Below are positions 1 to 64,000 of a stretch of DNA of 64,000 nt, one piece after another. The stretch is from contig DF237003.1 of the NCBI GenBank assembly GCA_000708835.1, forward strand, positions 1 through 64,000, read 5' to 3'. The stretch comes from Klebsormidium nitens (Eukaryota; Plantae; Klebsormidiophyceae). The position numbers and the translations under genes are program-made. The notes beneath the pieces were generated by a model that made no database searches, was not told the DNA's origin, and worked only from the letters and a program-made list of their open reading frames with translations. How positions within the stretch are numbered: the stretch's first letter is position 1; every line of letters starts with the position of its first letter.

Positions 1-424
1 GGCGCCTGCGTGATGTCAGTGCGCGCCGCAACCAGAACGGGCAAGCAGCAGCCAATCAGTAGGTCAGCCGCCTCACGCCAAGCCGCGCCCAAGCTGCACA
101 GTGGCCTCACACGACAGGCCCCTAAGAACGAACGACGTCGCGGCCGTCTCGCTGACATGCCGCTGGGCTTTCTACCCAAGGACTTCATTCGGACTTCCAG
201 TCCGACCAGACCCGAGCCTGCAGAGCAGAGCCGGATTTTGCCCAGACAGCCGCGCTGGAAGTTACCGCGCTGGCCAAGGGAAAGCATAAAAAGACTGCAC
301 CAGAAGACGCTGCTAAGAGCGCAGCCCAGGGACCACCAGAACATGGATTCTGCCTCAGGGCTTTCAGGAGCTGCCGTCGGACGATCCACGCCGCCAGGGA
401 GTCATTTATGGGCCTACCGCCCCA

Positions 425-1010
425 GTGGACACTGCGCCCGCACTGCAGGAGGCCGACCAGGCACCAGCTGCCTTAGGTCCGCCCCCAGAGCCGGCTGCTG
501 ATAACATCTATGACCCAGAGAACCCCCGAATTGGAGCGCTCTTAGGGAAGCTGCCAGGGGCGTACCACAGTGACCCGACCGCGGGGTTCCATAGGTCACC
601 TCGGATTGATAACTCCGGCCCGCAGCCTGCCCTCCTAGTGAACGGGCGCGTGGTGCCGAACCTGATTCTGGATTCTGGCGCTGAGGCCGTCATCACTGGC
701 CCCTCAGGTGCCAAGGCAATGGGGATTACCCCTGACATGATTCGCCGCAGAGCGATTGTGATCCGCGGTGCAACAGGACAGCTGTCCGACCGCTTGGATC
801 GAACACTTGAGCCGGTCAGCTTCGAGCTGAACCCAGGCACCCCCGACGTAGTCACTGTTATGGCGCACGTGGTGATTGCATCCCACCGTTCTGCCTGACA
901 CACTGATTGGGATGAGTGTCATGGGACCGGCCAGCATTATTCCGAACCCCCGCAAGCAGCGGGCGAAGTATTATGTGAACCCGAACACAGACAGCGAGCG
1001 CAGCGCCTAC
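425..1010 (+). pseudogene. Retroviral-type aspartic protease domain of Pol (frameshift near 890)
   Basis: LLVNGRVVPNLILDSGAEAVITG motif; the C-terminal DTLIGMSVM segment continues in the next frame (ORF 876..1490). Confidence 0.85.
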
Positions 1011-1337
1011 CTTCGGTGTGAATTCCCGATCGAGTACGGCCGCTCCCCGCTGCATGCTTACACAGCAGTGCTTCGCGGCTACGTTGGGGCAGTTATGCCC
1101 TTGCACATCAAGACACCGATTTCGCGTCTGGAAGCTGAGACAGCTCGACGCCCACTTGATCAGTACAACACCGAACTGATGACAGTCACGACAGATATCT
1201 TCGACCGCAGCGTGCGCGCGCTGGCTATGCCGGCTGCCCCGCCGCGGCCTATTAGAAACCCCGCTTTCCAGCACATCCGACCCCTGGACCAGAGCCTGAT
1301 CGACAAACGGGCCGTCCTGGACGTCGCTGGACCGGGG

Positions 1338-2330
1338 CTGGTAGTCATTGAGCTATTCACCGGCGTGATGGCCACCACAGAGGCGCTGGTGCGCAGTGGC
1401 CTGAAGGTTCGGAAGGTCTACGCTTGCGAGCTGGACAAGAAGGCACAGAAGGTGGCCGAATTCCGGCTGGGGAAACTTCAGGAGATGTAACCCGGCCTGC
1501 TGAGCACCGAGGCGTTCTCAAACGTCCACGGCGCGCTCCCTGACAACATTCAGGATGTGACACGAGGCCATATTGAAGGCCTGGAGAAGCCCGACTTGAT
1601 CGTTGCAAGATTTCCGTGTCAGGGATTTTCGAGAGCGGCCAGCGAGGCCAAAGGGTTGCGCGACCCGCGCACCAAGCTGTTTACGGAGGCCATTCGGGTA
1701 GTGCACACTGTGACCAGTGTCCACGGACCTTGCGCCTACCTGTTTGAAAACGTCGACGCCAGCGATCACCCGCAGGCGGACGTTCGCGACGAGTTTAATG
1801 ACGTCGTCAAGGGGGTCCTTGGACCAGGCTTTGCATTTGACGCAGTTGCCGCGGGCTCGCTCGCCCACCGCAACCGTCGCTGGTGGACCAACCTAGTCCC
1901 CAGCCCGCTCATTACTGAGATGGTTGAGAAGCGCTTCAAGCAGCGCCCCGATTTTCGCCGAGTTCAGGACATTCTGGAACCTGGCAGGACCGCGCAGCGA
2001 GTCAAGCACTCTGGTGCGCCGGGTCGACACCGCGTGAATGAGACAGGACAGCCACTTCGGGCTCTTTCCACTTTCGTCTCTCTGCGCGGGTCCCACGCTT
2101 ACCGCGTCGGGAGCCACAGCATGATTTTAGCCGCCAATGGCGAGCAGGAAGAGCCGACCGCCCTAGAGCGCGAGCGCGCTATGGGTTTTCTGGAGAACAG
2201 CACTCAGGCTGGGCCACCGATCACTGAGTCGGACCGCCGGCGCTTGCTGGGAAGCACGATGGACATGCATGCCTTGACCTTCCTGGTCAGCAGCATCAAG
2301 TGCTACCAGTTCGCGTTCTTCTCAGATTGA
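1338..2330 (+). pseudogene. DNMT3-like cytosine-5 DNA methyltransferase domain embedded in Pol
   Basis: One reading frame across ORFs 876..1490 and 1557..2330 (single TAA at 1488-1490): motif I ELFTGVMA (1350-1373), motif IV DLIVARFPCQGFS (catalytic Cys 1617-1619), motif VI FENV (ENV 1746-1754), motif VIII AHRNRRWWTNL (HRNRRW 1866-1883), motif IX ERERAMGF, motif X RRLLGSTMD. Confidence 0.92.
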
Positions 2331-2649
2331 CAATTCATGCGGCCCACCGCCAGCGGGTGGTCGGGCCTGATGGCACCTGATGCTTCAGGAGAGCCCAACT
2401 TGGTGGCGCCGCATCACGCGGCAGCATTTGTGCGCGCTGGTCTTCTCCCGCAGCGTAAGTTTCGGAGTTGTACTCCCGCCTCAGACACAGCCGCCTGGCA
2501 CAGCGTCGAGTCGACCGCCAGCAGCGGCTGGGGGGGGGAGAGGCCAGATTGGCACACCGCAGAAAGATCCTGGCAAGGAACAGCCAGAGGGGGATCCCCC
2601 GGACCTCCCGGACTTACTGCCGTCCGAGGAAGAGTCCGAGAAGCTCGAC

Positions 2650-4080
2650 TGGGGCTTAGGGGGGCGAGGCGATCTTACGCCTGAGCAGAAGCAAGCTCTT
2701 GAGGACTTGATGGACGAATTTCGTGACGTGCAAGCAGCCGATATGTCCGAAATGTCCACAATCATCGGGAAGAGGTTCAAGATTCCGGTTACGGATGATA
2801 CACCGATTTTCAAACACCAGTACCGGCTCGCTTACGCCGAGAAAGACATTCTGAAGGACCAGGTCGAAGAGCGCCTGAAGTGCGGCTTTTTTCGCCGGTT
2901 CAGTGTCCCCATGGGCCTCGCCTACAACCATGCCGCCGAAGAAGGATGAGCACGGCAATTGGACGTTGAAGCGACCATGCGGTGACTATCGAGGACTGAA
3001 CAAGGTCAGCATCCCTGACCACTATCAGCTGCCGACTCCAGAGGAGATATTCGATGAGCTGGCGGGTTCGACGTGGTTTACCACGCTTGACCTGCGCTGG
3101 GGTTACCACCAGGTAGCCATTGCAGAAGAGGACATCTGCAAAACAGCGTTCTGGGGCCACGACGGTCTCTACGAGTGGGTTGTTATGCCCTTCGGGAGCT
3201 GAAAAACGCCCCTGCCTTCTTTCGGAGGCTGATGGACACCACACTAAGTGCGCAGCGCGAGTTCTGCCGCTGTTACATCGACGACGTGATCATTCACAGC
3301 AAGTCGTTCGACGAGCACCTGATACATCTGCGCGCCGTTTTTGAGCGGCTGCGCGCGAAGCGGATTAAGTGCCACCCTAAGAAGATGCGGCTGGCCGTTC
3401 GCACAGTGCCCTACCTGGGCCACTTTATCGTTCCTGGCGGGACAGCGCCGCAGGACGTGAAGGTGGAAGCCATCGTACGGATGGTTCCGCCTCGGGACAT
3501 CTCGGAGCTGCGAGCCTTCTTAGGCACCTGCGGTTACTACCGGAGATACGTCCAGAACTATGCGCGCATCGCCGCACCCCTGAACCGCCTGCTTCAGAAC
3601 GTCGTTGTCTGGAACTGGGTTACTGACGAGCAGAAAGCTTTCGAGCTGCTCAAGCTCAAGCTGACTGAAGCGCCGGTCTTACGGCGCCCCGACTTCACCA
3701 GACCCTCTGAGCTGCACACCGACTGGAGTGCCACTGGGCTGGGCGCTGTTCTCGCACAGCATGACGAGGAAGGGAAAGAGTACGTGGTCGCTTACGCGTC
3801 ACGCAGCAACAATCGAACGGAGCGAAACTACTCCAGCTACCATGGAGAGTGCTTAGCTGCCGTCTGGGGAGTTTGCTACTTTGCTACTTCCGCGTGTACC
3901 TGTACGAGAGGCAGTTCACGCTGATCACAGACCACGAGCCGTTGCAGTGGCTGATGACAAACACGAAGCTGACGGGCATGCACGCCCGCTGGGCAAACAT
4001 CCTGCAGGAGTACGATCTGACGATTGTGCACCGCAGTGGAGTCAAGAATCTGGATGCAGATGGGCTCTCGAGGAACCCGC
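2650..4080 (+). pseudogene. Reverse transcriptase - RNase H of Pol (frameshifts near 2900, 3198, 3881)
   Basis: SPWASP, RPCGDYRGLN, LDLRWGYHQ, KTAF, MPFG/LKNAP, YIDD, YLGH, LHTDWSATGLGAVLAQ, TDHEPL, ADGLSR read across ORFs 2380, 2903, 3175, 3849. Confidence 0.95.
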
Positions 4081-4479
4081 TCCCAGAGGATGATGACTGG
4101 ACAGATGCCCGAATGGACCACGTCGGTCTGGACTTACCTGCCGTCTCGGCATGCCTTGCCATCCTGGCCGGCACCCTGAGCGAGCCCGAGGACCCAGAGC
4201 TGACGCGCCTACTAAGCCCTGACGACATTCAGGCACCAGAGAGAAGCCTGGCAGACACGCCAGCAGAAAGCTCTGCCGAAGCGCAGGCAGAACGCCCTGC
4301 ACAGCCGCAGGCAGAAAGCCCTGCAGACGCGCAGGCACTTGCAATCGTGGCGCCCCTGCGTGAGGCCGCCGATGACGATGTTGACTTGCCGGTCCGATTT
4401 GACCGCGAGATTTGGGAGGACGCCCCCGTAATGGCGTACCTGGAGGCTGGCGTGTACGCAAACGGCGTGACACCGAAGC

Positions 4480-5600
4480 AGAAGGATCGCATCTGGCACC
4501 GAGCCCAGAGCTATCAGTTGAAGGACGGCGTCCTGAGAAAACGCCTCGTTGACAGCGCGACAAAGATTGTCCCCCGTCCAGAGCTGCGCGCGAACCTGAT
4601 TCGCCGCGTGCACCAGGATGTCGGCCACTACGGCGTTCTGAAGACGTACTCACTGCTGAGCCCCACTTACTGGTGGGTCCGGATGTACGGTCAGGTCCAG
4701 CACGAGGTAGCTGCCTGCACCGTCTGCGATCGGGTCAAGGCGACCTTCGACGTCAAGGACCCCGAGCTCAAGCCCCTGCCTATCATGGGCATGTTCTACC
4801 GATGGGGCGTAGACCTGTGCAAGATGCCACAGAATTCCGACGACGGCAACCGCTACGTCGTCGTGATGGTCGAGCACTTTACGAAATGGATTGAGCTCCG
4901 TGCGATTCCGGCCAAGGAGGCCAAGCACGTCGCAGCCGCCTTTCGGGATGTTCTGATCCGATTTGGAGCGCCCGCGGAGGTCGTGACCGACCAGGGCCGC
5001 GAGTTTGAGGGCGAGTTCGATGAGCTCATGTTTGCCCTGTACATTGACCACATCTGGTCCTCGCGGAATCACCCGCAGACCGATGGTCTGGCCGAGCGCA
5101 TAGTACAAGTCGTCAAGAAGGCGATGCGCAAGTACGGCCTGCTGTTCAACAAGCGGCACTGGGACCGGTTCCTCCAATGGATTGCCTTGGGGTACCGAAT
5201 GAGCCGACAGGCGTCCCTGTGGGGGTATTCACCCTACTACATGCTCTTCGGCCGACACCCAATCGTCGGGAGCAAGGTCCGCGACGTTCTCCAGGAGCCA
5301 GTGGATCTGGACGATCCCATCCTGTGCGCGAAGTTCTTACACGACCGCGCTGAGCTGTTCAAAGAGATCGTACCCATGGCGTTCGACAATCTCGCCATCG
5401 CTCAGCACCGGGACATCCTGCGCTACGCGCACACCCGGTCAGGAGACTTCAAGCCGAAACTGCGTCGGTACGAAGTGGGCGATCTGGTTTACCTGCGCCG
5501 CCAGCCTGCTGACTCCCTGGACCCCAAAGTCGGCCGCCTGATTCCGGCGCGTCAAGGAACTGAAGGGAACGGGCCGAGTCCTTTTGGAAGGCCGTGACCA
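4480..5600 (+). pseudogene. DDE integrase of Pol
   Basis: HQDVGHYG...CTVC zinc finger; GVDL, VTDQGREF, GLAER catalytic motifs; frameshift near 5545. Confidence 0.93.
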
Positions 5601-5697
5601 GAAGACGATTACTGAGCACGTCGAGAACTGCGCTCCGTGCCACGACCCGAACATCGACCTCTGGCAGAACCCTGTGTTCACCGAAGCAGACCGGGAC

Positions 5698-5862
5698 CAG
5701 GCATGCCAAGTCTGCCATAAGACAACAGGCGCACCGAAGATGCTGCTGTGCGACAACTGCGACGAGGGCTGGCACATGCACTGCCTGACCCCGCCAGTGA
5801 AGCGCATGCCAAAGGGCAATTGGTTCTGCCCGAGGTGCCCTGTCAACGACGACGATGACTAG
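5698..5862 (+). pseudogene. PHD finger at the integrase C-terminus (end of Pol)
   Basis: CQVC-x8-LLCDNC-x4-HMHC-x13-WFCPRC = C4HC3 PHD pattern, 5704-5838; stop TAG 5860-5862. Confidence 0.92.
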
Positions 5863-5937
5863 ACGACTACTACGACTACCTTATTCGGGCTACTTCCGGG
5901 ACTTCAGGAGGCTACGTCGGGACGACTTCGGCAAGCT

Positions 5938-5946
5938 GGGGGGGAG
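5938..5946 (+). other. Polypurine tract
   Basis: GGGGGGGAG lying 75 bp after the Pol stop and directly before the repeated LTR-like sequence. Confidence 0.7.
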
Positions 5947-6651
5947 TACCATGGATTACTACGTTTTCTGCATGACTACGACTACATCAGCATGCTAAAA
6001 TTGATTGCGCGGATTAGCCGCGGTAGTTTTTCATTTCGAGCACATTAGATTGCGCATGGTCATAGGACCCGAGACGTTACTGACACGACATGTAGCATCA
6101 CGACAGCTGTCACGCTGTATGACATCGGCATAGCAGAGCATCGGTTGCATAGCGTATTGCATGATTTGCTTGTTATTGCATAGCTTATGAGACGTTGCAT
6201 AGCTTACGAGCTAGATTGCAGAGACGCGGTTACCTTAGCAGGTTATCGCAGACTCTAGTTCACGTTCGCAGTCGTTATGACTTGAGCCACAGCTCAGTCT
6301 GCTAGTATTCGATTCGATAGGCTAGTCTTACGGTTAGCCTCAGACCACGCCATACATTAGGCAGAGACATCTCGCTAGGAGACCATTCTTCTCGCGAGTA
6401 GACTCTCGTGAGGAGCTCTTGGCGCTTTGACATGGTGGCCATGCTTGCATCCTTTTAGTCTACTCGGCATTCACCTCTCTCCTTGCACTTAGTACCATGG
6501 ATTACTACGTTTTCTGCATGACTACGACTACATCAGCATGCTAGGATTGATTGCGCGGATTAGCCGCGGTAGTTTTTCATTTCGAGCACATTAGATTGCG
6601 CATGGTCATAGGACCCGAGACGTTATTGACACGACATGTAGCATCACGACA
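5945..6651 (+). repeat. 3' LTR region with a 161-bp direct repeat (5945-6105 / 6491-6651)
   Basis: Two copies 546 bp apart with 3 mismatches; non-coding; follows the PPT; ends in ...CACGACA. Confidence 0.85.
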
Positions 6652-6746
6652 ACGCATTGAGAGGTTCAACCTTAATCCGTCAGGATTGGGACTGTGACCT
6701 GTTGAATACGGAGCTTTCGAAAGGCTTTCCAAAGCCGGCAGTACAG

Positions 6747-8647
6747 TCAGTTCCGTCGACCCTCCACGACTATCATGTGATAGCCGTGCCTGCATTGAAA
6801 GAAACAATAGCTTTGTCAAAAACACAAGCAATGTTTACTTGAAGGACATGATTGAGACGAATGTTTACTTTCATCTTCTCAAATTAGAACCACCAGCAGA
6901 ACTTTGGAGTCATTAGCACCATTTCTCAACACCCCGGTCGAGCGGATAAAGGACGGATCGGACAAAGCGACATTTTCATGTACATCGCGCGTAAAATATG
7001 CATACGCCATGATAATTGAAGACAATCAACGGGTTGCCAACTTACGTCGATTTGAAAGGAGGAGCGAGTTCGCCAATTGGTGTTGCAAAAGCGACTTCTT
7101 GGAACGGTCCTGCCATTTTACCCCGTGGGAACCAGCCGAGGTCGCCCCCTTTCTTGCCCGAAGGACATTCCGAATACTCCATCGCTAGCTGCAAAAACCC
7201 GAGCTAGAGATCGCTGGTAAAACAAGGCTCCTCTAATCCTTTGAGAACAACTAAAGAAGTAAAATCTGAAAAACAGGCGGCTGTATCTTGACACAGAGAC
7301 CAGGGTATTCTTAATACTCAACAACAAGCAGGTAGTCTAGATGCAAGCGCTTCTATCAGAACATTCTGAAACCTCCACGACCTCACCTTGCCGAATTCTG
7401 CAGGTGGTACTTTGTCCCCAGCGTTCAACCAGCCTGCAGCGTACCCAAAAAAGCTAGAGTGTCAACATGCAAACAGACAAATATCTGATCCCAACACTCA
7501 TAGGCCCGGCACCCGGCTCAGTCCCATCTCACCAAACTAGGAGGGAAGACAAACTGTGCTAAGAGACGTAAACATGTAACAACGTAGACAACGTAGACGA
7601 CACAGGTGGTTACGACAGAACCTGCTTTCCTCGTCATGAGCCAGGCTGTGAGGATATAAGATGCCTCTCATAACACCATAAAGCATCCAGGTGGCCTTTG
7701 TCTTTCTTGAGTGTCTTGAAACTAGTCGAACGACTTTGTGCCCCAATCCAATTCTCACAGCTCAACCTATAAGCTGCAAGACAAAGGTGCCTTGCATAAC
7801 GGAAGGGAAGTGGAAAGATAAGTTGCCTTGAAGAAGGCAATCAGGGTATTAAGCTGCTGAGGGCAAGCATCGGCCTCATTAGAGTCCAGGCTGTAAGAGG
7901 GTGAGCTGACCACAAATGTTAAGAAGTAAACATCAGAAACGCAGGAAGAGTGGTCGGCCAGACTGACCTTCTTGCAGCTTCTTGTACGCTTCTTGGATTT
8001 TCCCCTGCTTTTCACAGAGAATGTGTCTAGCTGCAGTAGAAGGTTGGGAGATACAAACATCAATTGTAAATCTTGTCATGCCGTTTTTTAAGCCTTCTAA
8101 CAAACATCTTGTCATTGTCATCAGCGGGTTGACATCAGTAGGCTTTTAAAAGACAATTGGAGCACTTCACAAAATAGCAAAGTGAGGTCAGATTCAGTTT
8201 GACAGCATTGAGCTCTCAAAGACGATACAGAGTTTTAGAAAACATCGTGAGGAATCTTGGGAGGGAAAGAAAAGGGAAAGCGATCAGCGATGTTCTTGTA
8301 TGGGGCTCAGATCCTTGGTGGCGCGTTCTGGGGTGGTGCAGCATTTTACTGCACCCTTTGTTCCTTAAACAGAGTGCCACTATCACCCGCAAAACCAAGC
8401 ATGTCTTGCAAGTATTATGTGATGCATTAAAACAAACGTCTTCCACGCACCACTGATTTTCAACTTTCGTATCAAACACTAATTCAGCAAGGTCCTTTGT
8501 AGTGGAGCAATGCTGCATACCTTTCACATAAGTACATGTCCCTAGTCCTTCTTTGCTGCCCTTCCCTTTCCCCTTGCCACTATCGCCTCCCCCTTTTCCT
8601 GCTGCCGCTTTCCCCCCTGATGCCCCTGCTTTCGCTTTCGGGGCCAT
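6747..8647 (-). CDS. PIN4: Parvulin-type peptidyl-prolyl cis-trans isomerase (PIN4/Par14 family), 5 exons, 140 aa
   Basis: Exons 8647-8521, 8030-7968, 7433-7387, 7188-7046, 6789-6747, all GT-AG and in phase; GLGTCTYVKARHILCEKQGKI...YSECPSGKKGGDLGWFPRGKMAGPFQ...STHGYH matches plant PIN4. Confidence 0.96.
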
Positions 8648-9259
8648 CCTGGAATTCCAACAATCAGGCACGTAGAGAACACCTCCGGCTCAAGCTAAAA
8701 CTGAAAGTAAAGCACTGGTGTTGGAGGGTTGTGATTTTTCGTGCGTCTTTTGCTGGCAATTGAGCGCTTCTTGAGCAATCGAGCAGTTCGTTCTTGAGCA
8801 GCTTGTTTTCAAGAGCTTGAAAAACAATTGCACCTGGGAGCAAACCTCGAAACCCGTTCGTTAACTTGCATTTATGCCTGGTTTAGCGGCCGATTCAGCC
8901 ATAACCAAGGGTCAACCCAGCTTGCCTACAAGACTGATGTCAATGAGGACTCCACTATGTAAAGTTCCAGCTTGAAAGTTCAAAGCATGATCCTTGACGC
9001 TTTGAACATTTCAAACAGGACGCACAGAATGGGGGTCCTAGGTGCTTTTTGCAGTTTAAATCAATAGATGATTAGCCTTCTCTTACTTCCTGTCTATAGG
9101 CAGCTGCTCAAGCATTCCCTCAAGGAGGTTGGAGGAGTTGGCCTGCATCAATGCAAGCACCGTAATGAGCAGTACTCCCCCCTCCTGGATCGCTGGCCCC
9201 AATTGTCTTTCAAGTGGGAAGCAAAGCGAGTGAGTTGGTGATGTGATGTGATGCAGAAG

Positions 9260-12200
9260 ATGGCGCGCTCCTGGCTGCTGGACCTGCTCTGCACTCCATA
9301 CATCTACATGCTCGCCTTCCTGACCCTGGTGAGAGCTGTGCATTCTCTTTCTGCTGCTGAAATGAGTAAGAACGCTAATATGGCTGTAGCAGTCGATGAT
9401 TGTTCGTGAGAACTTTCGATGCCACCTGATCATTGGCCAGTGATTGATCATTAAGCTTCGAAGGTGAGGTTTGAGGGCAAGGTCACTTGTGGTGCTCTTG
9501 GCAAGGATGGAAAAAGTGGTTCCAAAAAGAGGAACAAGCTGCCATCAGCTTGGCCTAGATAATGTTCCTTTGCAAGCCCACTAGCTGAAAGCATTTTAAA
9601 AGTAGAGCACTAAGAGGGCCCTTAGGGTCAGAAATGGATGCGGACCATTGAACGCCTTCTCTGAAGGAAAGGAAACAACTTTCACTCACTGCTAGTTGGT
9701 CTTGGAACACGATGTCAGTACACTTGATCGTTTGTTCCCTTTCAGGACAGCACTGAGGAAGGAGTGAGCTTTGATGGATACTATAAGTGACAGGACAAAG
9801 CATACATAGAAGGCAGCTTGATGGGGCTAAGCTGATTGCTGTTTTCAGCCGTCTAAATGTCTGAAACGGCGCATACTGTGGTTGTTTATCAGCCAGTCTG
9901 AATGACACTTCTCTCTGCCTTGTCCGGTCTCTCCGTAATTCAAAGTCGAAGTGAACCTCCTCTCCTGTGTCCTATGAAGCCGCTCGCAATGTCAAAGATG
10001 ACCGGCCGACATACACCCAGCCCAGGGATCCCTCCATGAAAGACAGAAAGCAACCCGGACCATCTTAGTAACCAGTTATCTTTATTGACTGTAGTCGTGA
10101 GTCAATCACAGCGCTTTCTTCTCAAGGTAAGGGTATCAATCTGCCAATGAGCCAACCAGCTTCCGGTGGTAGAAGCTACGCTCCGGCTGACACGGAAAAA
10201 TACAAACGTCCTCTGGGAAACAACAGCCAAATATGAGTCACTTCTGACTCTTGTTTTTTCCTTTCTGGCCCCACAGTTACTTGGCTTCGAAGCCAGCAGT
10301 CTTTTGGCGGGCCAGGGGTCCTACTTCTCCGGAGCCACGAGCTTCTTTGGGCGCGCGCCCAAGTCCGATGAGTGCCCCGCATACTTCTGCAACATCTTTG
10401 ATGATCTGGAGCCCTGGTTCGCAAAGGGGGGCATCACAATGGAGGACATCAACGCGGACCCGGAGGCTGTCACCATGAAGATTCAGGCAAGGCAGAAGTC
10501 TTGGTTTCCTAACCGTGTATAATCTATGAGGAATCTTTTCAAGCAACAAAAGAATGAAGACAGGCTAGGAGCGTGTGTCGTAAGTTCAAAAGTATGAAGA
10601 TGTGGACAGAGCGGGCACTCGGTTGTCTCTCTGAGCCAGCCTCGATGTGCGGCGATTGCCAGAGAAAATTGCGGTCAAACGACCTTGGCTGTAGGCGTGC
10701 TGTGGGGCTTACAGCCAGATAGTTTAGACTCGAGCCGACCACCAAAGCATACTCTTTCTGCTCCCGGCCCTGGTTCACTCAATTCTTTTCTGCGCCCACC
10801 TCATGCCTAGCCCGGCAGCTCACTCGCGCTGTGGGCCCCCCTGCAGATCCTGAACGGCACTCTGTACTGGCGATGGACGGGAGGCTGCAGCTTCACGCGC
10901 ACGTCGTTTACTCTGTGGGCCATAATGATGCTGCTCGAGCGCTATCCGGGCCAGGTGCGCTTGCAGACGACTTTCTCGGGCTACGGAAGCTGCCTAGGCG
11001 TCGTGTTCACGTGCTCTAGAGCAGGGTCAAGGAGACGGATTTCTTCGAGACCACGTTGTTGGAAGCAATGACTTGACGAGGGTTCGGAATTCGGAGGGCC
11101 CTTTTCGATCAGAGCTTGGCCGTACGATGCCAAGGCCAGGGTTTATCAAAGCTCGCCATGGCGCCCGTTTCAACAGCGTGCTCGACCTTGGTCTTGTATC
11201 TTCTAGGACTCTTTGACCCGGTCCTCCAGTAGCCAAACAACAGGGGTATTGCCGCTTCTATTGAACGCCAGACTGTCGGTTGTCAGAATAGGGCGTTTCT
11301 TTTCGAGTATGCGGTGGTCAAAGGATCGCCGGCCGGAGATGTAACTTTGAGGGACCCGTTAGAGGCCAAACGCCAGAGAGTTCGTCCGTTTGGAAGGCCG
11401 AAACGAGGATAAAATAAGGTGGAGTGGGCTTTTTCTTCTACGAGAGGCTGTCCTAGCAGTTAACAGTTGTCGAAGCATTGAAGGTTTTGGAAAGCCAAAT
11501 GTCTTGTTGCTTCAGTCTACCGCCTCTCTTCTTCACCTGCCCACTTTGGAAGAGGAGCCGTTCTCTCGATACCTCGTCTGCATCAGTCCATCATGATTAC
11601 GTTTCCAGGGCGTCCCTTCACAGCATCTCGCAGTCTGTTCCAAAGATCCCCTGGACTTTGCAGTGTCCGTCGGAAAAAGTACAAATGGAACACACGCCTC
11701 TCTGTACTGGTCGGTCGCTTATATTACGAAGTATTTCAAAAGCAAACGGGTGCTCGGGCTGCGTTCATGTCGGTCGCGATTGCTTTGTAACACAGCCCGC
11801 TCGAGGATCATGCTTCCAAATATAATGGTAAACAGTAGAACATTACAAACGTTCGCGTATGCACTTTGAAAATTCTAATCTGCTCGCATCCCGCAGGTTC
11901 CTGACGTGCTGTTCAACGTGTGCTGCCACGACGACCCGGCGGTGCCCGCAGAAAAGTGGGCCAACAACGCGAGCGCCATCCCGCCCATCTTTTCCATGTG
12001 CAGCAGCGAGGACCACTTGGACCTCGTCTGGCCTGACTGGTCTTTCTGGGGCTGGTGAGCGTGCGCGTTTGTTCAGTCCCTTTGATCCGCGTATTCGCGA
12101 AGTTCCTCCGCGCAGAAAGAGTCTTGTGAAATTATGGAATCTAGGGGGGAGGAATCAACAGCGAAGCTTCGTGGGGGTGTTATTATATTAGGTAGGGGTG

Positions 12201-14734
12201 CGTGCCTTGACGGAGATATTGCTGCGCAACTTTGGGTCCCTTTGCTTTGTGTTGTTTGGAGCACCAGGCTCTCCGAATCCAGTCCATTGAGAGTCTGCTC
12301 GAAGTTCCGTTGCTTGCCTCCATAGACACAATCGAGAGGGAGCTACCGCGCTCTCAAAAACAATGACAGAGGCAATGTAAGAACAGTTGATTGAGGAAGG
12401 GCCTGGGCTCCAATGCCTCTGAGTTCCTGTCAAGGAGACTTTGAGGTTCGAAAGCTTTCAACGACCGTAGACAGCCGAGTCCGCCGTTCCACTTCTGACT
12501 TGAACGTGCCCTTGGTAAGTCAGATGAGACGCTCACGTCGTGGTGTTGGCTTGCATACCTACCGGCCCCGCTTCGAGGAGTCCTTGTCTGGGGCAAGGTG
12601 GTAATATGCTCTTCATTCTGAAACTGGTCAAAGCGCACGACCGAGCCAGAGTGTGCTGACGTATTCAATTTCCTCATTTGCAGGCCGGAGCTGCGCATTC
12701 CTGAGTGGCGCACCAAGAGCGCGCAGATCCTGGGCGGGAAAGGGCGCCGCACGCCGTTGGGAAAGCGGGAGCCCCGGGCGTTTTGGAAGGGTAACGCGTT
12801 CACGGGGAGGGGGCCCAACCAGGGCCTGCGGCAGCAGCTCGTGGGGTGCTCGGAACCCCCCGGATACGAGAACGGCATCGAGGCGGTGAACATTTTTTGG
12901 GATGACGAGATCAACAAGACGGAGACGAGGCTGGAGGAGCAGTGCGACCACAGGTGGGGGGCCCATCGATCTCGAGAACGACAATGATGAGCGAAGCTTC
13001 TCGTTTATGCAACCGCCTTGGGATGGGTAGAGTTCGGTTTGGGGTTCGTTTGGCTGGGGTGCGGACCCTGTTTGGATACTTGAAGTCGGAGCTTAGTTTC
13101 ATCTCGGTTTCTTCATTGAATTGTTGACGATCATCGGGGGGCCCGGCATGGGCCTCTGCACGTACTTCCTTAGACCGACAAGTGATGGATCCGTGGGGCG
13201 TGGGTGACGTAAGTATCTGAGGAGGGCATGTGCTGGTAGCTTGTCCGTGTTGGAAGCGCATCACTAGTTGGGAGGATCGTTGTTCGAAGCTTCTGTGCGA
13301 GGCCTTGTTCCATCAAACGGGATGCATGTGAGGATGGCCTAATGATTTCTGAGAGTCCGCTCACTCGATGGAGGAAAGAGCAGGAGTGGGATGCATCCAC
13401 TGAGGTGCAGTCACGAGACTGCTTTTATCAATCACCCAGGACGGAATCAATATTGAGGTTGGGGACGAACGCCTGACAACTGAAAAGCCACACCTTGTGA
13501 GCAGTTACCTTGAATCGTAGTGGCCATCTCTTTCTGCTGCTATCGAATCCGCAGCACCACCCATCTCTACTAAACGCTGTGGCCCACGAGATTAGCAACT
13601 CGAACTGATCCGCATCCTTCTTCGACTCAGTGCTGATCCGCATGAGCGGGCCGCAACACCCACCATGTCAAAAAACTTTGATTTGAAACGCCAAATCCGA
13701 TCACTAACGCAAAATTCGATCACTCCAAATAATCGCTCGAGCCATCTGTTCCAGGTATCGCATCTACGCGGAGGGCAACACGTGGTCGTGCAGTCTTAAA
13801 TACGCCCTGGCGTGCGCCTCGGCGGCGCTGGTCATCGACCCCGTGTACTGGGACTTTTACAGCCGGGGCTTGGAGCCGTTCCGGGACTTCATCCCAATTG
13901 AGAGGGGGGACAACATGTGCGACAGACTGGAGGTAGGCGCTCTTCGCTTCTGCTAAGTCAAGAGAGACACGAGACAGTCAGCGTACCTGACTTTTGCTGC
14001 CCTTTCCTGAGACGAGAAGTGGGTTCCAGTAAACAATGTCGTGGTGCTTCTGTGTTGTCTGAAGTGTCCCTCGTAGTTCGTCTCGTCCGCACAGGTCATG
14101 TTCTGAAGCCGCTCTTACTCACGTTTTGGCCGCATAACCAGAAGGACTATTTGATGCCTCGTGCCTCTCAATCGAGTCGGTTTGAAATCATGCGGACTGG
14201 TTCCATTCTTGTTTCTTCAAGGTAAGAAAGCCTGCTTTCACTTTCACATCTCGATAGTGCTCAAACCTCAGCTGATTTGATGGGTTTTCGAAGCTCTTCT
14301 TAACTAGAATGTTTTTGCGCTGGCGATCTCCTTCCGGATTCAACCTCTGCTTGGGACGATGGACGTCAGAGATTTGTACGACTTGGTCTGAACTGCAGCG
14401 TTTTTGCTCTTGATCAACTTTCAACGTGCGAGAGAGTCAGTATGCTTTGCAGATGGCGGTTTGGTGGGGTGACAAGCATCTGCAACAAGCAACATCTATT
14501 GGAGAAGCGGCTGCCCACTTCATAGAAAGTAGCTTGAGTATGGAGCGTGTCTATGATTACATGCTACACAGTTTAAGGGTATACTCAGCATTACAAACGT
14601 TTGCACCCGTGAAGGAACCAGCATTGAATCCTCTGCTTACAAAGGCGTTTTATGTCGAGAGGCCACCATTTGAAAAGGAGTTCATGGAGTGGGAGGAGAG
14701 GGCCAGCGAGTCACCCTGTAGGTTAAAGTGTTAA
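9260..14734 (+). CDS. Glycosyltransferase family 90 (CAP10/Rumi-like O-glucosyltransferase-type), 7 exons, about 424 aa
   Basis: Exons 9260-9328, 10277-10486, 10847-10954, 11897-12054, 12684-12953, 13755-13932, 14453-14734 sum to an open frame; CPAYF..I..DLEPW, VPDVLF, WPDWSFWGWPE, AFWKGN, YRIYAEGNTWSCSLKYALAC, YDYMLH motifs; hydrophobic N-terminus; first exon least certain. Confidence 0.9.
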
Positions 14735-16003
14735 CATGCTTATCGGGCTAAACGGCCTTTCCGCTCACTCCTCTTGTCCCATTCTCAACGTTGGCAACAC
14801 TATTGTTTCAGGCTCCAAGTTTTTGGGTGAAGTTGGAATGTACATGCATGTGCGTTGAACAGTCGAAAGACCGAGGATGATCTGATGCCAAGAAAGATTG
14901 TGCTCTCCCTAGATAATTGCATCATGGCTGCTTTGCGACTTGTACATCAGACGCGGCCGGAAAGTGCATGGTGGCTCTCATTCCTCGCTCATGTCACCGA
15001 AGTGCCATGTCACAAAACTCGAGGGTACGGTAGGTATACGATCCGGGTAGCTGACGGCACCGCCTGACGCACTGTGACCGTGTCAATTTCGTCCACGTGG
15101 CCGGCGGTAAGTGGCAAAGTATGTCACGGTACCGCGGGCCCGGGCGGGCGGCCCGAGTCCAGGCGGCCGCCAGCGGGCAAATGGTAAACCTAGCCCAACA
15201 TCAAAGCATTGAAATCAGGCCGACATACGGTACATACTGTACTACAGCGTGTGAATTTAATTGGTGCCAGATCATGACACGGTATGATATGGTATGATAT
15301 CCATCAACTTCGAAGATTTACTACCTAGCTAGGTACCATCTTGCACGTACAAAGTGTACTCGGCTAGGTTCGATCAGGACCCAGGTAGGCCTCAGGAATA
15401 TTAGGGCTGCGTATCGAGAATAGTGACACCCGATTAACTACATTTACTCATGAATCCCAACCCAGATTCTAAGCGCTGCGGATGCCTTGACCAATTCTAA
15501 CCACCAGTGTAACTCCAAGGTCGGCGGATGCTTATGTTCGTGCAAGCAGCCTTAATTTATATATTCCATTCGTTAAAGTTTATTGTGCAGAATCTCGCCC
15601 TGCCCTGCTCCAACAACGATGTCCAGTGCACTGCAATCTGCGTGTAGCGCGGCGTGCAGCCATGGCCGCTCAAGGGGATAGCTCATTGGCATTTGTGGTT
15701 GCTTCATGGTGGCCGGAGTGACGCGGCGGAGGAGGAAGCGTGCTGCCGCCTCTGAGAAGAAGAAGTAAAGGATCGGCGGAACTTAAATATGGTGAAGGAG
15801 TGCATGCTTTCGCAAGGCGTATGTGGCCCTTGTCTTGGAGCTTAGCTTAGTGTGCCATACATTGCGGGGCGCTCGCTTGACAGAGATGAATGCAATGGCC
15901 TAGGATACGAGCTGTTCACAGGTTGCCGATTTGCCGGCGCATCGTCGGTCACTGAGGATGACTTAGGCAGGCAGGGGCAAACTAGAAGCAAGAAGTTCCA
16001 ATC

Positions 16004-19000
16004 ATGGCAAATAGGCGGCACCGCCTTTTTCTACGTAGCGGGATTGGGCCAAATCTCACGGAGGATGTATTGCGGGGATTTTATCAGCGCTTCGGTCCCG
16101 TGGTAGATGTGTACATCCCAAAAGACCCGGTGACGCGGCAACCAAAGGGGTTTGCGTTTGTGTCCTTCTCGGAGGAGCTCCCACTGACCAGAGCGGTAAG
16201 GAGCTTGCTGTTTCGTCTCACCCGCGATATATGTGTCATATATCTTTCTTGATTATCTAGAAATTGTGTAGGATGTCGGTTTGAGTAGCGCATCATTCTT
16301 TCGACGTATAGTACGTTGATAGAGGCTGAAAAGAGAGATAGCACCTTAAGCAGATGGCATGCAGCGGGTTGGACCAGCAAGTGACGTTCTCCATCATCCA
16401 TCTCCAAGTCTTTGAGGAAAGACAGAGGCTGGTAATGGTGATCTCTGCTATCACTTCGTGCTCCGGAGGGTGTGCCTTTGTCAGCACCCTGTACAATTCA
16501 TGTTTGTCAGCTGCCTTCTGCAAATAAAGTTGGTGTGGTTTGTTGCTTATGGAGATCTGCCAGTAGGTTTTGAAGCTCCCACCTTGCCAAGCGGATCGTG
16601 GATGCTTATAAAATGGTGAAAGCAGGTTCGAAACAACTTTACTTCCACATCACAATGCTGAGGCGCCACGGAGCTTCATGTTGGCATTCTACACAATGCT
16701 GGTTTTGGACGGACTCTGTGATGAACTTATGTTCAAAGCAGATTGGCCAAATTACCGTCAAGGTGCAAACGGCGACCCGCTTTTGCACCCCAGCCTGACA
16801 ATGTTCATTCAGATATCCTAGTTCGAATGATCTACAGACGTGCCCCAGACTTGCTTATGTTGCAGGATCATGTTTCCTGTAGCCTGTTGTGAAGGTTTTT
16901 GTCAGCATTTGCATTTTCTTAGATGGTCAGATTGTGAGGAAGGCAGCTCTCCGACATCCTGACTGGTATGAGACTTATCGCCTCGTAGCCTTTCTTGAAG
17001 CGGATCAAGCGGATTCTCCGTTCAAAGTTGCGTGTCAGTGTCAAGGGTTTTTGTTGCCTCAAACTGACCTCGGCAGCAGACAGTGACAGTTAGGTCCGGA
17101 TGCTTGAGCACAAAAAATGCTTAGATGCCTGCGTTTGTTTGCATAGGGTGCTTGTGCATGCACAGGTCGGCAGTTGCATATGGTCGATGCTTTAAAATAT
17201 GCAAATGAACTTAAGGACAGCATTTTGGACACAGCATTTTGGGGGTCTCTCGCACGATTTTCCGGTTTGGAACAAGCTTCTTCTGTCCACTGAAGTTGTC
17301 CTCCTGATTCTCTCCTTCCTCTCGACTTTTGGCACGGTTGGTCTCCAATTCGGCGCAGGACAGATGGTTTAAGGAAGGGCTTATGATTGAGATTTTGATG
17401 AGTCAATCTGTATGTGCCGGTATTGTTTGATCGCTGGGAGCAAGAGCTGCAATATGTCAATTTAAGAGTCATTGAGACCAATTTGACCACATTGTTCGCC
17501 AAATTTGCTAATCCAGTTTAGCGCAGTTACATATGTGTGCTGGAAACTGTGACTTAACAGTTTTCCACAAATTTCTGTTGATTTCGCTCGATGCCTTGTC
17601 TTGATCGAGTTGTGGACAAAAACAGCGACTCGTGTTTAATTCTGCATTACTAGCGTGCATGCGTGAAAGGACTGTTAGCTGTACAGGTAGGTGTGGATCA
17701 GAGCGGTTTTGTGAGCAGAGGGTTACTGTGCTCTTGCAATGTGATTGTCTGATATGTTCCGTAGTAGATTGCGGCCTTGTGCGGTCTCAGCGTCAGATTT
17801 TTTTGCTACTGCGATAAAACGTTCTGCATTCCGAGTTGCTTGCCACTTCATCACTGTGTACCTAAGGTCACAAGTCTGATCCAAAATGATTCTTATCCAC
17901 CTGACAAGCATCTGCAATGATCGAACCTGGTTAGGATGAGCAAGCACCCTTGTCTGTCCTTGATTTGCAAAGTACTTTGGCCGTTTTTGCTCTACTTCTA
18001 GCTTTCAACATTTATGCAGTGAAAGCAGTCTGCATTGTTGCTGAGATTTTCTACAGACACATGATCCTGGATCCTTACGTCAATTTCTCTCGTGCTATGC
18101 TTCTCATTCTCAATTTCACTTGGTCTATGGTCCTTCTTACAAGCTGCAGGGTGACGCTAATGCTGATCGAGTGATCTCATGACCCTGCAGTTACAAGAGC
18201 AGATCCACCGCATCGAGGGCCAGAACATCCCGGTCGCCCGCGCCGATGCCCGCCCCTCCGACTCCCCCGCTGACAGCCCCTCCTTCGACCGCCGCCAATC
18301 CCTCCGAAGCAGCCTCGAGGGCCTCCCCAGCCCGGGCGCAAACCTGGCTCGCCTCAGCGCAGACCAAATCTACAATATGGACCCCGCATCGGCTTTCCGC
18401 CTCGGCCGAGCGCACGAGCTGGCCCTCCGGCGCTCGCAGGGCTTAGCGCTCGCAGCACAGGATCCGGCTTTCCTGGGGGCCGATTCAGGGCTGCGTCCTC
18501 CCCCCCTCCAGGAGAGTCCGTTCCGGGGCAGTCCGGAGGTGGTGGGGCGCGCGAGAATGCTGGACGAGCGGGCACGGATGGATCTGCTGCGGAGCAGCTA
18601 CGACGGTGCCCTGCCGCCGCACCAGGCGCTGGAGGGGTCGTTCCGCCCGAGTGCGGATCCCGTCTTCCGGGGAAATGACCGCCTCAGGGGTCAGGAGCTG
18701 GGCCCGATCGGCTTCCGGAGCGCGGAAAATGCGCTGCGGCACAGCTGGGAGGGGAGCCTGCGCATGCCGCCGGGGGGCGGTAATGGTGGCGCGGGCGGGG
18801 CCAATGCAGGAGCTGGAAGTCCAAGCCCTTCCAGCTTACGGGACCGGGAGAGTGTGAATGGGGCCAGAGAGGAGGCGAGCGCGGGGATCCGGAGCCTGGA
18901 TTTGGGCGCCAGGCAAGGTAGCGGAAGCACTCTGGAAGCTGCGGGGTACCGCGAGGGGAGCGTCGGGTATCGGGACGGGGGGGGCATGTCACCGTATAGG

Positions 19001-21042
19001 GAGAGTGGCAACGGGGTCGCGGGGAATGGGCAGCAGTACTACGCAGGCATTGAGGGATTGGCGGGGGAGAGAATACGAGTGGGCGCCATCGACCGTTACG
19101 GGAACCCAGTCCTACTCGACTCTCCGGGGGTGCGCAGCAGCGGAGACCTGAGTGCAGTGTACAGCCGAGAAGTGGAGATGCGCCAGCCTCTGGATTCGCC
19201 TCAGGTCTCGCCGTATGACCCTATGGACGTAGCAACCCCCTATGATAGAAGCAGAGGGGCTATCAGCCGGCTTAGCCCTGCGCTCGAGCGCCTACACACT
19301 CCCCCCCTGGATTACCCCGCTGGCCTGAACAACCCGGCAGCATTAGCCGCCCTTAGCCCCGCCATTCGCGAAGGCCTCCGCTCTTCTAGATTAGACCCCC
19401 AGCTCCTTCTAGCGGAGCAGCTGACTGACCCTGATTGGCCTATTCCTCGGGGCGGAAGGGGCGGATCAGCGGAGCGGCAGTATGCGGAGGGCTCTGGTTC
19501 CAGTGACGGGAAGGGGCACCGAATCTTCGTTGGGGGGGTGCCAGACCAGATTACGGAAGCGCAGATGAAGGCTCACTTCGAAAGGTTAGCATGGCTACCC
19601 ATTTTTCAGAGCTGGTGCTTATGCCCAGCATCCTGCCTGTCCTTCGACAGATGGTTGCATACCCGTTGTTTCTTCTCTCTCTTTGCGACTGCCTCTGGCG
19701 AACTCTCAGTCTTCTGCCTCTTTTCAGGTTGATCCTTCTGTTTACTATTGCTGTACTGCGGTTGTTCGTCCTGTGTACCCTTCAGTCAGTACTTGCAAAA
19801 TCCTCTTTATCCTGTACGTCAAAGTCATCACGATTGCCTTGACTCTGGTTGCAAAATCGTTTGAAACTTGCATGTGAAAGCCGGCATGATTGCATCAGAA
19901 TGTTGTGGAATCGTGACTGCTGACAGCATTGCTTGCTGTAGGTACGGTCGGGTAGAGGACGTTTACTTCCCGCTGGTGAAGGGCAGCGACCGCCGGAGGG
20001 GCTTCTGCTTCGTTAGATTCGAGACACGAAGGGCCGCAGAGAACGCCGCTGCCCGGAGCTCCCGGACAATAGCAGGTAAACGCCGTGCCCTTGCGTCGTT
20101 GACTGGAGACCATCGAAAAGCGTATTTATCAGCGGAATTTCGCACTCGAATCTGAGCTCAAGGGAATCACACCACACCGTTTCTGAAGGGCCTGAGCACC
20201 ACGAGGCAAAGGGAAAGGGTTTTTATCCCAGTTTTTTTCCAGCTTTTGCTCTTGGAACTCAGAATGTTCTGTCACGACTTCCCGTTTGTGTCAACGACTT
20301 GACTCTCGTTGGAGAACAGATTGAGGAAGCACACAGCTGCATCTTGTCTGGGTAGCCCGGAGAGTTTCTGGATTGGTTTCCTGAACAAGGCAATCCCTCG
20401 GGGCCGTATCTTTGAGCGCAAATAGAAGGACCGAATTGACTTCCAATTGTATATGGATGGGGTCCTAAACTCGATACTGACTTCCAATTGGCGCTTCGTC
20501 TCGTACTCCCTCGGCGCTTCTTATCGTGGTCCTACCGTCTCAAAGTCTGCTTGTTGTATCTGAAGTTTCTAAGGTGCCCTCTGTTCATGCAGGTGGACTC
20601 CACCTGCTAAGGATGACGAGTTTTATTTCATACGCCCCTTTTGTCTTTCTTCTCCTGTCCTCGTCCATCAGGGCTCTGCACGTTCTGAGCCCGTCACTGG
20701 GGTTCTCTGCAGGTATCGACATTGGCGAGATCAAGGTAGCGGAGCCTCGCCCCTCCCCCTCCATCGAAAGGCCGGTCGGACACCCCTGGTGACCGTCCGC
20801 GCGCTCGCCACTCGTCCGGAGGATTCAGGGTGAAAGGGTCTCCCCCCTCTGGTGCAGGTTACGATATAGGAGAGATCAAAGTGGCGGAGCCCCGGCCGAC
20901 CATTCCCAAGGAAAGGGACAGGGACCTGGGGCCCCCGCATTTAGCTGGCGCCGCGTTTGCGAGTCCCTCGGAGTCGTTAGGGAGTGAGTTCGGGCCGCTG
21001 CGGGGCCGCGACATCCGGCAACCACTGTACCGCCCTTACTAG
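16004..21042 (+). CDS. Two-RRM RNA-binding protein with a long disordered linker and two alternative last exons (599 or 634 aa)
   Basis: Exons 16004-16195, 18191-19584, 19942-20075, then 20713-20792 or 20858-21042; RNP2/RNP1 motifs RLFL...KGFAFVSF and RIFVGG...RGFCFVRF; both isoforms in frame. Confidence 0.9.
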
Positions 21043-24000
21043 CTAGAGCACACGGAACCGGAACGATGAACAACAGCCACGGAAGGGGATTCTGAAAGGG
21101 GGAGGCGATAAGGCACGTGCGGGGAGCGGGTCAGAGGGCAATTCGAGCGTACCGGCAGATGCACAAGACGGAGCGGCTCCGGCAGAACCGAGGCGACTGG
21201 CATGTGTGAATATTGGGACGGGCGGTCTGTACTGGTGTAGGTCGTTGCAGGTTCTGGGGAGCTGGTGTGCTAGCTCACGGTGTTCGGACACGTTGGATCG
21301 AGGGGATCAGGTCTAGGTGAGGGCGAAGGTGGTCCACTCGCAAGGGAGCGCAACTATGCGGGGGCAGTTTCGGGACCTGTGGCAATGCGGCTGGCAGGTA
21401 CTCGCTGACGGTGTCAGCATGCTGTTCCAGATGAATTCAACATCTTCTCTCACCGAAGATTGGACAGTAGCGCCTTCTGCATAGGTGTCCCGTTGGGGTT
21501 GGATCGTTTAATTGAAAGGGATGGGGCGCAACTCCTGGTTGCTCCTTCGATCCCTCCATTAGCGTGCCGCTTCTGTGGAAGGTCTCTAGGTGTTTAGTCA
21601 AGAGTCTTTCTTGAGAGCGCCTCGCACCTAAGTCTTTGCTTACTCTTTGCTTATCTAATCTTGTCAAAAGTCAATAACGAGAACATTGCAGCCATTAGCC
21701 ATGCACAGACCAAAGTAAAATGCTTGTTGTCTGATCGTGCACGCAACTGAGTCTTCGTCGTTGATAAAATAGAAAATTGAGGTTCGCTTTTGGTACCGCT
21801 GGTTGCGCAAGCCCCAGCCATTACGTTGGTAGTTTCTGCTTTTTAGGATTGCTATAGGTTTAAACTATTGCATGAGCACCTGCACGCCCTCTTGTATCAT
21901 GATATGTGGGATGATGTTGTCATGTCATGTCGCCTTGCATTGGATGGCATCAATTCTGGTACGTCGACCGGGTCTCGACTGAATCAATTCATGTTTGCAT
22001 ATATTCCTGTATGATAGACAAAGCATCGGTGACGCCAGCGCATGCATCTGTGGGAGTCGCCAGTGCTTGCATGGTGGTTCCGACTGCCCATCCATGGCTA
22101 CTGTCGTCATGAAAATGTACGTAATCAAAGCCCGCTTTCTCATGCCTTATCGAAACAGATCGACTTCCGCTAATGTGTTGTGATCAGGGTCACTGCCGTG
22201 GCACAACTTAAAGAGTCCGAATGGCACCTCCTAGCTCGGTATAGAAGTGCCGGCCGTGGGGAGCTCCTGCCACCGGTTTACATGCCGTCGAAGCAACGGA
22301 ATATATGGAACTTCGATCCGCACAGAAGGTAAGGGTAGGGGGACTCATATGCAGGGGAATTGCAAAAAGACACAATTGCTGTCATGTCGATAGCATCATG
22401 GTTTCTAATAGCAAGTTTTCAATTGAACATGTTGTTGTTCAATTGTTAACATGTTCGATCAAGGTTGAACTTTGCAGAAGTCATTTATAAAAGAACCCAG
22501 CTAGTACCCTTCGGGCGCCCTGAGAGTCGATGTTGTGAAGTGGCAGCTCATATAAGCTGCAAGCTTAAATACCTACTTTACACGTACTTGTGAACGCTTT
22601 ACGGTAATTAAATTGTACGTGCAATGAAGAGCGTGCATGCGCGGCCCGCGCGTCACAGTTAGGATGTGACTGTATGCTCTTATGCATGACGGTTGGCGGC
22701 CGCCGCGGCCGGGTGCTAGCTCAGTGGGCGGCCGCCATGCAGGCACTGCCATGAGGTACTAGTCCGGTCGGGACGCGGCCGCCAAACGGATCGACGATTC
22801 ATGAGTCGAACTTCGGAATTATTATCATTGGTCTCAGCCTGGCTGTCTGGTGCAGGGTTTCAAAGTACGGTAAGCATGATTCAGGAAATCGTCGATTTGA
22901 AAGTAGTCTGACGGACGGTCGAAACTTCTCACAAGAATCAGGAATGGGCCAAGGAATCGCAACACCTGCCCGGCCACAGAGAAGACAGCTGTCATAGGTA
23001 TCATAGGCAGCGCCTCGCGGGCATTCGACTTCCAACTTCGGGCGCTCAGCGTTGGCGCCACAACACAAAGTGACGAGCAGCGAGAAGAGGCGGGGCGCGG
23101 GAGCACTCAACAGCACGCTTTGAAAGCTGATTGACAGCAGGTATGTGCTCTTACCTCTTCACTTCTCATCTCGTGTAGGTTGCCATGACGCCCGTTGCGG
23201 TGTCCCCTGACACGACGACAGGGGCCCGTTCTTGGGAAGGGTTTTTCAACTGTGTTGAGAAACGTTATGACTTTGCAAGTTTGTAGGTTTGATTGTGATG
23301 GTATTGTTAGTATGAGCAGGGCATTCCTCGTTAAATCGTTGCATGCATGCATTTGGATTTTGAAGATTTTCATCTTGTGTCTATTGGAATGCAGAATTGA
23401 AACAAGCTGCTCAATGTCCATTGATTTCGACTCACTTGTATTAAGATTCCCCATCTCGTCCAAAGCGTCCTGGTCACAATCTTATTGCTCCACGGAAGTT
23501 TATCACATGTGGGCAAGAATCGATGTCCTGCTTGGCAAGTGGATGTACAGCTCTTCTGGAATGGTGCCGAATGAAGTTCTGCTCCCGGTCTATGTACCAT
23601 TCAGCTCAGGATCAGGCAGAGAAGCAGGGAGAAAGAGGTTAGAGGTTGCTTTCCTTATGAAAAGCACCCCTAAAATCGAAAGAACTACAATGCCGTGCCG
23701 ATTGCTCCTGCTTTCACACTCTATGTGTATAAACTCTTCTTACCCCCCCTCCCCCGAGTTGCGGGTTGTCTCAGCGCTGCTACATTACATTGATTGTCAG
23801 CTTTCAATGTCCATGTTTGGCCAGATATGTAGTCTGCCGGTAGTCTGCAAAGAGGGCTCTCGTTGTTTCTTGCTTCAAGGATTTGAAGACCAGAAGCACT
23901 GATGTCCTTGTTGAATGCGAAAAGCTGATGGTGACAAGCTGATCCGTACCCAACATCGCCCAATCAGTTGACCAGTCAAAAGGATATGGTTCTGACAGTC

Positions 24001-24060
24001 AACAACTTCCTCTGCAGAGCTGACTGATGAGTAAACCTGGGTCAGAACGGACGGCCGCAG

Positions 24061-25110
24061 ACCTCATCATACCGCCGCGAGTCAAGGGCCCTCCTTTTGA
24101 ACCTGACAAGCCGGGTCCTCCTGCAACGGTCCAGAGTGCAGCCACTTACATCGGGAAGGATAAGATCGCCACCGAGGCCGAGACCATTCGGCGGGTGAGC
24201 GTTTAATTGAGTCTGAGCTTTCATTCTGGTGTCTGTCTTCTGCTTCTTCTTCTCATTACAAGTCTCTAATTCCTTCTGAACCACTCTGGGCGCGATTGGT
24301 TTAGCGTGACTTGTCCTGTCTTGTTGAAGACTGCACCTCATCCCCACATCGGTGTTTGGTTTCTGGAATGCTCCCTTTCTTGCGTCGACCAAGCAGGGTG
24401 TTTGGCATCTGTTTCAGCTTGTCATGAAGTATCAATTGCTACACATCATTCCATGGGACCCCTTTACAGTGGCGCCCCTTGATGTGCCGAAATCGTTACC
24501 TTCAGCATTACAGTGGTCTCTGTAAGGCTCCAGTCTAAGCAATTGGTAGCATCCTGAAACATTGGAAGAAGCTTGATACCATCTCCCCTTTGCACATGTC
24601 TCCTGATGTCTTGATGCCCCCCTTCTTTGGAACACCTTTGGATCAGCCATACAGCTGGACGCACCTGTGCATGGAAAGTGTTTTCGAAGAAGTTTGAGAG
24701 ATTCACCGCACCTCATTGCTGACAACCCCATCGAAAGCGCTGATTACTTCTTATACTTGCCCTTCACACCTCTCACTTTTGCAGCCAAACACATAAGTTT
24801 CCTTGGAATTATTTTACTGCTCTCGCCAGTCCAATCACCCAACTCAATTCAAGGAGTCTGAAGAATGCTCTGTTTCAATTCCCAGGCTGCGGGTCGTGCA
24901 AAGAACTCGACCAACAAAGAAGAACGGCCTCAACAAGAGACGGAAGAGCATCACAAGTCAGGGGGCTTGCTTGAAGCAGTTGCGGCCGCCAGCCAGGGAA
25001 TTGCGGAATCGACACAGAGAGGGGTCGAGCGGGTGAGCAGTGTGGTCAAGGACGGAGTGAAGAGCATTCTGCGAAGCACGGGGAAAGGCGCTGACAGACG
25101 GGACTCGTAG
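24061..25110 (+). CDS. Probable coding exons of an unknown hydrophilic protein (possibly the 5' part of the 25291-26790 gene)
   Basis: 24061-24194 (cag|...CGG|gtgag; DLIIPPRVKGPPFEPDKPGPP) and 24886 onward (ccag|AAGRAKNS...) are phase-compatible; start exon and link to the downstream gene unresolved. Confidence 0.45.
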
Positions 25111-25290
25111 GCGCACATTCCGTTGAAATCAAGACGAGAACTTGTGAAACAAGCGGAGAAAGCAGAAGATAACTCAGGCCGTTTGAAGGGAACTGCTACA
25201 GAGCGGTTGGCAAAGCCAAGTCACAAGAGGTCCTTCTCTCATCAAAAAGGCCCGAAGCTCTTGGAGCCGGTAGACCGAGCCCCTCGAGCC

Positions 25291-26790
25291 ATGGCCACCG
25301 AGACCATGGTTTCCGAGTTCCGTACAGTCATCGAGGGGGATCCGGAGCCCGTGCCGGCCGAGGAGCGCGAGCGCCGCGCGGCCCTCGAGGAGGCCAAGCG
25401 CCAGAATGAGAATGGCCTGGTAGCTCTGGAGAGCACTCCCCCGGCAGGGGGCTCCGAGGTCGTGCGCAGCGCCAGCTTGGAATCGGACCCTGGGTCGCGG
25501 TCCGGGTCTTCCACCCGCTCCCTCTCGCGGTCGTCTTCTTCCAACCGGAGCAGGAAGGAGATGCTGGTGCTCAAGGGCCAGGCGGTCGGGGCGCTCCCCC
25601 GGGGGGCCAGCCAGGACGACGACGAACTGGAGGGGGTCATTGAGAGGGCGGGGATTGCCCCCTCGGAGGGGGGGGAGGTGCATGAAACTATTGTGGGCGA
25701 CAAAGACCCTGTTCCAGAACAGGAGGAGGAGCGGCGGGCCGCCGTTGCGGGGGGGCAGGAGAAGAAGGGAATGGGGGCGAAGATCAAAGAGAAAGTTGCG
25801 GGGCTGTTTGGTGGGCGCGGGGGCGAGAGGAGGGGCAGTGGTTCGGAGTCCGCCAGCGGTGGTAAGAAACACCCCGTCAGTTGTTCAGCTCTGAGTTTGC
25901 AGGAAATGCACAATGTTTTCACAATTGTCATCCTGACATCCCCTGCCCGTACAGCTGTTAGCGTTGAGGGCTTCCGTTCACTGTCTCCGATGTGGCTCGG
26001 GAATCTCATCGAGAAATCTGTATGGTTGCCCTGCTCATGCTTGCAGGTTTCTCTTGCTGTTTTCTGGACTTTGCGAGCTTCTTTTCCTGCTAGAGGCTCA
26101 TGCTTCCGTGTCTGAGTTTCTCCGTTTTCGAACTTCGCAGAAGCCGACGAGACCTCCAAGGCAGCCGACCTCGGGTCCGGCTGGACCGGTGCAGGCGCCC
26201 TGACGCAGGACGCCTCGAAAGCAAACAAGGGTGTGACGTCAGCTGCTGACTTGGCATCGGCCGGAGGCGAGCACGCGAATCCGGAGCTGGCGGACAACCA
26301 CTGGGGCCCAGCCCTCGGGTCTGGCGGAGCTGGGGTGGACGACGTGGAGGGGGTCAACGACGACGGTGTGATTCGCATCCGGGGGGGTGGCTACGACTCC
26401 GACGAGGAGCTCGAGTTCGACCCCCCCGAAGAAGGGACGACGGGCGGCGGTTTTGAGGGCGGGATGATGCGCCTGAGGGGAGGGGGAGACACCGGGGATT
26501 TGGCGAAGGAAGAGGCGGCGGCAGAGACGGTTCTCGAGGCGGGCGCGAAGAAGTCGACCGGACTTACCGCGGCAGGGGGGTCTGTTTTCAAGGCCCGGAA
26601 GGAGGAAGAGGACGACACGGATTACGATCACGGCGTCAAGGGCGTTGGCACCGGCAAGGAGCCGTCCGAGGCGCACGGTGTGAATACGAGCGAGACGGGC
26701 AAGGTGAAAGCGCCTGGGCTGGGGGGTCGGATCGTGGAGGAGCTGCAGGCGTTTACCGGGATGTTTTCGGGGAAGAAGACGGAGAAGTGA
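25291..26790 (+). CDS. Gly/Glu-rich hydrophilic, LEA/dehydrin-like protein, 2 exons, 406 aa
   Basis: GCCATGG start at 25291; exons 25291-25861 and 26141-26790 in phase; K-segment-like EKKGMGAKIKEKVAG, Ser-rich tract; true start may lie further upstream. Confidence 0.7.
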
Positions 26791-27868
26791 ATGGGCGATG
26801 ATTGGGGGCTAGAAAGCACTGGGGAAGACCTTAGGTTGAATGATTGATTGGCTGCGCATGTGAGGAGGGCCTAGTCGGGGGAGGGCGATCGAGACACCGG
26901 CCTCAGTACGTAGTGGCTAAAGCGTCATCGCAGGTAGCTTGATTCTATTGCGGCTGTACGTGCCGTGTATACTTGCTAAATTAGACAAGGGCTGTAAAGC
27001 GGTTTTGTCGTCGTTTTCATATAGGAATTGGCACGTCCATTCTAGGGCCCAGTTCTTTTCTTAGTGCTAGCTTTTGTCTTTTAAGCCAGCGGTAACACCG
27101 CCAACCTTTGTGATTACAGCAAAGGGTACTGCCTATTATAGTAAAGGGTACTGCCTAGAAACTATTGTGTGCAAGATGTTATATCCGGAATGTATTGAAT
27201 GTCTACTAGTACGCATTCAAAATCCCTCCGTGTGGATCATTGAACACTGTTCAGTGACACAGTCACATCGCGCATCCTGGCGGTGCAGCACTAGCTCGGC
27301 CGCCGGCCCGGGCGATCGATCGACAGCCTGAACGGAAGGCAAAGGCAGACCAGGCGATTCACCATCATGGCATGCCGCTGCCCTTGAACATGTGTGGAAT
27401 TCACTGGCATCGATCAGGCTAGCTGCCGGATCTGAAAGCGTCCGTGGATGTCAATCATTGAATCGATCGGACAATTAGCCTGTCGCCGAAATTAGTAATT
27501 ATGCACTTCATAATGACAAGATCATGATCGTGTATATAATCAGAATTGATCGAGCTATCCGACGTCACTACATGCGTTCGTACTTTGCGGCGATAAAACG
27601 ATAAGGTCATGCGAGCTACCGTCTATAGCCGTCAACATGTACATACACGATTCGAAATTAAAGGCGCAATTTGAAAGGCACGTCAAGCATGAAAACCAGC
27701 AACTCTGCGTTATTAGCAATTACGTGGCAAGCTGGAGTCGAGCTAGGTGCGTACCGCTTCTCACCAACCGTTTCAATTTACACGTCTGGCATGTCTGGCA
27801 CATGTGTGCAGTGCCATCGACAAGTTGACATTTTGATTGACTCCGTTAGATGACCGTTTAAGCTCAAA

Positions 27869-27898
27869 GTCAGCCTCCTAGGGGTCAGCCTCCTAGGG
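27869..27898. repeat. Perfect 15-bp tandem duplication next to a TATA-like box
   Basis: GTCAGCCTCCTAGGG x2, followed by CC and TATATAA at 27901-27907. Confidence 0.8.
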
Positions 27899-28407
27899 CC
27901 TATATAACGTCAGAAAGAATGATCGAGTCACAATCTCATAGAACGATTCGAAGGAACGTGACGGGCAAAATTACGAAAGATACAATTGGATAAGCGTTCA
28001 AAACTTCATGAAGTTTATGCAATTCCACAGTGACAGCTTTCACTGCCGTCCCCTCGATCGAATCATGCCTGGCCGTTGAAGCACTTTAAAAGTAAACTCA
28101 GCTCAAAGTGAATCACCACTTGATTGTGTGAAGTTAAACGCCGGTCCCATTTGATGCAAATAACGTCGAGGATCGCAAACCAGTTGACATGGTCAATCGT
28201 TCTGAGTTCTTCGCGGCGGCCTCGATTTTCAAGTTTGCAGATTCCTGGAACGTCTACTGTTGGGCGTATACAGTCTTTTACATTGGATGCCTAGGCTTCA
28301 GATAAGGAAGTACGTAGCGTCATAAGCGTTGTTGCAAGCCTACACCATCCAGATTGATTACGATAGTACAGTGACACCATCATCTCACTGCTGATTCCTA
28401 CGAGTCT

Positions 28408-30761
28408 TCAAAGTCTGTCTACGCTGCCCGTCCACGTCTCGTGCAGATGGGCATCAAGGTACTCGCGGATGGTACCTACGATCTCTCCCAAAGCCTCAGG
28501 ACTTCCGCGGTTCGTGTCCCAAACTCCGAGCAAACCCATCGGCCCGTACCGAGAGTCGGCATCAACCAACGCCCGGAAGAGGACATAGTGCTCGAACTTT
28601 TTGAAGTTGGGGCTCCACACAGCTTCCGTCGGGTCGCCACGAAAACCCAAACACTGTGGCCATGCTTCTAATGTTTGCAGCACTTGGTTCAGGATTGTTG
28701 TCAAATCCTCGTCGAATTCTCTGTCTCCCATGTTCTTCGGCCGATCGAGTGGCTGCGTGATCTCATGGGTTGTTCCCGACGCCAACGTGTGGCGTGCCCC
28801 AGTATGGCAGAGACTGATAGTGCTCCTCACGATGGCCTGTTTTGCTCTGCGGTGCTTACGCACTTCCACGACAAAGAACGCCACCGTGAGTCCGAAACTG
28901 AGGAGCCCTGTTGGGAGGGCCAATGCCAGTCCAAGGAGTCTCCCCAAGTCTTCCGGCTGGCGCGGATTGACTGCAAGAGGGGAAGTCTTGGCCCATGAGC
29001 TTGTAAGATTGTCAACGACGGAAGAAGTTGGAGGAATCATTGGTGATCAACTTTTGCCAAGGAGTTTGAATTCAGTTTGACAAAAAGCAATCAGTTTGTG
29101 AGCAACACCTCTTCTCAGCCAACTGGAACGAGGCGAAGTGCTGAGCAATGTTTGTGTTTCTGGATGTCATGGGCGGCAGTTTTTAGTTGCCAAGGCCTGT
29201 CAATTAAACCGGATTTCTGAGAGGACAAAGTTAATACAATATGAGAGAATCTGTTGAAAGCATGCCCTTCCAAGACTAAAGTGACGTGCATTCTGACATG
29301 TCCAGAAACATATGTGATTGGCCTTCGTCAAACAGAACCCAGCTGCCTGTTCCGAACCAGCGCAAAGCACTCAAATCTAAAATGCATATTTGTGCAGGTA
29401 TCTTGCGTATTGTTTTGGCTGTTTCTGAGCCAGAAATCACTCTCTGGAATTATCGGACAAGGCCCTGGCACAAAATTTCAGCTACACAAACTGATCCTGA
29501 GGCGTGCGCTCACCTTGAGTGGGACTGGGCGGAGGAGGACCTGGTACAAGCGACGGCGGTGGGCCGCTTACACCAGGACTTGGAGCTGGGGTAGACAAGA
29601 TGCCAGCTGGCCGGGACAAGCAAAGAGTAAGTTGGCGTCAGGTACGTTGAGAACAGAGCAGATAGAAGTGGTTTCCGCTGAGCTTAAAGCTTCCCTTGAA
29701 ACCTAGAAACTACACACCGAAGCGAGAGAACACTCTCCGGGGTAGAAAAGGCACCTTTCCTTGACTAGTCTGTATTCAAGCGAGGGCGACACCCTGTCCG
29801 AGAAGGTGCAGGAAAGGTGTAAACCGGGCAGCCGCACTCAAGGGGTTAACTAAACCTGCGCAAAGCAAGCACCATTTTGAGAAAAGGTTAGACACTTACT
29901 AGGGGGGCTGGAAGACGTGACCGGTGGTGGGGTGGAAGGGCACTGCAGCCCAGATGCCGGTTCAAAAATCAGGTCCGGGTTTCCCCTCTTTATGTACAGA
30001 CAAACGTAAGTTGCATTGTTCTTGAGCCTTGTGACAAGGGTTGAGGGGATGACACCAGTCAGAGAGTTGTTTGACAGCAGCACAGTGGAAAGCCTGTAGT
30101 TGCCAAGGGAGGAGGGTATAAGGCCGCTGAGGCTGTTGTTGCTAAGGGAAAGAGTGACTAGGTTGGGCAGATTACCCAGCTCCGTAATGACTGAGCCTGT
30201 GAGGTGGTTCTCATAAAGGAACAGCTGGCTGAGCTTGCTGAGTTTGCCAAGCTCAGCAGGGATAGGGCCGGTCAGGTTGTTTGTGGCCAGGCTTAGATAC
30301 TGAAGGTTGGTCAAGTTTCCCAGTTCAGAAGGAATGACACCCGTAATGCGGTTAGCAAACAGGTTCAGCCAGGCCAGGGCGCCCAGAGTGCCTAGCTGAG
30401 GGGGAATAGGGTCAGCAATGGCATTGTAAGAAAGGTTCAAGGACACAAGATTGTCTAACTTGCCAATCTCTGCTGGAATTGGGCCTATCAGACTATTGTG
30501 TGAGAGGTCCAGGTACTGAAGCTGTGTGAGGTTACCCAGCGCAGGAGGGATGGCTCCAAATAAGCCCCTTCCAACGAGCTCAATGCGCGTAAGGTTGCTC
30601 CATGTGCCGATCTCTGGGGGCAAGCTCCCCGGCGAGACGCCCGCCTTCAATGTCAGGTGCGTACCGTCGACCTGAAAGGCTTCGAGCGGGAGAACGACAG
30701 CCCTCGCAACCCCAACTGCAGTAAGCAGCCAAAGAAGGCCTACGCTCTGTGTCCTTCTCAT
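28408..30761 (-). CDS. LRR receptor-like protein: signal peptide, 8 plant-type extracellular LRRs, Pro/Ser stalk, TM helix, 152-aa non-kinase cytoplasmic domain; 3 exons, 505 aa
   Basis: Exons 30761-29900, 29606-29514, 28970-28408 (GT-AG, phase 1/1); IPxxLGxLxxLxxLxLxxNxLxGx repeats; TM LLGLALALPTGLLSFGLTVAFFVV followed by RKHRRAK. Confidence 0.88.
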
Positions 30762-32280
30762 CCTGCTGGAAGTTGGCGCTTTCGCAGGGAGACAAGGAGC
30801 TTCGTCTGTCCAGCGTCCTGACGACTACCCCGGCCACAATATAAAGACACAGCGGATCGGCTAGTACCCCGGGCTCATAGCCATGATCAGCATGATGCCC
30901 CTATGATGCGAAGCTAGCTGGTGAACATACTGCCAGAGCTAACGAAAGTGTCAAAGGAACACATAGCAGGCGAAAGACCGAAGGCAGAATGGGGACAGGA
31001 GCTGCGTCGCGGCCGTCAACAACAGAATGAGCAAAGTTTGCGTTTGCCAGCCGGATCCGTCTCTGACTTTGAGAAACTTGAACTCTCCTTCACCACAGAG
31101 TAGGTAGAACTTGAAGTGGCCGGTGATGATTATGAACCGGATCCAATCCAAGTTTCGAGACCCTCAGGCTCCGGCTGACATGGAATGTTTGAGGGGTTGC
31201 CCACATTTCCTTTCCGACCGGACCCGACATTTAATACATATGCCCCGGAGCGACCGAGATCTGCATGCGCCCAAACCCGGCCGGATCAGGCGTCTCGATC
31301 GAACCCTGTACTCGCCTATGAGGGTGGCAACCTAATACCCGGTACTAGTCGTTGAATCTCGCCGGCGGCACGAAAATGGGCAGACTACCGAGTGACTTTG
31401 GTCGGGTTAGGTCGGGGGTTAGGGTGGAGGAGGGCGACTCGCGAGTTGCATCCCCGGAGGTCAGAAAGCCCCCCGGGGAATATCTCTTCCGCATAAAGTC
31501 CGGTTCAATTGAATGGTACTCTTACTACCGTACTACGGTATACCATATTACCATCTACTATCTAGTATCTAGGTACCATCGTTGAGCATACGTACAGAAT
31601 TTTGTGCGTTCCCGTACTGCAGAGTCGCGGACGATGAAGTCCGGAAAAAGCTCGGCTATCGTACATATTACGTACTCTTTGCCCTGGCCCAGAGTCTGGG
31701 GGTCTCAGTTTTGCGCCATTTGGCAGTGCCGGGCGAACTCGCGGCTTTCACAGCATCGGATGTCCTGATATCTAGGAGTGTTTATCTAGGTAGTAGCTAC
31801 CGTACGGTACTGTCGAGGAGGGAGTGCCCAATGTCTAATGTCGTCATTGGTACCGTAGAAGTTGGTAGAACCCTAGGTATGTTACCGACGACCGTAGGTA
31901 CCGGCGTGGGCACATAGGTAGGTAAGTTAGGTAGGTAGTATACTACCTTAATATTTGCATTCGGAAAGTTGGAAATTCCAGATATTAGCAGTCAAAATTT
32001 GCTTTTTCGGAAAGGAAAAATAATTGTTAAATCCTGTTCAGAAAGTGATATCAAGCCCATATGAACCCAAGCACGTACCGGCACCCTTGATACCGGTAAG
32101 CCAGAAAAACAGGGTACCTGGGTACCTTTGAGCTCATCGGATTTAGGGTCGGATTCTGAAAAATAATACAAGAATTTTGAGCATTCGGAATCCTACCTTG
32201 GTAGTCCGATAACCTCCAAGCTAACCCCAACCGTTTCCCGGGTGCCTATGCTTGTGAACACTGGTGTCAAATGAAGTTAG

Positions 32281-32816
32281 TTAAACCACCACCCGCGATA
32301 TATAATCGGGCAAATTGAAAATGCTGACGTGGCATAATTTGCCAACGGTCGTCGAGATCGTAAAATTCAAACTGCGACCATGGGGCGCTTGATTTTGAAC
32401 ACTGAAATGGGCGCTTCCGCTTGCAACTTTAGCATCAAATTTCACCAAACCTGGCGGTGTCAAGCTTGTTCGCCAGGAACAGGCCCCGCTGGGACGCGCT
32501 CCTTTTTCCAGCTTCAAAAACCACCAAAAATGAGGCCTGGAAGCATAAGGACGATGCATTACCTTATAGAGGCTATTTTAGCTCGTTTTGAGGGCTGGAA
32601 AAAGTAGCGCCCTCTTTTGAGGCCTGTATGTGGCGACTGAGCTTGGCACCGCCAGCAAAAAGCATTATTCTGGCAGTCCAGAAGGTGCTCTAGAGCCATT
32701 TCTGCAGTGCCAAAAGCTTGCGCCCCATGAGAGAACTTGAACTTCTCTTGAGAAGTTCAAGTTCTGAGGAGCGCCGGCATCCCGGCGGCATTTATAGGTT
32801 GAGGGTGGTGGTTTAA
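32281..32816. mobile_element. Non-autonomous TIR element (MITE-like), TTAA at both ends
   Basis: TTAAACCACCACCC (32281-32294) is the perfect reverse complement of GGGTGGTGGTTTAA (32803-32816); no credible internal ORF; internal 16-bp perfect hairpin 32732-32765. Confidence 0.7.
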
Positions 32817-33161
32817 CACTTCGTAATTGCTCGAAATCCGTGCATCCGCCTGGCTAGGTAACTTATAGGATCCTACCGTAATACCTAGCTGTACCTACCT
32901 GCTCCGAGATCGGACAGTTACCACCCGTCTGTAGTACGGCCCGTCTGTTATTTCGGCAAGTGCCAAGCCTGAGACTGACTCCGACACAGCACTCCCCCCG
33001 CAGCAACTGCTTAATCTGCTGACGCCGGCACAAAACATGACACCAGAATGGTTGCGAGGAGGACTCAGAATTTGCTTTCCGCCAACTTTGAAGCTGGAAG
33101 CGGGCCTTTGAGAGCGACGAAAGCTTTCCAGTGACTGCAGCCGACCCCCTCGATCTTCACA

Positions 33162-34862
33162 ATGGGTTTGGCTCAGTTGCAGGGGATAGTGGCGCTCCTT
33201 CTTGCTGCCAGCTGTTTGCTTGCGCCAGCCAAAGCAGCAGTGAACGGACCTTGTAATGTCAGCACAACGAGCGGGTCCTTATATCCTGGGGTCTGCATTG
33301 CAACAACAGATTGCACGGCAAGCGGGGGCACTTTCGCTTCTACCTTCTGCCCCCATGACCCTGAGAACATCAAGTGCTGCTACAAAACAACCTGCCAAGG
33401 GGGGGGACAATGCAAATGGACCACGCAATGCACTACCGGAGCACCCACCCAAGGGAGCTGCCCTGGCCCGGTTAACTTTCAATGCTGCCCCGGAACTGGC
33501 ACTCCCAGTGCTATTCCACCAGCCTCAGGTACGCTTGAAGAGCAGATATAAGGTCAACTTTCTTGCAGAGGTACAGTTAAATGTACTACGTTACTTATAC
33601 TGCTTTCCTTGCAATTTCATGATTATGAGATTCAGCAGCTGATTGACCCGCTACCTAGCGAGAAGCTACATACATGATGGTTCATGGTCTGGTACGTAGT
33701 AGGAGCGTAGTAGGTGCTGGTTCAAATGATTCAAGACGCACTGTGAAAGTCAGAGATCCTATCAACCATGACGTGACCTGACTGTGTGGTTGCCACTGCT
33801 CGAAGCTTCATATTGAAGGCACGTTGAAGTGATACAGAAACCAACGTCAAGGGCTTTTTGAGGCATGCCCCAGCTTCTCTCGCTTCTGCGAGCCCACCAG
33901 CTCGAAAGGTCGAGGCCTGCAAACTCCCCTCTTCTGAGCTCCATTCTTGGTCATGTCTTGCTGCAGGCACTCCGGTCCGCAAAGGCAAGATTACTGTCTA
34001 CTGGGGCCAGAGCGGCAACGAGCCCTCCCTGGCTGCCACGTGTCAGAGCGGCAACTACGACAACGTCATCATCTCCTTTCTCAACGTCTTCGGGTCTGGC
34101 CGCACCCCAGCGCTGAACCTTGCAGGCCACTGCGACCCCCGCATCAACGGCTGTCTGAAACAGGCCTCTCAAATAACCACGTGCCAGCAGTTGGGCGTTC
34201 GGGTGCTTCTATCCATTGGCGGCGGCCTGGGCGACTATTCACTCGCGTCGAACGAGGATGGGCAGAGCGTCGCACGCTACCTTTGGAACACGTACCTAGG
34301 GGGCAGCAGTAGCGCGCGACCACTGGGGGCTGCCAAGCTGGATGGGATCGACCTCGACATTGAGAGTAGATCGGGGGGGAATTCGCAGACGGGTTACGCC
34401 GCGCTTGTGAGGCAGCTGCGCACCCTCATGAACGGCGACTCCTCCAAGCGCTATTACATCACAGGCGCCCCCCAATGTATTAAGCCCGACTATTTCCTTG
34501 GCCCTAAGGAAGGGACCGCCCTGGGTGAAGCTGCCGGGTCTTTTGATTGGCTGAACGTGCAGTTCTACAGCAACAATTGCGGCTACGGCTATAGCGGGGG
34601 CGGTACGGCCGCTGTCCTCAGGTCCTGGAACGACTGGTCCAGCTGGATGGCAAGCGCAAACCCTGCGATGCGCCTCTATCTGGGCATTCGCGCAAGTTCC
34701 GGATCGAAGGATTACATGGATCCGGCAACGCTGGCAGGCCTCCTGCCACTGCTGCAGAAGTCGAGCAACTACGGGGGAGTCATGCTGTGGGACGTGCTTA
34801 GTGACAACAGGAATGTCATCAACGGGAAGCCATTCAGCGCCAACATTCGTGGTTTGGTTTAG
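33162..34862 (+). CDS. Secreted GH18 class III (hevamine-like) chitinase/lysozyme with two N-terminal 6-Cys repeats; 2 exons, 420 aa
   Basis: Signal peptide; exons 33162-33528 and 33967-34862; ITVYWGQ, LNLAGHC, VLLSIGG, intact DGIDLDIE (34341-34364), GAPQC, NVQFY, GGVMLW. Confidence 0.95.
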
Positions 34863-37800
34863 GATCGCAGCGAATGTTGGCGCAAACCGGCTTTGACAGT
34901 GTAGGAGGGTCGGAGCTGAGGATATGGGACTTGCCTGATTCTAGGGAAGTCGAATTGCTATCATGTAAGCGAGTAGAGGGGCCCACAATGTGCAAACATT
35001 GCGAAACATGTGTTAAATCAGATTGGGAAGGGATAGCTTGCATCAGGAGCAGATCTGAAGTTTGTCCAAGTCTCGTAGCAATGACTGTGCCACTCATTCT
35101 TCCACATGTAGTACCTTATATGTGTGATGCGAAATTGCGAGAGACTAATTTGAACATCCCTGATATAAAGCATTGACTCAAATGGCAATCGTGTTTGAGC
35201 TGGAAATCCGCTCAAGTTTCAAGAGTGATAGACCCAATGTTCGTAAAGCTTACTGACGCAAGCATGCTCACGGTACGTGAATTCATCGGGCCATTCAAGT
35301 GTGCGTTTTGACTCCTCTTTGCGTGCTTGGTAGACACTTCGGTTGTCGTGATGCTATGGATTGCGTCAAGATGTGCCGTTGCATTCGCAGGTCTAAGCCC
35401 ACGGGCTGAGCAATTTTTAGCAACCCCGTTTTGCAATGTTACCCTCAAATGTATCAGTGGTCACTACTTCTTTACATGGGTCAGAAGGTGACGCTTGGCC
35501 CTTCAACAACACACATTTTCGTTGATTGGAAGGAGGTCGAAACATAACAAGCAGACGGAAAGTATTCCAGGCCAAGGAGCAAGAGCAATGGGAATGTGAA
35601 TTCGGGAATGCAGCCCAATACCCAAGTCACCGTGAGCGTACATGGGTGACCTGAAGGTCTGCCTTTGCAAAAAGCGATTGACAGCATGAGGAGTAAGAAG
35701 CAAAGTGGGACTGTCAATGGCTTCTTCGTGAAGGGCCTCCAGACATCTTATACAGGATGAAAGCTACGAAAGGTCCTGGATCAGTAGGGATTTTAGGGGC
35801 GCAGCAGTATGCTTTGGAGTCCGCTTAAGAGTCAAACGCTGCCCTCAGCGCTGACATTGAGCAATCCGTTCCCGGTCCGTTGAGAGGCCCAAGAGTAACT
35901 CTTGGGAGGCCTGCACCTGGTGTTTCCGTATGGTCCTTCAAATGTTAAGACACTCATTTGAAGTAATTTCGTGACTGATTCGAGTCCCGAACCTTTTCGA
36001 CCACTCTCGTGACGGATTGGCGGAGGCTCAAGGTCCGTTGTTCTGCTGCTTAAGAACAAGGGCCCCCGGTCAGTTTCAGCAGTTCGACCGCCTGGCTTTC
36101 CCGCTCGCCCTGCAGCCCCACTTCTGTCTTTCTCTGCACGTCTACTGAGCACACGTCGGCCCTTTTGGAACATTGAAGAACCGTCCCGGCCCGCGGACAA
36201 ACTGTTCCACTTCCTGTCGCGCTCCACAGTATCCAGAGGTTCTACTGGCGTATTAGAGCTCCGTTTCCAACGCGCTACACTACCGGACGTACGAAGCATA
36301 CTGGCCTGTTGGAGACCGCTTGCTTCGGCTGTTAGCTAGGTGCCCGGTAGGTGGCGGACGCTCCCGTAATCTGTTCCGGCGTGCCCCAATCAGGCCGTCT
36401 CTTTGGCAGCGGCCCACCTTCTACCACTTGTGCGTGCGCCTGCGAGCCCTGTATTTTGTCGCCGCGCTCCGAAGCAAGGATGCTCCGCTCCAGAGCGCCA
36501 CTGTTCCTGCCACGCGACGGTACCGTTCTACGACTTCAGGTCCGGATCCCCGACTGCTCTCTTCTCTGGGCAGCCCGTTCCGCTACTCTTGCCCGTTCCA
36601 AGGTTGTGCCGAGGCCTCAAGATTCTGCTTCCGTTCTGTGAATGCGAGCGCGGGCGCGAGAAAGCCATTGCAGCATCCCGCTTTGCAATCAAGCCGTTCG
36701 GGTGGCCTAGCGTCTTGGACGTCTCTTCTTTCGAGTGTGTTACCGAAGGCAACATTGCGGAAGCGGCAAGGCAGCAGCGCGTCCGGTTCTTGCGTTCCAC
36801 TTTCTTGCGCCTCAGCTACCTTCCCTGGCTACGACCCCGCTCTGCGGGCGCGCGCACGGGACCAGTTCCGCTGCAGCGGGGTTTGACTCCGCTGCTTCTC
36901 ACACCCCATCCGGTGCGTGGGTCGCCATTCCGGCCCCGTTTCGTAGCACCACTGTGCGGCCAACTGATTCCGCTCCTGGGCGCGAAACGTTCCGTTCCGC
37001 TCACTGCTGCGCGTTCGGTCTGACTCTCTACCGCGGTCTAGATCAGCGGCGCGCCGTTGAGTCGCCCAGCCCCTCTGTTCCGTTCTTCTCGCCCGTGCTG
37101 AAGCCACTTCCTGGTGAATCTTGCACCGGGCTTTTTTCGCTGCCACGCGCCCCGTTCCGTTCCCCCCCTGTTGCGCCGCAGTTGTTTGGGCCTATTCATC
37201 TGCAAACAAGCTACCGGACTCGACGTTAAGAACGCTCTGCAGGCAGGGACGTTAGAATTCGGTCGCCGTGAGTCTCTATATTGCTGAGCTTCTCTCGAAC
37301 TTTCCCAGCAGAAACGGACTTGCGAGGTTGACCATTTAACTCTGCTAAGCTTCATCAGAAAGAGGGCTATCGCCTCGCTCAAACCTAGGCTTGCCAAAAT
37401 CTCGCGATGCTGACACCCAGGAGCTGCTCAAAGGACGCCAGTCGAATGTCGAGCGGCTTCCGTCACCTATTAGTCTGGGTACCAGGAGCAACAGATGGTC
37501 ATGGAATGGTGCTTCCTGCCCTCGAGGGTAGTTAGCTCGGCTAACCATTTCAAGATGAGATTGGTTTGCGGGTACTAATCAAGCTCTCGACAGTGTTAGC
37601 GTCGCTAACGTTAACCATGCTACAAACATTCTGACGTTGAACACGCTGGGCACGAGCATGAGCGTACGTAGTTACCCACCACGTTTGCGGAACGTTCCAC
37701 GTTCCACGTTGTGCACGTTCCAACATACTCGTGCTGTTGTCGAGAACATCTTGGCTCCGGATGGCCACAGTGAACGCCTAGATCCAAAGTATGAACCCGT

Positions 37801-38449
37801 ATTGAGCAGGTCCGACGACGGACTTTGTGCGAACCGAGTCGAGCTTGTGTAAGCGCCTATTGTCGACACTGGATGAGGTGCCGCCAAGAGCGAACGCGTC
37901 CCCGCCATCGTCTGATGCCTGAAAAGCAGCGCAAAAAGTATAGTCAGCGCTTCTTCAGAACCAAAGAAAGGACAGAGGCCAATCAAAAGCACGAAGTTCG
38001 AAGGAAGCCAGGAATTCTCACGGGCGAATGGTAAGTCTGGCGCTCGTCATTCTGTATGCTTCTGTACCAGCTTCTGCGGCCGGGCCCCGAATTACTTTGG
38101 CAAAGAATCAAAGCGCCCCAGAATCCCACATTCCAACCAGATCAGGTCTTCGCCCCTTTCGAGGCTGCAGACAAGTGACTTCAGGCCTTCCCTCAGGTTG
38201 CCATCCAGAAGTGGAGGTCGTTGCTTCCGAGAAAAAGTCTGGGGTATCCTCCTAAGTTTCAATATATCGGGAAATGTCTTGCAGTTGCCCGAATCAAATT
38301 TAAGCTGCTCTCTAGGGACGTCATAGATGACGAAGCATGATCAAATACCTCGCAAACGCTTGGCTGTGCACTTCGACAAAAAAAGACCGTGAACACATCA
38401 GTACTGAAAACTTTGTCTCCTAATCAGAAAACGTATTTGACTGTCCGCA

Positions 38450-39024
38450 CCTGTCCGAAGCGGTTGAGGTTGCAGTCGGGTGACGTCAGTGTTGACGTCT
38501 GGTAGTCGTCATCGGCCCCCTCGACGTACTCGCGGTGGTACAGCCCCTCGAGCATGCCCATCGCCGACAGCGCCCGGGGCGTACATCTGGCCCAGAAACT
38601 GAAGGCGTCCAAAACGAAAACGGGTTAGAAGCGCGGGTAGCATTTGAGGAAGCCTAGAAAGGTGGGTTGACCGGTCGGTTGACAAAGAACAACTAAACTT
38701 GGGCGGGCCTTTCATCTAAACCGAAGTGAGGAGTCTCAAGAAAAAATGCAAACAAAGTGTGAAACGAGTAGGTTTAGATTTCAAGCTTTCCGATTCGCCC
38801 ACCGGTTGCGGACGTCTGATCAGATGCGGATCGCCGTACGTTTGCCGTACCTTGTCTGAGCAGTACGCCTTTGCTACGCAACGTCGAAGAAATGGTTTGT
38901 GCCACGTGTACGTTTCTGAACATGGCGGGGGCGCATGTCGGATGTGCGGGGCGAACTTAGGGGTAGGCGAGGGGGCGGCAACCGGAGCGGACGCTGACGT
39001 CACGGTTGGACTTTCTGAATCCAA
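38450..39024 (-). CDS. Possible exons of an unidentified minus-strand gene
   Basis: GC-rich protein-like segments ending at GTGCGG donor-like sites (…HKPFLRRCVAKAYCSDK|; …GMLEGLYHREYVEG…RFGQ|); no family recognised and the model is not closed. Confidence 0.25.
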
Positions 39025-41074
39025 GGACCCACAAGCGATCGGGGTTGGTGACGCAGGTTCGGGTGCCGCTAAAGTGGAGGCTTCGCGAATGTATCGGGAG
39101 AGGGCCGCGAAACGATCGGTTCTGTGAAAAAGCGGTTGTCGAAAATCTGGGGAGGCGAGTGAGGGTGGGGGGCCTTAACCAGGGTCATGCACTTACTCAG
39201 GGTTGGACCAAGTGCATCCTTCTCTCCCTCAGTGGTGCGGGTTCCGACCGGGGATTAGGCGCCTCCATTCTGGGGGGGGAAACGGAAGGGCGCTTTAACA
39301 GATCGGAGTGAAGAGAAGGCAGAGGATGGGTTGGGTATGAGGGCACCAGAGAAGGAAGAGTCTGTGTGGACCGATCCGTATGTCCGGCTGGGGTTGGATC
39401 CGGACGAAGCAATCGACGTGGTCGGGTCTTGGCGGGACTGGTCCGCCGTCGAAGAGCGCCCGGCGAGCGAGCCAGCGAGAGCGGAATCCGCTCAGCGCAA
39501 TGCGGGACGGAAACCGTTTGCAGGGTGCAGAGAACGGAGGTCCGAACCTGTAGTCAGCTATTTGGATTCTACCGCGATTTTGCTGGCTATTTTGTTCATG
39601 TTTGAACAAAACGAAGCGGCCACCTCTGAACTCCGTACGCATCAAAAGCAGGTGGGATCAGATGAAAGGCGCTTCAAGCCTTGTTCATTATGCCAATCGC
39701 TGGGTTTCAGTGGGCAGCTTCGAGGGCGGCCAAGTAACGAGTTGTGACCTCTTTCTGTAGGTAAGGAGACCACTGGGCGGATTGAAGGGGAGTAGTAACA
39801 CAGGCTCGGGTAGGAAGCGCCCTTGGAAGGATAAGGAGCATGATGCCAAAGCGGGGGGTCAGGAAAAAGGAGCAAGGTAATAAGACTCGCGGCACAAGGC
39901 AGTGGTTGAGTTATGAGCAGAGTCAGGAATCTTGCAGTATACGAGGAAAGAGAAGATTTAAATGGTAAAAGCCTCTGCCGGACATTCAGTCAAGGAACTG
40001 ATTGGATCGTAATCAGAGTTTTTTCCATGATAGTGTATCCGTTATTCGCCCCAGATCAAATTTCTTGCTTTGTTCCGGACGTTGATTCTATGTGATTGAT
40101 CATCATGCTTCGAAGTGCAAAGCTCGTGCAGAAGGGCTTCGTTAAGAGATCGTGACTGATCTGAAGGGCGTCCGTGCTACGGAAGCCGACAACCTGTGAT
40201 TGAATGAAGCTCACAGCTTATCCGACATGTCACACGCTGATAGTGAGATCAGCCGACCGTACGTTTACTTTGATATGTTTCTCTTCGTTTGCCCGAGAAA
40301 TAGCCTCGGTCAAAGATCCTGCATCAGAGAGTCCGAACCGAATTTCTCGCGGCCTCTGGACACAAATGTCGGAGGGAAAAGCCGTTACGCGCGCGTCCGG
40401 GTGGTCTGCCTTTGCCATTCTGGGTTCCAGTCTCTTTCGGCAAGAAGTTCTGCTTCCGCCCAGCAACGGTGCATCCCACTTATCAGGTTCTCAGACGAGG
40501 CTTCCGCCCGGCTTCCGTTTAGCGCGCGTCTGAGCGTTCCGCTTCCGCCCATTCTCGGATCCGGCCGATCTCGTCAAGCAGCCTCGCTTCCGGCGCTGCC
40601 CAGCGTTTTGCTGCCATCCGCATGCGTACCTCAGCTGACGTGGGGCTGACGGCGTCGGATTAGCCTGCCCCAAGTCGTGGCGTTCAAATGAGCGAAGCAC
40701 CCGGCCGATGACCCGAGGGCATTGCTGCCGGTGTCAAGCGTAGTGCTGACGATGTCTCCGGGGAACCGGGCCTGAATTCTGAATACGGACTTCTTGTTGA
40801 TGAAGTCGCCCCGTTCGAAGTGGAAGAAATTGACGCGGAGATCGATCCACTGGCGTCAGCATCCTTCGAATCAAAAGCTGCAGTTACGCACGAGCTGTTG
40901 GCTCGGTTGAAAGTTCGCTCTCACGCCCCGTTCGACAAAGGCGATTCGTCTATCGGGTTTGAGCTGTGCTGGACGATGTGGCCGGTTTGACGTATGACGT
41001 CAGCCCCGAGCAAGTATTGGCGGATAAGGCCTTTTTAGGCCTTTTTTAGCTTCGATCTCTGAGCAGGTCGTCCT

Positions 41075-41300
41075 GACTACCAGCAGCTTTTTGCTGGCAG
41101 TTTCAAAAATCGGCTGCCCGCTTGGGTGGAGCTACTAAGGTCATCCCTGCCAGTCGTCTCAGACGGTCCTCAAGTGGTTGCGGGAAGCCGTCAAGCCTGT
41201 GTTTGAATGGACGCGGAATACTGACAAGGCGAAATGGAGGGGTCCGAGCGCTGCTTACGTTTACGGTTCCTCAAACCCGAATCGAAAGCTAACTTCAAGG
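41075..41300 (+). mobile_element. Degenerate fragment resembling the pre-RT region of a DIRS-like retrotransposon
   Basis: FAGSFKNRLPAWVELL then, after a frameshift, QTVLKWLREAVKPVF; recalls the AGxLxxxxxAW...VLxWLxxG segment of DIRS-type Pol; pattern recall only. Confidence 0.4.
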
Positions 41301-44300
41301 CGATCTGCCCCACGAAATAGAGTTCCAAAACCACCTCTCAGTGCAGATCAGGCACGTCCCCTTTGCTATCGACACGACGCTTCAAAACGTGCAGTCTGGC
41401 GCAGGGGGGAAGGGGGAGGTTGAAATTTTAGGGGGGCAGAAGGGAACGCCGAGCAAGACAGCTCCGGGGGGTCGGTCCGAGGTCGGATAAAGCCCGGGAA
41501 AGGTGGAGGGACGACGTCGTCCCTCACAGGGTTTTCTGGCCGTTAATCATAGTCGGTTACGCTGGTTCGAAGCTGGTTAACTGTCCAATTATGACCAGAC
41601 TCGAGCAGTAGCCAGGTTTTAACATGGCCATAACGGGGTTATTGGTCAGAGAACCAGGCTAAAATTTGGTTATCAAACCTGCTTAGCAGCCAAACCTTCC
41701 TGTCGACGAACCGGGGTGCAAGAGAATGGTCGATGGATGCGGTCAGCGACAGTGCTGCCGCACAAAGGGTGAGTCTCGGCGAGCGGCCGAAGGCTCACTG
41801 TGGGCTGGGAGGTTTGCTCTGAGTCCTCCACACCTGAACCCAGATAGTCAAAGACGCCGGGTTGACGGCTGAGGATGCCGGCAGTCCGGCGGGGGTCCCA
41901 CTCAGCGGAATGAGCGGCGGAATCAGCGGAATGGGCTGAGCGGCTCAGGCGGCTCTGCGGAACGACACAGACCTCGTCTACGAAGGGTGGTTATCTGAGA
42001 GGCGTCCCGGTTCGCCAGCGACCACGTGGCTTCACGGGCCAGGAGCTTGGGGGCCGCTCGACAGAGAAACGAGAGCGGGCCCCGTCGGACTTACTCAGCC
42101 AGGGAACGTTACGGCGGAGTGGGGGCGGAATTAATGACGGAAGATCACGGCGGAATGACGCGAGATCACTCACGTCGAAACGACGGAGACCGCGGATCCG
42201 CAGGGCGCTTCGTGAGCGCTGACGGTCCCCCGACGCGCTCTCTTTGATTGTAGAAAGTGAGCGGCCGGAAGCAGTTGCCGGGCCGCATTTCGGACCCAGT
42301 CCGGGAGCTGGCCCGCCGAGGTTGAGGGCCCGGTGGACGCTTCCGGGCTGGGCTTCCGGCGGAATGAAGCGGCGCCGAGGTAGATGTTCTCCGGGCAGGT
42401 GCGGAAGGGGCGCGACAGGTCTGGTGCAAGTTGTGCGGGAGGTTAGTTTTCGGGTCGGGGCAGCATTGTCAGACTGCTACGTGGCACGAGCTGTACCGGA
42501 ATGAGGGGGCTTGCGCGCGCGGGCGTCACTGTGAGAAATCCTTTTGTCCGGACTAGATCTGATTCTAGTCTGGACGGCTTTTCGATCCCCGTCCGGAACG
42601 AGTCTGAATGCGTCGGACGCCGTTCAGCCAGTCTGAAATCATCCGGAAACGGTCCGGACGACATCTGATTCCAGTCTGAACTGCTTGCAACTTCAAACCA
42701 GGACCTTTGACAGCCCCAAAGCCTAGAGACACGTTTATGAGGCTCATTCTCACGGTTGCTCTAATCTGCTCTGTGCCGGCTGCAGCCCGCGCCTAGAGTC
42801 GGCAGTGACGCACATCGGGCGGACAAGTACAGAAAGCGATGATCGCATCGCTTGGGTTACACTGCTGTCCGCAAAGCGTCAGCGTCGTGTGCGCTAGGCC
42901 GGCCCGCCGCGGTGGGAGTCTCGGTTCTGACGAAGAAGCGTTGTGATTTAAAATTCATTTGCACTCAAGTCACGTATATTTCATTCAAACGCCGCTAGGG
43001 GCGATCTCACGAGCCGTGGCTTCAGTTTGTACAAGGCTACGAATGGAGCTATGGGGACGTCATCAGATTCGATCCATCGGGACAACGTACTGTACAATTG
43101 CGCCCCGTGCGGAGTGAAGCCCAGAAGCCCACCCTCGGTGCATAAACATCCACACTGCGTGCGTGGGACTCGAGGGTGTACGTACGAAAGCGCTCGGAAA
43201 ACTCTCGAAACTCATTGGACGAAATCAACTTAAGAATCAAAGATTATCGTTTATCGATGTCGAACCAAATCGAACAGTTCAGCATGGGTAATAACCAAGT
43301 GATTCTGTACGAAAAGTTTGTCCCGATGTGTATAGAGCTGAGACTCTACTTCCAGTACATGATGCTGGTTGTTCAATTTGTTGTGGTCTACTGGCTTAAT
43401 GACTGCTCCGAACTCTTGACTGGTCTTGACTAGAAAAGCAATCAAGTTCTAGCGCGTACCAAAAGCACATGCCAGGCCAAGCGAACTCGTAGAACGAAGC
43501 CTGTACAACAGTCATCGATCAGCCTTAACCTAAATATTAGCTACTGAAGATGAAGGACCACCTGGTGTTAGTAAACTAGTATAACTTTGACGTGGCGTTG
43601 AAGCGGCTTCTTGTGACGTCCGGAGCCGTCCCCCTTTGTGCCCATAAACGGCACTCTCCATTATTACAGCTCAGGCCCAATTCGATATTATAGCATTGGT
43701 TGTCACAAACTCCGCAATTATTGTTGTCGAACAAAGTGTCAGCGCGGGATTGCAAGGAGCCGCCGGCTCGTTAGGGCCAGCCTCGGAGTCGCCCCCGAAG
43801 TGACGTTGAACGGCGTGTGCGCCGTGACGTCAGCGTTTGCCTGCAACGCACGTTGTAAGACTGATCAGGACTTCGTCCATTCCGGAGATTCGTACGCCGG
43901 CCATTTCTCCATGCCAGTACAGGGTTGCTTTGCCTTCTGAAGTTATACAAGCAATCAAACGCTGCCACACTCAAGCGGGACAGTCCCATGTGTTTGAAAC
44001 AGACTCTGACGAGAGCTTGCGGTCCTCTCATCGAACGGGTGGCCCTCCAGACAAGGTTCTGAACATATTGAAAGAATTGCTCCATTATCATCAGCAGTCA
44101 AATCGGCTGCTTCGACTTTGATGGTAGAGCTGAGCACTAAGACTCAACCCGGTCGATCCGCGGCAGGCAGTACCGTGGCCCCCACAGAACGGTTCGATCC
44201 AACTCCCGGCACAGCGGAGAACCACACCTAACCAAGCCGGGTTCATCATGGTTAAAGTTCTACCAGACCAGACCGGTTGACAGCTGGCTGAACCAAACCC

Positions 44301-44489
44301 GTTAACCGGTTTGGTTCGGGCAAAACCTTCCTGTGTTTGCTCCCCGCATCACCGGGTATCAAATTTACAGCTGGACGTAGTCAAGAGCATGCGTGGCAGA
44401 AATCAGGCGTTTGAAACGAACCGTACGGTTCCGCTAGGCTAAGCTTAAACATACAATGGGTACATGTTTTACAATGAACCGCCGTCGGT

Positions 44490-46230
44490 TCTAAGTGCGC
44501 GCGTTCCTCGTCCGACAGCACACCGAGGCCTCTCGCCCAGAGCTTGCGCATATTGGACATCGCATCGAATCGCCCGACCGAGCAGCCCCCGCAAACCACT
44601 TCTCCGCAAATTCCACATCCTGGCCCACACCCGTGCCCGCTCCGTAGCAGACGCCCAGGCTGTTCTGCGCCCGCGCTGATCCCCCTTTGGCGGCCTTTCG
44701 ATACCACTCAGTTGCCTTCTTTTCGTCCTTGCTCACACCCGCACCTCGCTCGTGGCAGACGCCGAGATTGAACTGCGCGCCCGCGTGCCCCTGCTCTGCG
44801 GCTCGCCGGAACCACTCCGCTCCGCGAGCCGCATCCTACGCCGCACATCTTTGCCGCGAACGTAACACAACCCCATGTCATACTGTGCGACCGCCTCCCC
44901 CTTCTCAGCGGCCTTCCAAAACCACACCATCGCCATCGCCTCGCGTCCTTTTCCACGACCCCGTTCTTGTACCATTTGCACACCTTCTTGCACGGGGCTT
45001 GCACGCAGATGCGTGTTCCAGTCGGGCGGAATTTCTGTACCATTTCAACGCCAGTTCGTTGTCCTGTCGAACGCCCACGCCTCGCTCGTAACACGCGCCG
45101 ATCTCGAATAGGGCGTCCTTGTCCCCCTGCTCGGCAGCCTTACAGAAACAGTCCACACCACGCGCAACATCCCGCATCACGCGATCGCCTCGAAGATAGC
45201 AGCGACCCAACTGCACTTGAGCGCCCTCATCCCCCTGCGCCGTGCAGCCTTCCGGTACCATTGGACCGCCTTCCTCGCGTTCTCCGCGACGACGCCCTTC
45301 CGCCTTTGAGCACAGCACCTCCCGCAGGCATTCTGCGCGCAGCTGCATGCTCCTGCTCGGCTGCTTTTCGAATCCACTCCGCTCCAGCTTCACCGCGTCC
45401 CTGTCCACACCGATGCCACCGGTGTAACACAACCGCGAAAAGTAATGCGCGCTCGCTTCCCCTTGTTCGGCAGCCTTTCGGAACCACTCTACTGCCTTCC
45501 CCTCGTCCACGACCACACCACTGCCCCCTCATCGTAGCAGGCTCCCATTCCGGACTGCGCGCCTGCGTGCCCCTGCTCGGCAACCCTTCGAATCAATCTC
45601 GCACCCCGCACAGCGTCCCTCCCCACACCGATGGGGCACCGATGCCTGCGAGATAGTTTTTCCCACGGAGAACTGCGCGTCCGCATCCCCCTGCTCAGCC
45701 TGCGGCCTTCCGGTACCACTCGAGCGCACTTCTCTCGTCCTTCTTCACGCCGATTCTGCTTTCGTAACATTTCCCCAGCTTGGCTTGGGCCCCCGCATGC
45801 CCTTGCGCTGCAGCCACGCTGCAGCCTTTCGGCACCATTCGACGGCCTTCCCCGCGTCTTTGCCCACACTGGTGCCTTCTTCGTAACACGCCCCCACACT
45901 GGCATGCGCGCGCTGCGGCCTTCCGGTACCATTCGATGGCCTTCCTGTGGTTCTTGCCAGCACCCGAAGCGCGCTGTCGCAGCAGGCCCAGGTTGCACTG
46001 TGCTTCCGTGTCTCCCTGCTCAGCTCGCTCTCGAAACTCCTCCCGGCACTGAACGGCAGCCTTAGTGTACCACACGCGCCAGGGCCTTGTCCACGCTCCT
46101 GCCTTGGGTGTATCACACGATCGACAGCTTATATTGCGAATCCCCCTGCTCGGCGACCTTCTGCAATTACTCCATCGAGCCCGGAAAGCTGGAATCGCTG
46201 ACCCCCTGCGCGTCGTGACTCGCATTACTC
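44490..46230 (-). pseudogene. Intronless Sel1-like repeat protein pseudogene (roughly 15 repeats)
   Basis: Recurrent KAxEWYRKAAEQGxAxAQxxLGxCYxxGxGVxxD units scattered over all three minus frames; many frameshifts. Confidence 0.88.
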
Positions 46231-46784
46231 CGAACTCGGTCTGGTTGAGATTGTGCCTATCCTTGCGGGCAATGGCAAACGCAAGTCAGTGCGTTCACCG
46301 ACTGTCTATGAGAACTTCACATACGAATTATATGACGACACAATTGGCAAGTTCAATGTTTTGACTCTCTACTATGAAGAGCTACTTAAGCATTGCCAAC
46401 GTTGCGCAGAAGATGAACCTTCGTCTGATAGCGGAGAATATAAGAGATGTGCATTTGAGAAACCTTCCCTCATTTGGAGTACCTTGATTTGGCAGGATGC
46501 AAGTACCTGCGTACCTTAATCGGACTACATGGTAAGGTCCACTTACGAAGAATCATGGACTGTTTGTTATGTATTGCACTTTCTCAAGACGAGTGTTGAC
46601 GACTTTCATAAAGCATTACCTGAAACTACATTGGATTTTTGGGGATGATGACAGTTATGTTCCAACGAACAAAGATTTAGAAGAATATATGATCAAGTTC
46701 AATTTGAGGAATACCTGGGCATCGAATTAGACGATTGATCTTCCAGGGAAGGTTCTCTGGAAACACTTCATTAATCATTATATC

Positions 46785-47021
46785 ATGAAGTTAGCAACTC
46801 TGTGCTGCTTAATCAATCAATTTATTTATGAAGTTAGCAACTCTATGCTGCTTTGCATGAATTAAGAAATGACGGAAACTGTGTGAAGACTGGCCAGGGT
46901 AGTGATTTGTGTGCATGAACCTATGAACTGGACACTCGAAAATGAGATGGTCCTCGTCCTCTGTCCTATTCAAAGGACCCAAATGAACATAATCAATGTA
47001 AGTGGGAGGAGGGAGAGCCAC
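46785..47021 (-). mobile_element. 3' fragment of a non-LTR retrotransposon (LINE)
   Basis: EDEDHLIFECP, the C-terminal CCHC knuckle half typical of L1/RTE-type ORF2, followed by a 26-bp direct repeat (46785-46810 / 46828-46853, 1 mismatch). Confidence 0.7.
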
Positions 47022-47167
47022 ACGTTATACCCCAACGGCCTGTCACTCCGGCTAAATCGTGTGCTCTAGTACGAAATCAAGCTAGACAGCGACACGCCTT
47101 GGTAAAATAGGCGGCACTGAAGTATGGGGCGCAGGTATCTATCTAACTATTCCAATCTCTCAATAGA

Positions 47168-48979
47168 TCATATTCCAAATACGATCTCAAATATTCCCTC
47201 TCCACATTCAATTCCACACTCCACACTTCTACACAGCGCGCGAGGGCACTGAGAGCCGACAACACAATTGCTACAGTCCTTGGTGCAATTGCAATCCTGA
47301 TACTCCGTCTGCAAAATGCATGCACAGATGAGATGTCGACAGCACTGCTAGCTGAAGTGAACAGACCGTGTCTTGCTTTGCTGCTCTAGACAACAAAGGA
47401 AGGAATTTCTAAGGGAAGAACCATCAAATACCAACTTTCGTAACTGCTCTTGCAGAACACCAGACCACAATTAGGGCATTTCAAAAAAATGATCAGTTCA
47501 ATTGCAACACTTGTGGATTGGTTGGCTAACAACCAACAACCATGGTTCTTTCTTAATTCTGCTCATACAAAATGCTGAAAACGCCCGCTGTTGTGCTGGG
47601 CTTAGGACTGCTTACCTTGGTCGGAGTTGGAGTAGGGGTTGGGGTTTCACAGGTGGGTGGTGCGCAGCTACAACATCCTTCAGGAGGGGTTGAGAGTGAC
47701 AAACAGGGGCAAGCCCCAGGACAGTCGTACTGGACGTTACAACTTCTGTCGTAGCAAGAAGTGCCAGCTGCAGTATTCTCGCGGCATTGTTCGCACGTAA
47801 GTGAAGCGGAGGATAGAAGACAAGAAAATACTGCTCCATTGCAGCTGTCACAATTGCTACTTTCAAAACCCAACCACGAAAGGAGAGTGCAGTTATTCTC
47901 CTTGAAACATATGTCATGTTCCGCGCAACAAGGGATCGTACAGGCTGTATCCAAGAAATAATCACATCCAGGATCGTCCAATAAAGCCCGCAACAGTTTC
48001 CTCCTACCCCTTGAGAGTGTAAGGGCAAAAACAATCTGTGTTGCTGAATATATTGCTGCCGTGCCCATGGCATCGACCAAAGATTGGCTGATTACAGAAC
48101 CCAATAGTTGCGGAATTGGTAGAGTCAGTAGTCTTGTGCTGTTGGGGAGTGTAAAGTCAGCAGTAGCACTGTCAGTGAAAAAGTCCACTGTTAGTACAGA
48201 GGTCCCGTCACTAGCGACTGTGATTGTCACTTGATTATCTGAGAGAAAGCGAGGACTTGCACTGTAGCTGATATTGTTCACAAGCAGTGTACTCGTGCTG
48301 GGTGTTGAAATTGGGGGGGAACTTGGCGGGGTGCTGGAGTTGAAGGGGGGCCTTGGCTGGGCGGTGGAGCTCAGGGGAGGAGCTGGGATTGAGAGAGGGG
48401 GTTCAAAGTAGGGCCCGGAGATTGAAAGGGGTGCGCATGTTGGGTTGTTTAGCTCATTCCCACCACACTGTCCAGCACAACAAACAGAGACTTTTCCAGA
48501 AGAGTCAAAGCACTGGTTAGGAAAGCCGCTACTCGGGTCACAAGGACCTGGGGAGGCGGCCAATGCACATGCTGGGGTGGGTCCAGGTGTAGCAATACAG
48601 CTCTCAACACCACAACAGATAAATTGACTTCCATCCGCATTATAACACCTGTTTGGTTTATCTCCTGCAGGATCACAGGTCCCTGCATGAGAAGTAAGAA
48701 CGGGCTGTCAGTCTGCTACATAGAACTTCAATCTGACAGTATAAGCCTTTCCCTCCTCAAAACAATGGCCTCCAGAGATAAGGAGACTGGCAATGGTTGC
48801 AGACAAAGCAAGGGAGAGAATGCAACACAGAATTCATGAACACTACGGTAATCTGCACCTCAGGGCAGAGCACATGGGATAGCCCCCACGCATGATCTCT
48901 TACCCTGCTCAAGCATACCGGAGCCCTCCCCCAAAGCGCAAAAGATCAGAAGCACTGTCAGGAGCACAGGAAGAGCCAT
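47168..48979 (-). CDS. Secreted Cys-rich multidomain protein with a phospholipase A2-like (CCxxHDxC) domain; 3 exons, 427 aa
   Basis: Exons 48979-48904 (signal peptide MALPVLLTVLLIFCALG), 48682-47616, 47308-47168 in phase; RRKLL at 48005-47991; CCAEHDIC at 47930-47907. Confidence 0.85.
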
Positions 48980-49253
48980 CGGAGGGACTTGGGTCCTCAC
49001 TTTTACTTCAACTGGACTTGTGGGATATGGTCGCATACCTATCCGCATCGCATGTCTCTGTTTGTCAACGTGACATGAAAAGTGACGGGACTTGGAAATT
49101 TGAGATCAAACGGCAGCTCCGGCCTAAGGCTATGCCATCAGAGTCCATAAAACGCGTGCAGCCATGAAAGGATGTGGTTCAGAATACCGGTAATCAGAAT
49201 GTGGCCATTGGCATTTCTTCTTGAGTCCGTTTTTTAGGAGACTGTTGCTGAAA

Positions 49254-49308
49254 ACATATGACAACATATGACGACATATGACAACATATGACGACATATG
49301 ACAACATA
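49254..49308. repeat. 10-bp minisatellite ACATATGAC(A/G), about 5.5 copies
   Basis: Last base alternates A/G, giving a 20-bp higher-order unit. Confidence 0.9.
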
Positions 49309-50290
49309 AAACCTGTGGAATACCGGTATGATCATCATCCCCAATCATACCTACCGGTACCCCCAACAGCAGCACCCTTGCTCGGAAGCATGGCAACCAG
49401 GGGTCAAGGGCACTTCAGTTTGGGCATACGGTATAGAGATCCCCTAGCTTGACTTCTCGAACTCAATGCACAAAGCTCGACGCGACTTCTGAGTTTGGAC
49501 CGTTTCGTCACGGTGACCCAAAAGTGGACCCAGGGACGGTAAGTTCTGAATGCGGTTGAATGCCATCATAAGTAAAGTAGAAGTATGGCATGATACTTCC
49601 ACTTTACCTTCCTGAGTATAGCTTCGACTTTCTTCCCTTCCATTACAAGTGTTGAGTTGCATCGCTGACGAGAGCAAAATGACAAGCCGCCACGCATATC
49701 GATCAAACTGAAATATTTCCAATGTCAAGTTCTAAACGTGCTCGTTATGGAGCTTCTCTGATGCATCTTGTGCTAGAAAAATGTGCCTGCTCTAGCATGC
49801 ATACTTCGCAAGAATTATCAGGGCAGGTCATGTCTATATGTAGTCCTCAATCCTAAAACTAAGAGTTTTACTGACTGCGTCTGGAGTGTAGATCGAGCTA
49901 CTTCACAAAAGCAAGACTGCTGGCTCTTCATAAGCGCTCAAGTCACTTGACAACTCATAAAAGTAAGAGATACCTTATAGGAACAGCTCGAGTCTGCCAA
50001 AAACTGTTGACCAGGTGTCGCCGACTAAAAGTCGACGCAATAACGCTAGTTCCAACCGCTGGGAGTTGCCCACCTCAGCAAAGACAATCTTACTACTAGG
50101 AAAGTAAACCAACATATAATTCTCCCCTTGCAAGAGCTCGCAATATATTTTCGACTCCCGCCCTAGCTTCGCCTCGCAAATTTGGACCGGCGGGCACCTC
50201 TCAATAAAAAAATTAATCGAACGAATACCACTTCTGACACCTCAACCCCGACGAAAAGCTACGCCTTCTAATTGCCGCCGCGCGTGCTTC

Positions 50291-53200
50291 CTACCGGCCC
50301 TGGGTTAGCATGGACATCTGATACGCCATGCTCATCTGGTGCGCCTCGCTGCCACTAACGCCACTCATCTCGCTCCACGTGGAATGGCTCGGGACGCTCG
50401 ACTGCGCCGTACTCCCGGTCTGCATCCCGATGCTCCCGGTCCGCACCGGTCCGAACCAGTCGCCGGATCCGTCGTCCGCCGGCTCGTTCTGGGGGGTCCG
50501 GAACCCGGGCCCGGGCTCCCCCCTGGAAAGACTCTCCAGCTCGCGCAGGACGTCGGCCATGTCGGGCCGGCGGGATTCGTCGGTGGCGCAGCACGCGAGC
50601 GCGAGCGTGATCATGCGGAGCGCCGCAGAGGGGGAGAACTGGTTGTCCAGGCGGGGGTCCATGATGACAAGCGGCTGTTGACGGCCCAGCATTGAGTGGG
50701 CAGTGCGCATCACCTGGGCGGGAGGGGAAGGACTTCTAGTGTATATTTTGGAGCACTGCTTCCCATTTGGTCGACAGAATGAGACGCCAGGGATTCTGAC
50801 AGCGATGTTCAGACTCCCCGTCAGGGTTGGAGGTTGAGGAGAATGAGGATCGCACTTCGGACTGCGGGCAAACTTGCCCTTTTTTCGTGACCCAAAGCGT
50901 TAAGGCTCAAGATCGGTAGGAGTTTGGAGTTAGTTACGGATTAGACGACCTGTGATTCTCGGCCAGTTCTCAAACTTCTGAACGGGACGGAGCCCCTAGA
51001 ACCTTGCTCAGCTACGCCTCTTTGCCAGCTGCCTGGGAAACTGTGCTTTACGTTCGTCGTCGCCACTTCTAAAAGCGTTTGAACAGACTGGAAGCTCGAC
51101 AGAGTGCTCTGGCGTCGCAGGTAGACCAAGAAGCAGAAACACGGTTTGAAAACGTGGCCCCCTAAAAAGTACTAGACCTTAAACGCCTTAGTCCTCGGAT
51201 GCTCAGATCTGCTACTGAAAGCAGGTCGTAAGGATCCACATACGAAGCTTTTCGTTTGCTGGAACCGCCGAGATAGAAGGAAGGAAAAGGATCAAGGGCC
51301 CGCACAGGAGATACCTCGCCGTTACCTGCCAATTCACCTTGACGAGAGGAATCTCTGCAGAGCGACGATTGCGACCGAAACACCGAAAGAGGACTGGAAG
51401 TGCTGGCCTGCCAAAGGTCTAGAGGAGGGCAAGAACACAATCCGACGGACAATCTTCACACGTCTCATTTTGCTTTGAGTGAGGCCAATTTCCGGGGACC
51501 ACAAACCTGAACCCCCCAGATTCAACTTGCTCCGCGTCCGTACCCCACCTTAACCCCGATACCTAACCCACACAGACTTCAGCCCAGGACTTGGGTCAAC
51601 ATAGCCTTTCTCAACGAAAAGCAGAAAACTATTGTTTGTCTAATCCTTACGGCGTCCACCAGGTTCTTGCGGCCGCCCTCGGGCGTCAGCTCGAGCGCCC
51701 GGTAGCCCGTCAGAATCTCGAGCAGCACCACGCCGAAGCTGTACACGTCACTCCGCTTCGTCACCTGCCGGTGGGGGGATGACGTCAGCAGGGCGGCAGG
51801 GGGACAACGGTGGGGAATCAAAGATAGTGGAGTGGGTTCGTTCGTCTTTGCGAGGCAAGATTCCTATGACATTGTAAATGGGATTAGAGAAGATCACAAC
51901 GAACTGCAAGTGACCTTTTGATATTTCCGTAAAGTGACGCGATACTTTTGTAACGACGTCGACTCCGAGAGAAAAGGAACGGAATATGCAGCCGTAGGGC
52001 GCCCTTCTAAGCGGATCGACCAGAGCCTCGGATAGTGTTGCCCTCCGTTCATCAAGCCTCTCGTCTGAAGCGCAGTTCTTGCATTCAGTTTCCTCACTTG
52101 TGTCCTTCTGCGATCAGAGCACTGACACTGACCAGCCGTGCTCGTCTTCCGGTCTTCCAGAACGCAAGAATTCGAAACTCTCCTCCTCGCAAGCGGCAGT
52201 TCATATCGAAAGCAGCGGTGTTCGTCGCAACGAAAACGCTTCGACAGAAGCAAGACAAGACGAGGCACCGAAATCTGGATCAGCGCACCTGTCCATTGAG
52301 CGCGTACTCTGGTGCGACGTAGCCGTAGGTGCCGCGCACGCGCGTGCTCTGGTGGCTGTCGCCCTCCTCCAGCAGCTTCGCCAGCCCGAAGTCGGCGACC
52401 TGACGCGCAAAAGCGGGCGGTCTGTAAGTTTTCGCAACTGCTTCGAAAACTTGCTCTGCGTGCTGAGTCTGGTGCCCCGGTCTGACTTCTGGTATGTGCG
52501 GGAATGTTTGGCAGCTTCAGGATCGTGGCGAGGAGTGATAAGGCAGGCTAAAGTTTGCAAAACAAAGCCAGCGTTGAAGCAAGGAGCGCATTGGAGAAAG
52601 GAGCGGATTGTTGTAGGAGATGCGTTAGTCAGGCGGCGCTTTGACGTGTTCCGGTAAAGGCTATTTGAACGGATGGTGGTTCAGATCGAAACGGATACCT
52701 TCCATCTCAAAAAAAGAGCGCCCACTCCGCGGCACTTCATGAAAAGGAAGACTCCGCGCCTTGGGTCGCAACTTCGCCTGATTCCGCTTTTTCCTACTGC
52801 AAATTCCTGGCTCCTTTTCACTATAAGTGGCCGCTCCCACAGTTTGCGGAAAGCGCAACACCGGAACCTTTGAGTCCCTTTGATCGACGACCATCAACAA
52901 GAAGTCCCGTTACCGACTTGCACACTGCGATTGCGGCATCGTTCCGTTTGTGTCACTAGTTGCACTTGCGTACTGCCATGTCCGGCGTCTTTCCGTTCTT
53001 GGAGCGGAATCCGGCCTCACCTCCGCCTGCATCTTGGCGTCCAGGAGAATGTTGGCGGGCTTGATGTCGCGGTGCAAAATTGGCGGCTCCGTGTCGTTGT
53101 GTAGATACGACAGTCCGCGTGCCGCGCCCACTGCGATGTTGACACGTGTCTCCCAGTCCAGGGGGGGCTGGGAAGCTGAGATTAGGAAAGGCTCGGCGTC

Positions 53201-56200
53201 AGTCATGTGGCGTTATCGCAGGCCATTCGAGAGCAAACGCCGCTACCGCACGTTGGTCGCAACCCGTCAACAGCGTTTAACGCAAGCTCCTGCCTTTGTT
53301 AGGAAGTATCAAGGGTGGTTAGCTGAGGATTAAGTTAGGTCGCACTCGCACACGCAGCTCGGTTTCGGGGAAGCTACAATATCAGCTTGGCTTTCTTTGC
53401 ACGCTCCAAGGACTCAGCTTGGAAGGGTGACAAGCGAAAACAAGGCCACGTCAGGCCGCAGTTGAAAAAATTAAGGCCCACGGGCACACACACATTCTCT
53501 TAAAAGGATATGCGCGTCCTTTGACCAGCTTATGGACTGAAAGGCTGTCATAGATGCCTAAGGAATCTGCAAAGGAGAGCAGCCAGGGGCGCCACCTGAT
53601 CCTCAAACACAGAGACAAAATCAAAGCAGAGCCCCACTGGTAGCAGAGCCACGCGAAAGCACTCAGAACGGGACAGGAGACCTCCCTCCGACACGTATGA
53701 ACCCTGAAACTCGAGAGAAGACATTCCTTGCACGGATACACTGCTTTGTAGGGTGCGATCACTGCAAACCGCAGTTCATTGAGGGAGCAGCAGACCAAAG
53801 CGACGGACAAGAAAGGAAGTCCCACTCACTGCTGCGCAGCGCGGCGTCCGGGTTTCCGTTGGCAGCGTAATCGGGCACGAGGAAACGGAGAATACGGTTT
53901 GCTGTTCCACAGGGCGCTGCAGAGCCACATAAAAAGGGGACGAAATAGCAATTGCGACAAGCAAACAGACGGACATACTCACTGCTGCGCAGCGCCGCAT
54001 CCAGGTTCCCATTGGCGGCGTAATCGAGGACGAGGAAGCACGCGTCTGGCGTGACGCAGTGCCCGCGCAGCGCGACCAGGTTGCGGTGCCGCACGCGGCC
54101 CAGGGTGCCAAGCTCGCCTAGGAACTCGCGCTCACCCAGGCCCTGCGCAAACAGGTGAGAAACCGTGGTTCAGGATTGAGACGCGCCAGTGCAAAAGCGG
54201 AGGAGCGGAAAAAGGTCGCCAGAAATCAGATTTCTCGTACAAAGACTCATATGCCCAGCACGCCTTGTGCGCCCAATAATGCCCGCTCGCCCGGGCCCTG
54301 CACAGAATGGCGCGAGAGCGCACGTTGAGATGTTGACGCACGGAGAAGTTCCATGGTTCGAGAATATTGAGGTTTTAGGGCTTTTGAATTGTGACCGAGC
54401 TGCGATACCGCACGCGGCCTAGCGTTCCCAGCTCGCCTAGGAACTCGCGCTCGCCCAAGCCCCGCACAGAAAGTGCCCAACAACGGTGAGTCAGGTCGGA
54501 GAAGTGGCGAAGAGTGAAAGCCAACGAACGCGAACAAGTCTGCAGGAGCTTCCCTCTTTTCGCAGGACTTCATTTCTCCCTTTCTTTCGCGGAGAGCAAG
54601 GGGAACAAGGTCCGCCACTCCAAAGAGCTTTTCTCCTTGACTTCTCACCCTGCAAGTCACGGCTATCCTCGTTCCAGGAACAGGATACTTTCGCGTAATA
54701 CTAAAAGCGTGAACCGCCGGCGCCGCACCTTGTTTCCGGATTTGAGCTGCTTGACGGCCACCTGCGAGCCGTTGGCCAGAGTTGCCACGTAAACCTTCCC
54801 GTAAGCGCCCTCCCCCAGCAGTGCGCTCGGGGCGAAACTCCCGGTCGCCTGCTTGAGCTCCGAGTAAGTGAAGCGCCGCCACGAAGACCCGAGCGCCTCG
54901 TCTGCGTCCGCCTCCGCAGCTGGAAACCGAATGTTCGTGTGTAAGGGTTTCTTGCTTTCGAAAATATCACCCGTTTGGGCTGGGGCGAGGACTCGGGGGT
55001 TTTTGACAAAGAGGTGCTTTTAGACTAGTTGATGTGAGAGTTGGGGACCCTTGACGGAACGTAGTTTTGTGAGGAAAGTGCTTGGGGAGAACTGGGGATC
55101 GAGGTCAGGGGCTCGGAGCATGAAGATATGATCAATCGAATCGAAGCATGAGATATGATCAATCTAACAAGAGCTTGAACAGCAAAGCGACCAGGTTTCC
55201 GCGCTTGTTCGTCTCTTGAATCCATCTTCAGGTGTTAGTCTTAAAATGAGAGTTGCACCAACGCAAATCATCTGGTGCTTCAAGGGCCAACCTGTTGTTA
55301 GAAGTCAAGTTACGACTCAAACCCAGAAAAACACACACAAAGACGCAGAAGATTTGAGAGCCTGCGACCAGAGCAAATCTCAGCTCAGCCAAACCAAGCA
55401 AACACGGCGTTCTCCTCACTCGACACAGTGCTCGCGGTTTTGTCCACCGCACTCCCGTCAACGCTCATCTTGGCCCCTCCGTCGTCCACGTCACCCTTGA
55501 CCACCGGCAGATGGTGCGCGCGCTTCTTTTTGCGGACCGCGAGACACCCGACAATCACCCCGAGCAAAACCACCGCTCCGACGCCCGCCCCCGCCAGCCC
55601 GGCAATCAGCCCGGTCTTCGACGAGCTTTCTTTGGACGGGGCGACAGCAGGAAAGGGGGATGTGGTTCCGGCCGGGGGGGTTCCGGTCACGGTTCCGGCG
55701 GACTGGGGGGCGGAAGCTCCGGGGATTGTTGTAGTTTTAGTGGGGGCGGGGGTGGCAGACAGTGAGGAGGGGGGGAGGGCAACGGGGCCTGCACAAAGAT
55801 TGTGCTACTTTGTTTCTTGTCGGCGAATTTGCAAAATGACCCTGCAAATGAACACCGTTGCGACTTGGGCTGCTGTGGATACGCGTGGGAACGCGAGACA
55901 GACCAGTCGTTGAAATATTACGGGCTCGCTTTTGCGCCTAGGCGTGCCTTTGCTTCACGGAGTTTTGCTCCTCTGCACGATGCATCTCTCCCAGCCCTTT
56001 CGTGCGCCGCTCACGTCAAGTTGCAAAGTCTCCTCAACATGAAGCCCAGGACACCAGCTCTTTTGGGGTTCCGTGAGCTTAATCATTCTAAAAAGCGTGG
56101 CCTTTGTGGCTCACAAATCGTACGGAGAGAACAAGTCTAAAACATCAGAGGTCCTTCACATTGCTCGACCGGCGCCCAGCAGCCGTCAGAAAGAAGGCAG

Positions 56201-59200
56201 GAGCAAAGCCTCGTAGCATGCATGATTGTGGAAACCGACGGGCTGCACAGTACCTGCAATGACTTCTAGCATGCAGGACTTTGGATAGCCTGTCAAAAAG
56301 ATGACAGGCTAAACAGACGCCAAAATAACTAGACAGGGGGCGTCTCTCACTGGCAGCCAGGCTGACAAAGGGCGGGACGGTAAAGTTGTTGCTGGCGCCC
56401 ACTGCCAGCAGGCCCGCGTCCCGGTTGTCGCACAGCCAGCCGCTCCCGCTGACGCCAGCAGGGCACGCGCAGACGGGAACTCCCCCAGAAAGAGTACACG
56501 TGGCAATGGGGTCGCACGGGTTGTTCACGCCGCAGTTGGCGAAGGCGCAGCCTGCCGCAACGAGAAGAATGGTGAAGTGAGGGATGTCGAGGGAGAGGAA
56601 ATTAGAGGAATGTTTGGCGAGTTTGCCTTTCCGTTGCAACGGAATGCCGCTGCTTTTAAAGGAGAACTGACGTGGGCGTTTGTAGGGATTCTTGATAGAC
56701 GGGGGAAAAACCTGTGCAGCAAGCTGAAGAAGCAGGATCCAGTCTCGACACGTTTGGAGACGTTAGCGGACCCCTAAACTTTTGCGATGTTTCCTGCCGC
56801 TTCACAACCAAACCCGCTGTATTGCAACAGGCGAAGAAACTGCTTCTCAGTTCGCAAGTCGACGTCCGGGCAACACTCACTTGAGTTGACGACCCCGCCA
56901 GCCCCCGGCACGACTATCCCCACCGGTTGGCTCGGGCAAAAGTTGGTCGTCCCGTCCGAGGGGCTGTTCGCCACCCTGATTCCGGCCCCCCCCAGCACAG
57001 AGTCTGCGCTGTTGCGCGTAAAGACGTTGGGGCTAGCAACAGTTGCATAGCTGTCGTCTAAAGACATTGCACCCCCTAACGGCGCATAGTTCTGGATGAA
57101 GTTGTTCCCGCTGAGGAGCGTGAAGTAGCTGCTCTCGTCGAACACGGCCCCGCCGCTCTCCTGCAAACGGTGGGCTAAGGTAAGGAGTCCTTCTTAGCAG
57201 GGGGGAGTAAGCAGAAAACTTCGCCTCAGCTCTATGGTGCACAGAAGCGACGGCAAAGCCGCTCTCCTGCAAACTGCGGGCTGAGATAAGGACTCCTTAG
57301 CAGGGGGGGTGAGTAAGCAGAAAACTTCGCCTCAGCTCTATGGTACACAGAAGCGACGGCAACGCCGTTCTCCTGCAAAGTGCGAGCTAAGACAAGGACT
57401 CCATATTAGCAGGGGGGATTCGAGCAGGAAGCTTTGCTTCAACTCCTTGGCGCACAGAAGTCGGGCCGCCGCCAAGTGGTGAGTGTATGATTCGCTACTC
57501 GCGACAGAAATGCTGCCGCGTTCCCGTCTGCGAGCGGCTCGAACGACCGTCTCATCGGGACAGACGAGATACAAGCAACACCCTTGCAAGCAAGCTCAGT
57601 ACTTGTCCGTTCCATACGTTTGTGGCTGTGCACAACTGCAAGTGGAAGTGGTTCGACGAAAGCCGTCTAGAGCGGCGATGGCCCCGCCCCACCAGCATCT
57701 TTCAAAGCTCCAGCTTACAAAGAGGACGTAAGAAGACCTGCCCAATCTCAAAGAGGAAACCTGACGCACCAGCTTTGCAGTTGCCACATGGCGGCCTTGA
57801 CTCGAAGTTCAGCTGCCATCGAAACAAACGCTTTAAAGCGCAGAGAACCCCTTGCTCGACGTCGTCTTTCGTATCATCATGCGATTACATCCAATGCAAC
57901 AAGACACGGAAAAAAAAGCGGGCGGGGTGTCCTCACGTAGGCCGTATTGTTGGCAAAGGTGTTGCCAGCGATGGTGATATTCCGCGTACCCGAGTCCACG
58001 TAGACCGCCCTGCAAGCAGAACCGCACGTGCTTCTTAAGTCTGTCTCTAGCTCGAAGATTGGGGGGAGGCCAAGATAGACGAGCAGTCTAATACTTCTAG
58101 GGCTTTTTCTCATATGTCAGCAGTTGCGGGTATTTTGTTGGGGCTGTTAGGTGATGGTTTCTTTTTGCATCTTTGGTTGGATCTTGTCGACGTTTAGGGC
58201 CAGAAAACGTTCGTATCTTGTCTGTAGCACGAGAGACGGTCCGTCCTTTGCTCTCAGAAAAGGCCCGTTCGGACACTGGTCAAAACTGGCTAGGCACTAT
58301 GCGGTCGGACCGGCAATGCTGATACGCAAAATGCCCTGAAATCTTTGCTTCGAATGCCTAGAAGCGGCCGTAGCTACAGAAAACAATCTGGATGACCGAA
58401 CGCACGCCTTAAAGATAGGGTTAGCTTATGCTTTCGACATCCTGAATCAAGAGTACTGTCTTGCCAGACCACAGGGGACATAACAGTCAGCAAACAATGC
58501 GGCAACCAGATTGCAACACGTTACTTGACCGCCCACCTGATCAAAATAAGATGCTCAGATTTGACGGGCCATCATCTGTCGTCGCAAGGCCTAATTACTT
58601 AATACCTGTGTCTCGAAACGCCGAGACCTTTCGGCGGATGACCTCGATGCTGAAATCACAGTGATGAAGTGGGGCCAAAGTTCGTAATGAGGCTGCCCCA
58701 AACGGGTACAGAAACTCTTCTTGAATGGGTCCAATCACGCACCCGCCTTTCGACGTCGCATTGTTGTACAGAAAGAGGGACCCGCGGATGGAGTTCGTGG
58801 CAACCGTGGGGCCGAAGGAGTCGTACAGAGAATACACGTTGATGGCCCCGCCTTCCTGCGGCAGCGTACACAAACTTCTGGGTTAGGTTGACTGAGAGCT
58901 TGTTAACTAAAGGTTCTGCTTGGGACTACGAACGAAATCCAGAACCTAACCCGCTCTAGAACCCAGTTTAACTACCCAGATCAAAACGCGTTTTGCCGGG
59001 CAGTTTGGTTAGTCAACATGGTCCTTAGTCAACGTGAGATTGGGGGAATTAGCGCAAACAACCCAGCGTTCTGGGCAGTCTCGGAAAATAGAGGCGAGGG
59101 AGCGAAAGCACGAAGAGGTGGCGGGCAAAGGTTGCAGGATAGCAAGAAGACGCATGGAACGTGCACCACGTACATCAAGAGGCTGCGCGTTTGCTTATAT

Positions 59201-62200
59201 GCCGGATCGTCTGTCTCAGACAGCTGGTTCCGAGTGGCTATTGCCGGTGCGGAATTGTCGGGTCACGACCGTCTATCCGGAATTGCGAACCCAAGTTCAA
59301 GTTTTACACAAGCGAGTGTGGATCTGCAAAATCTTTCCTGCGACACACGTTCTCGAGATCCTGGGAAACGAACACTTGCGGCAATTATCTAGGACTCTCG
59401 ACATCAAAGTAAGTGATGGATCGTTTGAGAGGATGCCATTTACACCTGGTCTCGCAGAAGAGCGAATAAAGGAGCCATCAAAATCGATCAGGGCCAAAAG
59501 GTGGCTCTTCTGCTAGACGGCGAAGGAAAGAGAATACGATAGACGTGACCTTGCAAGCGGGTTAGCTAGAATGGTCGGAGGCCTTGTCTTACGTCCGCAC
59601 TGTTCTGCGTGAAGTTAGAGTTCCTGACGTCTATGGCTGTCCCATCAGCGTACAGGGCCCCTCCGCCGGAAGATGCGCTGTTGTTCACAAACTGGCAAGC
59701 TGTGATGGTGGCGTTTCCCTGGTAGTAGATCGCACCTGCACCACCAGACTTACTTTAAGAATGATGAAACCAGGCTTCAGATTATTCTGCGGCTCCGCTT
59801 CTACGTGAGACGCCGTTCGAAGCAATGACAAGGATTACTAGTATGGATCGAAGCCTGTAGCCTTGTTGAACGGTCGAAGAGGAAGAGTCGAAGGGTATCA
59901 TATAGCAACTTGACATCACTCACAACAAAGGACCTTGAGCGTAAATCTGCTGTCTGTTCAGCAGAGAGCTGCAGTAGCCCCGTGCAGTTGGGTGCAAATC
60001 ATGAAAGGCTGGACGCTTTCGGACCCTCTGCCCTTCGTGCTTCTGCGCAGGCAAGCTCGATTTCATTTCCTCCCAGGGATGTGCCCAGACCGTTCTGTCT
60101 TTGAGTACTGCCTTTGAGTACGGTGTGGGCGAGTGCAAAGTGAAGAGAGATGGGCGGAGAGAAGCGCCTCTTCCCGTTTCAGCCAAGAGGCTTTTCCGTG
60201 TCCCTTGGCAACGCCCTCCCGTTTATCTTCCCTGATCAAGCCTCTCCCATCTCCGCAACTGGTGATTGCCCCCTTTCTCCTCACTCTTCGGTCGTGCAAG
60301 CAGTCCTTCCCGGTTTGCTCTACACGTGTTCTCCCGCTCCATCGTTTCAAGATATAATCTCACCTCCGTACGACGCACGGTTGTTGGTGAACAGCACGGT
60401 ATCGGCCACCAAGTATGTAGACGACCGCGCATAGATCGCGCCGCCGTATGTCCCGCTCGAGGTGCTCGATCTGGAGGTCTGCAAAACGAACCATTTCGTA
60501 AGCCGGAAATTGCGGCGCATGGGTGTCTTACATGGACTCTCAATTGTGTGCTGAAGCACCTTCATGGGGACAAGGAGAAAGCTGATGCTAGGGCTTTCTG
60601 GAACCTAGTGAATCACCGTCGGATTCGATCGAGCGGTTCCAAGTTTCGTGAACCGCAGTCGAACAGCCTCCAATCGGACGGTTTGCGCGTTGAAAGGAGC
60701 CCTCACTAATATTGGACGATGTCAATTGTATTTTGACAGCCCCAGCCTTTGCTTCGTTCCAGTACCGACTCTCTTTTCTCCGCTCTTTCATGACACGACA
60801 TCAAGCAGCAAGAAAACGCTTCCCTTTGCAAGGACGATTGCAGGCACCAGGAATTCCAACGCGCAGTTACAAGAAAGCGAAACCCTTTTGATCATGATTT
60901 CTCCTAATCCCTGAGCGCAGCATGACAGCGATCCGCCACATACACGTGCCCTCTAACGAGCGGCCCTGGCAGTGCTACGAGAGATGAATTTGAGCAGTGG
61001 CCAAGGTAAGAAGCTCAGGAATCTAAGCTGAGGAGCGGCTTTCGGCTACAGATCCGACGTGGAGAGTTTCGAAAGCAGGGGCACTCACATCGCCTTTGTC
61101 CAGCCACAGGTTCCGGAAGATGACGTTCCCGGCGTTTGCAGCGACGTCGAAGAGTCGCAGCTGCAAGGAGAGTTATCTTCTACAAAATAGTAACACAATC
61201 GCACCCTGCTTACAGACACGATCTTGTTATGATTTGGTTTCATGAATTTGATTGGCATCTCAGACTTGGGTGCAATGTTTGGAGTTGGAGTCTATGTAGA
61301 GGGCTAGGCATGATCGTCTCTGTAAGCATCAAGTGCTCCCTCACAGCCAAGAGAATGCGGCACATATGTTTGGCTCTGCAGTTGGGATTCGACATCCGTG
61401 TATGCTAAGCAAGAGGCCGGACGAGCATTACATGCATTTCAGAATAGATGAAGAATATAGTCTCAAGAAACAGCCCGAACCCTTGGTTGAAGCCAGACAA
61501 ACAAGCAATGGACAATCTGCCATGTCAGACCGGAGACAAGGAGAATCGGTACCGGACGGAAGATTAAGGCCGGGGCCTGTTGGAACCTCAATAGCGACGT
61601 CACCCCTGTCTGCATTTCTCATTGACGCCGTCCGATTGTCGGCACCACAACATCTGACGGCGTGAACGAAGTTTGAAACCCGATTCTTGGGTTGCTGAGT
61701 CTTGTGCACAGCAGAGGTCCAATAGCAGCTTATTGAGTTCCGACGCTTCAGAACCGGAGGAGTCTACGTTTCGATTGACATAACCCGATTTCCAACTGGC
61801 CCCAGCCTCAGCTTCTTCCTGGTACCGATTCTCCTGATCCCCGCTCTGTCAGCCTGCTGCTCCAGAGCATTGAGCGGTGAGTCGCCAATATAAGGGCACA
61901 GAGGAGGACGATAGCTTACGCTGGTGGTACTCGTGGATGGCGCAGCGTAGATGCGGCAGCCGGGAGAAGGGCATTGCCCAACTAGGGTGATGGACCGCTG
62001 GATCCCAATGGTGGCAGAAAGCGCAATGTCGCTGCAGGGGGGCACCCAAAAAACCTTTTGTTTAGCTAGGAGATTAATACACATGGACAGAGTGAGAGCT
62101 GGAGGTGTGCAACGGGGAGATTTGGGTCAGCTAACTGCGTCAACAGTTTGTTATGAATCTGAAGCGCAGCCATGCAGCTGATCTGTTGGGGGCGTATTAG

Positions 62201-63664
62201 ACAGGACTGTGTAGGCCGATGAAAGGGGACTTGAGATTGCGAAGACTGCATATCTACCACGTCATTGAGACGGGCTCCTCGGTTGAGTACTCAAGAGTAG
62301 AAGGCAGACACGACAAAGTCAAATAGCACGGAATGTCACAAACTTCAGGCCCTGGACATGTAAAACCTTCCCTGTTGCAGCCAACAGCGCTCACTTGCAA
62401 ATGTTGACGATCGCATCCCCCGCCAGGTTGCTAGCGGCGCTTTGCAGCCCCAAAGCGTCCTGCACGCCGACGCACGCCTGCCCCGCAACTGCAAAGGAAT
62501 CCGAAGACTTTGATTTACAGGAGTATAAGGTTTGGCGATCGTTCTCATCCGAACTGCCCGGCCTTGCATCTGGAACCATAAAGTCTTGTTGAATTCTCAA
62601 CTTTCTTGTCCGTTTGCAGTGGCGTGCAAGTATCGTATGAGTAGCACTCCGATGGTGTACAAACCCTTGCTCAAGCAAATGTTGCTTTCTGGGGGCAGAA
62701 TTTTGACCCTCTGCGATGTACGGAAGAGCTCCTCAGAATCTCCTGAGCAGCCACCCCCGAATTGCCCACATTTGTGCGATTGCAGTTTCCCAGCCACCCC
62801 CTGTGAGCCCACATTCGACATTTGATTCTGGTTCCAATTTGCAGGTCTTGGCAATTGAAGATGCTGCAGGCAGATACCAAAACAGCCCATCCCACAGCAA
62901 GCTTGTTCGGTCAAGGTGGTAGTATCTTTAATTGTAAGAGCCCGCTTCTGTCCAACGCTGCTCAATGTGCCGTCCAAGCAACACCGTGAGTGGCACGGGA
63001 ACAAATATTGCGACCTTAGAATGCAAAAGCTGTGGCGAATTTGTGACAATGCTGTTTCAAAGCCTTGCCATTTACAGAAAACAAGAACGTCCCGCTCAAA
63101 AACCTGGCCCGTATACCCACGCACATTCTTCAACAACAATTGCCCAATTGAAAGCATTCTTTGTCCAGATATGCCGTCACCAACTTCTTAGTACCGACAG
63201 ATTACTTTCAACAGGACCAACCCTACCATTGGATAGCCTGTTTCCTTATAATAGCCGTCCAGATTCACAATCTTGGCAGTCGCGAGCTGTAACACACCCC
63301 GAACACCTCCTGTGTCGATGTGCCCCATAATGTGGTAATTTCCAGCCATGTCCGCGCTTGACCAAAACTTCAGGTAAACCCTCAGAGTGGGTGCCCCTCA
63401 CTTCCCAAGCATTGCCAAGCTTCTCGCAATTACAATTCCCTGTGAGAATTGCCTGAAAGCCCCAAGAAACCCTTCCTTGTCACGAGGCTCCACTTTGCGC
63501 CATCGTTAGAAAAGCCCACGAGTCCCTCAATGCTCACAATTTCAAGGGAGAAACCGCGCATTGCCACAATTCTCTGGCTGTGGCTCACCTCCATTCATCC
63601 GGCTAGCGCAGAAGACCACCGTCAGCCAAAAGGCGGCCAATGCCGCTGCCTTTGGGGGCAACAT
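50291..63664 (-). CDS. RLK/Pelle receptor-like Ser/Thr kinase: signal peptide, GGAI/FxxN beta-helix (pectin-lyase-like) repeats, EGF-like module, Pro/Thr stalk, TM, RD kinase; 17 exons, 933 aa
   Basis: Exons 63664-63589, 62488-62395, 62031-61920, 61160-61089, 60478-60364, 59735-59593, 58855-58743, 58009-57937, 57160-56881, 56551-56351, 55788-55420, 54919-54729, 54142-53983, 53175-53021, 52399-52289, 51764-51651, 50713-50291; all GT-AG and phase-consistent; [50 protein letters not shown]. Confidence 0.92.
53824..53885 (-). repeat. Intronic copy of the 3' half plus donor site of the kinase exon 54142-53983
   Basis: Aligns to 53977-54038 with 8 mismatches; GTGAGT donor retained. Confidence 0.9.
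54393..54461 (-). repeat. Intronic copy of the 5' half of the kinase exon 54142-53983
   Basis: Encodes [18 protein letters not shown], identical in amino acids to the exon; acceptor AG replaced by GG. Confidence 0.9.
57152..57430. repeat. About 2.7 tandem copies of a 106-bp unit spanning an RLK splice acceptor
   Basis: GCCG(C/T)TCTCCTGCAAA starts at 57152, 57258 and 57364; shared AGCAGAAAACTTCGCCTCAGCTCTATGGT core. Confidence 0.9.
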
Positions 63665-64000
63665 TGCCTTTTGACGTCCTTGCAGTGAGGTTACTGTTCT
63701 GCCTGATATTCAAATAAAATTACGAGTTGACTGTTCCTCAGCAGCTCAGCTAGCGGAGTTTAGCAGCTACAGGTCGCCATACGGGCTCTTTGTGTGCGTT
63801 CCATGGAGGGGAAGTGAGCTCTCTGCTTCCCCAAAAGCTTTCACAAAATTTCAGCTTTGTAGTCTTAGAGTCGCAGCTGCAGGAAAGAATGACATTGAAA
63901 GAAGCTAGGTACAGCTCAGCAATCAGTATAGAGCTCTGCATTGTCTGCACACTAACTGCACAGCTTCCTGAGCAGCCGCGTCACGGGCCACGGCTTCAAT

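Follow-up and report, generated by a model that had tools for sequence, protein, structure and literature searches.

Positions 1338-2330 of a Klebsormidium nitens contig (DF237003.1, assembly GCA_000708835.1) raise the question of whether a Gypsy retrotransposon here carries its own DNMT3-like DNA methyltransferase and, if so, how such an enzyme would be made. The window, which is the whole 64,000 nt stretch of this contig that was analysed, had been given a sequence-only reading in which a full C5 methyltransferase catalytic domain was placed inside Pol. Our analysis makes it highly probable that positions 1-6651 of the window are a decayed copy of the element KnitGypsy-Dnmt3, with its 5' end cut off by the window edge, and that positions 1338-2330 encode the DNMT3-like C5 cytosine methyltransferase domain of this copy. 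That Gypsy elements can carry a DNMT3-like enzyme of their own is already known, having been published in 2018 from the same algal genus. The precedent named in the earlier reading was the right one: it is this very K. nitens family that de Mendoza et al. 2018 (PMC5890265) describe.

The domain was identified with PF00145 (E 3.2e-13; 50.3 bits, with the cut-off at 22), an HMM search suggested earlier as a check, in a match covering only profile positions 3-113 of 324, with the query read with an X at an in-frame TAA. On the + strand, frame 0 stays open over 876-2330 save for this single TAA at 1488-1490, and the methyltransferase was found to share its frame with the linker behind the protease (ORF 876-1490, frame 0), as had been claimed. 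Six motifs were found, in order, at the place noted between the protease and the reverse transcriptase (RT).

1323..2327, + strand: DNMT3-like C5 cytosine methyltransferase domain (PF00145), dead in the window copy
1350-1379, + strand: motif I, ELFTGVMATT
1608-1631, + strand: motif IV, RFPCQGFS
1737-1760, + strand: motif VI, YLFENVDA
1863-1895, + strand: motif VIII, AHRNRRWWTNL
2166-2189, + strand: motif IX, ERERAMGF
2235-2264, + strand: motif X, RRRLLGSTMD

The order I-IV-VI-VIII-IX-X is canonical and not rearranged, unlike that of DRM. The coding modules around the domain follow the Ty3/Gypsy (Metaviridae-type) order of aspartyl protease, then RT, RNase H and integrase (H2C2 and DDE core), and the Pfam matches to the last three, in order downstream of the DNMT, bear out the identification as a Gypsy-type retrotransposon.

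1..328, + strand: C-terminal part of gag, in frame 1 to about 226 and then in frame 0 to 328
329..887, + strand: aspartyl protease region, frame 2, with a DSG motif at 662-685 (Asp_protease_2, E 0.0063, below the Pfam cut-off)
888..1322, + strand: linker from protease to DNMT, in the DNMT frame, aligning with relatives P0001-P0006
2331..2600, + strand: variable linker from DNMT to RT; within it lie an ATG (2337-2339), a hairpin (2341-2367), a deletion of 2 bases behind 2464 and a run of G (2527-2538)
2601..3924, + strand: RT and start of RNase H (RVT_1, E 7.9e-10 and 1.5e-12; RT_RNaseH_2, E 7.5e-29)
3271-3288, + strand: YIDD of the RT
3765..5543, + strand: end of RNase H, and integrase with H2C2 and rve core (Integrase_H2C2, E 4.4e-14; rve, E 2.2e-10)
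5544..5862, + strand: integrase C-terminal PHD finger (PF00628, E 1.2e-11; Cys/His core 5704-5841)
5935..5946, + strand: polypurine-like tract GCTGGGGGGGAG, directly 5' of the terminal repeat
5945..6651, + strand: 3' terminal repeat block, made up of B1 (5945-6105), A2 (6106-6490) and B2 (6491-6651)

The gag piece aligns with P0001 from residue ~630 onward, and the 5' end of the element lies outside the window. Matches to the protease are stronger in the relatives P0002, P0006, P0007, P0010 and P0020. No chromodomain was found with Pfam at the C-terminus of the integrase; a PHD finger stands in its place, and PF00628 is present in the Pfam annotation of most of the 120 relatives listed. Exact matches to the polypurine-like pattern occur twice in the window, each time within the element, and matches with no more than one mismatch occur four times, against 0.89 expected in the window. 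A G-rich tract occurs in duplicate, once in the linker behind the DNMT, where the G-run at 2527-2538 encodes an LGGG-like motif, and once before the terminal repeat. The terminal block contains a direct repeat of 161 nt with 98% identity; the 3' end of the element shows the order B1-A2-B2, and the matching A1 is expected outside the window. Searches with blastn and tblastn revealed no second copy of the element within the window, and a tRNA scan found no tRNA gene there; no primer-binding site was assigned.

The window copy of this Gypsy-DNMT3 element is dead and unable to make the enzyme, because of a premature stop, a substitution in motif IV and eight indels.

1488..1490, + strand: in-frame TAA, private to the window copy (base 1490 is C in the sister contigs of 4/4 runs, which makes the codon TAC, Tyr)
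1608..1610, + strand: AGA (Arg) where motif IV, GFPCQGFS, has its Gly (sister contigs 1608 A>G, 4/4 runs)

The alignment shows that P0001 also reads Y at the position of the TAA, which separates motif I from the remaining DNMT motifs. The 1608 A>G difference has a depth of 20.1 of 29 in run X1; Gly occupies this column in 96% of 91 related domains, and GFPCQ, as opposed to RFPCQ in the window, is read in every sister copy compared and in P0001. The description of a catalytic domain with all six motifs is confirmed; it left unmentioned that in this copy motif I is split off by the TAA and motif IV is altered. The sister contigs, assembled from public sequencing runs and compared through the best 40 of 676 differences by support, part from the window sequence at 225/226 and have an additional G behind 328. 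Relative to them the window has a surplus base at 887 and the deletion behind 2464, the RT/RNase H frame is broken at 2899 (+1), 3196 (+2) and 3872 (+8), and the PHD finger is offset from the integrase by a +1 frameshift at 5543/5545. By our own arithmetic, these indels and the break at 225/226 account for every frame change among the window ORFs. The DNMT frame is uninterrupted in the sister copies and in P0001-P0010, unlike in the window copy, and without the window lesions the sister copies read as a single frame, gag-PR-DNMT-TGA-RT-RNaseH-IN-PHD.

Directly behind the methyltransferase this frame contains a stop codon.

2328..2330, + strand: TGA stop directly behind DNMT motif X, in frame with the RT in sister copies

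Among the differences listed, no variant falls within 2328-2340 in contigs of X6, X8, X9 and X12, and an additional GA is present behind 2464 in 7/7 distinct runs compared. This GA and the retained TGA together give an in-frame stop between ORF1 and pol, in the close sister copies only. Intact ORF1 proteins, which contain zf-CCHC, protease and DNMT, have ...FAFFSD as their last residues. A FastTree tree was built from domains cut out with the family HMM, an alignment of 45 whole polyproteins being too heterogeneous. With midpoint rooting only, and with four long branches flagged, 25 of the 27 proteins of one clade (SH-like support 100) end no more than 6 aa from the end of the DNMT domain, and the fused rows (n=84) all fall outside this clade. 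The placement of the domain inside Pol needs correction as far as one continuous Pol ORF is meant: intact relatives have the DNMT at the C-terminal end of a Gag-PR-DNMT frame, before the TGA at 2328-2330 and upstream of RT-RH-IN.

From this arrangement we infer that Gag-PR-DNMT would be the default product of live copies, with the DNMT predicted to be made together with Gag, and in Gag amounts, because the enzyme lies upstream of the conserved in-frame stop. RT-RH-IN-PHD would be made only upon readthrough of the TGA. Stop-codon readthrough is the means of gag-pol expression in gammaretroviruses, which the sister copies resemble in having an in-frame stop before RT-RH-IN and a stem-loop, here a local 11-bp hairpin at 2341-2367, that starts 10 nt behind the stop. 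They differ in that the stop lies behind PR and DNMT and not behind Gag, its context is UGA followed by CAA UUC, and readthrough is here predicted from sequence; the local fold is statistically ordinary, since shuffled versions of the 149 nt around the stop fold equally well (z -0.97). Three sister variants fall in the hairpin, and by our own reading two of these preserve pairing and one disrupts it. The 44 residues behind the TGA were also compared by eye with the N-terminus of P0023, a resemblance that was rejected (BLASTP E 0.35).

An ATG stands in frame 6 nt behind the stop (TGA CAA TTC ATG), which makes reinitiation possible, and Pol (RT-RH-IN-PHD) could be a separate protein made by reinitiation or from an internal start at ATG 2337-2339, with no Gag-PR-DNMT-Pol fusion at all. 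Gene callers do give stand-alone ORF2 proteins of 1106-1155 aa with a Met start, and the post-stop linker appears free of coding constraint in a small sample of 5 synonymous and 17 non-synonymous differences, most of which come from one low-depth, degenerate contig. However, ORF2 shares the frame of ORF1 in close sister copies, which reinitiation would not require, and more distant relatives (84 rows) are true fusions without a stop. The predicted ORF2 starts precede the LGGG motif by anything from ~12 to 53 residues, with no conserved start codon evident, and packaging of LTR elements normally depends on a Gag-Pol fusion. A separately made Pol is for these reasons unlikely, although it deserves to be kept in mind.

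With readthrough of the TGA as the preferred reading, the protease of the element would release the DNMT, and the released enzyme would methylate the element's own cDNA or a new insertion. That the enzyme is packaged, set free by the protease and used to pre-methylate cDNA is a hypothesis already published, as speculation, in PMC5890265. The same paper reports that the K. nitens domain produced no de novo methylation in a yeast assay, a result its authors call inconclusive, and Glu stands in place of the Pro of Pro-Cys in 58% of the 91 related domains. Both observations would suit a DNMT domain kept in the family for something other than DNA methylation, as a structural or nucleic-acid-binding module or with RNA as its target. 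Human DNMT3B likewise failed in that yeast assay (PMC5890265), though, and catalytic motifs are retained in 95-100% of the 91 domains, with the catalytic Cys in 97%, the Glu-Asn of ENV in 97% and the Gly of motif I in 100%. Alignment with relatives also indicated that the Klebsormidium-type clade keeps the full motif set (FxGxxA, GFPCQGFS, ENV, AHRxRxxWTN, ERERAMGF and LGxxMD), and we consider a role apart from DNA methylation improbable.

The closest solved relatives of the window domain are DNMT3A/B/C, by sequence, profile and fold. In a phmmer search against PDB these enzymes took the top 26 of 51 matched sequences (best E 5.8e-8), with M.HhaI (3.6e-4), DNMT2 (0.0046) and DRM2 (0.1) following and no DNMT1 at E<=1. 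The family profile ranked DNMT3 in the top 27 of 57, at 42.6 bits compared to 31.7 for HhaI. The fold query was an AF2 model with a pLDDT of 62.9 and low confidence at residues 197-266, for which all 36 Foldseek matches listed were DNMT3A/B/C (E 1.8e-11 to 1.1e-9; target-normalised TM <=0.71). AHRxRxxWxNL, ERxxGF and RxLLG, which had been put forward as being of DNMT3 type, were indeed paired in HMMER alignments to DNMT3C and DNMT3A. The best-matching host DNMT3A/3B/3C enzymes (PDB 8tdr, 5yx2, 6kda, 8tci and others) share these motifs and the unrearranged motif order with the window domain, but their identity to it is only 18-22%. The window stretch from motif VIII to IX, at ~90 residues, is longer than in the DNMT3 alignments and belongs to the low-confidence part of the model. 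Host DNMT3A/B carry PWWP and/or ADD, whereas Pfam matches to either were absent from the pieces of the window searched and from 11 relatives, and the only reader-type domain found was the PHD finger.

The lack of PWWP and ADD beside the domain, and a margin of DNMT3A over M.HhaI of only ~11 bits in the profile search, could speak for a methyltransferase of the restriction-modification type of bacteria or phages, or for a member of some other eukaryotic DNMT class, with no DNMT3 origin. A language-model look-alike search also scored phage methyltransferase clusters equal to a streptophyte cluster, in a search that did not discriminate between methyltransferase classes. Such an origin is very improbable in view of the rankings given above, and of alignments that extend through motif VIII for DNMT3 but end after motif IV for HhaI. 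The DNMT3 placement draws on the PDB ranking together with the published tree, in which the family forms a divergent Dnmt3-related clade (PMC5890265).

Longer relatives numbered 22, of which 20 have PF00145 and four are named K. nitens; the best were P0001 (98% identity) and KFL_013780020 of K. nitens (89%). A further 90 relatives were of similar length; K. nitens proteins at 79% (KFL_000540020) and 54% are among them, as is one protein of Closterium (36%). A related DNMT domain, often unflagged by standard Pfam annotation, is also carried by 84 fused PHD-integrase Gypsy polyproteins, among them proteins of two named chlorophytes. As sister copies, checked in these relatives and in the sister contigs, carry the domain, it is not a one-off capture. 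With the same domain in 22 longer and 90 similar-length relatives, and with the region covered by contigs from seven different public runs, the chance that a captured host gene fragment or an assembly chimera is confined to the window copy is close to nil; beside these relatives, the lack of a second copy within the window carries no weight. The 80 metagenome loci considered as family members were rejected as distant methyltransferases (21-52% identity over partial matches), because the two peptide patterns used also fit bacterial enzymes, and a viral-contig scan found no member of the family in viral contigs. The 39 coding differences listed, of which 27 are synonymous and 28 lie at third codon positions, point to purifying selection, a feature that this comparison has in common with the Ka/Ks < 0.2 reported for the family (PMC5890265).

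KnitGypsy-Dnmt3 as described in PMC5890265 and the window element are alike in having an intronless Dnmt3-related domain in a Gypsy-type coding region, and the K. nitens proteins at 89% and 79% identity tie the window domain to it. The legend of Fig. 4c of that paper gives KnitGypsy-Dnmt3 "DIRS-like" repeats, and the B1-A2-B2 arrangement at the 3' end of the window element, whose 5' end is outside the window, is compatible with such a structure, being in this part unlike ordinary LTRs. We see no essential difference between the two, the window element being a dead member. Neither the in-frame stop that follows the DNMT nor the integrase PHD finger nor the doubling of the G-rich tract was found in the text of PMC5890265, supplementary figures aside; "PHD" and "protease" have 0 occurrences in its main text, and its review file and species table make no mention of a stop codon, readthrough, frameshift or PHD. 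A narrow combined literature query found no report of a PHD finger on the integrases of algal LTR retrotransposons.

Other retrotransposons with C5 methyltransferases include SymbioDIRS-Dnmt3 and SymbioLINE-Dnmt of Symbiodinium (PMC5890265), and the Dnmt3-type domain of SymbioDIRS methylates CG de novo in yeast. These elements have a tyrosine-recombinase DIRS or a LINE backbone, as opposed to Gypsy with a DDE integrase here, and are treated in PMC5890265 as independent acquisitions. The EpiLTRs of Cymbomonas and Euglena (10.64898/2026.05.21.726589) are likewise LTR retrotransposons with a cytosine DNMT and a chromatin reader, but their DNMT is sister to DNMT4 and is located at the 3' end of pol, with an adenine methyltransferase and a chromodomain; the text of that preprint itself calls them distinct from streptophyte Gypsy-DNMT3. 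It also states that chromodomains guide integration. Chromoviruses resemble the window element in fusing a histone-reader-type domain to the C-terminus of a Gypsy integrase, their reader being a chromodomain where that of the window is a PHD finger.

It is possible, although we put it forward tentatively and as less likely than not, that the TGA serves the Klebsormidium-type clade as a conserved recoding signal, with Gag-PR-DNMT as the bulk product and RT-RH-IN-PHD as the rare product of readthrough. The particle would then contain DNMT in capsid-like numbers, methylating cDNA inside or just outside it, and the PHD-tipped integrase would choose the chromatin. If this is true, a writer at structural stoichiometry would be coupled to a reader at enzymatic stoichiometry. 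What is added here to the known family is detail of how it is built, namely the stop that follows the DNMT, the PHD finger at the end of the integrase, the G-rich tract present in duplicate and the 84 fused polyproteins, and these details would help to test why transposons carry an enzyme that hosts use to silence them.

Six conserved motifs, arranged in canonical order, lie within the methyltransferase frame 876-2330 of a retroelement on the + strand. The sequence-only reading had placed a DNMT3-like methyltransferase at 1338-2330, and its presence there is borne out by these motifs and by the match to PF00145. An in-frame TAA at 1488-1490, absent from that reading, breaks the frame. The domain order was determined from stop-to-stop open reading frames and Pfam, and the three long frames outside the element, whose resemblances were assigned by eye, fit a plant-lineage host.

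Features of the element and of the rest of the window
1 to about 6651, + strand: retroelement, 5' end cut by the window edge
First in element order, + strand: end of gag
After gag, DSG at 662-685, + strand: aspartyl protease (PR), weak Pfam match
After the protease, + strand: C5 cytosine methyltransferase, PF00145 (50.3 bits, cut-off 22; E 3.2e-13)
After the methyltransferase, + strand: reverse transcriptase (RT), RNase H (RH) and integrase (IN; H2C2 and rve), in that order, by Pfam
5544-5862, Cys/His core 5704-5841, + strand: PHD finger at the integrase C-terminus, PF00628 (E 1.2e-11)
29850-30824, - strand: long open frame like a leucine-rich-repeat receptor ectodomain
33828-34862, + strand: long open frame like a class III (GH18-like) chitinase
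44905-46285, - strand: long open frame that resembles Sel1-like repeats

The label 'DNMT3-like' is based on sequence, profile and fold rankings against the PDB and on the published tree. When the domain was searched against all PDB chains with phmmer, DNMT3C, 3A and 3B took places 1-26 of 51 (best E 5.8e-8), followed by M.HhaI (3.6e-4), DNMT2 (0.0046) and DRM2 (0.1), and DNMT1 gave no match at E<=1. A ten-member family profile placed DNMT3 at 1-27 of 57 (42.6 bits vs 31.7 for HhaI), with DNMT3 alignments extending through motif VIII. An AlphaFold2 model built from a ten-row alignment was of moderate quality (pLDDT 62.9, pTM 0.67), with the motif VIII-IX stretch poorly defined; among the Foldseek matches listed against the PDB, all 36 were DNMT3A/B/C catalytic domains (E 1.8e-11 to 1.1e-9).

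Among named proteins, the nearest are two from Klebsormidium nitens, KFL_013780020 (89% identity) and KFL_000540020 (79%), with further K. nitens models more distant. The related protein P0001 is 98% identical to the window domain, differing at 8 of 335 positions. The precedent cited in the sequence-only reading, DNMT-bearing retrotransposons in Klebsormidium, proved to be this exact family: KnitGypsy-Dnmt3, described with intronless Dnmt3-related domains within a Gypsy-type coding region (de Mendoza et al. 2018, PMC5890265). The same paper reports Ka/Ks below 0.2, CHG and CHH methylation on the copies, and a yeast assay in which the K. nitens domain gave no activity, a result its authors call inconclusive. 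The proposal of the sequence-only reading that the enzyme could pre-methylate the element's own cDNA or insertion site appears as a hypothesis in its discussion. Later citations name the family 'streptophytes (Gypsy-DNMT3)' (preprint 10.64898/2026.05.21.726589; PMC12344493). Its spread is partly known, since a 2019 opinion paper places cytosine-methylase-encoding Gypsy elements in green algae and charophytes (PMC6338049).

Contigs of four public sequencing runs were aligned to window 1-6800 at >=90% likeness. Position 1490 is C in all four runs, turning the window TAA into TAC (Tyr), and position 1608 is G in all four, turning RFPCQ of motif IV into GFPCQ. Compared with these sister contigs, which diverge from the window at 225/226, the window is one base short behind 328 and two bases short behind 2464, and has one extra base at 887, one at 2899, two at 3196, eight at 3872 and one at 5543/5545. 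By arithmetic, these eight indels, counting the break at 225/226, explain all of its frame changes (frames 1, 0, 2, 0, 1, 2, 1, 0, 1), and with them removed the element reads throughout in one frame. The window copy is dead. What the sequence-only reading observed holds and was rightly identified, but the element is a degraded copy from an already described family. A contig of one run (X1) fuses 1043 to 6494, omitting 5450 bases, a junction that suggests an internally deleted family derivative retaining gag-PR and the last repeat.

Among the best-supported 40 of 676 differences between the window and the sister contigs, 39 fall in coding sequence, with 27 synonymous and 28 at third codon positions; the methyltransferase holds 5 synonymous and 3 non-synonymous, two of the latter being the window's own lesions. 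Motif conservation was scored in 91 domains, comprising the window domain and 90 near-full-length relatives found with the family HMM. The motif I glycine is kept in 100%, the catalytic cysteine and the Glu-Asn of ENV each in 97%, AHRxRxxWxN in 95-100% per position, ERE..G in 96-98% and G..MD of motif X in 97-100%. Motif IV reads E-C-Q instead of P-C-Q in 58%, with Glu before the catalytic cysteine, and the other catalytic motifs stand at 95-100%. The difference counts, which are not a proper dN/dS, and the motif conservation agree with the published purifying selection.

An HMM built from Klebsormidium-type domains found a near-full-length domain in 113 of 246 proteins, 84 of them long fused PR-DNMT-RT-RH-IN-PHD polyproteins. 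PF00145 is often missing from the precomputed Pfam lists of the latter, as in the chlorophytes Monoraphidium neglectum (XP_013895387.1) and Chromochloris zofingiensis (one model); the domain spans, for example, residues 1422-1768 of P0095 and 372-708 of P0076. Two proteins of about 455 aa (P0237 and P0238) lie inside the retrotransposon DNMT tree beside fused eukaryotic elements; one is labelled as from a 'Candidatus Obscuribacterales' metagenome-assembled genome, and probably comes from a contig of eukaryotic origin that was assigned to a bacterial genome during binning. Whereas chromoviruses carry a chromodomain at the integrase C-terminus, the window element has a PHD finger there, and most of the 120 listed relatives have PF00628 among their precomputed Pfam domains. 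A literature search found no paper on a PHD finger at the integrase end of algal LTR elements.

The intact relatives P0001-P0006, six proteins of 1160-1278 aa, combine a gag zinc knuckle with the DNMT; five were scanned for the aspartyl protease, and two of these (P0002 and P0006) gave a Pfam match. All six end a few residues past motif X, precisely at the site of the window TGA at 2328-2330. In a second alignment, of contigs of four runs to 2262-2561 at 80% likeness, no difference was listed at 2328-2340 and all four had GA added behind 2464; RT-RH-IN-PHD therefore lies in the same frame past a retained TGA in close sister copies. In a midpoint-rooted FastTree of the 113 domains, with four long branches flagged, the 25 proteins that end <=6 residues from the domain all fall in one 27-row clade (SH-like support 100, branch length 0.78), and all 84 with the domain fused to RT fall outside it. 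RT-RH-IN-PHD also occurs as separate proteins of 1106-1155 aa; two of these come from contigs equal in length to those of two Gag-PR-DNMT proteins, with which they probably share a contig. From the relatives' ends, the retained in-frame TGA, the single clade and the separate proteins, we infer that Gag-PR-DNMT would be the main product and that Pol would need recoding, TGA readthrough being the simplest form. The stop context is UGA CAA UUC, and an 11-bp hairpin begins 10 nt 3' of the stop. Support for readthrough itself is weak: the local RNA fold is not unusual (z -0.97), and an ATG lies 6 nt past the stop. The post-stop linker has 5 synonymous vs 17 non-synonymous differences, most of them contributed by a single degenerate contig, so that this small sample shows no coding constraint, and the linker does not significantly resemble the N-terminus of a relative.

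At the 3' end, two direct repeats of 161 nt (5945-6105 and 6491-6651, 98% identity) flank 385 nt. The B1-A2-B2 arrangement is consistent with the split repeats mentioned in PMC5890265, where they are called 'the same as that of a DIRS retrotransposon'; their 5' counterpart would be outside the window. In other runs, contigs ending at 6490 continue with about 30 nt that differ from the window, and these nt also stand before 5943 in another contig; one contig jumps from 6405 to the earlier position 5946. A short additional segment between the A and B repeats, or else a tandem or circular junction, thus seems to be present in other copies. Immediately 5' of B1, in a polypurine-tract-like position, is GCTGGGGGGGAG (5935-5946). 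Across the 64 kb it recurs without mismatch just once, at 2527-2538 in the linker between DNMT and RT; written as GCTGGGGGGG(R)G, the tract occurs exactly twice, both times on the + strand within the element. Site 2527-2538 encodes (E/Q)LGGG, the sole conserved linker feature in relatives, and may be a second, central polypurine tract, which would explain that conservation.

The class of element is itself already known, and what is added here is architectural detail and one testable idea on its expression.

Follow-up and report, generated by a model that had tools for sequence, protein, structure and literature searches.

A PHD finger follows the integrase in a DNMT3-carrying Gypsy retrotransposon of Klebsormidium nitens and its relatives

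The window analysed here, 64,000 nucleotides of Klebsormidium nitens DNA (contig DF237003.1, positions 1 to 64,000), begins inside a Gypsy retrotransposon on the plus strand, whose domains follow one another in the order Gag, protease (PR), DNA methyltransferase (DNMT), stop codon, reverse transcriptase (RT), RNase H (RH), integrase (IN), SH3-like module, and PHD finger. The 5' end of the element lies outside the window, and positions 1-610 hold, in broken frames, the Gag tail and a linker that match residues 490-607 of the sister protein P0121 at 89-96% identity (tblastn); in P0121 itself a Gag with two CCHC knuckles is followed by the protease and the DNMT. An aspartic protease was recognised at 611-889 by the family HMM and by a Pfam Asp_protease_2 match (E 0.006) that falls short of the cut-off, and a DNMT3-like C5 cytosine methyltransferase, the last domain of ORF1, at 1326-2327 (Pfam DNA_methylase, 1.6e-11; profile matches to DNMT3C/A/B, 5e-15). 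After the stop codon come the reverse transcriptase (2903-3429; Pfam RVT_1 in two ORFs, family HMM) and RNase H (3616-4019; Pfam RT_RNaseH and RT_RNaseH_2, family HMM), both frame-broken, and the zinc-binding and DDE core domains of the integrase (4569-5408; Pfam Integrase_H2C2, 4e-14, and rve, 2e-10). A purine-rich tract read off the sequence at 5933-5946 is likely the polypurine tract, and the 3' terminal repeat region (5945-6651) contains a 161-nt block at 5945-6105 and again at 6491-6651, a direct repeat with 98% identity. The two copies of this block are 546 nt apart, and sister contigs suggest that they are tandem parts of the LTR; DIRS-like repeats are given for the Gypsy-DNMT3 family in the Fig. 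4 legend of PMC5890265. Downstream of the element, at 10151-14731, lie exons that belong to a glycosyltransferase family 90 gene of the host. Further along, the intervals 44582-45970 and 57144-57418 hold degenerate repeats spaced by about 108 nt and a 106-nt tandem repeat in three copies.

The element is a decayed copy of the K. nitens KnitGypsy-Dnmt3 (de Mendoza 2018, PMC5890265). The assignment is based on species, DNMT3 best matches, and the Gypsy order PR-RT-RH-IN, set beside the published description of an intronless DNMT3-like domain in a Gypsy element of K. nitens. The streptophyte Gypsy-DNMT3 elements as presented in the available parts of that paper share with it the species, the Gypsy domains, the intronless DNMT3-like enzyme, and the unusual split terminal repeats. 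That the element carries a DNMT3-like enzyme, as had been claimed from the sequence, was borne out by a profile of 19 related ORF1 proteins, whose best PDB matches are DNMT3C/A/B. The window integrase is identical (100%) to the K. nitens gene model KFL_000540030. The window copy is dead, with at least nine breaks, located near 225, 330, 890, 1488 (a stop), 2464, 2899, 3196, 3872, and 5545. The stop at 1488-1490, within the DNMT, is specific to this copy, as another base is found at position 1490 in all four sequencing runs consulted.

The stop codon that separates the DNMT from the reverse transcriptase is of a different kind. Sister proteins P0121 (99% identical), P0122, P0123, and P0125-P0128 end one residue before the TGA at 2328, and the full-length ones among them start with Gag knuckles and a protease. 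The DNMT is consequently the last domain of a Gag-PR-DNMT protein ahead of a conserved in-frame stop, and not, as originally proposed, at the opposite end of one polyprotein from the PHD finger. PMC5890265, in the part available, places the DNMT in the Pol ORF, whereas the sister proteins here end directly after it. No variants at 2328-2335 are listed in the contigs of the four runs, and diverged sisters continue with TGA-CGG and TGA-CAA-TTA at the same stop. An in-frame stop followed by CAA, CAG, or CGG was present in 15 of the 36 sequences with the DNMT before RT (window included), representing five distinct contexts from four families: TAG-CAG-TTA, TAG-CAA-TCA, TGA-CGG, TGA-CAA-TTC, and TAG-CAA-CCC, the last two of which fit CAR-YY only. 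Type I and type II readthrough motifs have CARYYA or CGG after the stop (PMC3542737, available part), and the conserved in-frame stop with such a context is what the sequence of a programmed readthrough site would look like; the predicted site in the window is the TGA-CAA-TTC at 2328-2336, recognised from the ends of sister ORF1 proteins and the contexts of relatives. For comparison, a readthrough-type context was found in one of 27 distinct terminal stops after the PHD finger versus five of five DNMT/RT contexts. DNMT/RT stop sites were also located at L001:210, L004:5083, L007:4661, and L041:4912.

In L004, the second ORF opens directly after TAG-CAG-TTA, and its first methionine comes after 116 codons, at the start of the RT. 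The families of the window and of L041 have an ATG three codons past the stop, which makes reinitiation an alternative to readthrough in these two cases. A shared readthrough-type stop is absent from a family of 20 loci, and in L012, L014, L025, and L032 the frame is open from the DNMT through the RT. Since the RNA hairpin predicted 3' of the stop is not better than shuffled sequences (z -1.16), no structural readthrough signal is claimed. From the position of the DNMT at the end of Gag-PR-DNMT, before a stop in a readthrough context, we infer that the enzyme is probably produced at the level of Gag, and RT-RH-IN-PHD at trace levels. Our search, which reached a minority of the subscription literature, found no paper on this leaky stop. 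When the DNMT domain of K. nitens was assayed in yeast, no activity was seen, a result called inconclusive by its authors.

At the other end of the element, the ORF at 5542-5862 on the plus strand contains a full C4HC3 finger at 5704-5838, which matches Pfam PHD (E 1.2e-11; 44.9 bits versus a cut-off of 24) and solved PHD fingers in the PDB, has all eight zinc ligands, and belongs to PF00628. An acidic stretch, EADRD, precedes the finger, and the ORF stops at 5860-5862. The integrase ORF (3765-5597, with H2C2 and rve) is in frame +3 and the finger in frame +1. In alignments with in-frame relatives (P0002, P0003, P0004, P0006, and P0017), the match runs in frame +3 as far as about 5541 and resumes in frame +1 at about 5548, and a one-base indel at 5545 is present in the contigs of two of the four runs (X6 and X14), with none tabulated for X1 and X9. 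The frame break near 5545 is absent from sister copies. It splits the module at 5463-5649, which was found by the family HMM in two frames and which we take to be an SH3-like or GPY/F integrase C-terminal module; in the structure predicted for the relative P0022, a beta-strand domain stands in this place, and a Foldseek search with that model retrieved integrases only. These data uphold the original prediction that a C4HC3 PHD finger ends the integrase once a frameshift near 5545 is corrected. The interval assigned to it, 5584-5862, was right for the finger at 5704-5838, while 5584-5649 is the tail of the SH3-like module. The finger likewise occupies the place of the chromodomain of chromoviruses, as was supposed: it follows the integrase, and no Chromo match was obtained in the window ORFs or in the 36 relatives scanned, so that the chromodomain after the integrase that marks a chromovirus was not found in them.

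We then considered how constant the finger is among relatives of the integrase. With an integrase-only query, 233 proteins were found, and 114 of the 120 that were listed contain a PHD finger. The six others are the gene model of the window copy, three proteins that end early, P0029 with a divergent cysteine pattern, and P0082, a true absence. Among the best 80 of 427 metagenome matches, the finger is present in all 68 loci whose sequence continues for 450 nt or more beyond the integrase. The HMM used for these counts was built from the same proteins, and Pfam's own annotation agrees with it. In six unsaturated pairs out of ten, dN/dS of the finger was 0.06-0.16, and that of the integrase 0.03-0.18. 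The PHD finger is a fixed part of this integrase clade, under purifying selection. Relatives extend to Marchantia, Chromochloris, and Scenedesmus, and a scan of viral contigs gave two distant loci. The Marchantia polymorpha gene models P0149 and P0151-P0153 are Gag-DNMT proteins of the clade, with 35-39% identity to the DNMT in the window. A chance juxtaposition, in which a PHD exon of the host or an assembly chimera came to lie beside a broken integrase, would explain why the finger is out of frame in the window copy and why the public gene model KFL_000540030 omits it. More than 100 relatives have integrase and finger in one frame, and purifying selection acts on the finger; together with the frame alignment and the run contigs at 5545, the in-frame relatives rule out such a juxtaposition, whose probability we consider negligible.

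The likely ligand of the finger was approached through residue statistics on 91 of 121 fingers, those conforming to a strict pattern, with a separate position check on 101 fingers. The residue two before the zinc-binding histidine, the site of the cage tryptophan in ING2 and BPTF, is glycine in 85 of the 91 pattern-matched fingers and tryptophan in one; in the position check none of the 101 fingers has an aromatic residue there, and the window finger has glycine. The aspartate that follows Cys3 is retained in 86 of 91, and the strand of hydrophobic residues ahead of Cys3 is almost invariant. An acid at -2 or -3 relative to Cys1, as in the EADRD of the window finger, is present in 45 of 101. 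In the available part of PMC3241642, K4me3 readers are described as having an invariant cage tryptophan, and readers of unmodified H3K4, for which BHC80, AIRE, CHD4, and DPF3 are given, as having no cage and acids before Cys1. The window finger lacks the cage tryptophan of the former and shows both features of the latter, the acids being shared by the 45 of 101 relatives. Its best solved relatives, among the best 60 of 62 and of 183 PDB matches, are CHD4, KDM5 PHD1, KMT2C/D, ATXR5, BHC80, DPF, BAZ2, KAT6, UHRF1, and AIRE. The predicted ligand is likely the unmodified N-terminal tail of H3, and as far as sequence can tell, the finger looks like the reader of unmethylated H3K4 that had been proposed.

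A finger that reads H3K4me3 and steers insertion to active chromatin would accord with a methionine that 85 of 91 fingers have at the third residue ahead of Cys3, a position that forms the cage floor in some K4me3 readers. This is very improbable given the cage position devoid of aromatic residues in 101 of 101 fingers and the lack of any ING, BPTF, or TAF3 chain among the best 60 PDB matches shown. The acidic, K4-binding patch before Cys1 is variable, so that the finger may be only loosely specific for K4me0 or may have a ligand other than a histone. The finger might then bind a host factor, element proteins, or nucleic acid, or aid nuclear retention or integrase folding, with no H3K4 role, and non-histone ligands are known for some PHD fingers (PMC3241642, available part). 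We regard this as rather unlikely, since the aspartate after Cys3 and the hydrophobic strand are so well kept and the closest solved fingers are mostly H3 binders.

As for the relation between finger and enzyme, 72 loci with a PHD finger comprise 34 with a DNMT, 35 too short to judge, and three without, so the two domains occur together in 34 of 37 informative loci. Of the three, L059 is intact, with RT-RH-IN-PHD and no DNMT in one open frame of 2093 residues; L020 and L035 seem to be broken. The 108 proteins that have RT, RH, and IN divide into nine with the DNMT ahead of RT, 60 with it between RH and IN, and 39 with none in the frame, of which 34 start just before RT and are uninformative. 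In a tree of 77 rows, a subset of 123 picked to thin near-duplicates, the elements with the order RH-DNMT-IN group into a single clade (SH-aLRT 100). Two DNMT-less lineages, P0070/P0093/P0094 and P0235, arise at separate places inside this DNMT-bearing clade, and P0185/P0166 form a third; weak deep nodes and unnamed outgroups make the order of events tentative. All DNMT-less lineages in the tree keep the finger, with the same reader residues. P0214 and P0250 had been candidates for DNMT loss and were dropped, as weak DNMT traces remain. Conversely, no intact DNMT element clearly without a PHD finger was found; P0200, P0237, P0256, and P0279 end early. The independence of finger and methyltransferase that was to count against the prediction was thus seen in one direction, PHD without DNMT in full-length relatives from at least three lineages, and not in the other. 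The PHD finger does not need the DNMT, and the DNMT may depend on the PHD finger.

The boldest part of the original prediction was that the element had rebuilt a DNMT3-like reader and writer, in which the finger senses unmethylated H3K4, controls or recruits the DNMT, and couples target choice to methylation. It would agree with the presence of both domains throughout the clade, with the correlation of DNMT and RT-RH-IN distances (Spearman 0.71, 68 elements), with a catalytic cysteine kept in 28/28 and 58/59 DNMT domains, and with the 60 of 108 proteins in which the DNMT lies in the same frame as the PHD region. The ADD domain of DNMT3 and ATRX consists of a GATA-like finger and an all-Cys PHD-like finger. 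The window finger is a single, plain PHD with histidine at ligand 5; no ADD family match was obtained for it at E values up to 1, nor does ADD appear among the 25 families shown for 30 members. In the window type, a stop codon and about 1100 residues separate DNMT and finger, and many algal transposons have PHD fingers with no reported DNMT. Taken with the at least three DNMT-less lineages, these points leave the rebuilt pair weak, and we judge it quite unlikely. Relatives keep the finger after loss of the DNMT, which suggests that the two domains likely work separately.

Seen against earlier work, the finding is mostly a known family joined to a known accessory domain. There is no mention of a PHD finger in the text and three supplementary files of PMC5890265; its Fig. 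4c may draw the domain. PHD fingers in retrotransposons have been called widespread (PMC6673714), and the PHD is a common accessory domain of Chlamydomonas elements (PMC8557442, PMC9940879). The closest of these, Chlamydomonas Gypsy-7a_cRei and REM1, also have a PHD accessory domain in a green-algal Gypsy polyprotein, proposed to limit harmful insertions, but in the part of PMC9940879 available no DNMT is reported for them. In Gypsy-7a_cRei, the finger comes before the integrase according to the figure legend, as in P0293, whereas in the window element it comes after. The Gypsy polyprotein P0293 carries a deoxynucleoside kinase together with a PHD finger between RNase H and integrase. Chromoviruses (REXdb, PMC6317226) share a chromatin reader at the integrase C-terminus, there a chromodomain and here a PHD finger, which the available REXdb text does not mention. 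EpiLTRs and DAM-LTRs (bioRxiv 10.64898/2026.05.21.726589) likewise combine a reader and methyltransferases in one LTR element, but with a chromodomain, a DNMT4-related enzyme, and a DIRS-derived DAM instead of a PHD finger and a DNMT3-like enzyme; that preprint regards Gypsy-DNMT3 as a separate kind of element, and no PHD domain is found in its main text as available. Animal DNMT3A/B (bioRxiv 10.64898/2026.01.13.698514, available part) have a DNMT3-type catalytic domain and a PHD-like fold predicted to prefer unmethylated H3K4, but their ADD adjoins and autoinhibits the enzyme, whereas the window element has a plain C4HC3 PHD on the integrase, beyond a stop codon.

Separate action of the two domains can be put into a model. 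Translation would usually terminate after the DNMT, with occasional readthrough, the protease would free the domains, and the DNMT would act on the element's own cDNA in the particle. The finger would anchor the integration complex on chromatin, a role that chromodomains play in chromoviruses, and by binding the unmodified H3 tail it would bias insertion away from H3K4me3-marked promoters. This tethering to H3K4-unmethylated chromatin, with the DNMT acting separately, is in our estimation moderately probable. Intergenic-biased insertions are reported for a PHD-bearing Chlamydomonas Gypsy element in the available part of PMC9940879, whose authors say that the bias may be due to selection. If the finger steers integration, the clade would be an experiment of nature in which an LTR integrase has exchanged its chromatin reader, including matched lineages with or without a methyltransferase. 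De Mendoza 2018 left open the place and the dose at which a retrotransposon DNMT acts, and to this the leaky stop offers an answer that can be tested.

A second branch of the clade has the order RT-RH-DNMT-IN-PHD (L073:6780-10520; P0160, P0187, and P0103) and includes chlorophyte members. Named members with RH-DNMT-IN come from Chromochloris and Scenedesmus, and Haematococcus proteins carry a C-terminal tail; in the available part of PMC12344493, only streptophytes and dinoflagellates are named for retrotransposon DNMT3, and our search, short of most subscription papers, found no paper on a chlorophyte Gypsy-DNMT3. An extra C-terminal domain follows the finger in 32 of 60 RH-DNMT-IN proteins, with a fold that Pfam missed; the window element has no such tail. 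The model of this domain (pLDDT 83) matches the N6-adenine methyltransferases KsgA, M.TaqI, and METTL5 (Z of about 10, rmsd 3.3-3.9, about 150 residues), while a Foldseek search with it returned nothing at E values up to 0.001, and the Atlas ties the domain to phage methyltransferase-like clusters. The tail as modelled therefore matches an N6-adenine-methyltransferase-like fold. An RH-DNMT-IN branch with chlorophyte members and such a tail was not found in the literature searched.

For the green-lineage clade as a whole, one may imagine a self-silencing insertion programme, in which a leaky stop loads the particle with as much DNMT3-like enzyme as Gag, the PHD-integrase delivers the enzyme along with the methylated cDNA to chromatin unmethylated at H3K4, and one branch, having moved the DNMT beside the integrase and added a phage-like adenine methyltransferase, would place both 5mC and 6mA at the landing site; we consider this scheme unlikely as it stands. 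In the second branch, a small beta domain often lies between finger and tail, and we tentatively read it as Tudor-like from its sequence and strands. Second-branch DNMTs have Glu-Cys instead of Pro-Cys in motif IV in 33 of 59 cases, with the other catalytic residues kept. In some second-branch elements (P0062, P0069, P0103, and P0115), the linker close to the DNMT and the integrase contains a G-patch domain.
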